Assembly: GCA_019058315.1 (NCBI GenBank)
Contig: JAHPZH010000003.1
Span: 748,451-812,450, forward strand
DNA: 64,000 nucleotides
Reading direction: 5' to 3'
From: Candidatus Helarchaeota archaeon
GTDB lineage: Archaea; Asgardarchaeota; Lokiarchaeia; Helarchaeales; RDOG01
Part shown: positions 1 through 64,000 of the stretch, one piece after another
Position numbering within the stretch: position 1 is the stretch's first letter
How the letters are laid out: each line of letters opens with the position of its first letter
Program-made: the position numbers and the translations under genes
Notes under the pieces: generated by a model
The model's input: the letters and a program-made list of their open reading frames with translations, nothing else
Told to the model about the DNA's origin: nothing
Databases searched by the model: none

Positions 1-1
1 G

Positions 2-826
2 AGCGGTCTTGCTTCAATACCGCTTACTACTGAAGGGATATTGGATGAACAATTTGAACATTGGGATGTGGTGAAAGAACGGGCTACACCCAGTTATGTT
101 AAAGAGGATATTATTAACAATCCGAATTTTTATCAACAAAGTCCTGACATGATTACCAAACAAGATTTAACAGTATTTTTTGAACAATTGGCACCAGCTA
201 TTTCCGTGCTGTTTAGATTCGGTCCTAAAAAAGCTTGTTTGCTGACACCAAAGGAACATTTTTACTGGAAGCGGAAATATGTTCGAAAATTCGGGCATTA
301 CATCCAGCTGTATCGCCATGGAATGAATTATTTCGCCCAAAAACTGCAATTTTTAATCTCCCCAATCGGTGCGGAAATTGCAGAAATCAACAGAATGAAG
401 AAAAAAATACCAGAACTTCAGGAACATTATCAACATGAATTTATTAATTGTAAAGATCAGACCACATTTAAGCATCTACAAGAACTTATGGAGACGAGGT
501 ATAAGTTTATAGAACATCAAGTTTTTAAAAGGAAATCAATAATACGGGATATCTATTTCTCCACCATATTTTCCTTGTATTTGAAACAAGACCAGAGGGC
601 GAAGTTGACAGAGCTTTTAAGGGAATGGATATTCCATGCTATTGACAATTGCGAAACGAGGGTGCAATTACAAGTTAAGTTGGACAAATTAATAATAGAT
701 TTTTGTGATTATTATTCATGTCAATCTCATTTTTTAAAGAATAATGTTGAAAAACTGTTTACTAATCGTGAACAAAGATCTAATGGTTTATTCAAATTAG
801 CTAGTGAATTAAGAGTTGGATCATAA
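2..826 (+). CDS. Hypothetical protein, 5'-truncated by the window edge (possibly the C-terminal part of an AEP primase-like protein)
   Basis: The frame is open from base 2 (SGLASIPLTTEGILDEQF...), so the TTG at 41 is probably internal. SGLASIP resembles the (T/S)GLxxxP end-motif of archaeo-eukaryotic primases, which is weak evidence. Confidence 0.55.
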   Translation, partial: SGLASIPLTTEGILDEQFEHWDVVKERATPSYVKEDIINNPNFYQQSPDMITKQDLTVFFEQLAPAISVLFRFGPKKACLLTPKEHFYWKRKYVRKFGHYIQLYRHGMNYFAQKLQFLISPIGAEIAEINRMKKKIPELQEHYQHEFINCKDQTTFKHLQELMETRYKFIEHQVFKRKSIIRDIYFSTIFSLYLKQDQRAKLTELLREWIFHAIDNCETRVQLQVKLDKLIIDFCDYYSCQSHFLKNNVEKLFTNREQRSNGLFKLASELRVGS

Positions 827-934
827 AGCTTTTATTTATGAATTATTAAGAAAAATTTATTGGCATAAGTGGATTTATTGTTTGTAGTCTTATGAAATAG
901 GAAATATTTTAGAATTGGAGTTACTCTTCTTAAA

Positions 935-2203
935 TTAGGATTTTTTATCATTTATCCCAAATTTTTTTATAAGATCATTTAGAAAAATGAGATCCCTGTT
1001 AGATGTTTTATAATCTCGAATAGGATGCTTCATTTTATTTCTTAACTCATTAAATTCTTGAATTTTTTCTAAGAAAATCTTCCTATTAGACTTTAGCAAG
1101 GGGAATTTCGTTTGAAAAATTCCCCAATTAGCTTTAAAAATCTCTTTTAAATGAATAATAGTTGTATAATCAAAAGGATGACCTATACATTTTCTCTCTT
1201 CATATAAAATGGATAATTTCTTTCTAATATTTAAAGGAATTCCCTCAACCCACCATTCATTTTCATTTTTGAACTTTTCTTTTAATGTATTTTTAATCAA
1301 ATTATACAAATATTTTTCAATTTCATCAATTTTTAAATTTATTTTAATTGATAAATCATCAATTAAATCAGCTTTTTCGTTATATTTTGTAATGATTTTT
1401 GAGAAATTTTTATAATTAAATTGAATTCTATTAATTGAAACATCAAAATCCCTATTTTCTAAAAATTTTATAAATTCTTCTAATTCCCCTAAATCCCTTT
1501 GAGTGTTTTTGAAAAATTTTGGCATAAATATCCAATTACTACCTGGTATATTTACTCCTAAGCTAAAATATATAAAATTTGATTCATCTTTCTCATGTTC
1601 CACAATTAAAACTAAAGGAATTCTAGTAAGTAAATACACTTTATCCTCCCAAGTTTTTACTCTTAAAAGATTTTTAAAGAAATTTAAATTTGCATGGATA
1701 TAAGTTATTTTCATAGGTAATACAATGAACATACCCCCAACTAATCCTAAATTCCACTTTAATTGATCAGAATAACAATCTTCTATATCTTTTTTTAAAT
1801 CCGACCAAAGGTCTCTTAAAATTTTAACATAATTTTTTTCTATGTCCTGAAGTTTTGATGTTTTATAACTTATTTTCGCACTATTTACATAATTTATCAA
1901 ATTTTCTTTTATACGTTTAATAGTAAATACTATTTCGAATTGATAATAATCCCTTTCTTCATATGGTTCCTCTAATCGCGGATATATGTCAATCTTGTAT
2001 TCACTGTTACAAAAAACTAATACTTTAAAGGAATATGGGAGGTACATGTCAATCTCATCATCCTCATCATCCCTAATTATCTCTTCTACCTTTTCTAAAA
2101 AAGTATCATCTTTAAATTTTTTTTGTAAAAATGGTTTAATCTGTTTTTTATAAAGATCCTCTAGCTCTATTTGTATTTTATCAATTAATTCTTGCAAACT
2201 CAA
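935..2203 (-). CDS. Protein with C-terminal Swt1-like HEPN (putative RNase) domain
   Basis: C-terminus WWVEGIP..IRKK..PFDYTTIIHLKEIF..NWGIF..NELRNKMKH contains the HEPN RxxxxH motif. Confidence 0.8.
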   Translation of the reverse strand: MSLQELIDKIQIELEDLYKKQIKPFLQKKFKDDTFLEKVEEIIRDDEDDEIDMYLPYSFKVLVFCNSEYKIDIYPRLEEPYEERDYYQFEIVFTIKRIKENLINYVNSAKISYKTSKLQDIEKNYVKILRDLWSDLKKDIEDCYSDQLKWNLGLVGGMFIVLPMKITYIHANLNFFKNLLRVKTWEDKVYLLTRIPLVLIVEHEKDESNFIYFSLGVNIPGSNWIFMPKFFKNTQRDLGELEEFIKFLENRDFDVSINRIQFNYKNFSKIITKYNEKADLIDDLSIKINLKIDEIEKYLYNLIKNTLKEKFKNENEWWVEGIPLNIRKKLSILYEERKCIGHPFDYTTIIHLKEIFKANWGIFQTKFPLLKSNRKIFLEKIQEFNELRNKMKHPIRDYKTSNRDLIFLNDLIKKFGINDKKS

Positions 2204-2372
2204 TCTATATCATCTAATTTACTGTTCAAATAGGAGTAAGTTATAAAATTTTATTCCCTAACTCATTTAATATTCCGTTTATTTTATATAAATTTGTCTA
2301 TCGAATGTGTAGTTCGATGTAATAGAGATTTGAAAATATAATTTTCACTCCTAAAAAATTGTACCCCAGTCA

Positions 2373-2520
2373 CGAGATAGAGAGTTTTTTAAGCCTTTAA
2401 TCGAAAGAATCCAAGCAAATTTTCATAAAGAATTATTTTTTACATATTAAAGAAGAAGAAAAAAATTCGTCTAGAGTTGAGAAAATTGAAAGAATATCAG
2501 TTAAAGATTTATATTTTATA
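2373..2520 (+). pseudogene. Possible decayed fragment (middle part) of a paralogue of the 2-826 ORF
   Basis: Frameshifted translations RDREFFKPLIERIQANF and KIERISVKDLYF weakly resemble KDQTTFKHLQELMETRY and KRKSIIRDIYF of ORF 2-826. Confidence 0.35.
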
Positions 2521-2591
2521 CAACACATCTCATAAAAAACCTATTAAATTTTTATAAGTTAAGAATTTCATAACTATTGTAGGGAAAAAAT

Positions 2592-5500
2592 TTGAAAAAG
2601 GAACAAAATAACCTTAAGAACACAATCTCATTTTATGGTTATTCACAACTCCTTCAAAATTATAATGGTTTCATCAAAAATTTAATAATCGAAGGTAATT
2701 GGGCGAAATTAATCAATATTTTAAAGGATTCCCCTTTCATTTTTTCAAATTTTTCAGATTTAATCATAAATACTCTAAGAAATAAGAAGTACGAACCAAT
2801 TGAAGATAATAAAATCTTTCATATTACTTATGTCTTTTTATTACATTTATTAAAGAGTAAAGCAATTTCAATTAAGGAAAATGATGAAAACTTGTTTTTT
2901 GAATTTCTGAAAGAATGTTTAGCTGAAATAAATTTTAATGACCAACATTTGGATTTATTTATTCAAGTATTTGGAAATTTTATTATTCAAAAAGATTTTA
3001 AGAGCGTCTTGAAGAATCAGAATGCCTTAAACAAGTTGGTCATAATATGGTCAAATCATTTAATTAACCATTTTCCGAAATTGGTTGAAATAAAGCAGTT
3101 CTCACTTGCCTACTCATTAATTAAAAGCAATCCTGTAATTGTAAAAACATATCCTAGTCTTTCACTTGAGGTTATAAAACAATCTGCATATCAATTTAGT
3201 GAAACAAAAAAAATCCGTATGACTTTAGAGCAACATAATCCTGACTTAGTAGATCAGTTTGAGAAAATACGAGATACAAAAAAACAAGAATTTTGTAAAA
3301 ATTTATCAAAATGTGAAAAATTTAACTCTCATTTTGAATGGTTTAAGATTCATAATAATTCGAATTATTTCTCTGCTAACACAGACCTATTTTCTGATTC
3401 AGAAATTATTAAAATTATTAAAAAATTGGTTAGTCTTAATATACCTCTGAATTATCAAGATTCTGTAAATTGTGGTTGGATAAATTGGATATTGTTAGAA
3501 ATTGTTTGGAAGGATAAAGGATATAATTTAAAAAACTATATTGAAGAATTAATAAATTTACAATACTATCAAGTTGTTACAAGCTATTTTAATAAATATC
3601 CACAAGAAATAAATAATCACTCTATGGATATTCTCTCTAAAATACGCTCAAACGATTTATTAGAGTTAATAGAGAACTATTTTCAATTTTTCAATATTGA
3701 AAATCCTGAAAAATTATTTGAGATAATCATACAAAATGAAGATATAGGAAATGCTTTTTCAAAATTGGTTAGAAAATTTCAAGATAAAAAAGATAAATTC
3801 ATTGAACTTATAAAATCACACATTGATAAATTTGATTTAACAAAATCATATGAAGAAAATTTTGATATATATAGAATTGTTGATGTTCTTGTTTCAGATG
3901 CTTGGAGACCGCTACCCAAACCCGAATTTCCACCAACTTATATTGAAGAGAAACTGACTCAGTACCTTTCTAACGTTAAAAACGCCGATTTTTTTAATAC
4001 AAGTAGTAGCTTATCCCTCACAAGAAATTTTCATTTATTTACGCCAGAATTTCAAAAAAGAATTGTAGAATTATCTTCCAAAATGCACCGATTTTCTTTT
4101 TTCATAGCGTTAGCCAAGAATAATTTGAGATCATTTATGAAATTATTTGATGACATTATCAATTTGGAGCCTAAAGATGAAGTAGATTTGAGAATGTACA
4201 TTTATATCCTAAAATTATATATTACAAATGCCAAGAAACAAGATATAATTAATAAAATTGTTGATAGACTCCAAAAATTGGAGAACAATTATGAAAAAGC
4301 ACAACTCCTATCATATTTAGGAAATAAGACCCAATCTCTCCAAATTTTAGGCGAATTACTAGAAAAAGAAGAATATTTTCTTCAGTTGCTTTTTATTTAT
4401 GCAGATTACATTTTAGAATATATTAGAGTGAATATTGAAGGATTAAATCGTATTGATATTGAAGAACACATCGAAAATATCATGTCATTGAAAAATGAAT
4501 ATCATAAACATAATTTAAGACGAGATAGAAGCATCAAATTCAATTTTAAAATAGAATTCCAAATTGGTTATTTAAAATTTTTACTTGGTCAATCTTTTTT
4601 TTCTGAATCTGATTTTAACGAAGCATATAAACAATTTAAAGAATCTGAGGAAATTTTCTATGAACTTAAAAATGTCAAGCCCCTTCCAGAAGAAGAAAAA
4701 GAAGAATTAGAGATGTATTTTCAAGTAGTGAGGAATTTCAAACTTCTTACAAAACAAATTCCTTCTGATAGGGCTGTTGATATAGAAGCGATTAATCTAA
4801 ATTTAAAAAAGAAAATTTCTATGATAGAGAAAAAATTCAAGGTTGAAAATTTAAAAATTACCAGATTTTTAAAAAATTTGAAGCACTTTCAAATAGATTC
4901 AGAAAACAATATGAAATTAGTAATTTTTGAAAGACCTGCTACTTTTTGTCCGCTCCCTAAAAGAATTAAAATTTCAAAATTATGTTTAATACAGAATGAA
5001 TTGGAGGGAGTCCCTGATATCGTATATCAATGGGATTCTCATAATAATTCAATTTTCCCATATAGTGAGATTTTTATTGACAATATTTGGAAAACTTATC
5101 AGCTAACTATTGAATATCAAGAAAAAATAGACCCTCTAGACTTTAATATTGAATTTAAAAAATCCAAAATTATCAAGGATGAAAAAGAACCAATCAAAGG
5201 AAGTAAAGATAAATTAATTATTAATTTCGATATTATTGCTAAAGAAGAATTTGAAGCAATAAAGAAAATTGAAATCAAAATTCAGGAATCTCACCTTTGT
5301 GAAGTCCAAAGTATATTGATTCTACCTGTCATTTATAAATCTAAAGAATACCATGAAGATAAAAAAATAGAGCATCAGATTCTAAAAGAAGTATCAGAGC
5401 GTATTAAGATTTATCGCCAAAAAAATTATGAAATATCTGATTATATGTTGTATTTAGAGCAATTCAAAAATGAATCATTACGTAAATGTATGGTAAAACA

Positions 5501-6203
5501 TATCTTGAAAAGAGTCAAAGATAATTTCTATACGATGAAAGAAGTTGGAGAGTTATTAAACGAAGAAATTAATAGAATTCTCCCAAGTAAAGAAATTGAG
5601 ACCTATTTTGGAGTCTTTAATGACTCATGGAACAAGAGTCAGGAGTTTTGGAGTTATTATATTAAAAAAAATAATCTTACTAGAGAAGGAATAGAAATTA
5701 AATATATGAAAACTATTTTAAAAAATTTGAAAAATGGGAAACTTAAAAGAAATTCTGTAATTTTTTTAATTGATGATGTAATTGGGACTGGAACTCAATT
5801 TTTGAAATTGTATAGTAAGCTTTTCAATAAGGAAATTGAGAAAAAAATACATGAGAATAATATAAAGATATATCTTGTTTCAGTTTTTGGATCGTATGAA
5901 TCAAGGAAAAAAATCTCTAATTCAACAATAATAGGTATAGATCAAATCAGATATTCAAGGGTGATTAGGGATCAAGATAAAGCCTTTTCATTAGATGAGT
6001 GGCATAATAGAGTAGAATTACGAAATTTCCAAAATTACCTAAAAAAACTCGACCCAGAAGATTGGAGCGGCTGGAAGCCTGAGGATGGAGAAAATGGTCC
6101 AGAATTTTTATTAGTTTTCGATTGGAATACTCCAAATAGTACTATAAGCTGTATATGGAAGAATAGCGAAAATTGGAATGCATTATTTCCAAGATCTCAT
6201 TGA
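2592..6203 (+). CDS. Large helical-repeat/TPR protein with C-terminal PRTase-CE-type phosphoribosyltransferase domain
   Basis: PRPP-binding loop VIFLIDDVIGTGTQ and terminal F-x-x-NTPN..IW..W.ALFPR are typical of PRTase-CE. TPR-like segment LGQSFFSESDFNEAYKQFKESEEIF; N-terminal 700 aa are alpha-helical. Confidence 0.75.
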   Translation: MKKEQNNLKNTISFYGYSQLLQNYNGFIKNLIIEGNWAKLINILKDSPFIFSNFSDLIINTLRNKKYEPIEDNKIFHITYVFLLHLLKSKAISIKENDENLFFEFLKECLAEINFNDQHLDLFIQVFGNFIIQKDFKSVLKNQNALNKLVIIWSNHLINHFPKLVEIKQFSLAYSLIKSNPVIVKTYPSLSLEVIKQSAYQFSETKKIRMTLEQHNPDLVDQFEKIRDTKKQEFCKNLSKCEKFNSHFEWFKIHNNSNYFSANTDLFSDSEIIKIIKKLVSLNIPLNYQDSVNCGWINWILLEIVWKDKGYNLKNYIEELINLQYYQVVTSYFNKYPQEINNHSMDILSKIRSNDLLELIENYFQFFNIENPEKLFEIIIQNEDIGNAFSKLVRKFQDKKDKFIELIKSHIDKFDLTKSYEENFDIYRIVDVLVSDAWRPLPKPEFPPTYIEEKLTQYLSNVKNADFFNTSSSLSLTRNFHLFTPEFQKRIVELSSKMHRFSFFIALAKNNLRSFMKLFDDIINLEPKDEVDLRMYIYILKLYITNAKKQDIINKIVDRLQKLENNYEKAQLLSYLGNKTQSLQILGELLEKEEYFLQLLFIYADYILEYIRVNIEGLNRIDIEEHIENIMSLKNEYHKHNLRRDRSIKFNFKIEFQIGYLKFLLGQSFFSESDFNEAYKQFKESEEIFYELKNVKPLPEEEKEELEMYFQVVRNFKLLTKQIPSDRAVDIEAINLNLKKKISMIEKKFKVENLKITRFLKNLKHFQIDSENNMKLVIFERPATFCPLPKRIKISKLCLIQNELEGVPDIVYQWDSHNNSIFPYSEIFIDNIWKTYQLTIEYQEKIDPLDFNIEFKKSKIIKDEKEPIKGSKDKLIINFDIIAKEEFEAIKKIEIKIQESHLCEVQSILILPVIYKSKEYHEDKKIEHQILKEVSERIKIYRQKNYEISDYMLYLEQFKNESLRKCMVKHILKRVKDNFYTMKEVGELLNEEINRILPSKEIETYFGVFNDSWNKSQEFWSYYIKKNNLTREGIEIKYMKTILKNLKNGKLKRNSVIFLIDDVIGTGTQFLKLYSKLFNKEIEKKIHENNIKIYLVSVFGSYESRKKISNSTIIGIDQIRYSRVIRDQDKAFSLDEWHNRVELRNFQNYLKKLDPEDWSGWKPEDGENGPEFLLVFDWNTPNSTISCIWKNSENWNALFPRSH

Positions 6204-6264
6204 ATTTTCAATGAATAATTTATTCTAATTCCAAGAAAAATAAAGGATTCGATGGAGTGAGTAA

Positions 6265-6506
6265 TATTTACAAATCAAATTCGTGAGACTATCATTCCTA
6301 AAATTGGGTGATGTAAATTAAAAAAAGTAAATTGTTTAAATCTCAACTTCAAGTTACGCAAATACTAGATAATTATTCAATTTTGTGATTATTATTCCTC
6401 TAATTCGAATTTTCTAAAAAATAATGTTAGTTGGTTATTTAACAAACCTAATTCTAGATTTGATGGATTATTTCAATTAGCTAGTGAATTAAAACTGATA
6501 AATTAA
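6265..6506 (+). pseudogene. Decayed 3' fragment of a paralogue of the 2-826 ORF
   Basis: Translates as FTNQIRETIIPKIG*C / QLQV / QFCDYYSSNSNFLKNNVSWLFNKPNSRFDGLFQLASELKLIN*, versus LTELLREWIFHAIDNC / QLQV / DFCDYYSCQSHFLKNNVEKLFTNREQRSNGLFKLASELRVGS*. Shared nucleotide blocks: ttttgtgattattattc and aattagctagtgaattaa. Confidence 0.85.
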
Positions 6507-6549
6507 AATATCTATTTAACATGTCAAAATAATCTAGAAGATTAATTAG

Positions 6550-6651
6550 ATTTATCATAAACTTGATACGGATGGGGATTTGTTAATAGATGATATGGAT
6601 ATATCTCCTAATAATTTCTCGGACAGAAGTTTTAAATATTATAAAATTTAA
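6550..6651 (+). pseudogene. Possible remnant of a thrombospondin-type-3-like Ca-binding repeat
   Basis: Short open frame containing DTDGDLLIDDMDISPNN, with no start codon upstream of the motif. Confidence 0.35.
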
Positions 6652-6672
6652 TAATTTCTAGACGTCATCCTT

Positions 6673-6730
6673 TAATGGAGGTTTACTTGTCCTTCACATA
6701 TAAGTGTCGCCCCGACAAGTACCCCTCTTA
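6673..6730. other. GC-richer stem-loop element in the intergenic region
   Basis: gagg(6678-81)/cctc(6724-27) and tacttgtc(6684-91)/gacaagta(6714-21) pair, with an inner cac/gtg hairpin. Confidence 0.6.
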
Positions 6731-6800
6731 ATTAAAAAGTTAAAAAGCTGAAATTAAATTTAAAATAATCTTAATAACACGAATTTTTATTTTAAGGACA

Positions 6801-9800
6801 TTAAATTGCAAACGGCAAATTTAAAAGATCCCAAATAATCGTTTTATCTTCCCTATCATATATTATTGTATCTAATTTAGTGAAAACAGTGTGGCGGATC
6901 TTGTCCGTAATGGTCTCGTCCTCCACTATTTTCACTAAGAGGTCGAAAAGCACTTCCTTATCCACATCATCACAACATAGTGTGGATTTTATAAATTCAC
7001 ATATGTATTCTATAGTATCTTCTGATTTAACTGTTTTAACAAGGTTAAAGAATTTGTCATTTATTTCCTCCCATTTCAATTGTATATTGCTTAAAGTTCT
7101 ATAATATTCTTTTTGAAAAATATCATCAGTATCTTGAGCAAAATTCCAGATTATATGTCCTATCTTAATTTTTCTACTTAATTTAAGCAATGGAAAATAA
7201 ATTAGTGGATTTAGATCTTGTAATAAAATTGATACTAATTTGGAAGATTCTAGATTATCACCTTCTAAGAAATTTAACATAATCTCAAAAAATATATTTG
7301 AAACAATTTTGTTTAAAGGGTGGGTTAAATAAAATACAGATTTATTTTTTTTGTACTCAGTAATCAACCCATTATAAATCTGAGATAAATGGGTTTGTTC
7401 AATGACTCCAAGTGATAAAGCAATAAATAAAAATCTACCCATGTGAAATATATTAACCCTTTCTGGAAAAATATCCAATATTTTTTCAAATAAATTTTTA
7501 AATCTAGTTTTTAATTTAGCAGAATCATCTGAAAGTCTCTCAAAATAAAAAATAACATTCTCAGATAGTATGATTTGACTTTTAGAATGTTTAATCTCAT
7601 TCTCAATAATATCAAAAATTAGATTTGTTGTTTCCAAATTACTCTTAAATGTAATATTTGGGGATAAGTAATAATGAACAGCTGAAAAATTATGTTCTTC
7701 AAACCATTTATTTATCTTTAAAATAGAATTTAGATTAGAAAAATCTTTCATTAAAGGTGTGCAATCATATGTTAACCAAATTTTAAATTTCAATGGGTCT
7801 ATTTCTTTATTGATAATCCCTGACTCGATTAAATTATTTAATTCTTGAATATCCTCTTGAAATTTCCCAACATCCCTATATTTTTCAATTAAATTTTTTA
7901 AATCTTTATGTAAATTTTTTACATCCTCAACATTTACAAAAAATCCAAAAAGATATCTTATTTCTTCATTAAAAAATGAAAATTCCAGTGTTTCATAAAA
8001 TTTCGATAATTTTTGAAAAAGTTCTTCGTCGGTTGGATTGATCATCAATTCAAAGATGTTAACTAGATACTTTATTACGCTATTAGAATCGTTTGAATAA
8101 AAATCAATAAATTTTTCAATAAGATTTTGTTCTTGGTCAATTAATTTTTTAATTTCTGGATAAATTATATATGGTATTAATATTCTATAATGTTTAAAAT
8201 TTCTAAATCCACGAAATATAATTACTGCCTTATTAAGTAAATAAATAAGGTGTACAACACTCCAAAGCAAGAGATTTTTTTTCAAGTTTTGATTATTCTT
8301 TACTTTTTCTTTTAAATATCTCCTTAAATCGTCATATTCTTCAATCGACCATCTTTTAGTTAGGTAAGACCCCTTAATTAAATTCAAAACTATTAATAAA
8401 TATCCGTTAATAGAAATACCAGTGTCAATATAATACTTGACATTGAGAATTGAAAGATTTATTTGCGATGCAACTTTTTCTAATCCAATATTTATGATTG
8501 AATTTTCTAAAAATTCTATTACCCACTTTTCATTTATATTATTTAAAATACCATTTTTAAGTGTTATAAACATTAAGTTCTTTAATTCTGAGTTCTGCCT
8601 TATTACTTCTAATATTTTTTCATCGAATCCAAACATATGAATATAAAATTCAATTAATCTAGATAATATAATCCCTTTATTTGATTCTATTTGTCTGTCT
8701 AACCAATCCTTAATAATTTGCCTATTTTCAAAATTTTTAAATGCTTCAGAAACCCACTTTATATCCCAATAAGGTATTTTCATATGGAGTAAAGATAATC
8801 CATATTCAATTACCTCTTTTTCAATAATAGAATTTTCAAATATTTTATCTCCTATCATACTAATGATTATTATTGTTCCCCTTCTTAATATATAATCAAA
8901 GTCTGTATCATCAATTTTCTTACAAATTTCAAATATTTTACCAATTTTATCAGGAAATTTTCTATTAATCCTCCCTGCTAGAAAAAAGGCAACGTTCATC
9001 CAATGTCTTTTTAACACAATTCCTTCAAATCTGTTGAAAATTTCATTTTCATTTCTTTTTATATCGCATAAATAAGCTGCTGCCAAAAATTCTCTAATTA
9101 CTGATATTGTAAAACCAAACTTTTCTGCTTTTGGACTCTCAATTAAGACTAATCGCTCACATGATTCTATAAATATCCGTTCCACTAATTCTTGCAAATC
9201 CTCTTCTCTTATTTTGTCTTCTTTTAAAACAAGATAGTAGTAACGGCAATATTTTTTAATTTGCTCTTTAAATTCTTCACTTCCCATAAGAGCAGACGAG
9301 CTTTGTTCTTCCATTCTTTTATGTAAAATAAATCCAAGGTATTTATGAAAACCTAAAATCAGTTCTTTATCTGTTGTTAATAAGAAAGACCGCAACTCTT
9401 TTTCGCGATCATAGACAGCATCAAGATAACGTTGATATAATTCTTCACGACGGGCTGGTGGCGAACCTTCTTTCAAGATAATAATTAATAAAATTGAAGT
9501 TTGATAAGGATTTTTAATAAGTAGATTTACGTTCTTATTTTTTAGACACTCTTCAAATTTTTCTTGTATTCTACTAATTTCCTCTGAATTTAATTTTAAT
9601 GCTCTAATCCATCTTCCTAAAAATTTTCTGGCTTTTTTTTCATCAAAAGGTTTTATTTCTAATTGAACTAAATTTAAAAAATTTAATTCTTCTGAGTAAC
9701 TATGAGGTCTAGAACTAAAAATAATTCTTAGATCACCATTTAATTGATTCCTTATAATATCAATAAAATTTCTGATATTTTCAAAAGTTTTCTCTCTTAA

Positions 9801-17877: not shown

Positions 17878-20127
17878 TTAATCTTTTTTAATAGCTTCAC
17901 CAATTAGATCTCCCCCACAATCCTTACAAGGAATTATGAAGCCCATATTAATTTTTTGTAAATCTTTTTTGGAAATTCTTGCACCACAAATAGAGCAACG
18001 TAGCTCACTTAATTCACCGATATCTTCTTCTCCTTGAATTTTAGGAGTAAAAAAAAGTGGTTTGGGAGTAATTACCTGAATTTTCTTAGGTTTTATTGTT
18101 GTTTCAGTTTTAGATGGAAAAGAAACAACTTTTAAAGTCCCTGTAGTACCTTCAGCAAATTTTTCCTCTAGTTTTGGTTCTTCCATTTCTGTTTTAGGTG
18201 TTTGTGTTGAACTTTTAAGTTCTTTTTCTATAGAGGGATAAATTTTAATGCTAGGCAAGACATTTAATAGAATTTCAGAAGCTTGATTGAACACAGAAAT
18301 ATTTCCATTCCAATTCACAATTTCTGTTAAAAATTTTTGCTCAAATTGAAATACAAACTCCTTAAGCTTATCGGTTAAAAATTCAGTACCTTTTCCATGC
18401 GATAATAAAGCAGCCCTTATATATTCTCCGTCCTCAAAGTTAATTTCGAAATCTTCATATGTTAATTTTTTCATCATGGTTTCTTTTTTATCTAGTGATA
18501 ATTCAGTTCCAAAGCTAGATATGGCACTTAAAAACCCACTGACAAGAAATGGATCAAGTTCTTCATCAGAACCTAATTTTCCCCTATAAAACGTAAGCCC
18601 AGTCTGTTTTTGAATGACAAGTAGATATCTAAGTATTTTCATTGAATATTTTTGTTCAATTTCATCAATATCTTTATAGAGTGCATTTAATCCTTCCTGT
18701 ATCGACCCCAATTTGGCATATTCGGAAAAGGAATCTTGATAAATTTTTGCATTTGTCTGAATGATAGATTTACTTTCTTTAAGCCATTGAATAATTTCAT
18801 ATTCTAAAGCTGTAGCAAGCCTTTTATCGATTATTTGTTCTATATCAAATTTTTTAGATAAGGTATTAATCCATAACTCAATTCTTTGAGACATATTTGA
18901 ATCAGGAACACTTCTTTGCATTTTTGATTGAATGTCTTTTAGAAATGCAATTATATCACTGATTAATGGTTTGATTTCACAAAGAGTAGCTAATTGTATT
19001 GATTTCTTACAAAGATCAAATGAATCTAAAATTTTAAAACCAATTTGTTCTACAGTACCCCCAATTTTTTGAGCATTTTCAATAGCTAACTTTATATTAT
19101 TCTTAATATAAGCTAATAATCCTGTACTTTGTTTGATATCCTCAGAATATACCTCAATATTTATTTTATTTTCTTGAATAAAAGCTGAAATAATCAATTC
19201 TTGTTCCGTTACTTTAGCCAAACCTGACCATTCGGATAAAAATTTTTCAGGATCATTAAAAATTTCAGTAACATCAAGAGTTGAAATTTGTTCTCTTATT
19301 ATTTTATATGCTTGTTTAGCCGAAAGTAAAAATTCTATTTCCCAAGAACTTTTTTGTAATATCTTTTTAAGATTTTCAATCTTTTCTCTAGCAATTTTTT
19401 CAGGTTGAACTAATGGACATTTGATCTGTATTTCCTTTGGTTCTATTGCAGCTGAACAAGGTTCTCCTTGAAAATCTATGTATGATACAGTTCCATAAAG
19501 GTTTGATTTTCCACAATCCAAGGGAGTTAAGATAAAATCAAGACCTCGTGATTCACCAGGTTTTAAAAAATTTAAAGATTTTACTCTTTCTTCTGTTGAA
19601 AATTGTGTTGTTGGGTTAATAACAACATTAATATCCGAAATTAATTTATCTGATGTATTATCTACAACAACTTTGAAGCGAACATTGCCTCCAACATAAT
19701 CAAATTCTCTTTTTACTAAGACCCTAGCTTGTCTCATTATTGATGGTTTTGGAGGAGGAGTTATATGAGCTATATCTGGCAGTGGGGCTATACTACTTGG
19801 TTTTGGAATAGGGCTGATTTCATCAGAAATGACTTTTTTGGTTTCTAACTGTATTGATTTAACTGGGGTTTCTATTTTAGGTTTTGCTTTTAACTTTTCA
19901 ATTTTTTGAGGAGTGGGTATTGGGGATTCTTCTTTTTTAGTAATTCCCATATCGTCCTCGATTTTTTCTAAGGAATCTAAAGTATCTTCGATATCTTTTT
20001 CAGAAGCTTCTTCAATTGATACTCCAAATAGATCTTCAAATAGTTCTTCTTCTTTTTTCAGTCTCTTTTGGAGTTCTTCTTCTCCTTCTTCTTCTTCCAA
20101 CTCTTGTTTCTTTTTTTTCTTTGACAT
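17878..20127 (-). CDS. Multidomain Asgard-type protein: acidic/Pro-rich N-terminus, Ig/GAE-like, platform-like, Vps28-CTD-like, longin, Zn ribbon
   Basis: VRFKVVVDNTS..ISDINV..LKPGESR (Ig sandwich); RYLLVIQKQTGL..LVSGFLSAISSFG..LTYEDF..F..W.G (longin); CxxC..CxxC at the C-terminus. Confidence 0.7.
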   Translation of the reverse strand: MSKKKKKQELEEEEGEEELQKRLKKEEELFEDLFGVSIEEASEKDIEDTLDSLEKIEDDMGITKKEESPIPTPQKIEKLKAKPKIETPVKSIQLETKKVISDEISPIPKPSSIAPLPDIAHITPPPKPSIMRQARVLVKREFDYVGGNVRFKVVVDNTSDKLISDINVVINPTTQFSTEERVKSLNFLKPGESRGLDFILTPLDCGKSNLYGTVSYIDFQGEPCSAAIEPKEIQIKCPLVQPEKIAREKIENLKKILQKSSWEIEFLLSAKQAYKIIREQISTLDVTEIFNDPEKFLSEWSGLAKVTEQELIISAFIQENKINIEVYSEDIKQSTGLLAYIKNNIKLAIENAQKIGGTVEQIGFKILDSFDLCKKSIQLATLCEIKPLISDIIAFLKDIQSKMQRSVPDSNMSQRIELWINTLSKKFDIEQIIDKRLATALEYEIIQWLKESKSIIQTNAKIYQDSFSEYAKLGSIQEGLNALYKDIDEIEQKYSMKILRYLLVIQKQTGLTFYRGKLGSDEELDPFLVSGFLSAISSFGTELSLDKKETMMKKLTYEDFEINFEDGEYIRAALLSHGKGTEFLTDKLKEFVFQFEQKFLTEIVNWNGNISVFNQASEILLNVLPSIKIYPSIEKELKSSTQTPKTEMEEPKLEEKFAEGTTGTLKVVSFPSKTETTIKPKKIQVITPKPLFFTPKIQGEEDIGELSELRCSICGARISKKDLQKINMGFIIPCKDCGGDLIGEAIKKD

Positions 20128-20389
20128 TTCTCTCGTTAAAGATTTTATTGCTTATAAAATACAATATATCCTTCTTTTAATAATGATAAAATACTATATT
20201 TATCTTAAATAGATTTGTCAATTTACTAAAAAATTAAATAAACAAATTACCAATATTTCTCTCAGAACCGACTTAAGTCCCCTATTTCTATTGAGCAATA
20301 TTTCTTTCTTAATTAGACTTTTTTATTTAATCAATTTAAATATAAAAAAATATAAAAAAAAAGAGTTTAAGTAGGAGATAATTAGTGGA

Positions 20390-20935
20390 TCAAGGGACGT
20401 AAGTTTGGACTAATAAACTAAATTCGTCAATATAATTATTTACTCTATCTGAACGCATTGCTATTGTAATACTATGTTTTCCTGAAGAAATTGATCTCGC
20501 AGTTTGCAATGAAACTGAAAATGATATATCTTGCCCGTTTTCTGACCAACCTCGAATTTCTGTAGTAGGATGATCAAGCCGTTGTCCGTCTAAAACAAAC
20601 TGAAACCTCATATATGTTAGCACTGTCATAGATGGATCGAGAACGCATCTACCAGTAAAAGTAAAAATTACAGATTCTCCTGGATTGACATTGAAATCAA
20701 TTGTTAAATAATTAATTGTGAGCCAAGTTTCAGTAACACCTATAGCATGATCAATTTCAACAAAATTATACCAGGTGTTTATTATCCCTTTTTTGAGAAT
20801 AGTTTGGTCCAATAAATACATCGTTAGTATCGGATCGGTTGAGTTTACTTTATTCAAAGTATAATATCCAAAACCGAGTCCTGCAGCTCCTACTAGAAGA
20901 GCTAGTACAGCTACTACTCCTATTGCTTTTCCCAT
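20390..20935 (-). CDS. N-terminally membrane-anchored beta-sandwich protein
   Basis: Hydrophobic N-terminus followed by a beta-rich domain (F.LDG, SG.HSITI). Confidence 0.65.
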   Translation of the reverse strand: MGKAIGVVAVLALLVGAAGLGFGYYTLNKVNSTDPILTMYLLDQTILKKGIINTWYNFVEIDHAIGVTETWLTINYLTIDFNVNPGESVIFTFTGRCVLDPSMTVLTYMRFQFVLDGQRLDHPTTEIRGWSENGQDISFSVSLQTARSISSGKHSITIAMRSDRVNNYIDEFSLLVQTYVP

Positions 20936-21047
20936 GTTAAAACCTCAACTTTTTATATTATTTTTTTTACATGTTTATATAAAAAAATTAATCACAAATT
21001 TAAATTAAAAATTTTTTTGTTGAGGCAATATTGACCTAACAGATAAT

Positions 21048-21491
21048 TCATTCTTTTATTAATTTTGGACTGTTTAATAGAAGATAAAATAAAATAGGTA
21101 TTAATAATTTAATCAATCCTTGACCAAACTTCGTTAATTCATATGATACTCGCACAGGTCGCTCCGAATGGACTATTCGATTAATTATTTTTTTTTCTTC
21201 TAGAAGTCGTAAGCGATCTGTCAAGGTTCTTGAATTTATATTCTTTAATGCTTTTTTAATATCATTAAAATAAGCCTTTTCTAAAAAAAATAAAACGTAA
21301 AGTATATCAGCAGTCCATTTTCCCCGAAAAATAGGTGAACTTTCACTTAAAAAAGGTTTATAATATTTAATTTTTTTAACTAAATCTTTTTGTTCCTTTA
21401 TTTCTCTCTCCATTCCAATTGTAACCGAATTTTGAATATTAGGAATAAGATCAATGAGTTCCTTAAAGTTACTTAATTTAAATCCTGACAT
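21048..21491 (-). CDS. HxlR-family winged-helix regulator
   Basis: GKWT..IL..L, FNDIKK.L..INSRTLT.RLR.LE, RPVRVSYELT..G. Confidence 0.9.
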   Translation of the reverse strand: MSGFKLSNFKELIDLIPNIQNSVTIGMEREIKEQKDLVKKIKYYKPFLSESSPIFRGKWTADILYVLFFLEKAYFNDIKKALKNINSRTLTDRLRLLEEKKIINRIVHSERPVRVSYELTKFGQGLIKLLIPILFYLLLNSPKLIKE

Positions 21492-21701
21492 TTTCTCTCA
21501 CTAATCTTCTTGATATTTGGTAGTTTGAACTATATTAAGTGAAAAAAAAGATACTTTGTCAATTTTTTCTCTCTTTTTTATTTATATTTATTAAAGTTAG
21601 TTTACTATTTAAAGCTGGTGTAACTATTAAATTGATAAAATATACAGTAAAAAAATTTCAACATTAAAAAAATAAGAAATTACACAATATGGAGGTCTGA
21701 A

Positions 21702-22508
21702 ATGAAAGTAAATATCGATGGAGTTAATATCAATTATGTTTTTAAAGGAAAAGGAAAGCCAATTATACTAATTCATGGACATGGAGAAAATATTTACACG
21801 TGGAGACATAACATAGATAAATTAGCAGAAAATTTTAAAGTTTATGCTCTTGATTTGAAAGGTTTTGGAGAGTCGGATAAACCAATAGACAGTGATTATT
21901 CTATTTCCAGTATGTCGGAGTTAGTCATTAATTTCATGGATAGATTAGATATTGATCAAGCTGTCATTGTATGTCATTCGTTTGGAGGAAAAATTGGCAT
22001 TCAATCAATAGTTGATCATCCAAATAGATTCGTTGGATTAGGATTATTGGGAAGTGCTGTTACAAAATTTAAGATGGATCCTAACTATCGCTTAATTAGT
22101 GATGAAAAAAAAGGAAGATTTTTGCTTAATTTATTTAATAGGGATGTAATAAAGCAAACAATCAAAAGCATACACGATAAAAGTTATAAAATCACTGATG
22201 AAGACATTGATAATGAAATTAAAATAGGGGATAGTGAAGGTGCAAAACACGCATTTCAACAATATTTAATTGAATTTCTTAAAAATGAAGAAGCATTTAT
22301 AGAAAAATTAGATAAAATATCAGTTCCAACACTCATAATCTGGGGAAAGAATGATAAATTCATATCATCAGAGCATGGAAAACTTATCGAAGAGAGAATT
22401 AAAGATTCAAAGTTGGTAATTTTGGAAAATTGCGGGCATAATTCTCATGAAGATCAAGATGAGATTGTCAATCAATTGATTATCGAAAATTTTGGCAATT
22501 TTAGTTAA
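21702..22508 (+). CDS. Alpha/beta hydrolase
   Basis: LIHG, DLKGFGES, CHSFGG nucleophile elbow, IWGKND, GHNSH. Confidence 0.92.
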   Translation: MKVNIDGVNINYVFKGKGKPIILIHGHGENIYTWRHNIDKLAENFKVYALDLKGFGESDKPIDSDYSISSMSELVINFMDRLDIDQAVIVCHSFGGKIGIQSIVDHPNRFVGLGLLGSAVTKFKMDPNYRLISDEKKGRFLLNLFNRDVIKQTIKSIHDKSYKITDEDIDNEIKIGDSEGAKHAFQQYLIEFLKNEEAFIEKLDKISVPTLIIWGKNDKFISSEHGKLIEERIKDSKLVILENCGHNSHEDQDEIVNQLIIENFGNFS

Positions 22509-22551
22509 TTTTTACATTTTTTTTTTATTAATAATTAGAAATACAATAAAG

Positions 22552-24066
22552 TTAATCTAATTTTGTCTTTTTTGAATATGCACCCCATTTAGCTAATGAT
22601 GCAAATGTTCGGGCGATTCTATCGAATTCGGGAAGACATACGACTTTGTGAGAGCGGAGCATGCCAGGTATTCCGGTATTTGAATTAACTGGACCCAGCA
22701 AAAATACCGGTTTCTCATGAATTTCTACATATTTTCGTAACTTCTTGATAGGACCGGCCATTGTTTCTTCAAGCAGCTTGTTTATTGCTCCTTTTCTCTC
22801 TTTCTTTGGATCGCTCCCAAAATCAATGCCAAAATCAACAAATTTTGCATGTTTATCATCAAAATTTCCCATAAGGAAGACTACTCCATCAAAATTTTTT
22901 TCCTCTAATAGAGATTTGATAATGGTAGTAATTGACCTGAAATTCATAGCATCCGTAAGATCTATTGGATTAGAGTGTGACCAATATTCGGGAAGCATTT
23001 TTTTACTATCAATTTTTTCAATTAACTCGGGACTTAATGGAGGAAGATTCAGACCGGCCTTACTGCAAGCATCAGAAATCATTACCCCAAGACTCCCAGC
23101 AAACGTAACAATGCCAATTTTGTTACCTTTAGGAATATGTGAAATCATAAAGGCACAACAAACATCTGCAAGTTCGGTTATACTTTCTACAGCAATTATT
23201 CCAGTTTGTTTTAAAACACCATCAAAAATTTTATTACCATATTCTCCCGCAATAGCGCCGACATGACTTAAAGCAGCTCGTTTTCCTGCATCCGTAACAC
23301 CAGACTTATAAAATACAACTGGTTTTTTGGGTGTCACTTTTTTGGTGATTTTTATAAATTCTGGTCCATTTGAAATTCCCTCAGAATAAGCTCCAATCAC
23401 TTTAGTTTCGGGATCTTGGCCGTAATATTCTATAAAATCATGTGTATCTAGATATGCAGCGTCTCCTACATTAATAAATTTTGAAACACCCATTTCTCTC
23501 ATGCGGGTTTCTATCATTGAATACACACCAGCAGTTCCTCCCCGAGAAACATACGAAATATTGCCTGGTATATTACGAACTCGTGGACCAAAAATGGCAT
23601 TAAGTGAAACTGCGCTGCTATAAATTCCATTACAGTTTGGACCTGTAAAGACAAAACCATTTTTTTTGGCAATTTTTACAAGTTCTTTTTGTAATTTAAC
23701 TTTCTCACGGTCATATAAGATGGATTCAGCAAATCCAGAGGATATGATTACAACAGCATTTATATTATATTCACCGCATTCCTCCAAAACTTCTGGTACA
23801 ACTCTTGAAGGAACAATTACAAATGCTAAATCTAAATCATCTTTAATTTTATCCAAACTAGTTTCTACGGACCTTCCCAAAATTTTTTTCCCGGGTTCAA
23901 TATATTTATTAACCAAATATAATGGACCTGTATATCCTCCCTTTATTGTATTTGTGAGTATCATTCCACTTGGACCAATTAAATTCCTACTAACGCCGAT
24001 TAATGTGACATTTTTTGGATGAAAAAAAGAATCCATCAATTTTAATTTTTGTTTGTCCATATTCAA
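22552..24066 (-). CDS. ADP-forming acyl-CoA ligase alpha subunit
   Basis: IISSGFAE, GPNCNG, AALSHVGAIAG (phospho-His), NPIDL. Confidence 0.9.
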   Translation of the reverse strand: MNMDKQKLKLMDSFFHPKNVTLIGVSRNLIGPSGMILTNTIKGGYTGPLYLVNKYIEPGKKILGRSVETSLDKIKDDLDLAFVIVPSRVVPEVLEECGEYNINAVVIISSGFAESILYDREKVKLQKELVKIAKKNGFVFTGPNCNGIYSSAVSLNAIFGPRVRNIPGNISYVSRGGTAGVYSMIETRMREMGVSKFINVGDAAYLDTHDFIEYYGQDPETKVIGAYSEGISNGPEFIKITKKVTPKKPVVFYKSGVTDAGKRAALSHVGAIAGEYGNKIFDGVLKQTGIIAVESITELADVCCAFMISHIPKGNKIGIVTFAGSLGVMISDACSKAGLNLPPLSPELIEKIDSKKMLPEYWSHSNPIDLTDAMNFRSITTIIKSLLEEKNFDGVVFLMGNFDDKHAKFVDFGIDFGSDPKKERKGAINKLLEETMAGPIKKLRKYVEIHEKPVFLLGPVNSNTGIPGMLRSHKVVCLPEFDRIARTFASLAKWGAYSKKTKLD

Positions 24067-24178
24067 ACAAATGAGAGTGATAATTAAAATTTTTTCTTTT
24101 AAAATTGACTAATTTCAGTCATATAATAAAATTTTTAATATTATAGAATATAATGATACGATTTCGTAGTAAAATGTT

Positions 24179-25039
24179 TTAGTCAAAATTAGTACCGCAT
24201 TTATCACAAAAATTTGCTACTTTACGAATTTTTGCTCCGCAATTAGGACAGAATTTATAATTTTCATCTTCCGAAACTATATTTGATTTTTTAAATTTTG
24301 TTAATACTGTATTCATTGCAATAGCAAAATTCTCTTGTAATTCTGGTCTCAATTGTGAATTATTTTTAAAAGTTATGTAGCAGATTTGACCATTATTTAA
24401 TACTATCTTGTGATTAATTTTATTTGCCTGACCCATTTCACCTTTGATTAAGATATTTTCAAGAAATAACTCAATATCACTTATAGGTACAGAAACAATA
24501 ATTTCTTCAGATTTTTTATCCCAAATTTTAAGAGATTGCTCTGTTAATCTTACCGTGGCTTCTTTCTCTTCATTATGATTTGGTACATTTTCTAATTTAA
24601 AATAACAATATTCACTATTTTGAAAAACCAATTTCTCCTTTTTAACTATTATATTTCTGCTCGGATCTAGAGAAAAGCCAAATTCTCTATCTAGAGCATT
24701 AAGAAATTTTTTATGGTGTTTTTTACTCATTGATCCTGTCCAGGAATAAAAGGAAATGTAATATTTTTCCCCATTTAAAAGAATTATTTCATAATATGGA
24801 ATATATTTTGGTATATGTCTTATAATCTTTGAAATTTCGCTGATTTCTATAATTACTTCCTTATTTTTTCTACCTTTGGGAAAAATTTCTAAAAAACGAC
24901 CTCTAATTATTATTACAGCAGATTTCATATCAAAAATTTTTGTAAATCTTTTCGTAAAATGCCCATCTCGTTTTGCAACAAAAAATATTTCTTGTTCCTT
25001 TTGTTCGTTGGACACATAAACCACATTTAATGAAGACAC
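24179..25039 (-). CDS. Tandem PH-like domains with C-terminal zinc ribbon
   Basis: Two similar units (L.I......I.ISEI..I...I.L.NG..YI.F...F..A); FCPNCG..FCDKCG. Confidence 0.6.
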   Translation of the reverse strand: MSSLNVVYVSNEQKEQEIFFVAKRDGHFTKRFTKIFDMKSAVIIIRGRFLEIFPKGRKNKEVIIEISEISKIIRHIPKYIPYYEIILLNGEKYYISFYSWTGSMSKKHHKKFLNALDREFGFSLDPSRNIIVKKEKLVFQNSEYCYFKLENVPNHNEEKEATVRLTEQSLKIWDKKSEEIIVSVPISDIELFLENILIKGEMGQANKINHKIVLNNGQICYITFKNNSQLRPELQENFAIAMNTVLTKFKKSNIVSEDENYKFCPNCGAKIRKVANFCDKCGTNFD

Positions 25040-25395
25040 TTTATTACTAATATTTCTTTGTAATATGGTATATATTAAAAAAAATAAAGTTAAAAAAAGA
25101 ATTTAGAAGAACACCTAAATTGAAATGTTTTTTGAGGGTATTTTTCAACATCTAGACTGGCTGGACCCTTTTTTCAGAATTCTACTCCTAAGATTATATT
25201 ATTTCACAACAATTTATTAGGAAATATTCAATTCTGTAAATGAATAACTCAATAACTAAAAAAATAGTAATCTATGCATTTATCATAATGTTTAAAACTA
25301 CCTCGTAAAATGTATATGAAGGTAAAAATCTCAATAAAAAACTAAATTAATTTAAATAAAAACAAAGGGAGATTTTTAAAATTAAGAAGGAATCG

Positions 25396-27843
25396 ATGAT
25401 TATTATATTGATATCTCAAATGATACTTTTTTCGGTTTTTGTTGCGCTATATAACAATAATTCCTTTGAAATACCAATTTTGGCAGATAAGCAAGGCCAG
25501 TTTAATTTATCTAGTTCAGATTGGGCTAATGCAACAGTAATTTCAGATGATTCAACAGGTTGGAATAATGGTGCAAGTCTAGATCCTGCTATCGCAATTG
25601 ATAATAATGGAGTGATACATATCGTATGGACTGATACTACCATGGCTGAATGGAGCGCTGGTGGAACAGATTGGGAGATATTGTATGCAAATTATACAGC
25701 CGCAGGATGGTCCAATGCAACATGTATTTCAGATGATTATACTGGATGGAATAATGATTATAGTCAAGATCCGGATATTGCTATCGACCAAGATGGAAAT
25801 ATTCATGTGGTCTGGAGAGAAGATACGGACGGAACATGGGGAACAGACCAAGAAATTATGTATGTAAATTATACTGCAGCAGGCTGGTCTAATGCTACTT
25901 GTATTTCAGAATATTATGAATCGAAGCTCAATATAGGAGATAGTGCTAACCCTAGTATTGCAATAGATAATATTGGAAATTTACATGTAGTTTGGAATGA
26001 TGATACTGATGGACAATGGGGAACTGATATAGATATAATGTATACAAATTATACTGCAACAGGCTGGTCCAATGCCACAGTGATTTCAGATGATTTTACA
26101 GATTGGAACACGGGTCTTAGCGCATCACCTGATATTGCTATTGATAATAATGGAGTGATACACGTGGGGTGGACAGATGTTACACCCGGTCCATGGGGAT
26201 CAGATTATGAAATCATGTATACAAATTATACTGCAACAGGCTGGTCTAATGCAACTGTAATTTCGGATCTTTATGGGTGGAATGATGGTCAAAGTGAAGG
26301 TTGTCAAATCGCTATAGATAATAATAATTATTTACATGTAGTTTGGAATGATGAAACTGATGGTGAATGGGGAACAGATCAAGAAATAATGTATGTAAAT
26401 TATACTGCAGCCGGTTGGTCTAATGCCACTTGTATTTCAGAATATTATGATTCGAATCTCAATACAGGAGATAGTAATAATCCGAAATTGACTATAGATA
26501 ATAATGAAAATTTACATGTAGTCTGGAGTGATGATACTGTTGGAGAATGGGGAGCGGATCGGGAGATAATGTATGTAAATTATACTGCAACGGGTTGGTC
26601 TAATATGTCCGTAATTTCAGATGATAACACTTTATGGAATGATGGTTCTAGTTTAGTTCCTAATATTGCAATGGAAAATACTGGGAATATTCATGTAGTC
26701 TGGAGTGATACTACGAATGGGGAATGGGGAACAGATCAGGAGATAATGTATTCTTTTATAGGAGATATAGAATATCCAAATATAGCTTCAGTTTCAAGAT
26801 ACCCCTCTGCCCCAGGTAATCTGGATACAGTAAATATTACTGTTCATATTACCGATAATGTCGGTGTAGATACAGTGTTAATCAATTCGAATCATACTGG
26901 AACTCCATTATATTATACGATGGATTACCTTTCAGGGACTATTCAAGATGGTTATTGGAACTATACAATTCCAACAACATCTGCAGGAACAAAAGTAGAA
27001 TACTCATTTATGGCGAATGATACTAATAAACACACAGTCACAGATGGACCGTACCAATATATAGTCCTGGATAACGAAGTTCCGAATATATATATAGTCA
27101 ATTGGGTTCCAAGTAACCCTAGTAATTATAACACCGTAAATGTTACTGCAAATGTTGGTGACAATATCGGAGTAGATACAGTTATAATAAATTCAAATCA
27201 CACAGGAACTCCTACTAATTATACAATGGATTTTCTTTCTGGATCTGCCCAGCTTGGATGGTGGAATTATACAATTCCAGCTTATCCTCCAATGACAACT
27301 ATTACTTTTACTGTATATGCAAATGATTCCGAAAACAACCCCAACACATATGGTCCCAACCAATACACGATTCAAGATGTCGATAGCCCAAGTATAATTT
27401 CAGTTTCTCAGAATCCAAATCAACCTAGTAGTCAGGAAACAGTCAATATTACTGTACAAGTTACTGATAATGTTGGAGTACATAAAGTATTACTATTAAT
27501 ATTTAATAGCACAGGTGGCTTTGATATTTATCCAATGGATTTTCTTTCAGGAACTATTCAAAATGGCTATTGGAACTACACAATTCCCGCATATCCAGCA
27601 GGAACTTTTGTTAACTATACGATTTATGTAAATGATACGAGTAATAATCCTAGTGTTTGGATATTCGAAAACTACACAGTTCGTGGTGAAGGAGAAGAAC
27701 CAACTTTATGGCCATTATTATTAATGGGAGGCGAAGAGAGTAATATAATTGTAATTACATTAGTAATTGTAGTTATAGGACTGATTGTCGCCATTGGAAT
27801 ATACGGATACCGTAAATCCCCTGAAAAATCACCAAAACCATAG
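25396..27843 (+). CDS. Cell-surface glycoprotein: 7-repeat beta-propeller, three Ig-like repeats, C-terminal TM anchor
   Basis: About 59-aa repeats WSNAT.ISD..P.IAID..G..HVVW.D...EIMY; three V.I...VTDNVGV..V repeats; many N-x-T sequons; hydrophobic N- and C-termini. Confidence 0.85.
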   Translation: MIIILISQMILFSVFVALYNNNSFEIPILADKQGQFNLSSSDWANATVISDDSTGWNNGASLDPAIAIDNNGVIHIVWTDTTMAEWSAGGTDWEILYANYTAAGWSNATCISDDYTGWNNDYSQDPDIAIDQDGNIHVVWREDTDGTWGTDQEIMYVNYTAAGWSNATCISEYYESKLNIGDSANPSIAIDNIGNLHVVWNDDTDGQWGTDIDIMYTNYTATGWSNATVISDDFTDWNTGLSASPDIAIDNNGVIHVGWTDVTPGPWGSDYEIMYTNYTATGWSNATVISDLYGWNDGQSEGCQIAIDNNNYLHVVWNDETDGEWGTDQEIMYVNYTAAGWSNATCISEYYDSNLNTGDSNNPKLTIDNNENLHVVWSDDTVGEWGADREIMYVNYTATGWSNMSVISDDNTLWNDGSSLVPNIAMENTGNIHVVWSDTTNGEWGTDQEIMYSFIGDIEYPNIASVSRYPSAPGNLDTVNITVHITDNVGVDTVLINSNHTGTPLYYTMDYLSGTIQDGYWNYTIPTTSAGTKVEYSFMANDTNKHTVTDGPYQYIVLDNEVPNIYIVNWVPSNPSNYNTVNVTANVGDNIGVDTVIINSNHTGTPTNYTMDFLSGSAQLGWWNYTIPAYPPMTTITFTVYANDSENNPNTYGPNQYTIQDVDSPSIISVSQNPNQPSSQETVNITVQVTDNVGVHKVLLLIFNSTGGFDIYPMDFLSGTIQNGYWNYTIPAYPAGTFVNYTIYVNDTSNNPSVWIFENYTVRGEGEEPTLWPLLLMGGEESNIIVITLVIVVIGLIVAIGIYGYRKSPEKSPKP
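25520..26760 (+). repeat. Seven imperfect intragenic repeats of about 177-180 bp
   Basis: Recurrent aattatactgca.c.gg.tggtctaatgc block, in frame with the protein repeats. Confidence 0.85.
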
Positions 27844-27969
27844 TTACAATAAATTTAATTTTTTTTTATTTTTTTAAATTCGAAAATGTAATACTTTAAT
27901 CTATATTTTTAATTAAAATTATATTATTCTTTCATTTTTTTTTATCTAAAAAAACCCGAGTTTATTGAA

Positions 27970-29790
27970 ATGACTTTAAAATTTAATGTATTGCGTATAA
28001 ATTTGGATTCATATCATTTAATGTCAGGACTTCCTTATGCAGAAGAAGAGATTTCAAATGATATATTAAGATTATATATTGGGGGAAAAGGGATAGGAAC
28101 AAAGATTATTTGGGAAGAAGTAAAGGAGGATGTTGATCCTCTTGGTCCTAAAAACAAATTAATTTTCGTTACTGGTCCAGTTACAGGAACTCGATTGGCA
28201 ACTGCTAATAGATATGGTGTTCTATTTAAAAGTCCTTTAACTGGAATTTATGCAGAAAGTTATTCAGGTGGTTTTCTTGCACCTAAGATACGAGCTTCCG
28301 GATTTGATGTAATAATTATTGAAGGTAAAGCTGAAAAACCGATTTATTTAGTAATTGATGATGGAAAAGTAGAATTTAAAAATGCTGAAAGTCTTTGGGG
28401 TCTTAATTCTTATGAAACTGAAGATAATATTAAAAACACAGAAGGAAAAGATTTTCGAGTATTATGTATCGGACCTGCTGGTGAAAATCTTGTAAAAATT
28501 GCATGTATTCAAAATGATAAATGGCATTCTGCAGGTCGCTGTGGGGCAGGTGCTGTTATGGGTAGTAAGAATCTAAAGGCTATTGTATTTCGTGGAACTA
28601 AGAAACCTCAAGTTGATAACCCTAAATATTTTGATGAAGTTGTTAAAGAGACTTTGGCAAACATCCGAGAAAGAGATGCTGCGTATGGAAAGGAAGGAGC
28701 ATTTCCTTATTATGGCACACCCGGGATGGTTAACACTTCTAATTCGGTAGGTTTTTTCCCTACAAGGTATTGGTCTCAAGGAAGATCCGAATTTAAAGAT
28801 GAAATAGGTCCTGAAAAGATGATTGAAACCATTTTGATTAAACGGACAGCTTGTTGGAACTGTCCCTTTGGATGTTCCAAACTATGCGAAGTCAAGGACG
28901 GTCCTTATCAATGTAAAGTTGAAGGTCCAGAATATGAGACAATTTATGCATTTGGAGGATTATGTGATATAAGAGACTTAAATGCTATTGCAAAAATAAA
29001 TGATTATTGTGACAAAATGGGTTTAGATACAATCAGTGCAGGAAATATAGCCGCCTTTGCAATAGAAGCAAAACGAGCTGGTAAAATTAATGTTGATTTT
29101 AATCTTGATTATAATAATCCTGATTCTGTATTAAAAATCCTTGAATTAATTACTTTTAGAAAGGGAGTTGGAGACATTTTTGCAGATGGAACCCGTGAAG
29201 CTGCAAAAAAACTTGGATTAGAAAAAATAGCAGTTCATAGCAAAGGTCTAGAATTTGGTGGATATGAACCACGTGCATTTCGAGGTATGGCACTGAGTTT
29301 TGCGGTTTCACCTATTGGACCAACCCATTTAAGAAGTACGGTCTTTGCAGCTGAAGGAACTATGCCGAAAGAGTTACGCTTATCTTATGAGAATAAGGCG
29401 GAATTAGTCAAAGATTGGGAGGATAGAATGACAATTATTGATGCATTAATTATATGCAAATTCACTCGTGGAGTTATGAATTGGGAATTGTTATCTAAAA
29501 TATATTCTGCAATTTTTGGAGTTGATACAACGGTGGAAGAATTAAAAGAAATTGGTTCTAGGATTAATACTTTAAGTCGTATGTATAATATTAGAGAAGG
29601 ATTATCGCGTAAAGATGATAAACTACCAGACCGTTTTTTTGAAGAACCTTTACCAGAAGACCCAGATCATATTCTCGATAGAACCAAATTTAATGCGATG
29701 CTTGATGAATATTACAAACTGCGTGGCTGGGATGCCGATGGAAAGCCAACCAAAGAGACTTTAAAAAATTTGAAATTAATTTCAAATTGA
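27970..29790 (+). CDS. aor: Tungsten-type aldehyde:ferredoxin oxidoreductase family protein
   Basis: IGGKGIG, KSPLTG, IGPAGE, AGRCGAGAVMGSKNLKA, CxxCxxxC, EYET, GLDTIS, YY..RGWD. Confidence 0.93.
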   Translation: MTLKFNVLRINLDSYHLMSGLPYAEEEISNDILRLYIGGKGIGTKIIWEEVKEDVDPLGPKNKLIFVTGPVTGTRLATANRYGVLFKSPLTGIYAESYSGGFLAPKIRASGFDVIIIEGKAEKPIYLVIDDGKVEFKNAESLWGLNSYETEDNIKNTEGKDFRVLCIGPAGENLVKIACIQNDKWHSAGRCGAGAVMGSKNLKAIVFRGTKKPQVDNPKYFDEVVKETLANIRERDAAYGKEGAFPYYGTPGMVNTSNSVGFFPTRYWSQGRSEFKDEIGPEKMIETILIKRTACWNCPFGCSKLCEVKDGPYQCKVEGPEYETIYAFGGLCDIRDLNAIAKINDYCDKMGLDTISAGNIAAFAIEAKRAGKINVDFNLDYNNPDSVLKILELITFRKGVGDIFADGTREAAKKLGLEKIAVHSKGLEFGGYEPRAFRGMALSFAVSPIGPTHLRSTVFAAEGTMPKELRLSYENKAELVKDWEDRMTIIDALIICKFTRGVMNWELLSKIYSAIFGVDTTVEELKEIGSRINTLSRMYNIREGLSRKDDKLPDRFFEEPLPEDPDHILDRTKFNAMLDEYYKLRGWDADGKPTKETLKNLKLISN

Positions 29791-29810
29791 AATACAGGAA
29801 ATTAAATAAA

Positions 29811-31454
29811 ATGGATATATTAATAAAAAATGGGACAATTATTGATGGAACTGGCTCTCCTAGCTATGAATCAGATATTTTAATAAAAGATGACAAAATT
29901 CTTAAAATTGCTTCCAATATAAACGTAGATACTAGCGTTAAGGTCATTGATGCATCAAATAAAATAGTAACACCAGGTTTTATTGATATTCACAATCATG
30001 CTGACTTTAACATACTTGATGCTACTAAAGCCGAGTCTTTTGTAATGCAAGGAATGACCACCTTACTTGTGGGTCTATGTGGAACTGGCGTGACTCCCAC
30101 CTCTGAGGTCGTGGAAAAATATTATTCTGATTTTATGAGTAAAGCACTTAGCATTGAACCTAAATTATTTGAAAATTTACAGCAATTTCAGGAAGTTCTT
30201 GAACGAGAGGGTATTTCTATTAATTTAGCCTTATTAATACCCCATGGAAATGTAAGAGCTTGTGTATTAGGATTAGATATGCGTCCAGCAACGGAAGAAG
30301 AACTTGAAAAGATGAAAAAGATTGTTGAACAGAATATGGAATTTGGTGCATTCGGATTATCTACAGGATTAGTTTATCCCCCGGGATCCGCGACACCAAC
30401 AGAGGAATTGATTGAACTTTCAAAAATAGTGAGTAAATATGATGGCATTTATGATTCGCATATGAGAAATGAAGGTGATGGAGTTATTGATATTGGAATG
30501 AGTGAATTAATTCGTATAGCGAGAGAAGCGAACATAAGGGCACATATCTCCCATTGGCAAGTTATAAGCAGATATAAATATAAGAAATTAACTCCAGAGG
30601 CCATAAATCTTGTAGAAAAAGCACACAATGAAGGACTTCGAATTACTGCAGATGTTGTCCCATATGATGATGGTGTTACGAATCTGGCTTATATTTTATT
30701 AGAAACATGGGTATTTGATAATCTTAAAGAGAATTTAAGCAATTTAGAAACGAGAGAACGGATAAAAAAGGAAATTTTCGAAAGAATATACTCAATGTTT
30801 GTAGCAAATGCACCATTTTACCTACATTTAATTCCAAAATTTTTAATAAAAAGAATAATTTACAAAGCATTAAGTAAACGTGTTCATATACTCTTTACTG
30901 TTAAGAGTCATCAATTTGAGGGAAAATCACTTTATGAGGTTTTAACAACCCTTTATCCTAATAAAAAAATAGAGGATGCATTGTTGGATTTTATAAGAGA
31001 TGAAGATGGAGGAGTTGTAATCAGACACCAGTTGAAAAATGAAGAAAAAAGTGTAATTCCTCTTTATAAACAACCTTATGTATGCCCCTCTTCTGATGCT
31101 TCTTTAGTAATAAGAGGAAACAGCCATCCACGTGCATTTGGGGCGTTTCCACGAGTGATACAAAGATGGGTTAGGGAAAAGAACATTACTAATTTGGAAG
31201 AGGCAATTAGAAAGATGACCTCATTACCAGCTTCAATTCTTGGGATAACAGATCGTGGAGTATTAAAAGATGGAAATAAAGCCGACTTAGTCATTTTCGA
31301 CTTTAACAAAATCGAAGAAAAAGGTACAATAGCAAATGGTTGTCAACATCCTGAAGGAATTGAGTATGTTATCATCAATGGTGAAATTACGGTCTCTGAG
31401 GGGAAGCACTTAGGAGTTTTAAAAGGTAGGGTTTTAAAACATCCTAAAAAATGA
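29811..31454 (+). CDS. N-acyl-D-amino-acid deacylase (D-aminoacylase) family amidohydrolase
   Basis: MDILIKNG.IIDGTG, PGFIDIHNHAD, GLSTGL.YPPG, SHMRNE, HPRAFGAFPR. ATG at 29811 preferred over the overlapping TTG at 29787. Confidence 0.9.
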   Translation: MDILIKNGTIIDGTGSPSYESDILIKDDKILKIASNINVDTSVKVIDASNKIVTPGFIDIHNHADFNILDATKAESFVMQGMTTLLVGLCGTGVTPTSEVVEKYYSDFMSKALSIEPKLFENLQQFQEVLEREGISINLALLIPHGNVRACVLGLDMRPATEEELEKMKKIVEQNMEFGAFGLSTGLVYPPGSATPTEELIELSKIVSKYDGIYDSHMRNEGDGVIDIGMSELIRIAREANIRAHISHWQVISRYKYKKLTPEAINLVEKAHNEGLRITADVVPYDDGVTNLAYILLETWVFDNLKENLSNLETRERIKKEIFERIYSMFVANAPFYLHLIPKFLIKRIIYKALSKRVHILFTVKSHQFEGKSLYEVLTTLYPNKKIEDALLDFIRDEDGGVVIRHQLKNEEKSVIPLYKQPYVCPSSDASLVIRGNSHPRAFGAFPRVIQRWVREKNITNLEEAIRKMTSLPASILGITDRGVLKDGNKADLVIFDFNKIEEKGTIANGCQHPEGIEYVIINGEITVSEGKHLGVLKGRVLKHPKK

Positions 31455-31512
31455 GTTTTTAGATAGTTCGAAAAATAAAAATTTTAATAATTAAATATTA
31501 TTAAAATAAATA

Positions 31513-31549
31513 TTTATAAAAAAAAATATTTCATAAACGAAATATTTTT
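31513..31549 (+). promoter_or_regulatory. TATA box followed by an 11-bp inverted repeat (likely MarR auto-operator)
   Basis: tttataaa followed by aaaaatatttc-ataaac-gaaatattttt (31522-31549), immediately upstream of the MarR gene. Confidence 0.6.
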
Positions 31550-31576
31550 ATAACCGAAGTAATTATACATATATCT

Positions 31577-32026
31577 GTGAAAAATATGGTTTCTCAAGAA
31601 AAAATTGAACGATTTATAAATGCATTTACTGGGCTTTCCAAAGTAATTACAAACATGGAGTCGTATAGTAAATATGAAGACTTATCAAAACTTGAATTAT
31701 TTTGCCTAGAAGGTTGTTATGGAGAAAATGGTCTTAAAATGAGTCAAATTGCAAGAAAGCTTGGAGTTTGTATGAGTACAACAACAGGACTTATTGATAG
31801 AATGGTTGAAAAAGATTTAGCTAATCGAGAAAGAAATCCTGGTGACCGACGTGTTGTGAAAGTTAAATTAACTGAAAAAGGCAACAAAATAGCAGGAGAA
31901 TTAAAAAAACAAAGTGAAAAGTGGGTTGAAATGCTATTAAGTTTACTTACTCTTGAAGAACAAGATAATTTTATTTTAATTCTAGAAAAATTATCTAAAA
32001 TAATTAATGGAGGTAAATCAAAATAA
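31577..32026 (+). CDS. MarR-family regulator
   Basis: MSQIARKLGV..STTTGLIDRM..K.L..R..NPGDRRVV.V.LTEKG. Confidence 0.93.
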   Translation: MKNMVSQEKIERFINAFTGLSKVITNMESYSKYEDLSKLELFCLEGCYGENGLKMSQIARKLGVCMSTTTGLIDRMVEKDLANRERNPGDRRVVKVKLTEKGNKIAGELKKQSEKWVEMLLSLLTLEEQDNFILILEKLSKIINGGKSK

Positions 32027-32136
32027 ATTTCCCTACTAATAATAATATACAGACCACTCCTTTTTACTCGAAAGATATTGATTCCTCAATAAATTTTGAG
32101 GGTAGGCAAAATCTAGGAGTAATAACGGATTCAGAT

Positions 32137-32547
32137 ATGAATTTATACGATAATATTCATCATCTTTATCTATTTATGCCCAATGGAGTTTGTATTTATC
32201 ATCATCCATTTAAAATTAATCCAGAGATTGAGCCACAATTAGTTTCTGGAGGTTTTACTGGAATTTTTTCGCTCATTCAATTATTTACAAGTAGTCAATC
32301 AAGAATTAAAATTGTAGAACAGGAAGAGATGACAATTCTATTCGAACATGGAGAAATTGTTAGTGCAGCTTTGATAACGGAAAAGAATTTGGGTTTATAT
32401 AGAAGTCAATTGAAAAAATTAATTCAAGTTATAGAAGATGATTTTAGAGAAGAATTGCAATTATTTAAAGGAAATATTACTCAATTTCGAAAGATAAGAG
32501 ATTATATTGAAAAGTTTTTTGAAATTAATGGAAATATTAAATTATAA
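32137..32547 (+). CDS. Stand-alone longin-like domain protein
   Basis: HLYLF..NGVCIY..F, QLVSGGFTGI, ILFEHG, F.E.L..FKGNI..F. Confidence 0.75.
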   Translation: MNLYDNIHHLYLFMPNGVCIYHHPFKINPEIEPQLVSGGFTGIFSLIQLFTSSQSRIKIVEQEEMTILFEHGEIVSAALITEKNLGLYRSQLKKLIQVIEDDFREELQLFKGNITQFRKIRDYIEKFFEINGNIKL

Positions 32548-32554
32548 TATTAAA

Positions 32555-33118
32555 TTATTTTTTTTGACGGGATTTATTAAAAATAGTTACGGTAGCTAAG
32601 CTTTCCATTGCGACTGCTTTGGTATCTTCATTTATTACCTTTAGATCAATATCAATGTAATATCTATTTTTTCCTTTAATTTCCTGAAAATATTTTTTGA
32701 TAATTTCAGCGGTAACCACAATTTTATCGTCAATTTTGACTGCATCTTTAAATACTTGATTCTTTATAGAAATTAGCGCAACCCCTTCTCCAACTAATTT
32801 GGATCCAACCACTCCTGAACCAAAGCTTGCCACAAGGATTCCATGTGCAATATTTGTTTTAAACATTTTCAGACTTTTTCCATAATCCAGATCGACATGA
32901 ATTGGATTATAATCGTTTGAAATCATAGCATATAAGAGAATAATTTTTCGAGTTACTTTAATATGAAGTGATGTTTTATCACCAACATTCAACTCATCCC
33001 AGTATGTTGGTTTTAATTTTATTTTAGGAATTTGGTTAATTAATTCATCGATATTTAATTGTTCAAGTATTGGTGGTAATTTATATTTGATATGTTCATC
33101 TCTTGGCGTATTTATCAC
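32555..33118 (-). CDS. MaoC-family (R)-enoyl-CoA hydratase
   Basis: SNDYNPIHVD..IAHG hotdog motif. Confidence 0.9.
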   Translation of the reverse strand: MINTPRDEHIKYKLPPILEQLNIDELINQIPKIKLKPTYWDELNVGDKTSLHIKVTRKIILLYAMISNDYNPIHVDLDYGKSLKMFKTNIAHGILVASFGSGVVGSKLVGEGVALISIKNQVFKDAVKIDDKIVVTAEIIKKYFQEIKGKNRYYIDIDLKVINEDTKAVAMESLATVTIFNKSRQKK

Positions 33119-33160
33119 CTGTATTCTTTTTTATTTTATTCGTATGAATTTAGATGTGCT

Positions 33161-34330
33161 TTATCTTTCTATTATTATTGAGCTTCTAGTTGCATATTTT
33201 TCTAGTGCTTTTTCATCGAGTTTAACACCCCATCCAGGACCTTCAGGGACGTCAACTGTTCCTTTAGAGGAAATAAGGGACTTTTCTATAAGGTCATCTT
33301 CATACATTTGTGGAAATATTTCGGGGGCATATCCAAGAGAATTATATCTGGCAGTTGCTAAATGAATATGCATTGCAGATCCAATACCTAGGGGTTGGGT
33401 ATGAATAACAGTACCTAATCCTCTTTGTTCGGCATAAATTATTACTCTGATGGCATTAGTAATTCCACCTGGTTTTTCAGCGTTTACTCCAACAGCTCCA
33501 ACAGCTTTCAATTCGACTAATGTAATAAAGTCTTGGATTGAATAAAAGCTCTCATGAGTAAATAACGGAGTATCTACACGATTTTGTATATAAACCAAAC
33601 CTAATAAGTTGTTTTTATTGATTGGTTGCTCCACTAATTCAATTCCAAAGGGTTCGATCGCTTTAATTGAACGGACCGCTTCTAATGGGCTATATGCTTG
33701 ATTATAATCGACGCGTAATCTTATATCAGGTCCTACAATATCCCTAACCTTTTCAATGATCTCTACATCTTCTTGGATTTTTCTTCCCAGTTTAATTCGA
33801 AAACTCTTATAGCCTGATTTAAGAAAACTCTTTACGAGAAATGTAGTAGTTTTTATTTCTCCAAGCCCGATTAATGCTGTTAAAGGGATTTTTTCCACAC
33901 ATTTTCCACCCATAAAGTCATATGCTGGACGACCTGTAATTTGCCCCATTAAATCATAACATGCAATATCTAAAAGTGCTTTAGCTACTTCGTTTTTGGA
34001 AACATTATTATCCATTTTATACCGTATTTGTTCAATATTGAAAGGATTTTTTCCTAAAATATATTTATATAACTCACTTTGAATTGCATCTATTATTTGA
34101 TTTGGTGATACACCAGTTTCAGGTAACCAAACTAAATTTTCACTTAAACCTATATGATCATCCTTAGTTGTTAATTGACATATAATAGCTTCACCACCTT
34201 GCCATGGTTCATCCGTGGGCATGGCAAATCCTTGTTTACCTTCACTAGCATCCATTACTTCTCTTATGAGTTTTTTAAATGGAACAAAAACAGGAGTCAA
34301 TTTTATACTAATTATTTCGTCATTCATCAT
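33161..34330 (-). CDS. Enolase superfamily, muconate-lactonizing/racemase subgroup
   Basis: DIACYDL.G, RIKLG, RVDYNQ, VEQP, THES, PEGPGWGV. Confidence 0.88.
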   Translation of the reverse strand: MMNDEIISIKLTPVFVPFKKLIREVMDASEGKQGFAMPTDEPWQGGEAIICQLTTKDDHIGLSENLVWLPETGVSPNQIIDAIQSELYKYILGKNPFNIEQIRYKMDNNVSKNEVAKALLDIACYDLMGQITGRPAYDFMGGKCVEKIPLTALIGLGEIKTTTFLVKSFLKSGYKSFRIKLGRKIQEDVEIIEKVRDIVGPDIRLRVDYNQAYSPLEAVRSIKAIEPFGIELVEQPINKNNLLGLVYIQNRVDTPLFTHESFYSIQDFITLVELKAVGAVGVNAEKPGGITNAIRVIIYAEQRGLGTVIHTQPLGIGSAMHIHLATARYNSLGYAPEIFPQMYEDDLIEKSLISSKGTVDVPEGPGWGVKLDEKALEKYATRSSIIIER

Positions 34331-34343
34331 TATTCCCTCATTT

Positions 34344-36050
34344 TTAATTTTTTATTAACTCTTTAGGATAAATTTTTTTACCTCTATGGTATGTTTCTAA
34401 AATTTTAATATCAGCGAGTTTGTCAACGGGAACTGAAGTGATTATTTGATCTAAAACAACTAAATCCGCTAGTTTTCCTTTCTCTAAGCTCCCTTTTATT
34501 TTTTCCTGTCCAAGCGCATATGCAGCATTATAAGTAAACATTCTTAAAGCTTCCTTTACAGTTATTGATTGTTCAGGAACAAAACCATTTCTAGTAACGC
34601 ATATTTGTATTGCTTTTATTACATTGGGAGGTTCAATTGGGGAATCGGACGCTCCAGCTAATATAACACCAGAATCGATAATAGACCTGAAAGGATAACA
34701 ATAATTTATTCGATTGGACCCTAGTCGTTTTTCTAACCAAGTATATTCACTATTTATAAATAATGGTTGGCTAACTATAGTGATTCCAAGATCAGCGGCA
34801 TCTTTTAAAGTTTCATTGTTAATAACAGAGGCGTGCTCTATTCTACATCTTATAGAATCTTTATTTTCATTATTAATTCCTTTTAAAATATCTCTGTAAA
34901 TATCAACAATGATTTGATTGGCTCTATCACCTATAGCGTGGCAGGCTAAATGATAATTTAACTGGTAACATTCTTTAAATAAATTAAAAATCTTTTCCTT
35001 TTCTGTTACCATATAACCAATTTCTCCTTTTTGTGAATCGGTAAAAGGTTCATACATAAATGCTGTTGATGCTCCAAGATCACCATCAGCAAATCCTTTA
35101 ACTCCTCCTAAATTTATTTTGTTAGATTTGCCAACCAACTTAGATAAAGATTTTTCAAAACGATTTAATTTTTTAGCTTTTTTAGTATCTAAAAAAATTG
35201 TAAAATCTTGTTCAATCAAGTTTTTTTTAATCAAATATTTTAATAACGGTAATTCCATGCTTCCTGCTTTTCCAGAAAATCCTTGTTCCCCTTCTTGTAC
35301 AAAAAAACCGCTGGATGTTATCCCAAATGAAGATAATTCATCCGAAAATCTTTTAATTGTCTCTTTTATTATTTCAATGCTTGGTATAGGTATTTTTTCT
35401 AAAAGGTAATCTCTAGCACCTTCAGTAAAGATTCCTGTTGGTGTTCCATCATTATCTACTTGGATTTCACCTGATGATAGAGGGATTTCCTTAACATTCG
35501 ATTTATTTATACCCATATTTTTCAAGGCTATTGAATTAACGGCACAAATATGTCCGTCATATCTGAATAAAATGACTGGTCTATTAGGACATAGTGAATC
35601 TAATTTATATCTATCTGGAAAATACTGTTCATTGATATCTGTAAATCGATTTTCCATTAAATCTAAGCCTACTATCCATTCACTATCTTTCCTAATTTTA
35701 TCTTCATTTTTTAAAATTTCTTCTAATTCTGAATAACTTTTAACATTTGATAATTGAAGTTGAGTTTTATAATAGATAGAGATTATTGGATGCATATGTG
35801 CATCAATAAAACCAGGTACAATACATGAATCTGATAAATCTACTTCTTTAATTTCAATTTGATTTTTTAATTCATCATCTAATTTTTCAATAAAATCCTT
35901 AATTACATCTCTAACATTTTTTTCGTCCCCTACTGCTAAAATAGTCTCATTTAAAGTACACATTGCGTCAGCTTCTGTGTTACTCTTATCCATAGTCAAT
36001 ATTTTTCCATTATAAAATAATGTTAAATTTACATTTTCATTTAGTGTCAT
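34344..36050 (-). CDS. Amidohydrolase 3 (YtcJ-like)
   Basis: PGFIDAHMH, DGH...NS.AL, FADG, HAIGD, RIEHA, SDSP, GSLEKGKLAD. Confidence 0.9.
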   Translation of the reverse strand: MTLNENVNLTLFYNGKILTMDKSNTEADAMCTLNETILAVGDEKNVRDVIKDFIEKLDDELKNQIEIKEVDLSDSCIVPGFIDAHMHPIISIYYKTQLQLSNVKSYSELEEILKNEDKIRKDSEWIVGLDLMENRFTDINEQYFPDRYKLDSLCPNRPVILFRYDGHICAVNSIALKNMGINKSNVKEIPLSSGEIQVDNDGTPTGIFTEGARDYLLEKIPIPSIEIIKETIKRFSDELSSFGITSSGFFVQEGEQGFSGKAGSMELPLLKYLIKKNLIEQDFTIFLDTKKAKKLNRFEKSLSKLVGKSNKINLGGVKGFADGDLGASTAFMYEPFTDSQKGEIGYMVTEKEKIFNLFKECYQLNYHLACHAIGDRANQIIVDIYRDILKGINNENKDSIRCRIEHASVINNETLKDAADLGITIVSQPLFINSEYTWLEKRLGSNRINYCYPFRSIIDSGVILAGASDSPIEPPNVIKAIQICVTRNGFVPEQSITVKEALRMFTYNAAYALGQEKIKGSLEKGKLADLVVLDQIITSVPVDKLADIKILETYHRGKKIYPKELIKN

Positions 36051-36138
36051 TTCTAAATTATCTCCTTGTTAAACCCTGGAATTTGTCTAATATCTTTTTA
36101 ATCAAAAATTATTTTTATGATTTGTTCTTAAATTTGTT

Positions 36139-37692
36139 TTATGACACGTTTTTTTTCTTTTCTTCTTCACGTAGTGGGACTTTCATTATTTTCCCAGTCG
36201 GATTTTTAGGTAGATCATTGCGAAATTCCACATATTTAGGAATTTTAAAGTAAGCCAGATTTTTCTTACAGTATTCTATTATCTCTTCAGCAGTTGCAGT
36301 TTCTCCTTCTTTCATAACAATAAAGGCTTTAGGTAGTTCACCATAAATTTTATCATCTACTCCGATAACTGCTGCTAATGAAACACCAGGAAAGGTATAT
36401 AAAACTTCTTCGATTTCCCGAGGATATATATTCTCTCCGCCTCGAATTATCATATCCTTCTTGCGATCAATAATATAAAAGAAGCCATCTTCATCTACAT
36501 AACCAACATCACCAGTATAAAGCCATCCTTCTTTCAAGGTCTTAGCATTTGCTTCGGGGTTTTTGAAGTATTCTTTCATAACGTTGTCCCCTTTGATTAT
36601 AATTTCTCCCCTAGTGTTTGGAGCTACATCATTTCCATTATCATCAACAATTTTCATTTCTGTACCAGGTAGAGGCAGACCAATACTACCTATTTTCCTT
36701 CTGTCTTCAGTTTCTGTGGGCATAGGATTAACAGATGAAGCACAAGTACCTTCTGTGAGACCATAACCTTCAATGACTATACAATTAAAAGTTTTTTCAA
36801 ATTCTTTCATGACTTCTACTGGCAATGGTGCGGCTCCGCAAATTAAAAATTCCAAAGACGATAAATCTAAATTTTCATGGGGCATTCTTAAGAGTATAGA
36901 AAGGATTGTCGGAACAGCACTAAAGGTAGATGCTTTATATTTTGCAACAATTTCCCAGTGTTGTTGTGCAGAAAATCCTGGAGTTAAAATACAACTCGCA
37001 CCAATTGTAAGTGGTGTCATCAATGTCACAACTTGGGCATTTACATGAAATAGAGGTAAAATTAACATAAATCTATAGTCTTCTCGAGGGTTAAGAGCTT
37101 CCATAATCATCTCAGCATTTCTTCTTATATTGAAGTGAGTTTGTAAGACTCCTTTAGGAAAACCTGTTGTTCCAGAAGTATAAAGGATTGCAGCTGGATC
37201 CACTTTTTCATTAATTTCAACTTTTGGTGGAGCTTTTGATGAAGCTTTATCCATCAGATCTTGATAATTTAACGTACCTTCCATCGGCTCCCCAATCAAA
37301 ATTATATGATTTAAATGGGGTAATTTATCTCGAACTTCGTTCACTATCCCCATGAATTTAGGAATTGTAACTAGAATTTTTGCCTCAGAATGATTAACTA
37401 CAAATTGAGTTTCACGTGATTTAAAGTGTGCATTGACCGGACCAGCAACTGCACCTAATTTTGGAACACCTAAATAAAAATATACAAATTCGGGCATGTT
37501 AGGCAGAAATATACTTACTTTATCACCTTTTCGGATTCCTAAATTGTATAATAGATTTGCAACTTTATTTGTGATTTCATTTAATTGAGAATATGTAATT
37601 TCCATATCTTCCCAATAAATAAATACCTTATCTCCGTATTTCTTTGCTTGTTTTTCTACTAAATCACCAATTGTCATTCGAATTATCTCCAT
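36139..37692 (-). CDS. Long-chain acyl-CoA ligase (AMP-forming)
   Basis: YTSGTTGFPKG, EGYGLTE, YTGD, DRKKDMIIRGGEN, PKNPTGK. Confidence 0.95.
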   Translation of the reverse strand: MEIIRMTIGDLVEKQAKKYGDKVFIYWEDMEITYSQLNEITNKVANLLYNLGIRKGDKVSIFLPNMPEFVYFYLGVPKLGAVAGPVNAHFKSRETQFVVNHSEAKILVTIPKFMGIVNEVRDKLPHLNHIILIGEPMEGTLNYQDLMDKASSKAPPKVEINEKVDPAAILYTSGTTGFPKGVLQTHFNIRRNAEMIMEALNPREDYRFMLILPLFHVNAQVVTLMTPLTIGASCILTPGFSAQQHWEIVAKYKASTFSAVPTILSILLRMPHENLDLSSLEFLICGAAPLPVEVMKEFEKTFNCIVIEGYGLTEGTCASSVNPMPTETEDRRKIGSIGLPLPGTEMKIVDDNGNDVAPNTRGEIIIKGDNVMKEYFKNPEANAKTLKEGWLYTGDVGYVDEDGFFYIIDRKKDMIIRGGENIYPREIEEVLYTFPGVSLAAVIGVDDKIYGELPKAFIVMKEGETATAEEIIEYCKKNLAYFKIPKYVEFRNDLPKNPTGKIMKVPLREEEKKKNVS

Positions 37693-37767
37693 TTAGCTAA
37701 AAATAAATTATAAGAAAATTATAATAATCTTGTTTGCTGAGTTAAAAAAGTTAATTGGTGATTTTGA

Positions 37768-40092
37768 ATGGTATTAAGTTGTCTTTATAACGAAGAAGAA
37801 AATCAATTTAGAGAGCAAGTAAAGACATTTATAAAAGCTAAAATTTTACCATATGTCGAAGAAATTGAAAGTGGTAAATATCCACGTGAATTATTAAGAT
37901 TATTGGGAGAGAAAGGTTATTTAGGATTAACACACAGTAAAGAATATGGGGGTTCGGATAAAGGATGGGTATATGAAACAATAGTTTCAGAGGAATTAGG
38001 CGCAGCAAACGGAGCGTTGGATATGGCTCGTGGAGCAACTTGTATTTTATTCGGAACTCCTGTTTCGAGTTTTGGAACTCACGAACAGAAATTAAAATAT
38101 TTAAAACCTGTCTTATCTGGTGAAAAACTTGCTTGCATCGGCATAACAGAACCAGATGTTGGCTCTGATACCGCAGGAATGAAAACTAACGCATATAAAG
38201 ATGGAGATTTGTGGGTCATCAACGGAGAAAAACGTTTTATTACAAATGGTAGTGAAGCGGATTATATTTGCCTATTTGGAATTACTGATAAAAATGTATC
38301 ATCCCATCATGGAATGAGTGCATTCATTTTCCCTACAGACACTCCTGGTTTTGAAGTTGTTAAAGTTTATGATTTGCTGGGTATGCATGGAACCCAAACC
38401 GCACAATTAAAATTCAATAATTGTCGTATTCCGTTGGAAAATCTTCTTGGGAAAGAAAATGCAGGTTTTCAGATTCTTATGGATGAATTAGATAAAGAAC
38501 GAACATTTTATTCAGGAACACTTGCGGGAATTGCACGCTCCGCATTCGAAATAGCAACAAAATATTCAACTGAAAGAGTTCAATTTGGACAGCCGATTAG
38601 TAGATATGAGGGAGTTAGTTTCAAAATTGCAGATATGGCAATTAAATTGGAGGCAATTCATACTTTACTTTTAAGATCTGCACGATTATGTGATCAAAAC
38701 ATCCCAGCGACTAAAGAGTCAGCTATTGCAAAGATTGCAGCCAGTGATTTTGGTTTCGAAATCTGTTGTGATGCTGTTCAAGTATTGGCAGGAATAGGTT
38801 ATACAAAGGAATATCCTGTTGAGCGTTTTATGCGTGATATTAAGCTAGGAATGATTGGTGCAGGTACAAGTGAAATTATGAAGTTTCTAATACAAAGGGA
38901 GGTCTATAGAGAATTTAAAAAGGGGTTAGAGGGAAATAGTCAATTGTTTTATACTGAAGAAGAAAACCAACTTCGGAATGAAGTAAAAGATTTTGTAAGT
39001 AGAGAAGTTATACCGCATTTAGATGTGATTCACAAGGGAGAATATCACCGATCTCTTATCAAAGCATTAGGCTCGAATGGCTTTTTGGGTTATACTCATC
39101 CAAAAGCATATGGAGGACAGGAGAAAGGATGGGTGCAGGAGTCTATTATTGCAGAAGAGGTATCTCGAGCAAGTGGTACTGCTAATATGATCCGCGGAGC
39201 CTCTTGTTTGCTTTTTGGAAAGCCAATTCGATTATTTGGAACTGAAGAACAAAAGCAGAAATATCTCAAAGAAGTCATAAAAGGAGAAAAAATCGGATGT
39301 TTAGGTGTTACTGAGCCAGAAGCCGGAAGTGATGTTTCCAGAATACAAACATATGCAACTAAGAAAGGCGATTCATATATTATTAATGGTGAAAAAAGAT
39401 TTATTACAAACGGAGGTATAGCAGATTATATTTTAGTATTTGCATTATCTGATAAAAATGCCCCTCCTCGGCAAAATATGAGTTCTTATATTGTTCCCAC
39501 TGACATTTCAGGGTTTAAGGTGGAAAAAGTTTATAAGCTTCACGGAATGCAAGGAACACTTGCTTCCCATCTAAAATTCGAGGATTGTGAAATACCAATT
39601 GAGAACCGATTGGGGAATGAGAATCAAGGATTTGAAATTATGATGAACCAATTTGACACTGAGAGAATCATTTTTGCTACAACTATTCTTGGAGTAATGC
39701 AAGCTGCATTCGATATTGTAAAAGACTACTCACTTAAACGTGTTCAATTTGGTAGACCAATTAGTCAATTTGAAGGTGTAAACTTTAAAATTGCTGATAT
39801 GGCAATAAAGATCGAGGCAGCTTCAGCTTTAATACTTAAGGCAGCGCGTCTTGTTGATAAAGGGGAAAAAATACCAATGTTATCTGCTATCACGAAAGTA
39901 TTCGCAAGTGATTATGGTCTAGAAGTAGTTAATGATGCACTCCAAGTTATGGGAGGTATTGGTTACACGAGCGAGTACCCTATGGAGAGGTTACTTCGTG
40001 ATGTTCGCCTAGGAAAAATAGGAGCTGGAAGTTCAGAAGTCTTGCGCTATCTAATACAAAGAGAAATTTATAAAAAAATTAAGAAGAAATAA
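37768..40092 (+). CDS. Fused double acyl-CoA dehydrogenase
   Basis: Two complete ACAD units, each with TEP..GSD, INGEKRFITNG, R.QFG.PI, G.GY..EYP.ER..RD. Confidence 0.93.
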   Translation: MVLSCLYNEEENQFREQVKTFIKAKILPYVEEIESGKYPRELLRLLGEKGYLGLTHSKEYGGSDKGWVYETIVSEELGAANGALDMARGATCILFGTPVSSFGTHEQKLKYLKPVLSGEKLACIGITEPDVGSDTAGMKTNAYKDGDLWVINGEKRFITNGSEADYICLFGITDKNVSSHHGMSAFIFPTDTPGFEVVKVYDLLGMHGTQTAQLKFNNCRIPLENLLGKENAGFQILMDELDKERTFYSGTLAGIARSAFEIATKYSTERVQFGQPISRYEGVSFKIADMAIKLEAIHTLLLRSARLCDQNIPATKESAIAKIAASDFGFEICCDAVQVLAGIGYTKEYPVERFMRDIKLGMIGAGTSEIMKFLIQREVYREFKKGLEGNSQLFYTEEENQLRNEVKDFVSREVIPHLDVIHKGEYHRSLIKALGSNGFLGYTHPKAYGGQEKGWVQESIIAEEVSRASGTANMIRGASCLLFGKPIRLFGTEEQKQKYLKEVIKGEKIGCLGVTEPEAGSDVSRIQTYATKKGDSYIINGEKRFITNGGIADYILVFALSDKNAPPRQNMSSYIVPTDISGFKVEKVYKLHGMQGTLASHLKFEDCEIPIENRLGNENQGFEIMMNQFDTERIIFATTILGVMQAAFDIVKDYSLKRVQFGRPISQFEGVNFKIADMAIKIEAASALILKAARLVDKGEKIPMLSAITKVFASDYGLEVVNDALQVMGGIGYTSEYPMERLLRDVRLGKIGAGSSEVLRYLIQREIYKKIKKK

Positions 40093-40096
40093 TGAA

Positions 40097-42607
40097 TTAT
40101 ACTTTAATTCCTGCCTGTCTAAGTAAAAATCGTAGGAGATTTGCTACTCTATTTGGTAATTCTGAAATATTTACGGGATTAATTACTAAAAAATTCTTCT
40201 CTCCGTAAATCTGTTTTTGATAATTCGTAGCGCTATCAATGCTAATACAAAGCACATGTATATGTTTTTGTCTTGCATTTTCAACAGCTTGTCGAGTTAA
40301 GTTTATTCCAATATTTCCAGCTTCATAGTATAGACTTATATTATTGTATCTACTTAAATTCTGAAGTCTTCTTTTTTGAAAACTATATGTTCCCGCTGAT
40401 GGTTGTCCATCACTTAAGACTAGAAGAACCTTTAACTTTTTTTTGGTTTTAAGTAATTGTTTTGTTGAATAATTTATTGCATTATGATCCGAATTATTCG
40501 CATATGATATAATATCTGCCAATTTTGATTTAATTTCATAATAATCTTCATCGAAATTCTTGTATGCAAAAAGAGTAAATATTTCAGGATTAATTTCACG
40601 TGGAAATGGTTCTCTGACTTGTGGAATATTCACATTAAAAGTATGACTTCTAGGATAATTTATATCAGTCCAACCATAAACAGAAAAACTAATATCTAAT
40701 GCGCTTAATACCTCGCTAAATAAGATGGCCGCAAGTCGGGCATTTTCTATTTTCGGACCATTCATACTTCCGCTTTGATCTATTAACAAAGTGATAGCTA
40801 TCTGATTTCTACTATTAACCAATAAGTTTTTTTTGAAAATATGAGGATCTTGTCTAACTATTCCCCTTACAATTTGTTTAGTGTCTAATCTACCTGATTT
40901 CAATTGACTAGTTCGATCAGTGCCCAATTTAAATAATGATTTAAATTGATTGACAGTTATATGAATTAAATTATTAATTGATTTCCTTATCCGTTCAAAT
41001 CCAGCAGAGCTATAAGAATTTGGATGAATCGGCATTACAATTCCGATATCGTTAGTTTCCGTTTTAAAAACATCAATAAAATCATTGTTTGCTCTTAATC
41101 TTTTTAAAACATTATTGATTTTCCTTTCAAGTTCTTTATCCTTCAATATTTTTATGTTTCGTTTAGTTAAATCGTCAATCTTGATACGTAATGATGTTGT
41201 ATCGATCAAGTTCCTTTTAAAAGGATCGAGATCTTGTGAATTAACAATGGGAACTTCCATTTCATTTAATTTGTTAGGAGTATCTTGTTCTTCCTTTTCC
41301 ATTCCACCAGATTCTCTTGAACCTAATTTGCCTGAAATATATTTCTTTGAAGAATTGGATTTACTCAAATTGGATTTTGAATGTTGTTTTTTATTTTGTT
41401 GAGTTTTTGAATTTTCATTCAAATTTTTGATAGCGTTTTCCTGAGATTCTACGTTTTTTGATGAATCTGACTCTCTTTCTTCTTGATATTTTTCATTTAA
41501 TGTTTTATTATTAGAATCTGTTATATCTGACGATTCATTTTGTTCTTTCTGATTAGTTTCTTCGTTTTTTTCATTTTTGTTAGAGCCTAATTTCTCACTA
41601 GGTATAGATTGACCTTTTTCATTCGATATTTGTTCTAGATCTTCTGTTTCAGATTGTTTTCCATAAGATCCTTTTCTTTCATTTGGTTTAGGACTTTTAT
41701 CTCTCCCAGACTTTCTTTCAGAACTTTGCTTCTTCTTTTGTTCTTCTTTAGTGGATTTATTTTTTTCCTTATTTTCTATTTGATTTTCTTTCTTTTTCTC
41801 TCTCTTTTGATCTTGCTTTTTTATCTCTTCTTTTAATTCTTTTAATATTTCTTGCATTTCTTTGGGTAGAGGTGGAGGATTACACTCTTCTTTGGATTTA
41901 TTTTGTGGTTTCACTTCAGGGAGAGGTGGTGTTTCCGAAGAATAATTGCCTTCTAATTCAAAAAATTCTAATAATAACGGTATGATTTTATCTGCAGCTT
42001 CGAATGATGCCCTGCAATTCTCTTGTTTTTTTGCCCAATAAATGTAAAAACTGGAAACGTAACATAGCTTTTCTAAATATTTATCTTCAATACGTTCCTT
42101 TATTCCATTAGTTAATGAGATCTCCAAAATGGCTTCAATAAATATTTGCCATTTAGGTTTTTCTTTAAAAGAGGGTCTTTTTTTAAGCCAATAACTATTT
42201 GCATAGTCAATTGCTAGTCGATTACCGTGAAATCTTTTTTTTCCGAGTTCTTCAATTCTTCCATCTTCGATAATATTCACTACATCTTTTGATATTTTTC
42301 CAATAAAAGGGATCTTTGATTTGAATTTATTTTCGTATTTTTTTACAAACTCTTTAAGTAGATCAATATCAGATTGAAATAATATATGCCAAGCTTCGTG
42401 AATTGCACCTGCTTCAAGGAAGACCCACCTTCTGGGTAAATCTAGATCATTTGGAGGTGGAGACAAGAAAATTGTTTCTCCATCTGTACAGCAAGCAGTA
42501 TTACTAAATTTCAAATCAATTTTTGGATCTTGAGAACATATAGCAATAGTTTTTTTTAGTTCTATGTAAGATGCTGGTCCAATTAATGGATCTGAATTAT
42601 TTTTGAT
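40097..42607 (-). CDS. VWA (MIDAS) protein with N-terminal zincin-like HExxH domain and long charged linker (CobT/NorD-like partner of MoxR AAA+)
   Basis: TDG..I.L, HEAWH, NIIEDGRIE; LLIDQSGSM, NSD, VLSDGQP. The frame is open to 42619 and the likely start is ATC at 42607 (the track uses TTG 42514). Confidence 0.85.
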   Translation of the reverse strand: MKNNSDPLIGPASYIELKKTIAICSQDPKIDLKFSNTACCTDGETIFLSPPPNDLDLPRRWVFLEAGAIHEAWHILFQSDIDLLKEFVKKYENKFKSKIPFIGKISKDVVNIIEDGRIEELGKKRFHGNRLAIDYANSYWLKKRPSFKEKPKWQIFIEAILEISLTNGIKERIEDKYLEKLCYVSSFYIYWAKKQENCRASFEAADKIIPLLLEFFELEGNYSSETPPLPEVKPQNKSKEECNPPPLPKEMQEILKELKEEIKKQDQKREKKKENQIENKEKNKSTKEEQKKKQSSERKSGRDKSPKPNERKGSYGKQSETEDLEQISNEKGQSIPSEKLGSNKNEKNEETNQKEQNESSDITDSNNKTLNEKYQEERESDSSKNVESQENAIKNLNENSKTQQNKKQHSKSNLSKSNSSKKYISGKLGSRESGGMEKEEQDTPNKLNEMEVPIVNSQDLDPFKRNLIDTTSLRIKIDDLTKRNIKILKDKELERKINNVLKRLRANNDFIDVFKTETNDIGIVMPIHPNSYSSAGFERIRKSINNLIHITVNQFKSLFKLGTDRTSQLKSGRLDTKQIVRGIVRQDPHIFKKNLLVNSRNQIAITLLIDQSGSMNGPKIENARLAAILFSEVLSALDISFSVYGWTDINYPRSHTFNVNIPQVREPFPREINPEIFTLFAYKNFDEDYYEIKSKLADIISYANNSDHNAINYSTKQLLKTKKKLKVLLVLSDGQPSAGTYSFQKRRLQNLSRYNNISLYYEAGNIGINLTRQAVENARQKHIHVLCISIDSATNYQKQIYGEKNFLVINPVNISELPNRVANLLRFLLRQAGIKV

Positions 42608-44783
42608 TAATAACTCCCCCTAAACATTTTTTTTTGCAATCATTACAGGTTTTGTGGTTTGAACTGTAACAGTAAGGGCAAATGTGATACTCTTTCCTTT
42701 CGTTTGGATTGATCTTTAATAATGAATAACCATGTTCAAGACATGTGTCTTTTAATATAGATATTTCTCCTTGAATGGGTAAAGAAAAGAATGTTTTACA
42801 ATTTAAACACAATAATATTCTCTTTTTGCCATTCATAACATCCATTTCTTTGTGACATTTAGGACAGATGATAACATCATCCCTATATTTTTTACTGGTC
42901 CTTTCTTCTTCTTTTATTTGGATTCTAATATCATGATTCTTACATTTTTTATTATTACAATAGAAATTAATCCAACTAAAAAGCGTTGGTATTTTATTCA
43001 TCCGATTATTACAATCAAGACAAATAACTCTATAACTATCTCTTGTGTTTTCAATCATGAATTTATGGTGTTTTTTACAATATTTACAAGAATATCTTAA
43101 GTTTCCCATTAAATCAGTTTGATGATCTTCAATAATCTTGTTAGAAGCAATACATTTAATAACAAATTTTTTCTCGAGTGCCAGTAAATATGCTTTCTTA
43201 TTATTTTTAAATGAATTTTTCCTATTCTTATACCCTGAATTCTTTTTCTCCCTAACATTTGGTTTAGAAGGTTTATCTGATTTTATTACTTGCAGTTCTC
43301 TGTTGAAAGCGTTCTGATTTCGAAGTTTAAATAAGTCATCAATTGTTATATCCAGTCCATTTTTAAGTGAGTTTAGATCTTTCTCGTTTACTACCTCTTT
43401 CGCACCTAAAATTTGTTTTACTGCTTTAAATATAGTTCTTATATAGTCATTATATGTGGAAGGTTCTACATTTGCTTTTATCCCTTCCCGAACATATTTT
43501 TCTAAAATCGGATCAACCAACGTTTTTAAAATTGCCTCTGTTACGGTATTATTTTCAAATAGTGCTTCACTAAAATTGATTATGTGTCGAGTCCCAAGTT
43601 GCATAGCCATCATTCCCAAATCCCCTTGTTGGATTGTACTTCTAATTGAAAAACAAATGTCAGTCATACTCCTCAAGAAGTGTCTTGTGGTAGTTTTTTT
43701 CCGTTCATAACCAATGTTTAAAGCTTGAAATTCTTGATCATCTACATTCATAGCAATAATTTTTTGAATATCTTGTTTCGATGGAAATGGTATATCACAG
43801 AAAATAAATCTTGATGAAACACTTCCTGTTTCATCTTCCCCTAAAGTCTCTCCTTCCGGATTATAATTTGCAATTACAAGTAGATTTTCCTTGGGACAAT
43901 CCAATAAAATGTCTACGCCAGAAATCTTTTTTTCAATTCTTCTTTCCTGTAAAAAATCATTTAAATCTTTAATGACTTTTGTGGGCCATTGATTAATTTC
44001 TTCTAAAACTAAAATAATACGTTTGCCTTCTTTAGCAAGTGTCATTGCATCATGAATTTGTCCTTTTTCGGGAACTGTAGAGCCTTCTTTTAACCCTTTT
44101 TCCACCACAAGGCTTGCAACGTCCATATTTTTATCTGGTTGAATTGTAATCACATGTGGAAAGGTCCCATTTTTCTTCCACAATTCAGGAAGGATACTTT
44201 TTGCAAAATAAGACTTTCCAACACCAGGAGGACCTCTTAATGCTAAATTACTTGTTTGACGCATGCAATAGAAGGTTGTGGCAATGATTTTATTTGAAAC
44301 ATCGACGAATTTAAGCTGAGTTAATTTTTCTTGTAGTTTTTTTTCGTATTTGTCTTCTAATTTTTTAGAATCTTCTTCCATAATTTTTTCTAAACTTTTA
44401 AATTCCTTAATTTCACTAATTAAAAGATAACTTGTAAAATAATCATCTTCTTTTATGGCATCTTCGAGGAGAAAACCAAATTGTTTAGCTAATTCTAACT
44501 TTTCTTTATTTTCTTTCGAAATTTTCTTCTCTTTAACGATTTTTTTAGCTTTTTGAATTTTTTTTGATTTTATTGTTTTCTTTTTTTTAGCTTTCTTCTT
44601 TTTATTTTTCTTTTTCTTAATATTCTTTGTTTTTATTCTCTTAATTTCTATACTATTTTTAATAAATTTGGTTACCAAAACTTTACATTTATCGCAATGA
44701 TAAGAAAACGGAGGTTTTTTGCTAAGATCTAAAATCGTTTCTCCTCCACAGTAAGGACAATACGTTTCTTCTGAATGAGACAT
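42597..44783 (-). CDS. MoxR-type AAA+ ATPase with N-terminal Zn ribbon/Lys-rich segment and C-terminal multi-zinc-finger tail
   Basis: Walker A GPPGVGKS, Walker B LVLEEIN, sensor-1 ANYNP, Arg finger SSRF, sensor-2-like GTR; multiple CxxC pairs at both ends. Confidence 0.88.
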   Translation of the reverse strand: MSHSEETYCPYCGGETILDLSKKPPFSYHCDKCKVLVTKFIKNSIEIKRIKTKNIKKKKNKKKKAKKKKTIKSKKIQKAKKIVKEKKISKENKEKLELAKQFGFLLEDAIKEDDYFTSYLLISEIKEFKSLEKIMEEDSKKLEDKYEKKLQEKLTQLKFVDVSNKIIATTFYCMRQTSNLALRGPPGVGKSYFAKSILPELWKKNGTFPHVITIQPDKNMDVASLVVEKGLKEGSTVPEKGQIHDAMTLAKEGKRIILVLEEINQWPTKVIKDLNDFLQERRIEKKISGVDILLDCPKENLLVIANYNPEGETLGEDETGSVSSRFIFCDIPFPSKQDIQKIIAMNVDDQEFQALNIGYERKKTTTRHFLRSMTDICFSIRSTIQQGDLGMMAMQLGTRHIINFSEALFENNTVTEAILKTLVDPILEKYVREGIKANVEPSTYNDYIRTIFKAVKQILGAKEVVNEKDLNSLKNGLDITIDDLFKLRNQNAFNRELQVIKSDKPSKPNVREKKNSGYKNRKNSFKNNKKAYLLALEKKFVIKCIASNKIIEDHQTDLMGNLRYSCKYCKKHHKFMIENTRDSYRVICLDCNNRMNKIPTLFSWINFYCNNKKCKNHDIRIQIKEEERTSKKYRDDVIICPKCHKEMDVMNGKKRILLCLNCKTFFSLPIQGEISILKDTCLEHGYSLLKINPNERKEYHICPYCYSSNHKTCNDCKKKCLGGVINQK

Positions 44784-44927
44784 TTTTTATTCCTTCTTTC
44801 AAATTGGATTTTAGGATCTTTTCTAATTTTTTTAAATAGGCTTTGAAATTGAAAAGATCAAGAGCCAAATGTTGATTTCCAATTATAATTCAAATCATTA
44901 AACCTCCTAACTCATATTTTTTTATAT

Positions 44928-45011
44928 TTATGAAAGTTCTAAATCCCTATTTTTTAAGAATTTAATAGGATCGATGTAAAATTTGAGTTTTTCAAATTTT
45001 TTTACTTTCAT
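44928..45011 (-). CDS. Possible 27-aa leader/small protein
   Basis: ATG at 45011 gives MKVKKFEKLKFYIDPIKFLKNRDLELS*, just downstream of the promoter. Confidence 0.3.
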   Translation of the reverse strand: MKVKKFEKLKFYIDPIKFLKNRDLELS

Positions 45012-45030
45012 AAATACTCACTATTATTAT

Positions 45031-45085
45031 GAAATGCGCAACCAATAAGTTTTTAATATATAAAGGGTCGAAAATGCGCAATTTC
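45031..45085 (-). promoter_or_regulatory. TATA box flanked by two aaaTGCGCAa operator-like sites
   Basis: TGCGCA at 45035-40 and 45075-80 (40 bp apart) around minus-strand TTTATATA (45057-45064). Confidence 0.6.
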
Positions 45086-45213
45086 TTCTAATTAAAGCAT
45101 GAAAAATTTGAGAAAAGAATCAGAAATAAATAAATCTAATCAATAAATTCCCCTAGTTTATTGTTAAGTAAAAACTAGAATCTATAAACTAAATTAAAAA
45201 AATAAAAGAATAA

Positions 45214-45570
45214 TTATTTTTTCCCTTTCAATGCCGCTGCAATCGCTCTGCCATAGCGGATTAGTTCCATCACTTTACCATTTTTAACCTCTATTTGTTC
45301 ACGGCTAATTGCATGGGTAAAGTCACCTTGTCCTCTGCTTGATCTGGCAATACCTTCACCATCGCCCGTAATTAGTAAAGATGGATTCGAATGTTTTCCA
45401 GAAGTTAAGTTTGCCTTGCCATTTTTTACTTCTATATAGAATGGCTCTTCTGTTTTTAAATCAAATTGAAAAATTACGTTCCAATTTTCAGCTACTAGTA
45501 TTTTTTGAGCCTTTGGATTATCATTAATTAATTTTAAAATTTTTTCTGATTCAGCCCTTGCTTCACCCAT
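45214..45570 (-). CDS. SCP2 sterol/lipid-carrier domain protein
   Basis: FQFDL..FYIEVKNGK....G...PSLLI..I.V..G pattern; SD GGAGGTG precedes ATG 45570. Confidence 0.8.
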   Translation of the reverse strand: MGEARAESEKILKLINDNPKAQKILVAENWNVIFQFDLKTEEPFYIEVKNGKANLTSGKHSNPSLLITGDGEGIARSSRGQGDFTHAISREQIEVKNGKVMELIRYGRAIAAALKGKK

Positions 45571-46063
45571 CGGATGCACCTCCACCTTCGTATTCTGGTT
45601 TATTTATCCACATTTCATATTCATCTATTGGGACAAAGAAAAAGTCAGTAATCTTACCCTCCCTTTCCTTTTTAAACACAGCTCTTACTTTTTTTCCAGC
45701 TTTAATTTTTGAGGGAACCAGACTTTCAGAAAATATTCCTTGATTAATTGCGGTACTTGCTCCTTCCAATTGGATGTATCCTACAGCATAGGGGATATAT
45801 TGAATAAAGGCAGATGTACTATACCAAACCAGTGTACTTACTTTAATTTCTCCAACATCCTTTATGGTAACCCATTCAGTTGGTTTATAACATTTAGCAC
45901 AAGCAACGCGAGGAGGGCAATAAGTCGTTCCACATTCTTTACATTTTGAACCTAAAATTCTTTTATTATCTCTTAACTCTATGAAAAACCTAGATTGTCC
46001 ACCATAACTGTATTTATAGTTCATAATGATTTGATCTTCAATTTCATGGTAATTTTCTGTCAT
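45563..46063 (-). CDS. DUF35 Zn-ribbon/OB-fold acyl-CoA-binding protein
   Basis: GSKCKECG..Y.PPR..C.KC, PYAVGYIQL, G.KV.AVF. Confidence 0.92.
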   Translation of the reverse strand: MTENYHEIEDQIIMNYKYSYGGQSRFFIELRDNKRILGSKCKECGTTYCPPRVACAKCYKPTEWVTIKDVGEIKVSTLVWYSTSAFIQYIPYAVGYIQLEGASTAINQGIFSESLVPSKIKAGKKVRAVFKKEREGKITDFFFVPIDEYEMWINKPEYEGGGASDG

Positions 46064-46065
46064 AT

Positions 46066-47271
46066 TTAGCCTCTCTCCATTACAATTATAGCAGAATACG
46101 CCGCACCAGGACCTCCTATTGAATGTGAGATTGCTCTTCCTTTTGAAATAGGCACTTGTCTTTTACCCGCTTTTTCTTTCAATTGCAAATAAGCCTCCCC
46201 AGTCGACATTATACCTGTAGCCCCAACAGCATGTCCACAGCCAATTAGCCCTCCTGAGGGACAACATGGTAATTCTCCAGACATTAAGGGTCCACCATCG
46301 TCAAGCCAATCGCCTCCCTTTCCATATTCCACGAATCCCAATTCTTCATAGGAAATAACTTCCTGTCCTGAAAATGCGTCATGTAATTCTGCAACATCAA
46401 TTTGATTTTTAATATTATTATAATCTAGTCCAGCCATTTTATATGCACGCTTTGCAGCTGCAATATTTGAAGGTAATGCGCCTATACTTTTTCTATTACC
46501 AATAAAAGCGTCAGTGCATGCGGCTCCTGCTCCTGTAATCCAAACAGGATCATCAATTTTTAATTGTTTTACCTTTTCTTCTGATGCTAAAATCAAAGCA
46601 GCCGAAGCTTCGGAATATAGACAACAATCTAACATTTTAAACGGATAACAAATTATACGTGAGTTTAGAACTTCTTCTACGGTTAATTTCATTGGTGATT
46701 GTGCCTTGGGGTTGTTCAGTGCATTTCCATGGTTCTTAATTGAGACTTTGGCCATTTGTTCTTCAGTGGGATTTCCGTATTTATCAATATGGGCGTTCAC
46801 TAGAACCACGTAACTTGAGGCTGCTAACATACCTAATGGGAATTCCCAAGTCATATCAGCAGAATAAGCAATTCCTTTTAGAACTTCGGGGGTTGTGGTA
46901 CCAGTTTGTTTATCATAACAATCATTACACTTTTCAACACCTAAAACTAAACAAATATCCGCAAGACCACTAGCAACTTCAGCGTATCCCGTTCGAACTG
47001 TAAAGCCCCCTGTCGCTCCCCCAGTAGTAATACGAGTTCCGGGTTTATCTATATTTCCAATATAGTCATTAACATAAATATCAGGCATAAATTGCCTTTC
47101 AAATAAATCATTGTAAATTCCATAAACTGCACTATCTATTTCTTTGATTGTAATTCCTGCGTCATTTAAACTTTCATTAGCTGCATCGTATGCTAATTCA
47201 AAATAAGTTTTTTCAGGCCATCTTGCCTTAAATGGAGTCATTCCAAATCCTATAATTGCTACTTTTCTCAT
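46066..47271 (-). CDS. SCP-x-type thiolase-fold protein lacking the catalytic Cys (Ltp2-like)
   Basis: GVEK, N...NPKAQ, ELHDAF, GHAVGATG; the nucleophile loop reads TTGGATGG instead of NACASG. Confidence 0.88.
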   Translation of the reverse strand: MRKVAIIGFGMTPFKARWPEKTYFELAYDAANESLNDAGITIKEIDSAVYGIYNDLFERQFMPDIYVNDYIGNIDKPGTRITTGGATGGFTVRTGYAEVASGLADICLVLGVEKCNDCYDKQTGTTTPEVLKGIAYSADMTWEFPLGMLAASSYVVLVNAHIDKYGNPTEEQMAKVSIKNHGNALNNPKAQSPMKLTVEEVLNSRIICYPFKMLDCCLYSEASAALILASEEKVKQLKIDDPVWITGAGAACTDAFIGNRKSIGALPSNIAAAKRAYKMAGLDYNNIKNQIDVAELHDAFSGQEVISYEELGFVEYGKGGDWLDDGGPLMSGELPCCPSGGLIGCGHAVGATGIMSTGEAYLQLKEKAGKRQVPISKGRAISHSIGGPGAAYSAIIVMERG

Positions 47272-47390
47272 AAAAAATAAAAAGATAGGATATATTATAA
47301 AAAACTTTGGAATTCTTTAATTTCTAATTTAAAGATAAATTAGTAAAATAAAATGTTTTATTTTTGAAAAAATTCTAAGAATTGATTCAA

Positions 47391-47600
47391 TCAGAATGTT
47401 TTTATTAATTCAATAATTGAATCAAACATAGGAATTACACCATCATATTGAACTATTCCATTTTCCTTTAATTTCTTAAGAACTAGACGAACACCTTCGA
47501 ATTTTTCTCCACAAATTCGATTTAATTGTTTATAATCCATCTTTCCATCATTATCTTGTAAAGTTTTCACTAAAAATTTCTCATTTTCATTTAATTCCAA
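47391..47600 (-). CDS. Small winged-helix-like protein
   Basis: 69 aa, preceded by SD GGAGG; L.ENE..L...L....G.M.Y..L..LKKLKE.G.V. Confidence 0.6.
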   Translation of the reverse strand: MELNENEKFLVKTLQDNDGKMDYKQLNRICGEKFEGVRLVLKKLKENGIVQYDGVIPMFDSIIELIKTF

Positions 47601-47630
47601 TTATTTCTACCTCCAATTTAATTAAACATT

Positions 47631-48956
47631 TTATTTCACAATTTGTACTTGTTCCGGTGTGCTTTTTTTAAGTGCCCGCTTTAGAGCATCTAAGTTTGCA
47701 TCAATAACTATTGGTTTGTTAGCATACGTTGGTTTAATATTAGGAATTTTATTCATATGATAGTTTACAGTAGCATCAGGATCCTTTAATAAATTCCCAG
47801 TTAAAATGCCTGTTACTTTATCTTTTCGATCAATAACTCCAGTATCAATCAATTTTTTAATTCCCGCTACTGTAGCGCAAGATGCTGGTTCAGCACCTAT
47901 ACCTGCTCCATCTACTTGGGCTTTAGCATCGAGAATTTCTTGTTCGGTTACCTGTTCAACTGTTCCATTAGTCCATCTAACTGTTCTTACTGCTTTTGTA
48001 TAATTAACAGGTTTTCCGATTTTTATTGCAGTTGCAATAGTTTCAGGATTGTCAACTTCAATATGTTCCTTAAAATCCGTTTTATAACTTAAATATAACG
48101 GATTTGACCCTTCTGCTTGAATAATAGCAACCCGTGGGGGAGAAGAAATAATTCCCAATTCTTCTAATTCTTTAAATCCCTTACCAAAAGCTGAGCTATT
48201 ACCTAGGTTTCCTCCAGGACACACTAGCCAGTCAGGAACTTCCCAATTTAATTGTTGTAGCAATTCAAAAACAATTCCTTTCTGCCCTTCTAATCTAAAT
48301 GCATTTACTGAATTTAATAAGTAAAGGTTCAACTCTGCTGATGCTTCTTGAACTAACGCCATAGCGTCATCAAAATTTCCTCGAATTTGAAATGTCATAC
48401 CACCATAAGCTAAAGCTTGGGATAATTTACCATACGCTATTTTACCCTCCGGAATAAATATAATTACTTTGAACCCGCCAAATTTCCCATATGCAGCTAA
48501 AGAAGCAGATGTATTTCCAGTCGATGCGCATGCAACTACTTTAGATCCTAAAACATTTGCTTGAGTAACACCAGTAGTCATTCCACGATCTTTAAATGAA
48601 CCAGTTGGATTTTCGCCTTCATGTTTAAGTCTTAACCATTTACAACCAGTATAATTTAGAAGATTTTTAGAAGAATATAAATTTGTATTGCCTTCAGGTC
48701 TAGATATTATGAATTTATCCTCAACTGGAAGTATTATTTCTTTATATCGCCAGACTCCACTCATAAATGGAAATTGACGAGATTTCCAGCGCTTATTAAA
48801 TAGTTCTTTAAGGTTTAATTCTTTTAACTTTTCGATATCGTGAACAATATCTAATAAGTTACCACATTTTTTGCACTTGTAAATGATTTGATTAATCGGG
48901 TAATTCTCACCACATTTTATACATTTTTGATGCATTGAAATTTTAATCATCTTCAC
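47631..48956 (-). CDS. thrC: Threonine synthase
   Basis: N-terminal CxxC pairs, NPTGSFKDRG (PLP Lys), CASTGNTSAS, TGNLLKD. Confidence 0.95.
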   Translation of the reverse strand: MKMIKISMHQKCIKCGENYPINQIIYKCKKCGNLLDIVHDIEKLKELNLKELFNKRWKSRQFPFMSGVWRYKEIILPVEDKFIISRPEGNTNLYSSKNLLNYTGCKWLRLKHEGENPTGSFKDRGMTTGVTQANVLGSKVVACASTGNTSASLAAYGKFGGFKVIIFIPEGKIAYGKLSQALAYGGMTFQIRGNFDDAMALVQEASAELNLYLLNSVNAFRLEGQKGIVFELLQQLNWEVPDWLVCPGGNLGNSSAFGKGFKELEELGIISSPPRVAIIQAEGSNPLYLSYKTDFKEHIEVDNPETIATAIKIGKPVNYTKAVRTVRWTNGTVEQVTEQEILDAKAQVDGAGIGAEPASCATVAGIKKLIDTGVIDRKDKVTGILTGNLLKDPDATVNYHMNKIPNIKPTYANKPIVIDANLDALKRALKKSTPEQVQIVK

Positions 48957-48964
48957 TGATAGTT

Positions 48965-49978
48965 TTATTGTGTTTTTTTGTGAATATATAAAAGATCGCT
49001 TATTATCGCACTTGTAGCTTCTCTTCCACCTGCTCCTCTTCCAATAATATATATTTCTTTTGCTAAATCAGTTTCAAATCTTATTAAATTTTGTGTCCCT
49101 TCAATAGCAAATGTTGAATTTTCGGGAACTAAACGAGGAGACACTTCTAATTTACCATTCTCAGCAGATGCAATATGTCTTATAACATAGCCATCTTCTC
49201 TAGCTAATTCTATTGCATCCTTAGTAATTTGTCGAATACCTTTAATTTTAACGTTGGATAGAGTAACATTTTGTTTTAAAATGGAATTAGCAATAATTAC
49301 AATTTTACAAGCTGCATCTATTCCATCTACATCTAAAGAAGGATCTGCTTCTGCAAAACCTAATTCTTGAGCCTCTTTTAGAGCAATTGAAAATGGAACA
49401 TTTTGTCTACTCATTTGGGTTAAAATAAAGTTAGAAGTACCATTTAAAATCCCTTTAATTGAAATAATTTTATTACCCATTAATGCTGTTTCTGCCAAGT
49501 GAAAAACTGGTATAGCACCTCCAGTTGTAGCCTCAAATCTTAGATAAAGGTTATTTTTTTTAGCCAATTCTTGAACTTCTGGAAATGCAAGGGCAAGAGG
49601 TCCTTTATTGGCTGTAATAACATGCTTACCATTATTTAATGCTGTTTTAATGTGTGATAAACCAGGTTCTCCCGTTTTAATATTTGTATGAGTTAATTCT
49701 ACAACTATATCGATATCTAATTTAGGTATTAGATTATTTGCAGATACTTTAGATTTCCAATTTTCATGTTTTTCAAATTCATTTGGGTTAAGATTAATAA
49801 TATCTTTTATATTAAGTCCTGCTTCGTTTATAAAGGCTCCATTTAGCTCAAAAATCCCTTTAATTTTACTCTGAAATCCATATCTTTTTTCAAGATCTTG
49901 TTTTCTTTCTAATAAGATTCTTGCAAATGCACGTCCTACATTACCGAATCCAATAATTGCTAAATTCATTATCATCAT
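48965..49978 (-). CDS. hom: Homoserine dehydrogenase
   Basis: GFGNVG, TANKGPLA, GILNGTSNFIL, AEADP..DVDG.DAA.K, GRGAG. Confidence 0.95.
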   Translation of the reverse strand: MMIMNLAIIGFGNVGRAFARILLERKQDLEKRYGFQSKIKGIFELNGAFINEAGLNIKDIINLNPNEFEKHENWKSKVSANNLIPKLDIDIVVELTHTNIKTGEPGLSHIKTALNNGKHVITANKGPLALAFPEVQELAKKNNLYLRFEATTGGAIPVFHLAETALMGNKIISIKGILNGTSNFILTQMSRQNVPFSIALKEAQELGFAEADPSLDVDGIDAACKIVIIANSILKQNVTLSNVKIKGIRQITKDAIELAREDGYVIRHIASAENGKLEVSPRLVPENSTFAIEGTQNLIRFETDLAKEIYIIGRGAGGREATSAIISDLLYIHKKTQ

Positions 49979-49983
49979 TCCCT

Positions 49984-50478
49984 CTACAATAATTCAGTAA
50001 TTGCAAACAAATTTTTCTTTTCACAAATTTCATTAATAAGTTTGTAAACTATTTCAATTTTATCTTTAGAGTCTACTTGGATTGAAATCTTGACTGATGA
50101 AACTTCTTCGGGTCTAACAATTCTTGAATCGACTTTTCTCACAAGGACTCCAAGGTTCAAGATTGAATCAATTGTATCTTTAATGTCAGTTGCATAAACA
50201 TGCCCTATAAGAATTATTGTACAATAATATAAACCGACTTCACTTTCAATTCGAGTAATATTAAGGTTAGCTTCTAATAAATCATTCTTGATTTGATTAA
50301 GTTGATTAAAATTTTCTACTTCAAAATTAAAAAGAACTGGTACGATATTTCCCGCTTTTACACGGTCTCGTAGATGGTAAATACCTAAGAAATTGCCACC
50401 TCGCTTGCTTATAGGTTCTATTACCATCATTAATTGTCCTGGCTTATCTGCAAGCTCAACTTCCATTTCAATAATCAA
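49984..50478 (-). CDS. ACT-domain protein (allosteric partner of homoserine dehydrogenase)
   Basis: EL.DKPGQL..V.EPIS..GGN, LIGHV..TDI.DTID; adjacent to hom. Confidence 0.88.
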   Translation of the reverse strand: MIIEMEVELADKPGQLMMVIEPISKRGGNFLGIYHLRDRVKAGNIVPVLFNFEVENFNQLNQIKNDLLEANLNITRIESEVGLYYCTIILIGHVYATDIKDTIDSILNLGVLVRKVDSRIVRPEEVSSVKISIQVDSKDKIEIVYKLINEICEKKNLFAITELL

Positions 50479-50584
50479 AGGAATTCTTCCTATACCCGAT
50501 AATTATCTTTACTACTTTTATAAAATAGATTAAAAACATTGCATATTAATTGTTTTGTGTATTTATTATTTGAGATGATTTTTA

Positions 50585-51829
50585 ATGAAGACCAAAAAAG
50601 CTCTAATGATAATAATCGACGGAGCGGCAGATCGTCCAGTTCAGGCTTTAGGCGGTAAAACACCATTAGAAGTTGCTAAAACGCCAAATTTAGATCGAGT
50701 AGCTAAAGAAGGAATTTGTGGTTTATTAGATTCTTTAGCACCCGGTAAAAAAGGAGGATCTGATACCGCAATCATGTCGATACTAGGGTATAATCCATAT
50801 GAAATATATACAGGAAGAGGTCCAATTGAAGTCGCAGGAGTTGGGATCAAATTAGAAAAAGGAGATGTCTCTCTTCGGTGTAATTATTCAACTATAGATG
50901 AAAATATGACAATTCTTAATCGCACTGCAGATTATGTAAGGGAGGGTACTGATGAACTTGAAAAGGCATTGAATGAACAAATTTCTCTATCTAATCCAGA
51001 TATAAAATTCCAATTTAGAAATTCAGCTGATTATAGATGTGTTTTTCATTTAAGGGGTAATGGCTTATCTGCAAATATTACAGATGCTGATCCTTATCAT
51101 GAAGGGGAAAAAATATTAGAAGTAAAACCAATAGATGGATCTCGTGAAGCGAAAAAAGCTGCGGATTTGGTCAATGAATTCGTTAATAAATCATACAAAG
51201 TGTTAAATAATCATCCAGTAAATCTAAAGAGAAAAAAAGAGGGAAAACCTCCAGCAAATGTAATTGTTCCTAGAGGCTCTGGAGAAACTCCAAAAATGGA
51301 GAATTTTTACCAGAGATGGAAAATTAAAGGAGCTTGTATAGCAGGAATCGGATTGATTAAAGGATTGGGTTATCTTAGTGGGATGGAAGTAATAAATGTA
51401 AAAGGTGCAACAGGATATATTGACACTGATTATATAGGTAAGGCAAAAGCGGCATTAAAAGCACTAGAAAAAAATGATTTTGTTGTTTTGCATATTGAAG
51501 GTACCGATGAAGTTTCTCATGATAAGAAATTTAAAGAAAAAATTGAAGCTATAGAAGAAACAGATAATATGATTGGTTTTATATTAGCTAATATTTCAAA
51601 GGATGTTATTTTAACAATCTTATCAGATCATACAACTTCTTGTGACTATGGCGACCATACAGCAGACCCAACTCCGATTGTAATATGGGGAGAAGGTCTG
51701 TTTTCAGATGATGTTGATATTTTCACTGAAAGGGCTATGATAAAAGGTATGATAAGACGTATTAAGGGTCAAGATGTCATGCCTATTTTATTAGATGCCA
51801 TGAATCGATCAGAGAAATTTGGTGCTTAA
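50585..51829 (+). CDS. apgM: ApgM-family cofactor-independent phosphoglycerate mutase (possible homoserine kinase)
   Basis: DGAAD..GKTPLE.A.TPNLD, GSD, YTGRGP.E, DEVSH, SDHTT, HTADP. Confidence 0.88.
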   Translation: MKTKKALMIIIDGAADRPVQALGGKTPLEVAKTPNLDRVAKEGICGLLDSLAPGKKGGSDTAIMSILGYNPYEIYTGRGPIEVAGVGIKLEKGDVSLRCNYSTIDENMTILNRTADYVREGTDELEKALNEQISLSNPDIKFQFRNSADYRCVFHLRGNGLSANITDADPYHEGEKILEVKPIDGSREAKKAADLVNEFVNKSYKVLNNHPVNLKRKKEGKPPANVIVPRGSGETPKMENFYQRWKIKGACIAGIGLIKGLGYLSGMEVINVKGATGYIDTDYIGKAKAALKALEKNDFVVLHIEGTDEVSHDKKFKEKIEAIEETDNMIGFILANISKDVILTILSDHTTSCDYGDHTADPTPIVIWGEGLFSDDVDIFTERAMIKGMIRRIKGQDVMPILLDAMNRSEKFGA

Positions 51830-51874
51830 AGCCTTATTGATTGAATAGCAAAGAAGAAAATTTAACCTATTTTT

Positions 51875-52519
51875 TTATATGACGGGTAGCAGTAGACTTA
51901 AAATCATTACAATAAAGCCCGCGATTAACATTTTAATTCCAGAAAAAATCCAATTTTTTTTAGAGATTTTTCCCAAAAAAATACCTAATACAAAGAGCAT
52001 TATAAAGGTCATAACAAGTGATGCCGGGAATACAAAACCATTCCTAACCCAAAGGAGTTGACCTGCACCTAAAAATAGGAAAAATGGTACCATACAAATT
52101 AAAGCTGCACCTGCTGGGGATGCGCCATCAACTATCGCTGCGATTATGCTTGCAAAACGTCTTGCTTTTGCATAAATTGTATCATTAAGTGCTCCTTGTT
52201 TTTTACCCATAGCAATTTCAAGATCATGAACTTCTTTTGTATGCTCAGCAGCTTCAGTAAGATACGAACCCCAAATTCCAGAAACCCCCATTGAAAGCGC
52301 AGTAGTAAGACCAGTAAATACCACTATTGAAATTAATGACGAATCAAATAGCGTACTGCCCCCATTTGAAAGAAGTGCACCCATAATAATACCTAATGTA
52401 GTCAGAGAACCATCAAAAGCATTCATTACAAAAAATCGTCTTACTATTGGACCAACTTCGCTAATTTCAATATAGTCTTTCCATCGTTTCCAAAAACGTA
52501 CCATATAATTAAACACCAA
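51875..52519 (-). CDS. VIT1/CCC1-family membrane transporter
   Basis: RRFFVMNAFDG.LT.LG, MGVSG.WG.YLTE.AE. Confidence 0.85.
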   Translation of the reverse strand: MVFNYMVRFWKRWKDYIEISEVGPIVRRFFVMNAFDGSLTTLGIIMGALLSNGGSTLFDSSLISIVVFTGLTTALSMGVSGIWGSYLTEAAEHTKEVHDLEIAMGKKQGALNDTIYAKARRFASIIAAIVDGASPAGAALICMVPFFLFLGAGQLLWVRNGFVFPASLVMTFIMLFVLGIFLGKISKKNWIFSGIKMLIAGFIVMILSLLLPVI

Positions 52520-52598
52520 GATTTTGGTGAAATGTTTAATGGGATAATTATTTTTACTTTATATTATTTTAATCCAAATTAATTTATTTAACTTAATT

Positions 52599-53420
52599 TC
52601 ACAAAAATGTATTAATAAGAAATTCATCGATTTCCAAGTCTCTTATTCTTTTCCAATCATTCTTAAGAATTTGATATATACTAGTTCTAATCACACTTTT
52701 AAATAATTGTTCAGACTGCATAGTCTGTTTGATGATAACAATAAAATTTGTAAGTATACTTTTTAATCTCTCCTTGAATTCCTCTTGATCAATTTCAGCC
52801 AGTGTTTCTATATCCCAGCTACCCGATTCTGCTTCAAACGCCATCTCTGTAAGATTTAATGAGTATTCAGGACCTAGATCAACGCTTGTACCAAGCGCAG
52901 TTATTATTTGTTGGTAAACATCTAAAATATCCATAAGAGCTGCAGCGTCTTGAACACGTTTTGCTTTTTCCCAATCATTTATTAATTGGTCTAAAATCTC
53001 CTTAAAACCAGAAAATTTATGCATATTTCCATCCCATTGTAATTCTTCGAAATTAGTATCAATATTAAAATATTCTGAGAAAGTCTCACCAATCCCCATT
53101 AGTTGGGATTTTAACATTTCGGACGTATCTTCTTTTTCAGATGCTGATACATAAAGAACTCCTTTATTTTCATAATAAACCCATCGGATTCCTCCCATAT
53201 CAATATTTTCGATACCTGTTTGATCCAATTCACCACTTGCAAACCCATATAGTGCTGTAAGAAACCCAGATAATAGATTTTCATCAATAATAATTTTACC
53301 AAATTGTTTCGAAAAAACTACTCGCCCAGAACTCTTTTCGATAATAAAAATTGAATATAACAAGGCACTTACTTCCAAATCTAAACTAAAGTCATTATAA
53401 TGATTATAAGAATTTTCCAC
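52599..53420 (-). CDS. Longin-domain protein with helical C-terminus
   Basis: SIFIIEKSSG..VFSK.F, DENLLSGFLTAL..FA, I..I.MG, WDGN...F. Confidence 0.75.
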   Translation of the reverse strand: MENSYNHYNDFSLDLEVSALLYSIFIIEKSSGRVVFSKQFGKIIIDENLLSGFLTALYGFASGELDQTGIENIDMGGIRWVYYENKGVLYVSASEKEDTSEMLKSQLMGIGETFSEYFNIDTNFEELQWDGNMHKFSGFKEILDQLINDWEKAKRVQDAAALMDILDVYQQIITALGTSVDLGPEYSLNLTEMAFEAESGSWDIETLAEIDQEEFKERLKSILTNFIVIIKQTMQSEQLFKSVIRTSIYQILKNDWKRIRDLEIDEFLINTFL

Positions 53421-53549
53421 AAAATCTGATTTTAAATTTCTTTAATATCCAATCTCTTATTAAATTAATTAATAACATGCTATTATTTTTATTTATTTTT
53501 TAATTTTACCAAATTATCAAAATTTTTATAAAAAAAGATTTAAAATAAC

Positions 53550-54971
53550 TTATAGTTTAAACTCTTCATAGATTGCGTGTATTGCTTTTTCAATATCTTT
53601 CTTTAGTATGACCATAGAGATGTTGAGTTCGGATGATCCTTGGGCTATTGCTCTAATATTAACGTTATTTTTTCCCAGAGCAGTAAATACTCGTCCTGCA
53701 ACACCAGGAGTATGAATCATACCAGCTCCAACAACAGCTAGTAAAGATACATTTAATTCTCTTTTTAATTTAAGAAAATATGAACTTTTACCAAAAAAAT
53801 CGGAATTAATCAATACATCCTTGGCTATCTCACCATCAGCGCGGGTTACTAAGAAGGTAATATTATTTTCTGATGATGATTGACTGATCATAAGAATGTT
53901 AACATTATTTTTTCCCATTAAATCGAACACCCTAGCAGCAGTCCCAGGTCTAGATACCATGGCTTCCCCTTCCACAGTGATCATTGCAACATCTTTCATT
54001 ATTGATATAGCTTTAACGATATCTGATTTAATATGTTTTGAAGGACCTATAATTGTGAAATCTTCTGAATCAGGATGGTCAAAACATCTAATTTCAATTG
54101 GCACATTTTTATGTTCTGCTGGAAATATACACAAAGGATGAAGGATTTTAGTTCCAAAAAATGCCAATTCACGAGCCTCTGCATACGAAATATAAGGAAT
54201 TAATTTCGCATTGGTTGCAAATTTAGGATCTGAAGAATATAAACCATGCACATCTTTCCATAATATTACATTTAAGCTATATTCAGGCTTATTTTGTAGG
54301 CATGATGCAATTAATGTTGTAGTCAAATCAGATCCTCCTCTACCTAGAGTTGCAATGTCACCATCCTCAGTCCTTGCAATATAGCCAGTAATTGCGGGAG
54401 CTATATTTTTAGAAAAAAGTGAATAAATTCTTTCTTTCACATAATTTTCAGTCAAATCCATCATTGGTAAGTTATTACGATTGATTACGATGAACTCATC
54501 ATCAGCAGAAACGTATTCGGCATCAATACCTTTGTATTTCAAAAATTGTGTAAAAATATAAGTTGATAGTCTTTCACCATATGATAATACAAATTCCTTA
54601 TTTCTATATGACAAACCTTCTTTTTGAATTGCATCTAATTTTATTTTTAATTCGTTTAATGAATCATCGATGAAATTTTGAGCGTTCTTCGCCCATTTGT
54701 CCTTAATTACACTATTAATTATTTGATAATGTTTATTTTTCAATTCATCAATAAAATCTTGTGTATTTGCTCTTGGATTCTCTGATTTTTCCGCTGATTC
54801 CAGTAGAAAATTAGTAACTCCTGACACTGCTGAACAAATGAATGCTAAATTCAGATCAGGTTTTTGGAATTGATTAATAATATTTAGCGTCTTTGCAAAA
54901 GAGGCACTATCACGTAGACAAGAGCCCCCGAATTTCATTACTGTTATTTTTTTCATTTTACTAATACACAT
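53550..54971 (-). CDS. lysC: Aspartate kinase with two ACT domains
   Basis: VMKFGGS, SYGERLS, TLGRGGSD, WKDV.G...DP, ISQSSSE, IAQGSSE. Confidence 0.95.
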   Translation of the reverse strand: MCISKMKKITVMKFGGSCLRDSASFAKTLNIINQFQKPDLNLAFICSAVSGVTNFLLESAEKSENPRANTQDFIDELKNKHYQIINSVIKDKWAKNAQNFIDDSLNELKIKLDAIQKEGLSYRNKEFVLSYGERLSTYIFTQFLKYKGIDAEYVSADDEFIVINRNNLPMMDLTENYVKERIYSLFSKNIAPAITGYIARTEDGDIATLGRGGSDLTTTLIASCLQNKPEYSLNVILWKDVHGLYSSDPKFATNAKLIPYISYAEARELAFFGTKILHPLCIFPAEHKNVPIEIRCFDHPDSEDFTIIGPSKHIKSDIVKAISIMKDVAMITVEGEAMVSRPGTAARVFDLMGKNNVNILMISQSSSENNITFLVTRADGEIAKDVLINSDFFGKSSYFLKLKRELNVSLLAVVGAGMIHTPGVAGRVFTALGKNNVNIRAIAQGSSELNISMVILKKDIEKAIHAIYEEFKL

Positions 54972-55032
54972 TTAATTTAAATTGTATTAGAAGAATTAAA
55001 AAATTAGTGAAATAAAAACATTTTTAAAAATA

Positions 55033-55485
55033 ATGAAAAATTCAAAGAAAAAGTTGAAATCTTTGCCTCAAGATAACTCTAAAGAAAAAGTCGACGATCT
55101 TGCATTAAAATTATTTAAAGAAATTGGTTTGAAAGATGATGAAATAGAATCAACGATGGACTTGATTAATTTAATAGAAAGCACTCCAAGCAGAACCTCC
55201 CAAACTGAATTAATATCAAAACCTCCAATTGGTATTACGGAGACTGAACGAATTAGACAGTTAGAAGAAATTATTGAAGAACAACGTAAACGAATCGAAA
55301 AATACGAGGAGAAAATAGGTCCAAAGTTAATATTAATGATTAAAAGTTATTTGGATAAATTAAATTCAGCCAATAATGAAATTCAATTAAAACAAAAAAA
55401 AATTATTCAATTAGAGGAACAAATTGCGAAATTTAAACAAATTATTCAAAAATTGAGGACAATTTGGCAAATTTCAGAAGTATAA
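55033..55485 (+). CDS. Coiled-coil protein
   Basis: Heptad-rich E/K/Q/L C-terminal half. Confidence 0.65.
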   Translation: MKNSKKKLKSLPQDNSKEKVDDLALKLFKEIGLKDDEIESTMDLINLIESTPSRTSQTELISKPPIGITETERIRQLEEIIEEQRKRIEKYEEKIGPKLILMIKSYLDKLNSANNEIQLKQKKIIQLEEQIAKFKQIIQKLRTIWQISEV

Positions 55486-55630
55486 ATTTAAAAAATTACT
55501 CGCAATAAATATATAATTCAAGATTAAGTTGTATTATTTGATATCATTTTATCATATAAAAATATTTTATTACATAAAAATATAGGAAAAGTAAGATATT
55601 ACTTTATTAACTGACAAGAGATGATTAATT

Positions 55631-56782
55631 TTGTCATTATTAGAATGGGAGAAGATTGAGCAAAAACCAGAGAAGGATTATAAAGTTCCTGGAGAATTCT
55701 TATTAAGTCAACGAAAATTTCTTGAAGAACAAGAGAAGAAAGTCGAGAAACTAGAATCGACAATAAAAGAACTTAGAGAAGAGCTGGCAAATGCAAATTC
55801 AGAGCTAGAAACTAGAGCAAACAAAATTAAAGAGATGGTTGAAAAAATAGGGGAAATGAATGAAAAACTTGAAGCATTAAATGAAGCTTCAGAAGGAGTT
55901 AAAAACCTCAATATAGAGCTTTCTCAAACAAATGATGAACTTAATGATGAAATTGAAAAATTGAAAGATGAAATTCAAACGTTAAAGGATAATAATGAAC
56001 TCCAAGAAAATTTAGTTAAAGAGAAAAATGAAGAATTACAGAAAAATTTAGATGAAGTTGAACAGTTAAAACAAAAAAGTGCAGAATTAGAAGAAAAACT
56101 AAGCTCAATCCCTTCGGAAGAGGAAATTAATGAGATGAGAAAAAAACTTGAAGACTTTCCATCACCCGAAGAGATAGAAGAATTAAAAAGAAGACCTTCC
56201 CCTGATGATGTTGATAATCTTTTAATTAGCAAAGATGAAGAAATCGAAAAATTAAACGAACAAATTAACACTTTAAAATCAGAGGTTGAAGGATTAAAAG
56301 TCGCGGCTGAAACAGCGCCTCCAACTCCAGCCCCAACGCCAGCACCTCCAACACCAAAACCCGAAATAACACCTACACCTGCTACACCTGTTGTCTCAAC
56401 AACTCCCTCAGTAGATCTTTCAAGTCCAAAATTTTCTATAACAGATGATTCAACAAAACCAAAATTCTCATTAGTTGACGATGGATCTTTGGATATAGAA
56501 GGTGTTAAAAAGAGAGTTTTGCCTCAACAAGTTATAGATATCTTTAACAACCTGAAAATGGCTATCCAGGGAGGAATTAGAGCGGGAGAGTTATATAAAC
56601 TTATGGAAGATTCAAGAGATGAGATAGCAAATATTTTCGGATTTAGTCAAGCTTTAAAACGAATGGGTGATGTTGCAAAAAAGCTGAAAAAAGCACCTCA
56701 AAACGCTCAAATTGATGAACAATCAGTAAATATTTTCCTTCAAAAAATTGATGAATGGATGAAAACTATGGGAACTTTTTAA
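55631..56782 (+). CDS. Long coiled-coil protein with Pro/Thr linker and C-terminal four-helix (Vps28-CTD-like) domain
   Basis: About 190 aa of heptads, PPTPAPTPAPPTP linker, helical C-terminus ending IDEQSVNIFLQKIDEW. Confidence 0.7.
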   Translation: MSLLEWEKIEQKPEKDYKVPGEFLLSQRKFLEEQEKKVEKLESTIKELREELANANSELETRANKIKEMVEKIGEMNEKLEALNEASEGVKNLNIELSQTNDELNDEIEKLKDEIQTLKDNNELQENLVKEKNEELQKNLDEVEQLKQKSAELEEKLSSIPSEEEINEMRKKLEDFPSPEEIEELKRRPSPDDVDNLLISKDEEIEKLNEQINTLKSEVEGLKVAAETAPPTPAPTPAPPTPKPEITPTPATPVVSTTPSVDLSSPKFSITDDSTKPKFSLVDDGSLDIEGVKKRVLPQQVIDIFNNLKMAIQGGIRAGELYKLMEDSRDEIANIFGFSQALKRMGDVAKKLKKAPQNAQIDEQSVNIFLQKIDEWMKTMGTF

Positions 56783-56815
56783 ATATTTATTTTTATTTCA
56801 TTATTTTTCTAGTAT

Positions 56816-57505
56816 TTATTCTTCTTCTGGTTCTTCTTCTTCCTCTTCTTCCTCATCTTCTTCCTCATCTTCTAATTCTTCCTCTTCTTCCTCACCAGTT
56901 TTTACATCCCCTTCTTGCTCCAATTCATCCAATTTCTTTTTTAACCCACTATTTGTTAGAATGAGGTAGGCTTTTTGTATACCTAGAATTTCATCTAAGT
57001 CTTGTTCATACTTTGTTATTTTTCTCTTATTAAGATCTTTTATTACATCTTCTCCTATTAAATAATTATCACCAAGTATATTATCCCTGAATTTTATAAC
57101 CCTATTTTTTAATTTGTCTATAAGCTTATCCATTATATTTTTTTCAATATTTTCTTGACCATCAACAATTTTATTTAAATTATAATTTTCTTTTCCTATA
57201 GAGAAAGTTTTAGGAATATTAGAAGCTATTAGGGTATCTTCATCATTCAATGTTCTTAAAATATTATTTCTTTTTTCCTCAATTTCTTGTAAAATCGTCC
57301 AATTTTTATTATCATTTACGATATCCCACTCCAGATTATCTATGACATTGTCTTTCTCCCGATTTTTATGTTTTTCATATACATGATCCTCCCCAATAAT
57401 TATATCTTTAAATTTCTCTTTGCATATCGTACAAGAACATGGAATCAGATATCTTCCTCTTTGAATTAATTCTAACCTGTTTTCAGTTTTTTCTTTTTCT
57501 GACAA
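56816..57505 (-). CDS. DUF5788-like protein with N-terminal Cys/His motif and poly-acidic tail
   Basis: R..IL..L....TLIA..IP....I..E.YNL...V and EILGIQKA...L resemble archaeal DUF5788 as I recall it; CSCTIC..H; E-rich end. Confidence 0.55.
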   Translation of the reverse strand: MSEKEKTENRLELIQRGRYLIPCSCTICKEKFKDIIIGEDHVYEKHKNREKDNVIDNLEWDIVNDNKNWTILQEIEEKRNNILRTLNDEDTLIASNIPKTFSIGKENYNLNKIVDGQENIEKNIMDKLIDKLKNRVIKFRDNILGDNYLIGEDVIKDLNKRKITKYEQDLDEILGIQKAYLILTNSGLKKKLDELEQEGDVKTGEEEEEELEDEEEDEEEEEEEEPEEE

Positions 57506-57518
57506 TTAATCCATATCC

Positions 57519-58763
57519 TTAAATCCAATCTCCAGTACTTAACTTTGTAGGGAGATAACTATCAGTCAAATACTCAAAGCCCTTACTTGAAAGAGCTTGA
57601 ATTTCTGCTTTCTGTTTATGTTTTTTCATATGTTGGAGATCGTCAACCCAACGTGCATTTTGTTGAACAAATGCTTCCTTTAACATATCGTCTACACGAT
57701 TAATATCTGTATCAGTCATGGGAATTTTACATGTTTTAGGTATTCCATAAACATCCAAATCTTGAGAAAGAACACCTATCAATTTGATCCCTTGCGTTGC
57801 TAAAAATGGGGATTCATAGGATAGTTTTTTACTCCCTCTTAGATATACACTATGTATATAATGCCCATAGGGATCAGAATCCACTAATGAGAATACAGGC
57901 AATTCTAATTCCTTTGCTAAACGTCTTAAAAACATACGAGTTGCAATATCAGGAGCTCCTTTTGCTGTTAAAATGATACAGGGATATTCTCTCCAGAATT
58001 TTTTCTCAGTTAATCGGATAACAGCTGCATCTTTCTCTACTACTAGAATAAATTCAGCATCAGACTCTAAAATTTCGACCTTATCTAAAAATGGAGTTAT
58101 TGCCCAACCACCAGTTCCCAAACGTTCTAAATCTATCTCATCCCCACTATCTCGAATTTTTAATTTTCCAATGGCCATCCCTTTAGCACTAGCTACTATA
58201 TGCGTGGAATTTCTAATCGTTTTTAGTAGAGTTGCCAGATCTTCAATAATTTTATCTGAATTGCTTTGGTCCTTAGCAAAAAGCTCTACATCACTATAAA
58301 ATATTTCTCGCTTCGTAGCATGTATATCCTTTTCCAAAAGTTCATTAGCAAGATTCATAATATGGATAAGCCGAGTTGCGTCGCTGACACTGGTTAAACT
58401 ATGAAAAGGTCTTTTTTTAACTTCATCACCTAATAATAATAGATCTAAATTTTCGTCATAAATGATATTTTTTCTGCTTCTGGAGGGAATTGTAAAAATT
58501 GGTTTCCCTGTCTCCCGAATTTGTTTATAAACCTCTTTTGCAATACGGATAAGTCTTTTACGAGCCTCTTTGGTACCAGCATCATCTACAACAAGTGCAC
58601 CTTTTGGTAATTTGATTTCCTTTTGTTCTATCTTTTTGGCAATCTGACGAATTTTATTGAATTTGTAGTCCTCTTGACTAGGTTTTTTTGTTTTTTTAAT
58701 ATCTTTACTAGGTTTTTCCTTTTTCTTACTTTTTTTCTTTGCTTTTGATACTTTTGTTGACAT
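57519..58763 (-). CDS. top6A: DNA topoisomerase VI subunit A
   Basis: TKREIFY (catalytic Tyr), Q..SD.IIEDL, VVEKDA, KG.PD.ATR, DSDPYG, KAEIQAL. Confidence 0.96.
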   Translation of the reverse strand: MSTKVSKAKKKSKKKEKPSKDIKKTKKPSQEDYKFNKIRQIAKKIEQKEIKLPKGALVVDDAGTKEARKRLIRIAKEVYKQIRETGKPIFTIPSRSRKNIIYDENLDLLLLGDEVKKRPFHSLTSVSDATRLIHIMNLANELLEKDIHATKREIFYSDVELFAKDQSNSDKIIEDLATLLKTIRNSTHIVASAKGMAIGKLKIRDSGDEIDLERLGTGGWAITPFLDKVEILESDAEFILVVEKDAAVIRLTEKKFWREYPCIILTAKGAPDIATRMFLRRLAKELELPVFSLVDSDPYGHYIHSVYLRGSKKLSYESPFLATQGIKLIGVLSQDLDVYGIPKTCKIPMTDTDINRVDDMLKEAFVQQNARWVDDLQHMKKHKQKAEIQALSSKGFEYLTDSYLPTKLSTGDWI

Positions 58764-58775
58764 TATATCGCCTCA

Positions 58776-61700
58776 TTATGACGCTGGTTGTTCTATACTA
58801 TCTTTTTTTACAGGTTCAATTTCTGAAACCAATTTATAATAATCAAATTTTTTCTTTTTAACCCTCTTTTTTTCAACTCCATCTTCTTCGTATATTTCTT
58901 CATCAACAACTTCGTCCCTTGTTTCCTTTAATATAATATTTTGACTTTCAAGATTTACTAATATTGGAATAATTAAGTCATTTATTATCCATTTTTCTTT
59001 CAATTGATTTAATCCTAAATCCTCTATCATTTCATCGAGAGGAGTCCAATTTGTAGGCAAAATAGTTAAAATGTCTTCTCTTATATCCTTTTCAATTGGG
59101 TTTATCATTAGTTTTTCAATTTCATCGACAGATGTTTTTTGTGCTAATTCACCATCAGATTGTAAAATATTATTGAGTGATTCTGCAAAAGCTTTTACAT
59201 GATTTAATAAGAGTGATGCACGTCTAGCCCTTTTCTTTTTCTTTTCTTTTTTGAGAAGATAAGATCGTAATTTTCTTCCAACTTCTTCTAAACCAAGTTG
59301 TACTTCTCTTTTTAGAGTTTCATCGTCAGCCAAAGCTTGTTTACTTTGAGATTTAAACATTACATGGACAAAGGGTCCGGAAACATTCACGATTACACGA
59401 ACCTTACCTCTAGGAAGGCCATTATCAAATGCATCTAATTTATAATTTTTCCAATTGACTGATCCAACTGCTTTCCATATTGCACAATCGCTATTATCTC
59501 TTAATTTTGGAGTACGATTTACAAAACGATATAAAACATCATTAGCTCTACTTGCGTCTTTTATCTGTCCTCCATATGCAATAGCAACTTCAACACCAAA
59601 AGCTAATCCTTTTCCACTGGTGGGTTTTCTTGTTTCTGCTTCTACAAAAGCTGGTTGAAAAGCCTCATCAATTACTTTCATTAAATTCTCTGAACTCACT
59701 GGTACAACGGTATCTGTAGGAGGAGCTAAGTAATTCTCGCTAGAAAATACTTTAAATAAAGTATTCATTTGATCCTCATTCAGGTCAGAGGGTTTTGTCA
59801 ACTCCAAACTTTCAGTTCCACCCAAAGACTCATTTGTTTCATTTAATAAATCATCTATCTCATTTTTATTTAATCCGGTAAAATTTTGAGAAAGAAAAGA
59901 ACTTAAAGTTTTATTATTTGTTTCTTGTATCATTTCAGTAAATTTATTTACTGTAATTGAAGATGGACATTTTTCAAGATCATTCATTTGAACATAAATT
60001 GTATGTAATACTTTTTGAGTTAGATCTTTAGCAGGAGTATTTGCTAAACTTTTATATTCTAGCTGATCATTACACTCCTCTAGAATTACTTCAAGGCTTT
60101 TTTTTCCTATACCTTTAATCTTTTTTAAAGTTGTAACAATACTTTTACCTTCTGATTCTTTAAGGAATTTTTGGAATTGATCTAAAGTTAATTCGAGATC
60201 ATTAACGTTTTTGGACATTGAATCATAAATAACCTTTATCTCTTTCTTCTTTAATTCCTCTGTATCGAGTGCATACAAATTCCTGATTTTTAATATTTCT
60301 TCAGATTTCAAAATAAGTTTTTTAATTGTATATGTATTGAGATTACAAAAATCTGATGAGAGAATATCCTCAATATTATTTGTATTATCCTTCAAATAAG
60401 CTTTAAATTTTGCAAAACTGATAGAAAATGGACAAAAACTCGATTCTCTATATAATTCTTGGATGCTCTTAATATTATCAATTGTCATTTCTTCTGCTTT
60501 TTTTGTAATAAGTCTTAGTTGTTTTAATACAGCTTCGAATTGATCTTTATTATAATCATAAAATTTAGAAAAGATTTTAATAATTGGTTTATTTTCATAG
60601 TTTTGTACACTTTTTAATAGTTGTTCGGGAGAATCTTTTTTAATACAAACCACACTTTTAGTTAAATTTCGATATAATGCACGAATTGAGGTATCAGATA
60701 AATCGTTTGGGGATAATGATAATATATTTTGAGCTGCTCCTAGCATTTGATTTGCTTTTTCAACAATTTCTTTCGCCTTATTTTTACTCAATCTAACAAA
60801 TGCTGTTGATAGGAAAGAAACAATATCTTTTTTATTTGTAGAACGAAGCAAATCTTGAAATTCGCCAATTAGAACTGAAGCTGGATGAGGTTGAGCATAT
60901 TTAGGTTCGTTTGGAAATTCTGTAACTCTACGAGGATATATCGACACTTCACCGTATGGATCTATGAAAATCAGTGTAATATGTCCATTTAAGAATGAAG
61001 CCTGTCTTAAATATTCATCTGCATAACCACGAATATATCTAACATTTAAATAATTGAGATTAACATAAGTTCCGTGTTGCATTTTAGTTCTAAATGATTC
61101 TGGTCCTAAAGCATAATCTTTTTCATTTTTACTTGTTGTATAAAATGCCGAGAGCATTCCTTCTGAGGCTGATTCATGTCTTGTTATAACAATTATTGGT
61201 CTACCTGTAGTATTTTGTGAATCACTAAATGCACTAGAAGCCCCAAACCCTTGACTTCCTCTAGTTTGTTTAAGATTAGCACTTTTTGAAGAGGCGAGAT
61301 ATAATCCAAATTTTTCCAGATCCGAAGGTATCATACCTGTTCCATTATCAAATACTTCGAAACTAAACATCCTAATATCTTTTCCATGCATTTCCTCAGG
61401 AAGCATTTTTGGTTTTTCAATCTCTCTGATTCTGATAATCGCTAGGGGTTCGCGATCAATTATATCCCTAATTGGGTCGATAAATTTATTAAAAGTTTCA
61501 AGAATAGGTTTACGAGCTATTTCGTATTGTGATCCATCAGCATTTTCTGTAACAGTCTTAAAATCATTTTGAATTTGTTCTATCTGTTCTGATTCTAAAA
61601 CTTTTCTTATTTTATAACCGGAATGTTTCCAATTATGACTCTCTATTCCATCCAATGAATTATCTAGAAATTCAGCAGCATATTGAGAATGTTTGTTGAA

Positions 61701-62522
61701 CCCAATATCAAATCCCACAAGTTGAGTACGTTTACGCATGAATTCGGCAATACTGCCCTTACGAATTACACCTTTAGACGAACTTTCATCTTCCTCTGTA
61801 GTTTTGGGTTCTTTAGTTTCTGGAGTTGGTTTAGTTTCTCTCTTTTCCCGTTTTTTCTTTTTAGTTTTAACCTTATCTTTAATTTTTTTTGGTTTAGGAG
61901 AAGGTTTTTTTATGGGTTTTTCTTCAATAACGGGTGGTTTTTCGGGTGGTTTTTGCACTTCTTCGATTTTTGTTATTTCGGGTTCAGCTTCTACCTTTGG
62001 TTTGGATTCCGCTTTAACTTTCTCTTTAGGTTTAGCTTCTACCTTTGGTTTGGATTCCGCTTTAACTTTCTTTTTAGGTTCAGCTTCTACCTTTGGTTTG
62101 GATTCCGCTTTAACTTTCTTTTTAGGTTCAGCTTTTACCTTTGGTTTGGCCTCCGCTTTAGGTTTAGCTTTAGTTTTTTTCGTCGTTTCTATTTTTTTTG
62201 ATACTTTAGCAGTTTTTGGTTTAGCTTTAGTCTTTGCTTCAGAAAAATCTCCCAAATCTTTTTGAGGACCTTTTTCTGTAATTAAATAATAAGTTTTATT
62301 TTCTTTACGAATTTTATTTTCCTTTTCTAATTTTTTTAATATCTTTGCAACTTTTCTACCCTTGATATATTCAGGGGCTGTTTTATCCATACCTTTCTTA
62401 ATAATAATCCCCAATTTTTTCATAATAGATCTTGTGGGGATTCCTTTTTCTGTAATTAATTTTAAAATATTTTCTTTAGTTATTTCTTCCAATTTAATTC
62501 TTCCAATAGAGTTTTTAACCAC
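58776..62522 (-). CDS. top6B: DNA topoisomerase VI subunit B, greatly expanded
   Basis: EFLDNSLD, DNGTGM, TRGSQGFG, HGT, PHP, RFVNRTP, VMFKSQSKQALA; adjacent to top6A. Confidence 0.93.
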   Translation of the reverse strand: MVKNSIGRIKLEEITKENILKLITEKGIPTRSIMKKLGIIIKKGMDKTAPEYIKGRKVAKILKKLEKENKIRKENKTYYLITEKGPQKDLGDFSEAKTKAKPKTAKVSKKIETTKKTKAKPKAEAKPKVKAEPKKKVKAESKPKVEAEPKKKVKAESKPKVEAKPKEKVKAESKPKVEAEPEITKIEEVQKPPEKPPVIEEKPIKKPSPKPKKIKDKVKTKKKKREKRETKPTPETKEPKTTEEDESSSKGVIRKGSIAEFMRKRTQLVGFDIGFNKHSQYAAEFLDNSLDGIESHNWKHSGYKIRKVLESEQIEQIQNDFKTVTENADGSQYEIARKPILETFNKFIDPIRDIIDREPLAIIRIREIEKPKMLPEEMHGKDIRMFSFEVFDNGTGMIPSDLEKFGLYLASSKSANLKQTRGSQGFGASSAFSDSQNTTGRPIIVITRHESASEGMLSAFYTTSKNEKDYALGPESFRTKMQHGTYVNLNYLNVRYIRGYADEYLRQASFLNGHITLIFIDPYGEVSIYPRRVTEFPNEPKYAQPHPASVLIGEFQDLLRSTNKKDIVSFLSTAFVRLSKNKAKEIVEKANQMLGAAQNILSLSPNDLSDTSIRALYRNLTKSVVCIKKDSPEQLLKSVQNYENKPIIKIFSKFYDYNKDQFEAVLKQLRLITKKAEEMTIDNIKSIQELYRESSFCPFSISFAKFKAYLKDNTNNIEDILSSDFCNLNTYTIKKLILKSEEILKIRNLYALDTEELKKKEIKVIYDSMSKNVNDLELTLDQFQKFLKESEGKSIVTTLKKIKGIGKKSLEVILEECNDQLEYKSLANTPAKDLTQKVLHTIYVQMNDLEKCPSSITVNKFTEMIQETNNKTLSSFLSQNFTGLNKNEIDDLLNETNESLGGTESLELTKPSDLNEDQMNTLFKVFSSENYLAPPTDTVVPVSSENLMKVIDEAFQPAFVEAETRKPTSGKGLAFGVEVAIAYGGQIKDASRANDVLYRFVNRTPKLRDNSDCAIWKAVGSVNWKNYKLDAFDNGLPRGKVRVIVNVSGPFVHVMFKSQSKQALADDETLKREVQLGLEEVGRKLRSYLLKKEKKKKRARRASLLLNHVKAFAESLNNILQSDGELAQKTSVDEIEKLMINPIEKDIREDILTILPTNWTPLDEMIEDLGLNQLKEKWIINDLIIPILVNLESQNIILKETRDEVVDEEIYEEDGVEKKRVKKKKFDYYKLVSEIEPVKKDSIEQPAS
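61981..62160 (-). repeat. 48-bp intragenic tandem repeat, about 3.7 copies (KPKVEAEPKKKVKAES)
   Basis: Unit ggttcagcttctacctttggtttggattccgctttaactttc... starts at 61981, 62029, 62077 and 62125. Confidence 0.92.
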
Positions 62523-62667
62523 TCTTTAAGATTTCAACTATAATTAATCAATCCCTAAATAAAAATTTTAATTTATAATATTATAATTCTTCTAAAGACC
62601 GACAAAAATTTTATATTAGGCTTAAAATCATTAGTAATGGGACTATCAAGGAGAGTATAGTATAAAT

Positions 62668-63054
62668 TTAGCTCAATAATTGTGCAATTTTTTCCTTAGC
62701 TTTAGACAATTCGTATATTAATACACCTAACTTAGCTTTCCTTTTTGTAATCATCGCTAATACGACTTCGTTAGTAATTCTTCCTAATAAAACTGCATTT
62801 TCGGCATTAGTGCCTCTAACAAACACATATTCGAATAATCCTCGGTTGAAGGCATTACAAAAATTTTCACCAAGAGAAATAAGTGTAGCGCATATAGCTG
62901 ATGTGATTTCTTCTTCAGTAGAAGATCGGAAATTACTCGCAATTGTTAAACCTTCCCAAGATAAAATTATTAACCCTTCGATATATGGAGCTTTTACTTT
63001 TATTTCATGCAAAATATTATTTAGCACCTTTTCTGTTGTTTCTAAAGTCACCAA
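62668..63054 (-). CDS. Roadblock/LC7 domain protein
   Basis: IEG.IILS.EGL.IAS, SA..A.L..LG, F..G.F....V.G, KLG.L.YE. Confidence 0.9.
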   Translation of the reverse strand: MVTLETTEKVLNNILHEIKVKAPYIEGLIILSWEGLTIASNFRSSTEEEITSAICATLISLGENFCNAFNRGLFEYVFVRGTNAENAVLLGRITNEVVLAMITKRKAKLGVLIYELSKAKEKIAQLLS

Positions 63055-63199
63055 TAGCCCTCGAAGCCTTCATTAGATTAATTTTTTGGTATTTAATATA
63101 AGTGTTAAAATAATAAATTCTTCAATATTCAAACATATTCATTATAATTTTTAAATTCTGTTTTTATGGAAAAATCAAGTCAAATGGCATTATTAGTGT

Positions 63200-64000
63200 T
63201 TACCAGATATCATCCTTATTTTTTTGTTTTAATTTTTGTACAACTTGATCCAAAATTTCATTAGCTATTTCATCTTTCATTTCTAGTGGTATATGTTTTA
63301 CATTTTTTTCACGATCTATAATATAAACTTCGTTAGTTTCATCCTCGAATCCTCTTTTCTGTTTTCCAACATCGTTAGCGACTATCATATTTGCAATTGC
63401 TTTAGGACCACTAATTCGACTATAAGCTTTTTCAATAAGATCATTTTCAGAAACATTAAATTCTGCTTTAAATGCACATATGAAGATATTGGAATCAGTT
63501 TCTCTAGCACTTTCAACACAACGTGGGGTTGGAACTAATTGAATATTAAGTTCTTCTTGTCGTGAAGGTATTTTAGAGTCGACAACTTTAGCAGGCATAT
63601 AATCAGCAATTGCGGCTGCACAAATAAAAGCATCATACTTTTCATTTTTGAGTTCATTTGTAATATTATTTACTAAGTCTTCAGCACTAACTACATTTAC
63701 AATTTTTACATTTTCATAAGCAGGGGGACTAGCAGAACCCTTTCCATAAATAATGGTTACTTTATCAGCCCCTCTTAATATAGCCTCACGTGCAATAGCG
63801 ACTCCCATTTTTCCAGATGATGGATTTGTTATATATCTAACACCATCTAGGTATTCGCGGGTCGGTCCAGCCGCAACTAATATTTTTAGCCCCCTTAAGT
63901 CATCTTTTATCTTAGATTTTTTTACAATTGCAACGATTTGATTCACAATTTCGTTAACATGCGCAATTTTAGCCTTGTTTTCCTCAATTCGAGGTCCTAA
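63200..64000 (-). CDS. coaBC: CoaBC phosphopantothenoylcysteine synthetase/decarboxylase (C-terminal part; 5' end outside the window)
   Basis: LVAAGPTRE.LD.VRYITNPSSGKMG, AAAIADY, FKAE, VANDV; frame open to the window end (GPRIEENKAK). Confidence 0.95.
   Translation of the reverse strand, partial: LGPRIEENKAKIAHVNEIVNQIVAIVKKSKIKDDLRGLKILVAAGPTREYLDGVRYITNPSSGKMGVAIAREAILRGADKVTIIYGKGSASPPAYENVKIVNVVSAEDLVNNITNELKNEKYDAFICAAAIADYMPAKVVDSKIPSRQEELNIQLVPTPRCVESARETDSNIFICAFKAEFNVSENDLIEKAYSRISGPKAIANMIVANDVGKQKRGFEDETNEVYIIDREKNVKHIPLEMKDEIANEILDQVVQKLKQKNKDDIW

Follow-up and report, generated by a model that had tools for sequence, protein, structure and literature searches.

Pairs of a MoxR-class AAA+ ATPase and a VWA protein are widespread, and few of them have known clients. 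Their best-known task is the insertion of metal cofactors rather than any action on DNA. NorQD, CobST, CoxD and MoxR are cofactor-loading or assembly helpers of their clients, and we know of no MoxR-VWA pair that acts on DNA-bound targets. In eukaryotes, DNA-protein crosslinks are removed by Cdc48/p97 together with the DNA-dependent HExxH protease Wss1/SPRTN. The three-site zinc module of human TOP3B is struck at one of its sites by an autism-linked mutation. In CobST, the N-domain lies on the lid, the linker is flexible and the VWA finger sits in the pore (bioRxiv 10.64898/2026.10.09.757910). Group 2.2 jumbo phages encode a MoxR ATPase with a vWA protein that has an N-terminal HExxH domain; this pair was proposed to serve virion assembly, and no topoisomerase zinc module or mre11-rad50 link was reported for it (Iyer et al. 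2021, PMC7824862).

Here we analysed a window of 64,000 nt from Candidatus Helarchaeota archaeon (GCA_019058315.1, contig JAHPZH010000003.1, 748,451-812,450 of the forward strand), which encodes a MoxR-VWA pair whose motor bears a module of apparently DNA-binding type, recognisable from its sequence (Table 1). Together with the place of the pair in the break-repair operon of almost all relatives, this points to a helper of break repair not described before. The domain identities, the conserved fusion and the placement of the pair next to nurA-herA-mre11-rad50 in relatives are direct observations. We infer that the pair aids DNA-end processing as a MoxR-VWA remodeller, and perhaps protease, tethered to DNA; we give this reading slightly better than even odds (about 0.55).

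Table 1. Features of the ATPase gene and its partner gene in the window.
Feature	Position	Strand	Details
AAA+ ATPase gene	42597..44783	(-)	MoxR class, 728 aa, ATG at 44783; with zinc-ribbon and Lys-rich additions (ORF list, translation)
N-terminal CxxC..CxxC zinc ribbon	44685..44759	(-)	residues 9-33; CPYC at 9, CDKC at 30
Lys-rich arm	44484..44633	(-)	residues 51-100; 27 Lys in 50 aa (counted)
Three-helix N-domain, AAA+ core and lid	43239..44483	(-)	residues 101-515; model pLDDT 83.1
Walker A GPPGVGKS	44211-44234	(-)	residue 184
Walker B ILVLEE	43998-44015	(-)	residues 257-262
Extra Cys cluster	42924..43151	(-)	residues about 545-620: CKYC, CLDC, C..CKNH
TOP3B-type topoisomerase IA C-terminal Zn module	42600..42884	(-)	residues 634-728 of the ATPase
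Zn module, C4 ribbon			C640, C643, C659, C662
Zn module, second site, C-x2-H..CPYC			C681, H684, C702, C705
Zn module, third site, CxxCxxxC			C713, C716, C720
CobT-like VWA partner gene	40097..42607 (start uncertain)	(-)	Pfam CobT_C E 3.3e-9
Partner N-domain	41945..42592	(-)	CobT-N-like fold; HEAWH at 42386-42400, IEDGRIE
Charged low-complexity linker	41228..41944	(-)	about 240 aa; variable, unalignable among orthologues
VWA domain, complete MIDAS	40100..40942	(-)	DQSGS at 40766-40780; Pfam CobT_C and VWA

A preliminary description of this DNA had set the upper bound of the ATPase gene at 45085, which is about 300 nt too far: the gene begins with the ATG at 44783, and stops crowd the frame upstream of it as far as 45085. 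The features it had listed for the protein (N-terminal ribbon, Lys-rich segment, variant Walker B, Cys-packed C-terminus) were all found again when recounted, with 17 Cys in the last 190 residues. Its MoxR AAA+ assignment was borne out as well. Pfam AAA_5 matched residues 180-313 above its cut-off (36.7 bits versus 22; E 5e-9). Since a sequence search of the AAA core against the PDB gave no significant match, a fold search was used, and Foldseek ranked NorQ best (E 6e-12, TM by target 0.74-0.80), followed by CbbQ (E 1e-10) and then McrB. The core is therefore of the MoxR class, NorQ/CbbQ-like in its predicted fold. An Arg finger and a sensor 2 Arg are accounted for by SSRF at residue 323 and GTR at residue 397, and GPPGxGKS, LEE, SSRF and TR are invariant across the homologues.

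The pair resembles NorQ-NorD and CbbQ-CbbO also in gene order, an AAA_5 ATPase gene followed by a VWA/MIDAS gene, and presumably in its ring-plus-VWA-finger mechanism (PMC13036017, PMC9976466). Unlike NorQ and CbbQ, which have about 260-270 aa, the ATPase has 728 aa and possesses, besides its core, an N-domain of three helices, a Lys-rich arm and zinc modules. Its Walker B has Glu in place of Asp, giving EE where theirs is DE, and EE is invariant in the alignment of 19 homologues. The presumed client also differs, being neither a respiratory enzyme nor Rubisco, and so does the operon context, which in relatives is that of DNA-end resection. Most homologues have a basic N-terminal arm, of variable length. 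The N-terminal ribbon, which drew only weak generic Zn-ribbon matches from Pfam, is unique to the window ATPase and occurs in none of the 18 others. The extra Cys cluster is common only to the window ATPase and its closest homologue, P0002; a comparison with the topoisomerase module gave no support for reading it as a duplicated ribbon (hhalign probability 18%, not significant).

The last ~90 aa of the ATPase are a TOP3B-type Zn module by sequence and predicted fold. Searched with phmmer against all PDB sequences, the tail matched human TOP3B best (9cah_A, 624-703; E 2.7e-6 over 80 aa), with every zinc ligand aligned and all three zinc sites in register. A profile of 17 tails recovered TOP3B (E 3.9e-4) and the zinc ribbons of E. 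coli Topo I (E 2.7e-3). The tail model (pLDDT 82.5) also had 9cah_A as its top Foldseek match (probability 1.00, TMq 0.66, rmsd 3.1 over 90 columns, 30% identity), at a borderline E-value of 1e-3, and E. coli Topo I ranked below it (TMq 0.33). The type IA topoisomerase Zn fingers proposed for the tail in the preliminary description are thus confirmed, with TOP3B on top in both kinds of search. The zinc ligands of TOP3B are those of a C4 ribbon, C666/D669/C688/C691 and C706/C709/C714 (PMC12077875; PMC11743793). The tail shares with TOP3B and the Asgard topoisomerase C-terminal domains (CTDs) three metal sites of the same order and spacing (C4; C3 plus D/H/C; C3), and H684 stands where TOP3B has Asp and most homologues have Cys. 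Unlike the topoisomerase CTDs, the module is fused to an AAA+ ATPase rather than to a topoisomerase core; it covers just the first half of the zinc-finger domain of TOP3B and has no RGG box.

Modules of this kind have been linked to nucleic acid binding. The title of PDB entry 4rul states that the zinc domains of E. coli Topo I bind ssDNA, and contact of the TOP3B CTD with nucleic acid upstream of the cleavage site is proposed in PMC11743793, as summarised in PMC12077875. Since the homologous CTD half in TOP3B also contacts protein, namely the topoisomerase core and TDRD3 (PMC11743793), the tail may serve to dock on proteins instead of binding DNA.

The partner is a CobT-like protein in which a charged linker follows an N-domain and precedes a VWA domain with MIDAS. 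Linker and VWA domain were expected from the preliminary description, and the VWA domain was recovered by Pfam and in an alignment of 7 orthologues. CobT_C (PF11775) scored 37.2 bits against a cut-off of 21, and the MIDAS columns D614, S616, S618, T651 and S736-D737-G738 (alignment A3 numbering) are invariant. The reading frame is open from 42619, and ahead of the conserved N-terminus it holds no ATG, GTG or TTG; TTG at 42514 is the first canonical start, and beginning there would cost invariant residues. The ATC at 42607-42605 aligns with the ATG of a relative, and a start there would overlap the last codons of the ATPase. The overlap of the two genes, previously taken as given, is thus likely by alignment, at a codon that is not a canonical start.

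The N-domain has H74-E75-x-x-H78, as HE(A/S)WH, invariant in the 7 orthologues, with IEDxRIE 40 residues downstream. It had been called a zincin. The HExxH motif agrees with this, but the N-domain gave no Pfam match, no PDB sequence match and no peptidase family or fold, and its fold appears to be that of a CobT N-domain: the Atlas model of the orthologue P0195 reached TM 0.72-0.85 to N-domains of CobT/CobT_C proteins. PF06213 hit the partner below its cut-off (E 0.009) and was absent when the 7 orthologue N-domains were scanned alone; the feature score of DUF2201_N in the N-domain comparison was only 0.81. We regard the N-domain as a candidate zincin, an anchor to the ATPase lid, or both. A word-based homologue search with it returned only 10 orthologues, and the sources label orthologues 'CobT-related'. 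The layout is apparently that of CobT in CobS-CobT, a long and presumably flexible linker lying between the putative CobT-type N-domain and a CobT_C-type VWA domain with MIDAS (bioRxiv 10.64898/2026.10.09.757910). Unlike in CobT, the N-domain carries the invariant HExxH, and the partner scores far below the CobT equivalog cut-off. The nearest look-alikes of the N-domain are phage proteins; a tblastn search of the partner against phages detected similarity only in the VWA domain, to phage CobT.

The combination is not peculiar to this genome. The fusion of ATPase and Zn tail is kept in 17 of 19 homologues (two lack the tail), which come from independent metagenomes, and this dispels the concern that it might be a one-off or an assembly artefact. 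At each of the 12 loci, the window included, the partner gene lies beside the ATPase gene. The family was found in 4 of 400 genomes of the phylum, patchily and in one order only, and this narrow taxonomic range limits the weight of the finding. Because of this range, and because one related genome has Mre11 and lacks the pair, the pair is counted as an accessory, not a core repair factor.

Independent evidence came from the neighbouring genes. We compared 12 distinct loci. In 11 of them, less than 7 kb separates the pair from mre11-rad50. In eight, the pair comes straight after nurA-herA-mre11-rad50 in the same orientation, with gaps of 22-79 bp where the genes were called in full; one further locus has the pair divergent from this operon, one has a single gene in between and one a 6.8 kb insert. 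In the window, the twelfth locus, the pair is unlinked, the resection operon of the same genome being on another contig. No rad50 remnants were found beside the pair in the window, and the genes around it belong to acyl-CoA metabolism and do not form a defence island. The ATPases of these loci are only 43-75% identical, so that the linkage has persisted through extensive divergence and several rearrangements. The best fits of the four cluster proteins are the double-strand break (DSB)-repair models of NurA, HerA, Mre11 and Rad50; HerA scored 279 bits on the DSB-repair model versus 149 bits on the anti-phage HerA model, and the cluster Mre11 is the sole Mre11 match in the genomes of three relatives. 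Judged by these matches, the linked genes look like a housekeeping set. The nucleic-acid-directed role suggested earlier thus gains support, in sequence terms, from the position of the pair in or adjoining the nurA-herA-mre11-rad50 operon of relatives. Since the pair is unlinked in its own genome, the repair argument for the window pair rests on orthology. In relatives, sharing an operon with the four proteins that start archaeal homologous recombination provides a small set of candidate clients.

In the literature on MoxR/vWA with Asgard, topoisomerase or Mre11/Rad50, we found no published account of the Zn-module fusion or of the mre11-rad50 linkage. The fusion is thus apparently undescribed, as the preliminary description had it, but a pair of MoxR and metallopeptidase-vWA proteins is already known from jumbo phages (PMC7824862); what appears to be new is limited to the fusion with the Zn module and the setting in a repair operon.

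The mechanism that we propose is drawn from analogy with NorQD, CbbQO and CobST, NorQD being the template (PMC13036017). The two genes would encode a MoxR-class (NorQ/CbbQ/CobS-like) ring and a CobT-like VWA adaptor. The ring may be directed to DNA by the C-terminal TOP3B-type Zn module and the N-terminal Lys-rich arm on each ATPase subunit, so that a hexamer could be tethered to ssDNA or processed DNA ends through as many as six Zn modules and basic arms. The partner would dock through its N-domain on the lid of the ATPase and insert its VWA finger into the ring pore. The MIDAS face may then hold an acidic residue of a client sitting on DNA, and ATP hydrolysis would twist or pull this client. 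The likeliest clients would be components of the Mre11-Rad50 / HerA-NurA resection machinery, or obstacles to it, and the outcome would be release or turnover of complexes, or clearing of blocking proteins from DNA ends. Proteolysis of the client may be added by the invariant HExxH in the N-domain of the partner. In the window genome, the pair would be expressed from its own locus, apart from the resection operon.

A bolder version, which we put forward as a speculation with the odds against it, is that Helarchaeales added to the resection operon a DNA-anchored AAA+/VWA/HExxH machine that strips or digests end-blocking or DNA-crosslinked proteins, for example trapped topoisomerase complexes. 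It would be a prokaryotic functional counterpart of p97/Cdc48 plus SPRTN/Wss1, built from unrelated parts and with a Zn module kept in eukaryotic TOP3B. The likeness is one of function only, an AAA+ unfoldase or remodeller with an HExxH protease that would act on proteins stuck on DNA. It does not extend to sequence or fold as far as Pfam and PDB searches of the partner N-domain go, which returned no peptidase family; the AAA+ ATPase of the pair belongs to another clade than Cdc48/p97, and no ubiquitin or SUMO elements are present.

Other roles would account for part of these data. The fold of the ATPase core nearest to NorQ and CbbQ, the CobT-like partner and operon neighbours that are all metal-dependent enzymes would suit a maturation chaperone, which loads or exchanges metals (Mn2+ for Mre11 or NurA, Zn2+ for the Rad50 hook) or assembles these complexes, its Zn module only keeping it near DNA-bound clients; characterised MoxR-VWA systems do insert metals or activate metalloenzymes (PMC13036017, PMC9976466, PMC12276312). 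However, all other archaea run Mre11, Rad50 and NurA without such a chaperone, cofactor insertion needs no DNA-binding module on each ATPase subunit, and the invariant HExxH would be left unexplained; we consider this role unlikely. Far more doubtful, and in fact close to refuted, is a cobaltochelatase-type CobS/CobT motor misplaced in the genome. Against the Pfam CobT_C match, the weak NCBIfam CobT matches and the 'CobT-related' names of orthologues stand an NCBIfam CobT score of 30 bits with a cut-off of 759, the absence of cobalamin genes from all 12 loci, and the failure to find a CobN/ChlH homologue (PF02514) in the 94%-complete genome, for which this reading was rejected.

The whole cluster, or in this genome the pair alone, could alternatively be a conflict or defence module that senses and destroys invading DNA or proteins, with the Zn module targeting foreign nucleic acid and the VWA/HExxH protein as effector. 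Such a module would be in keeping with the jumbo phage pair (PMC7824862), the phage CobT-like look-alikes of the partner N-domain and the patchy taxonomic spread. Genes for a CARF-like regulator (HFX_2341_N/WHD), HNH proteins and a beta-CASP nuclease recur near the cluster and could suit a conflict system; one locus has a CHAT/C25 peptidase gene between rad50 and the pair, and another a second nurA-herA pair. The preliminary description had also allowed for defence, a role that received no backing from PADLOC-DB 2.0, where the ATPase had only chance-level P-loop matches and the partner none, so that neither protein matched a model. The single Mre11 in three genomes, the HerA scores and the metabolic neighbours in the window likewise speak against defence, which we judge improbable. 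A role that seems very unlikely is that of a remodeller directed to topoisomerase, in which the tail mimics the CTD, as a decoy or docking copy, and brings the ring to a type IA topoisomerase or its trapped covalent complexes, not to naked DNA. In TOP3B this CTD half packs on the topoisomerase core and TDRD3 (PMC11743793), and the D1C3 site is required for resolving covalent intermediates (PMC12077875); in the genome's own topoisomerase only the first ribbon of the module is clear, which would fit as well. Yet no topoisomerase gene is linked to the pair in any locus examined, and the genome's own is on another contig.

The Zn module itself is of wider interest. The three-site module of human TOP3B is already present in Asgard archaea and mobile between proteins, and its Asgard copies could provide simple prokaryotic models for it. 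The nearest other carriers of the tail are the C-terminal domains of Asgard type IA topoisomerases, which align in register with it (profile E 1e-18 to 1e-11). Searched alone against Pfam with E up to 10, the tail hit neither PF23546 (Zn_ribbon_TOP3B) nor PF01396 (Zn_ribbon_Top1), which do score on other carriers of the same module; it gave weak generic ribbons and eS27, and the likeness to eS27 (E 0.01-0.02), limited to the first ribbon, was dismissed as generic ribbon resemblance. The single type IA topoisomerase of the genome was rejected as donor of the tail, only its first ribbon matching (profile E 7.7e-6; BLAST E 0.005); the tail is nearer to other Asgard topoisomerases and to TOP3B.

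The cysteine-rich tail of the ATPase is a TOP3B-type C-terminal topoisomerase module transplanted onto an AAA+ ATPase, where it spans residues 634–728. When the last 197 residues of the ATPase were searched against the whole PDB, the top match was human TOP3B (9cah_A, residues 624–703, E 2.7e-6), and ribosomal eS27 ribbons came next with far weaker scores. A profile of 17 tails retrieved TOP3B again, followed by E. coli topoisomerase I at its zinc ribbons. The top PDB match of the tail model (pLDDT 82.5) was also 9cah_A (probability 1.00, TMq 0.66, rmsd 3.1 Å, 30% identity), and the TMq of E. coli Topo I was only 0.33. TOP3B was thus the best match by both sequence and fold, which bears out the topoisomerase-type zinc-finger tail proposed in the preliminary description. 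The Pfam model Zn_ribbon_TOP3B gave no score on the ATPase tail.

In the corresponding half of the TOP3B zinc-finger domain, metal is bound at three sites, namely a C4 ribbon, a D1C3 site (C666, D669, C688, C691) and a C3 site (C706, C709, C714) (PMC11743793, PMC12077875). The ligands of the ATPase tail lie in register with them: C640/C643/C659/C662 at the first site, C681-x2-H684 plus C702-P-Y-C705 at the second, and C713-x2-C716-x3-C720 at the third. The ligand at H684 is Cys in most homologues, His in the window ATPase and Asp in TOP3B.

The tail profile was searched against 1.84 billion representative proteins and gave 232 matches. The best ten matches outside the ATPase family were tested, and in each the match lay C-terminal of a type IA topoisomerase core; Lokiarchaeota, Heimdallarchaeota, Hodarchaeales and Odinarchaeota were named among their sources. 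These topoisomerases and some stand-alone small proteins aligned with the tail ligand for ligand, and Zn_ribbon_TOP3B, Zn_ribbon_Top1 and GRF fingers were found on further matches. The TOP3B-type module is common to Asgard archaea and eukaryotes. Three stand-alone proteins of 121–163 aa (P0026, P0029 and P0031) consist of little besides this module and are 36–41% identical to the ATPase tail; the module is thus also in circulation as a separate unit. The single type IA topoisomerase of the window's own genome matched the tail module over the first ribbon only, the one part of the module clearly present in it. A long Lys-rich tail at its end is similar to the ATPase's Lys-rich arm.

The Pfam AAA_5 match of the ATPase exceeded the cut-off, and a sequence search of its core against solved structures gave no match. 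The core was modelled with AlphaFold from 18 homologues (pLDDT 83). The closest folds to this model were NorQ (E 6e-12), then CbbQ, then McrB, a ranking that places the modelled core in the MoxR class as CbbQ/NorQ-like. Counting on the protein sequence agreed with the ATPase features described previously: a CPYC..CDKC ribbon at residues 9–33, 27 Lys within residues 51–100, Walker A GPPGVGKS, Walker B ILVLEE and 17 Cys among the C-terminal 190 residues. Three features do not vary within the family: the EE of Walker B, the arginine of SSRF and the GTR sensor. In the homologue alignment, the N-terminal ribbon occurs only in the window ATPase, and the middle Cys cluster only there and in the closest homologue. 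A comparison of this cluster with the topoisomerase module by hhalign gave a non-significant probability of 18%.

All sequences analysed came from metagenomes. The fusion is more than the one-off that the preliminary description had to allow for, since 19 homologues were found under the source names Helarchaeota and Lokiarchaeota, and 17 of them keep the tail. When 400 genomes of the phylum were searched in six frames, the ATPase family was confined to one order and present in four of them: the window's own genome, another from its taxonomic family and two more from its order. Both tail-less homologues lie at loci where direct adjacency to rad50 is broken, and the unlinked window ATPase has the most zinc ribbons. 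Tail loss with broken adjacency (two cases) and extra ribbons without linkage (one case) are offered as no more than a lead.

Genomic context was mapped by tblastn with reference proteins, and gene calls were read in the relatives' loci. The pair was linked to the resection operon (nurA-herA-mre11-rad50) at 11 of 12 distinct loci, although the ATPases are only 43–75% identical. At loci with complete calls of both genes, rad50 and the ATPase gene were 22–79 bp apart. All four cluster proteins scored best on the double-strand-break repair models of NurA, HerA, Mre11 and Rad50, suggesting that the linked cluster is the housekeeping resection set. In three relatives, the cluster Mre11 was the sole Mre11 match in the genome.

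Positions and arrangements of the genes discussed (L, locus or contig; P, protein; AAA-VWA, the pair in that order)
Feature	Position	Strand	Remarks
ATPase gene, window	42597-44783	minus	728 aa, ATG at 44783
VWA partner gene, window	~42607 to 40097	minus	frame open from 42619
Pair, window			unlinked to resection operon
nurA-herA-mre11-rad50, own genome	L039:10296-16397		contig 3; operon intact, short 676-aa Rad50
Second nurA-herA, own genome	L015:7810-10475		contig 1; separate, divergent, beside RPA-like gene region
Single type IA topoisomerase, own genome	L005:931-3213		contig 1; 760 aa, closest to Sulfolobus Topo III
Tail-less homologue P0018	L012:8001-9470		degenerate CxxC remnant only
Tail-less homologue P0017	L028:6805-8427		degenerate CxxC remnant only
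Pair, L006/L024, L008, L009, L010, L011/L026, L025, L029			collinear nurA-herA-mre11-rad50-AAA-VWA
Pair, L030			rad50-AAA-VWA; contig end cuts off upstream genes
Pair, L027 (closest relative of window ATPase)			divergent from nurA-herA-mre11-rad50 across 590 bp
Pair, L028			mre11-rad50, then one beta-CASP gene, then pair
Pair, L012			rad50, 6.8 kb insert, pair

A beta-CASP gene (metallo-beta-lactamase, classed as RNase J/aCPSF-like in NCBIfam) and a CARF-like gene (HFX_2341_N/WHD_DUF6293) recur beside the cluster at L009:12417-14749, L010, L011, L024, L025, L027, L028 and L029, often with an HNH gene nearby. At one Helarchaeota locus, a second nurA-herA lies directly 3' of the VWA gene (L006:10235-12859), so that resection genes stand on both sides of the pair.

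Pfam identified a CobT_C/VWA domain in the partner, whose MIDAS residues are invariant. The N-terminal 230 residues contain invariant HE(A/S)WH and IEDxRIE motifs, and no relative of this domain was found in Pfam or the PDB. The ESM Atlas model of a partner orthologue matched the N-domains of CobT/CobT_C proteins (TM 0.72–0.85), many of them from phages. In the CobST motor, the CobT N-domain sits on the small AAA+ domain and is followed by a flexible linker, and the VWA finger reaches into the ring (bioRxiv 10.64898/2026.10.09.757910); NorQD works in a similar mode (PMC13036017). The partner probably has the same build as CobT, namely N-domain, linker and VWA. A peptidase role is suggested by a single feature, the HExxH motif. 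A pairing of a MoxR ATPase and a vWA protein that bears an N-terminal metallopeptidase domain has been described from jumbo phages (PMC7824862), so that two genes in this arrangement are not in themselves new. In full-text literature we found no description of the fusion of AAA+ ATPase and zinc module and no MoxR-VWA pair in an archaeal resection operon; a 2026 NurA review that includes Asgard archaea mentions no such pair.

We regard the domain identities, the conserved fusion and the conserved linkage to the resection operon as established. In the mechanism we propose, the zinc modules and Lys-rich arms would hold the ATPase hexamer on ssDNA or DNA ends, and the CobT-like partner would offer its MIDAS face to a client that either belongs to Mre11-Rad50/HerA-NurA or obstructs them. 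The client would be remodelled by ATP hydrolysis and possibly cleaved by the HExxH domain. The pair could instead load metal into repair enzymes or assemble them, which we consider unlikely. The CARF-like, HNH and beta-CASP neighbours would suit a conflict system, but no PADLOC match was obtained, and we think this improbable too. That the pair targets the topoisomerase itself is very unlikely. A chelatase is hardly credible and is rejected: the window's own genome, which is 94% complete, has no CobN.

In the window, whose G+C content is about 30%, the preliminary description had extended the ATPase gene to 45085. This was too far, because many stops close the frame upstream of the ATG. The proposed overlap of the two genes holds if the VWA gene starts at the ATC at 42607-42605, which aligns with the VWA-gene ATG of the closest relative and would put the start among the final codons of the ATPase; a canonical start is absent there. 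No ATG, GTG or TTG precedes the conserved N-terminus (42593-42622). The first canonical start is a TTG at 42514, and its use would remove residues invariant among orthologues. Orthologous pairs overlap by 4–13 nt or abut. Initiation of the VWA gene in this lineage may be non-canonical or coupled, or else the assembly may contain sequence errors. The start region in L024, a relative of the same family, likewise offers only ATT/ATC.

The neighbours of the window pair are acyl-CoA metabolism genes. This gene set (36139-40092 and 45563-47271) is interrupted by the pair and includes an AMP-binding ligase, a double acyl-CoA dehydrogenase, a ChsH2-like protein and a thiolase. At L012 and L030, AMP-binding ligase genes 33–34% identical to that of the window lie just past the VWA gene.
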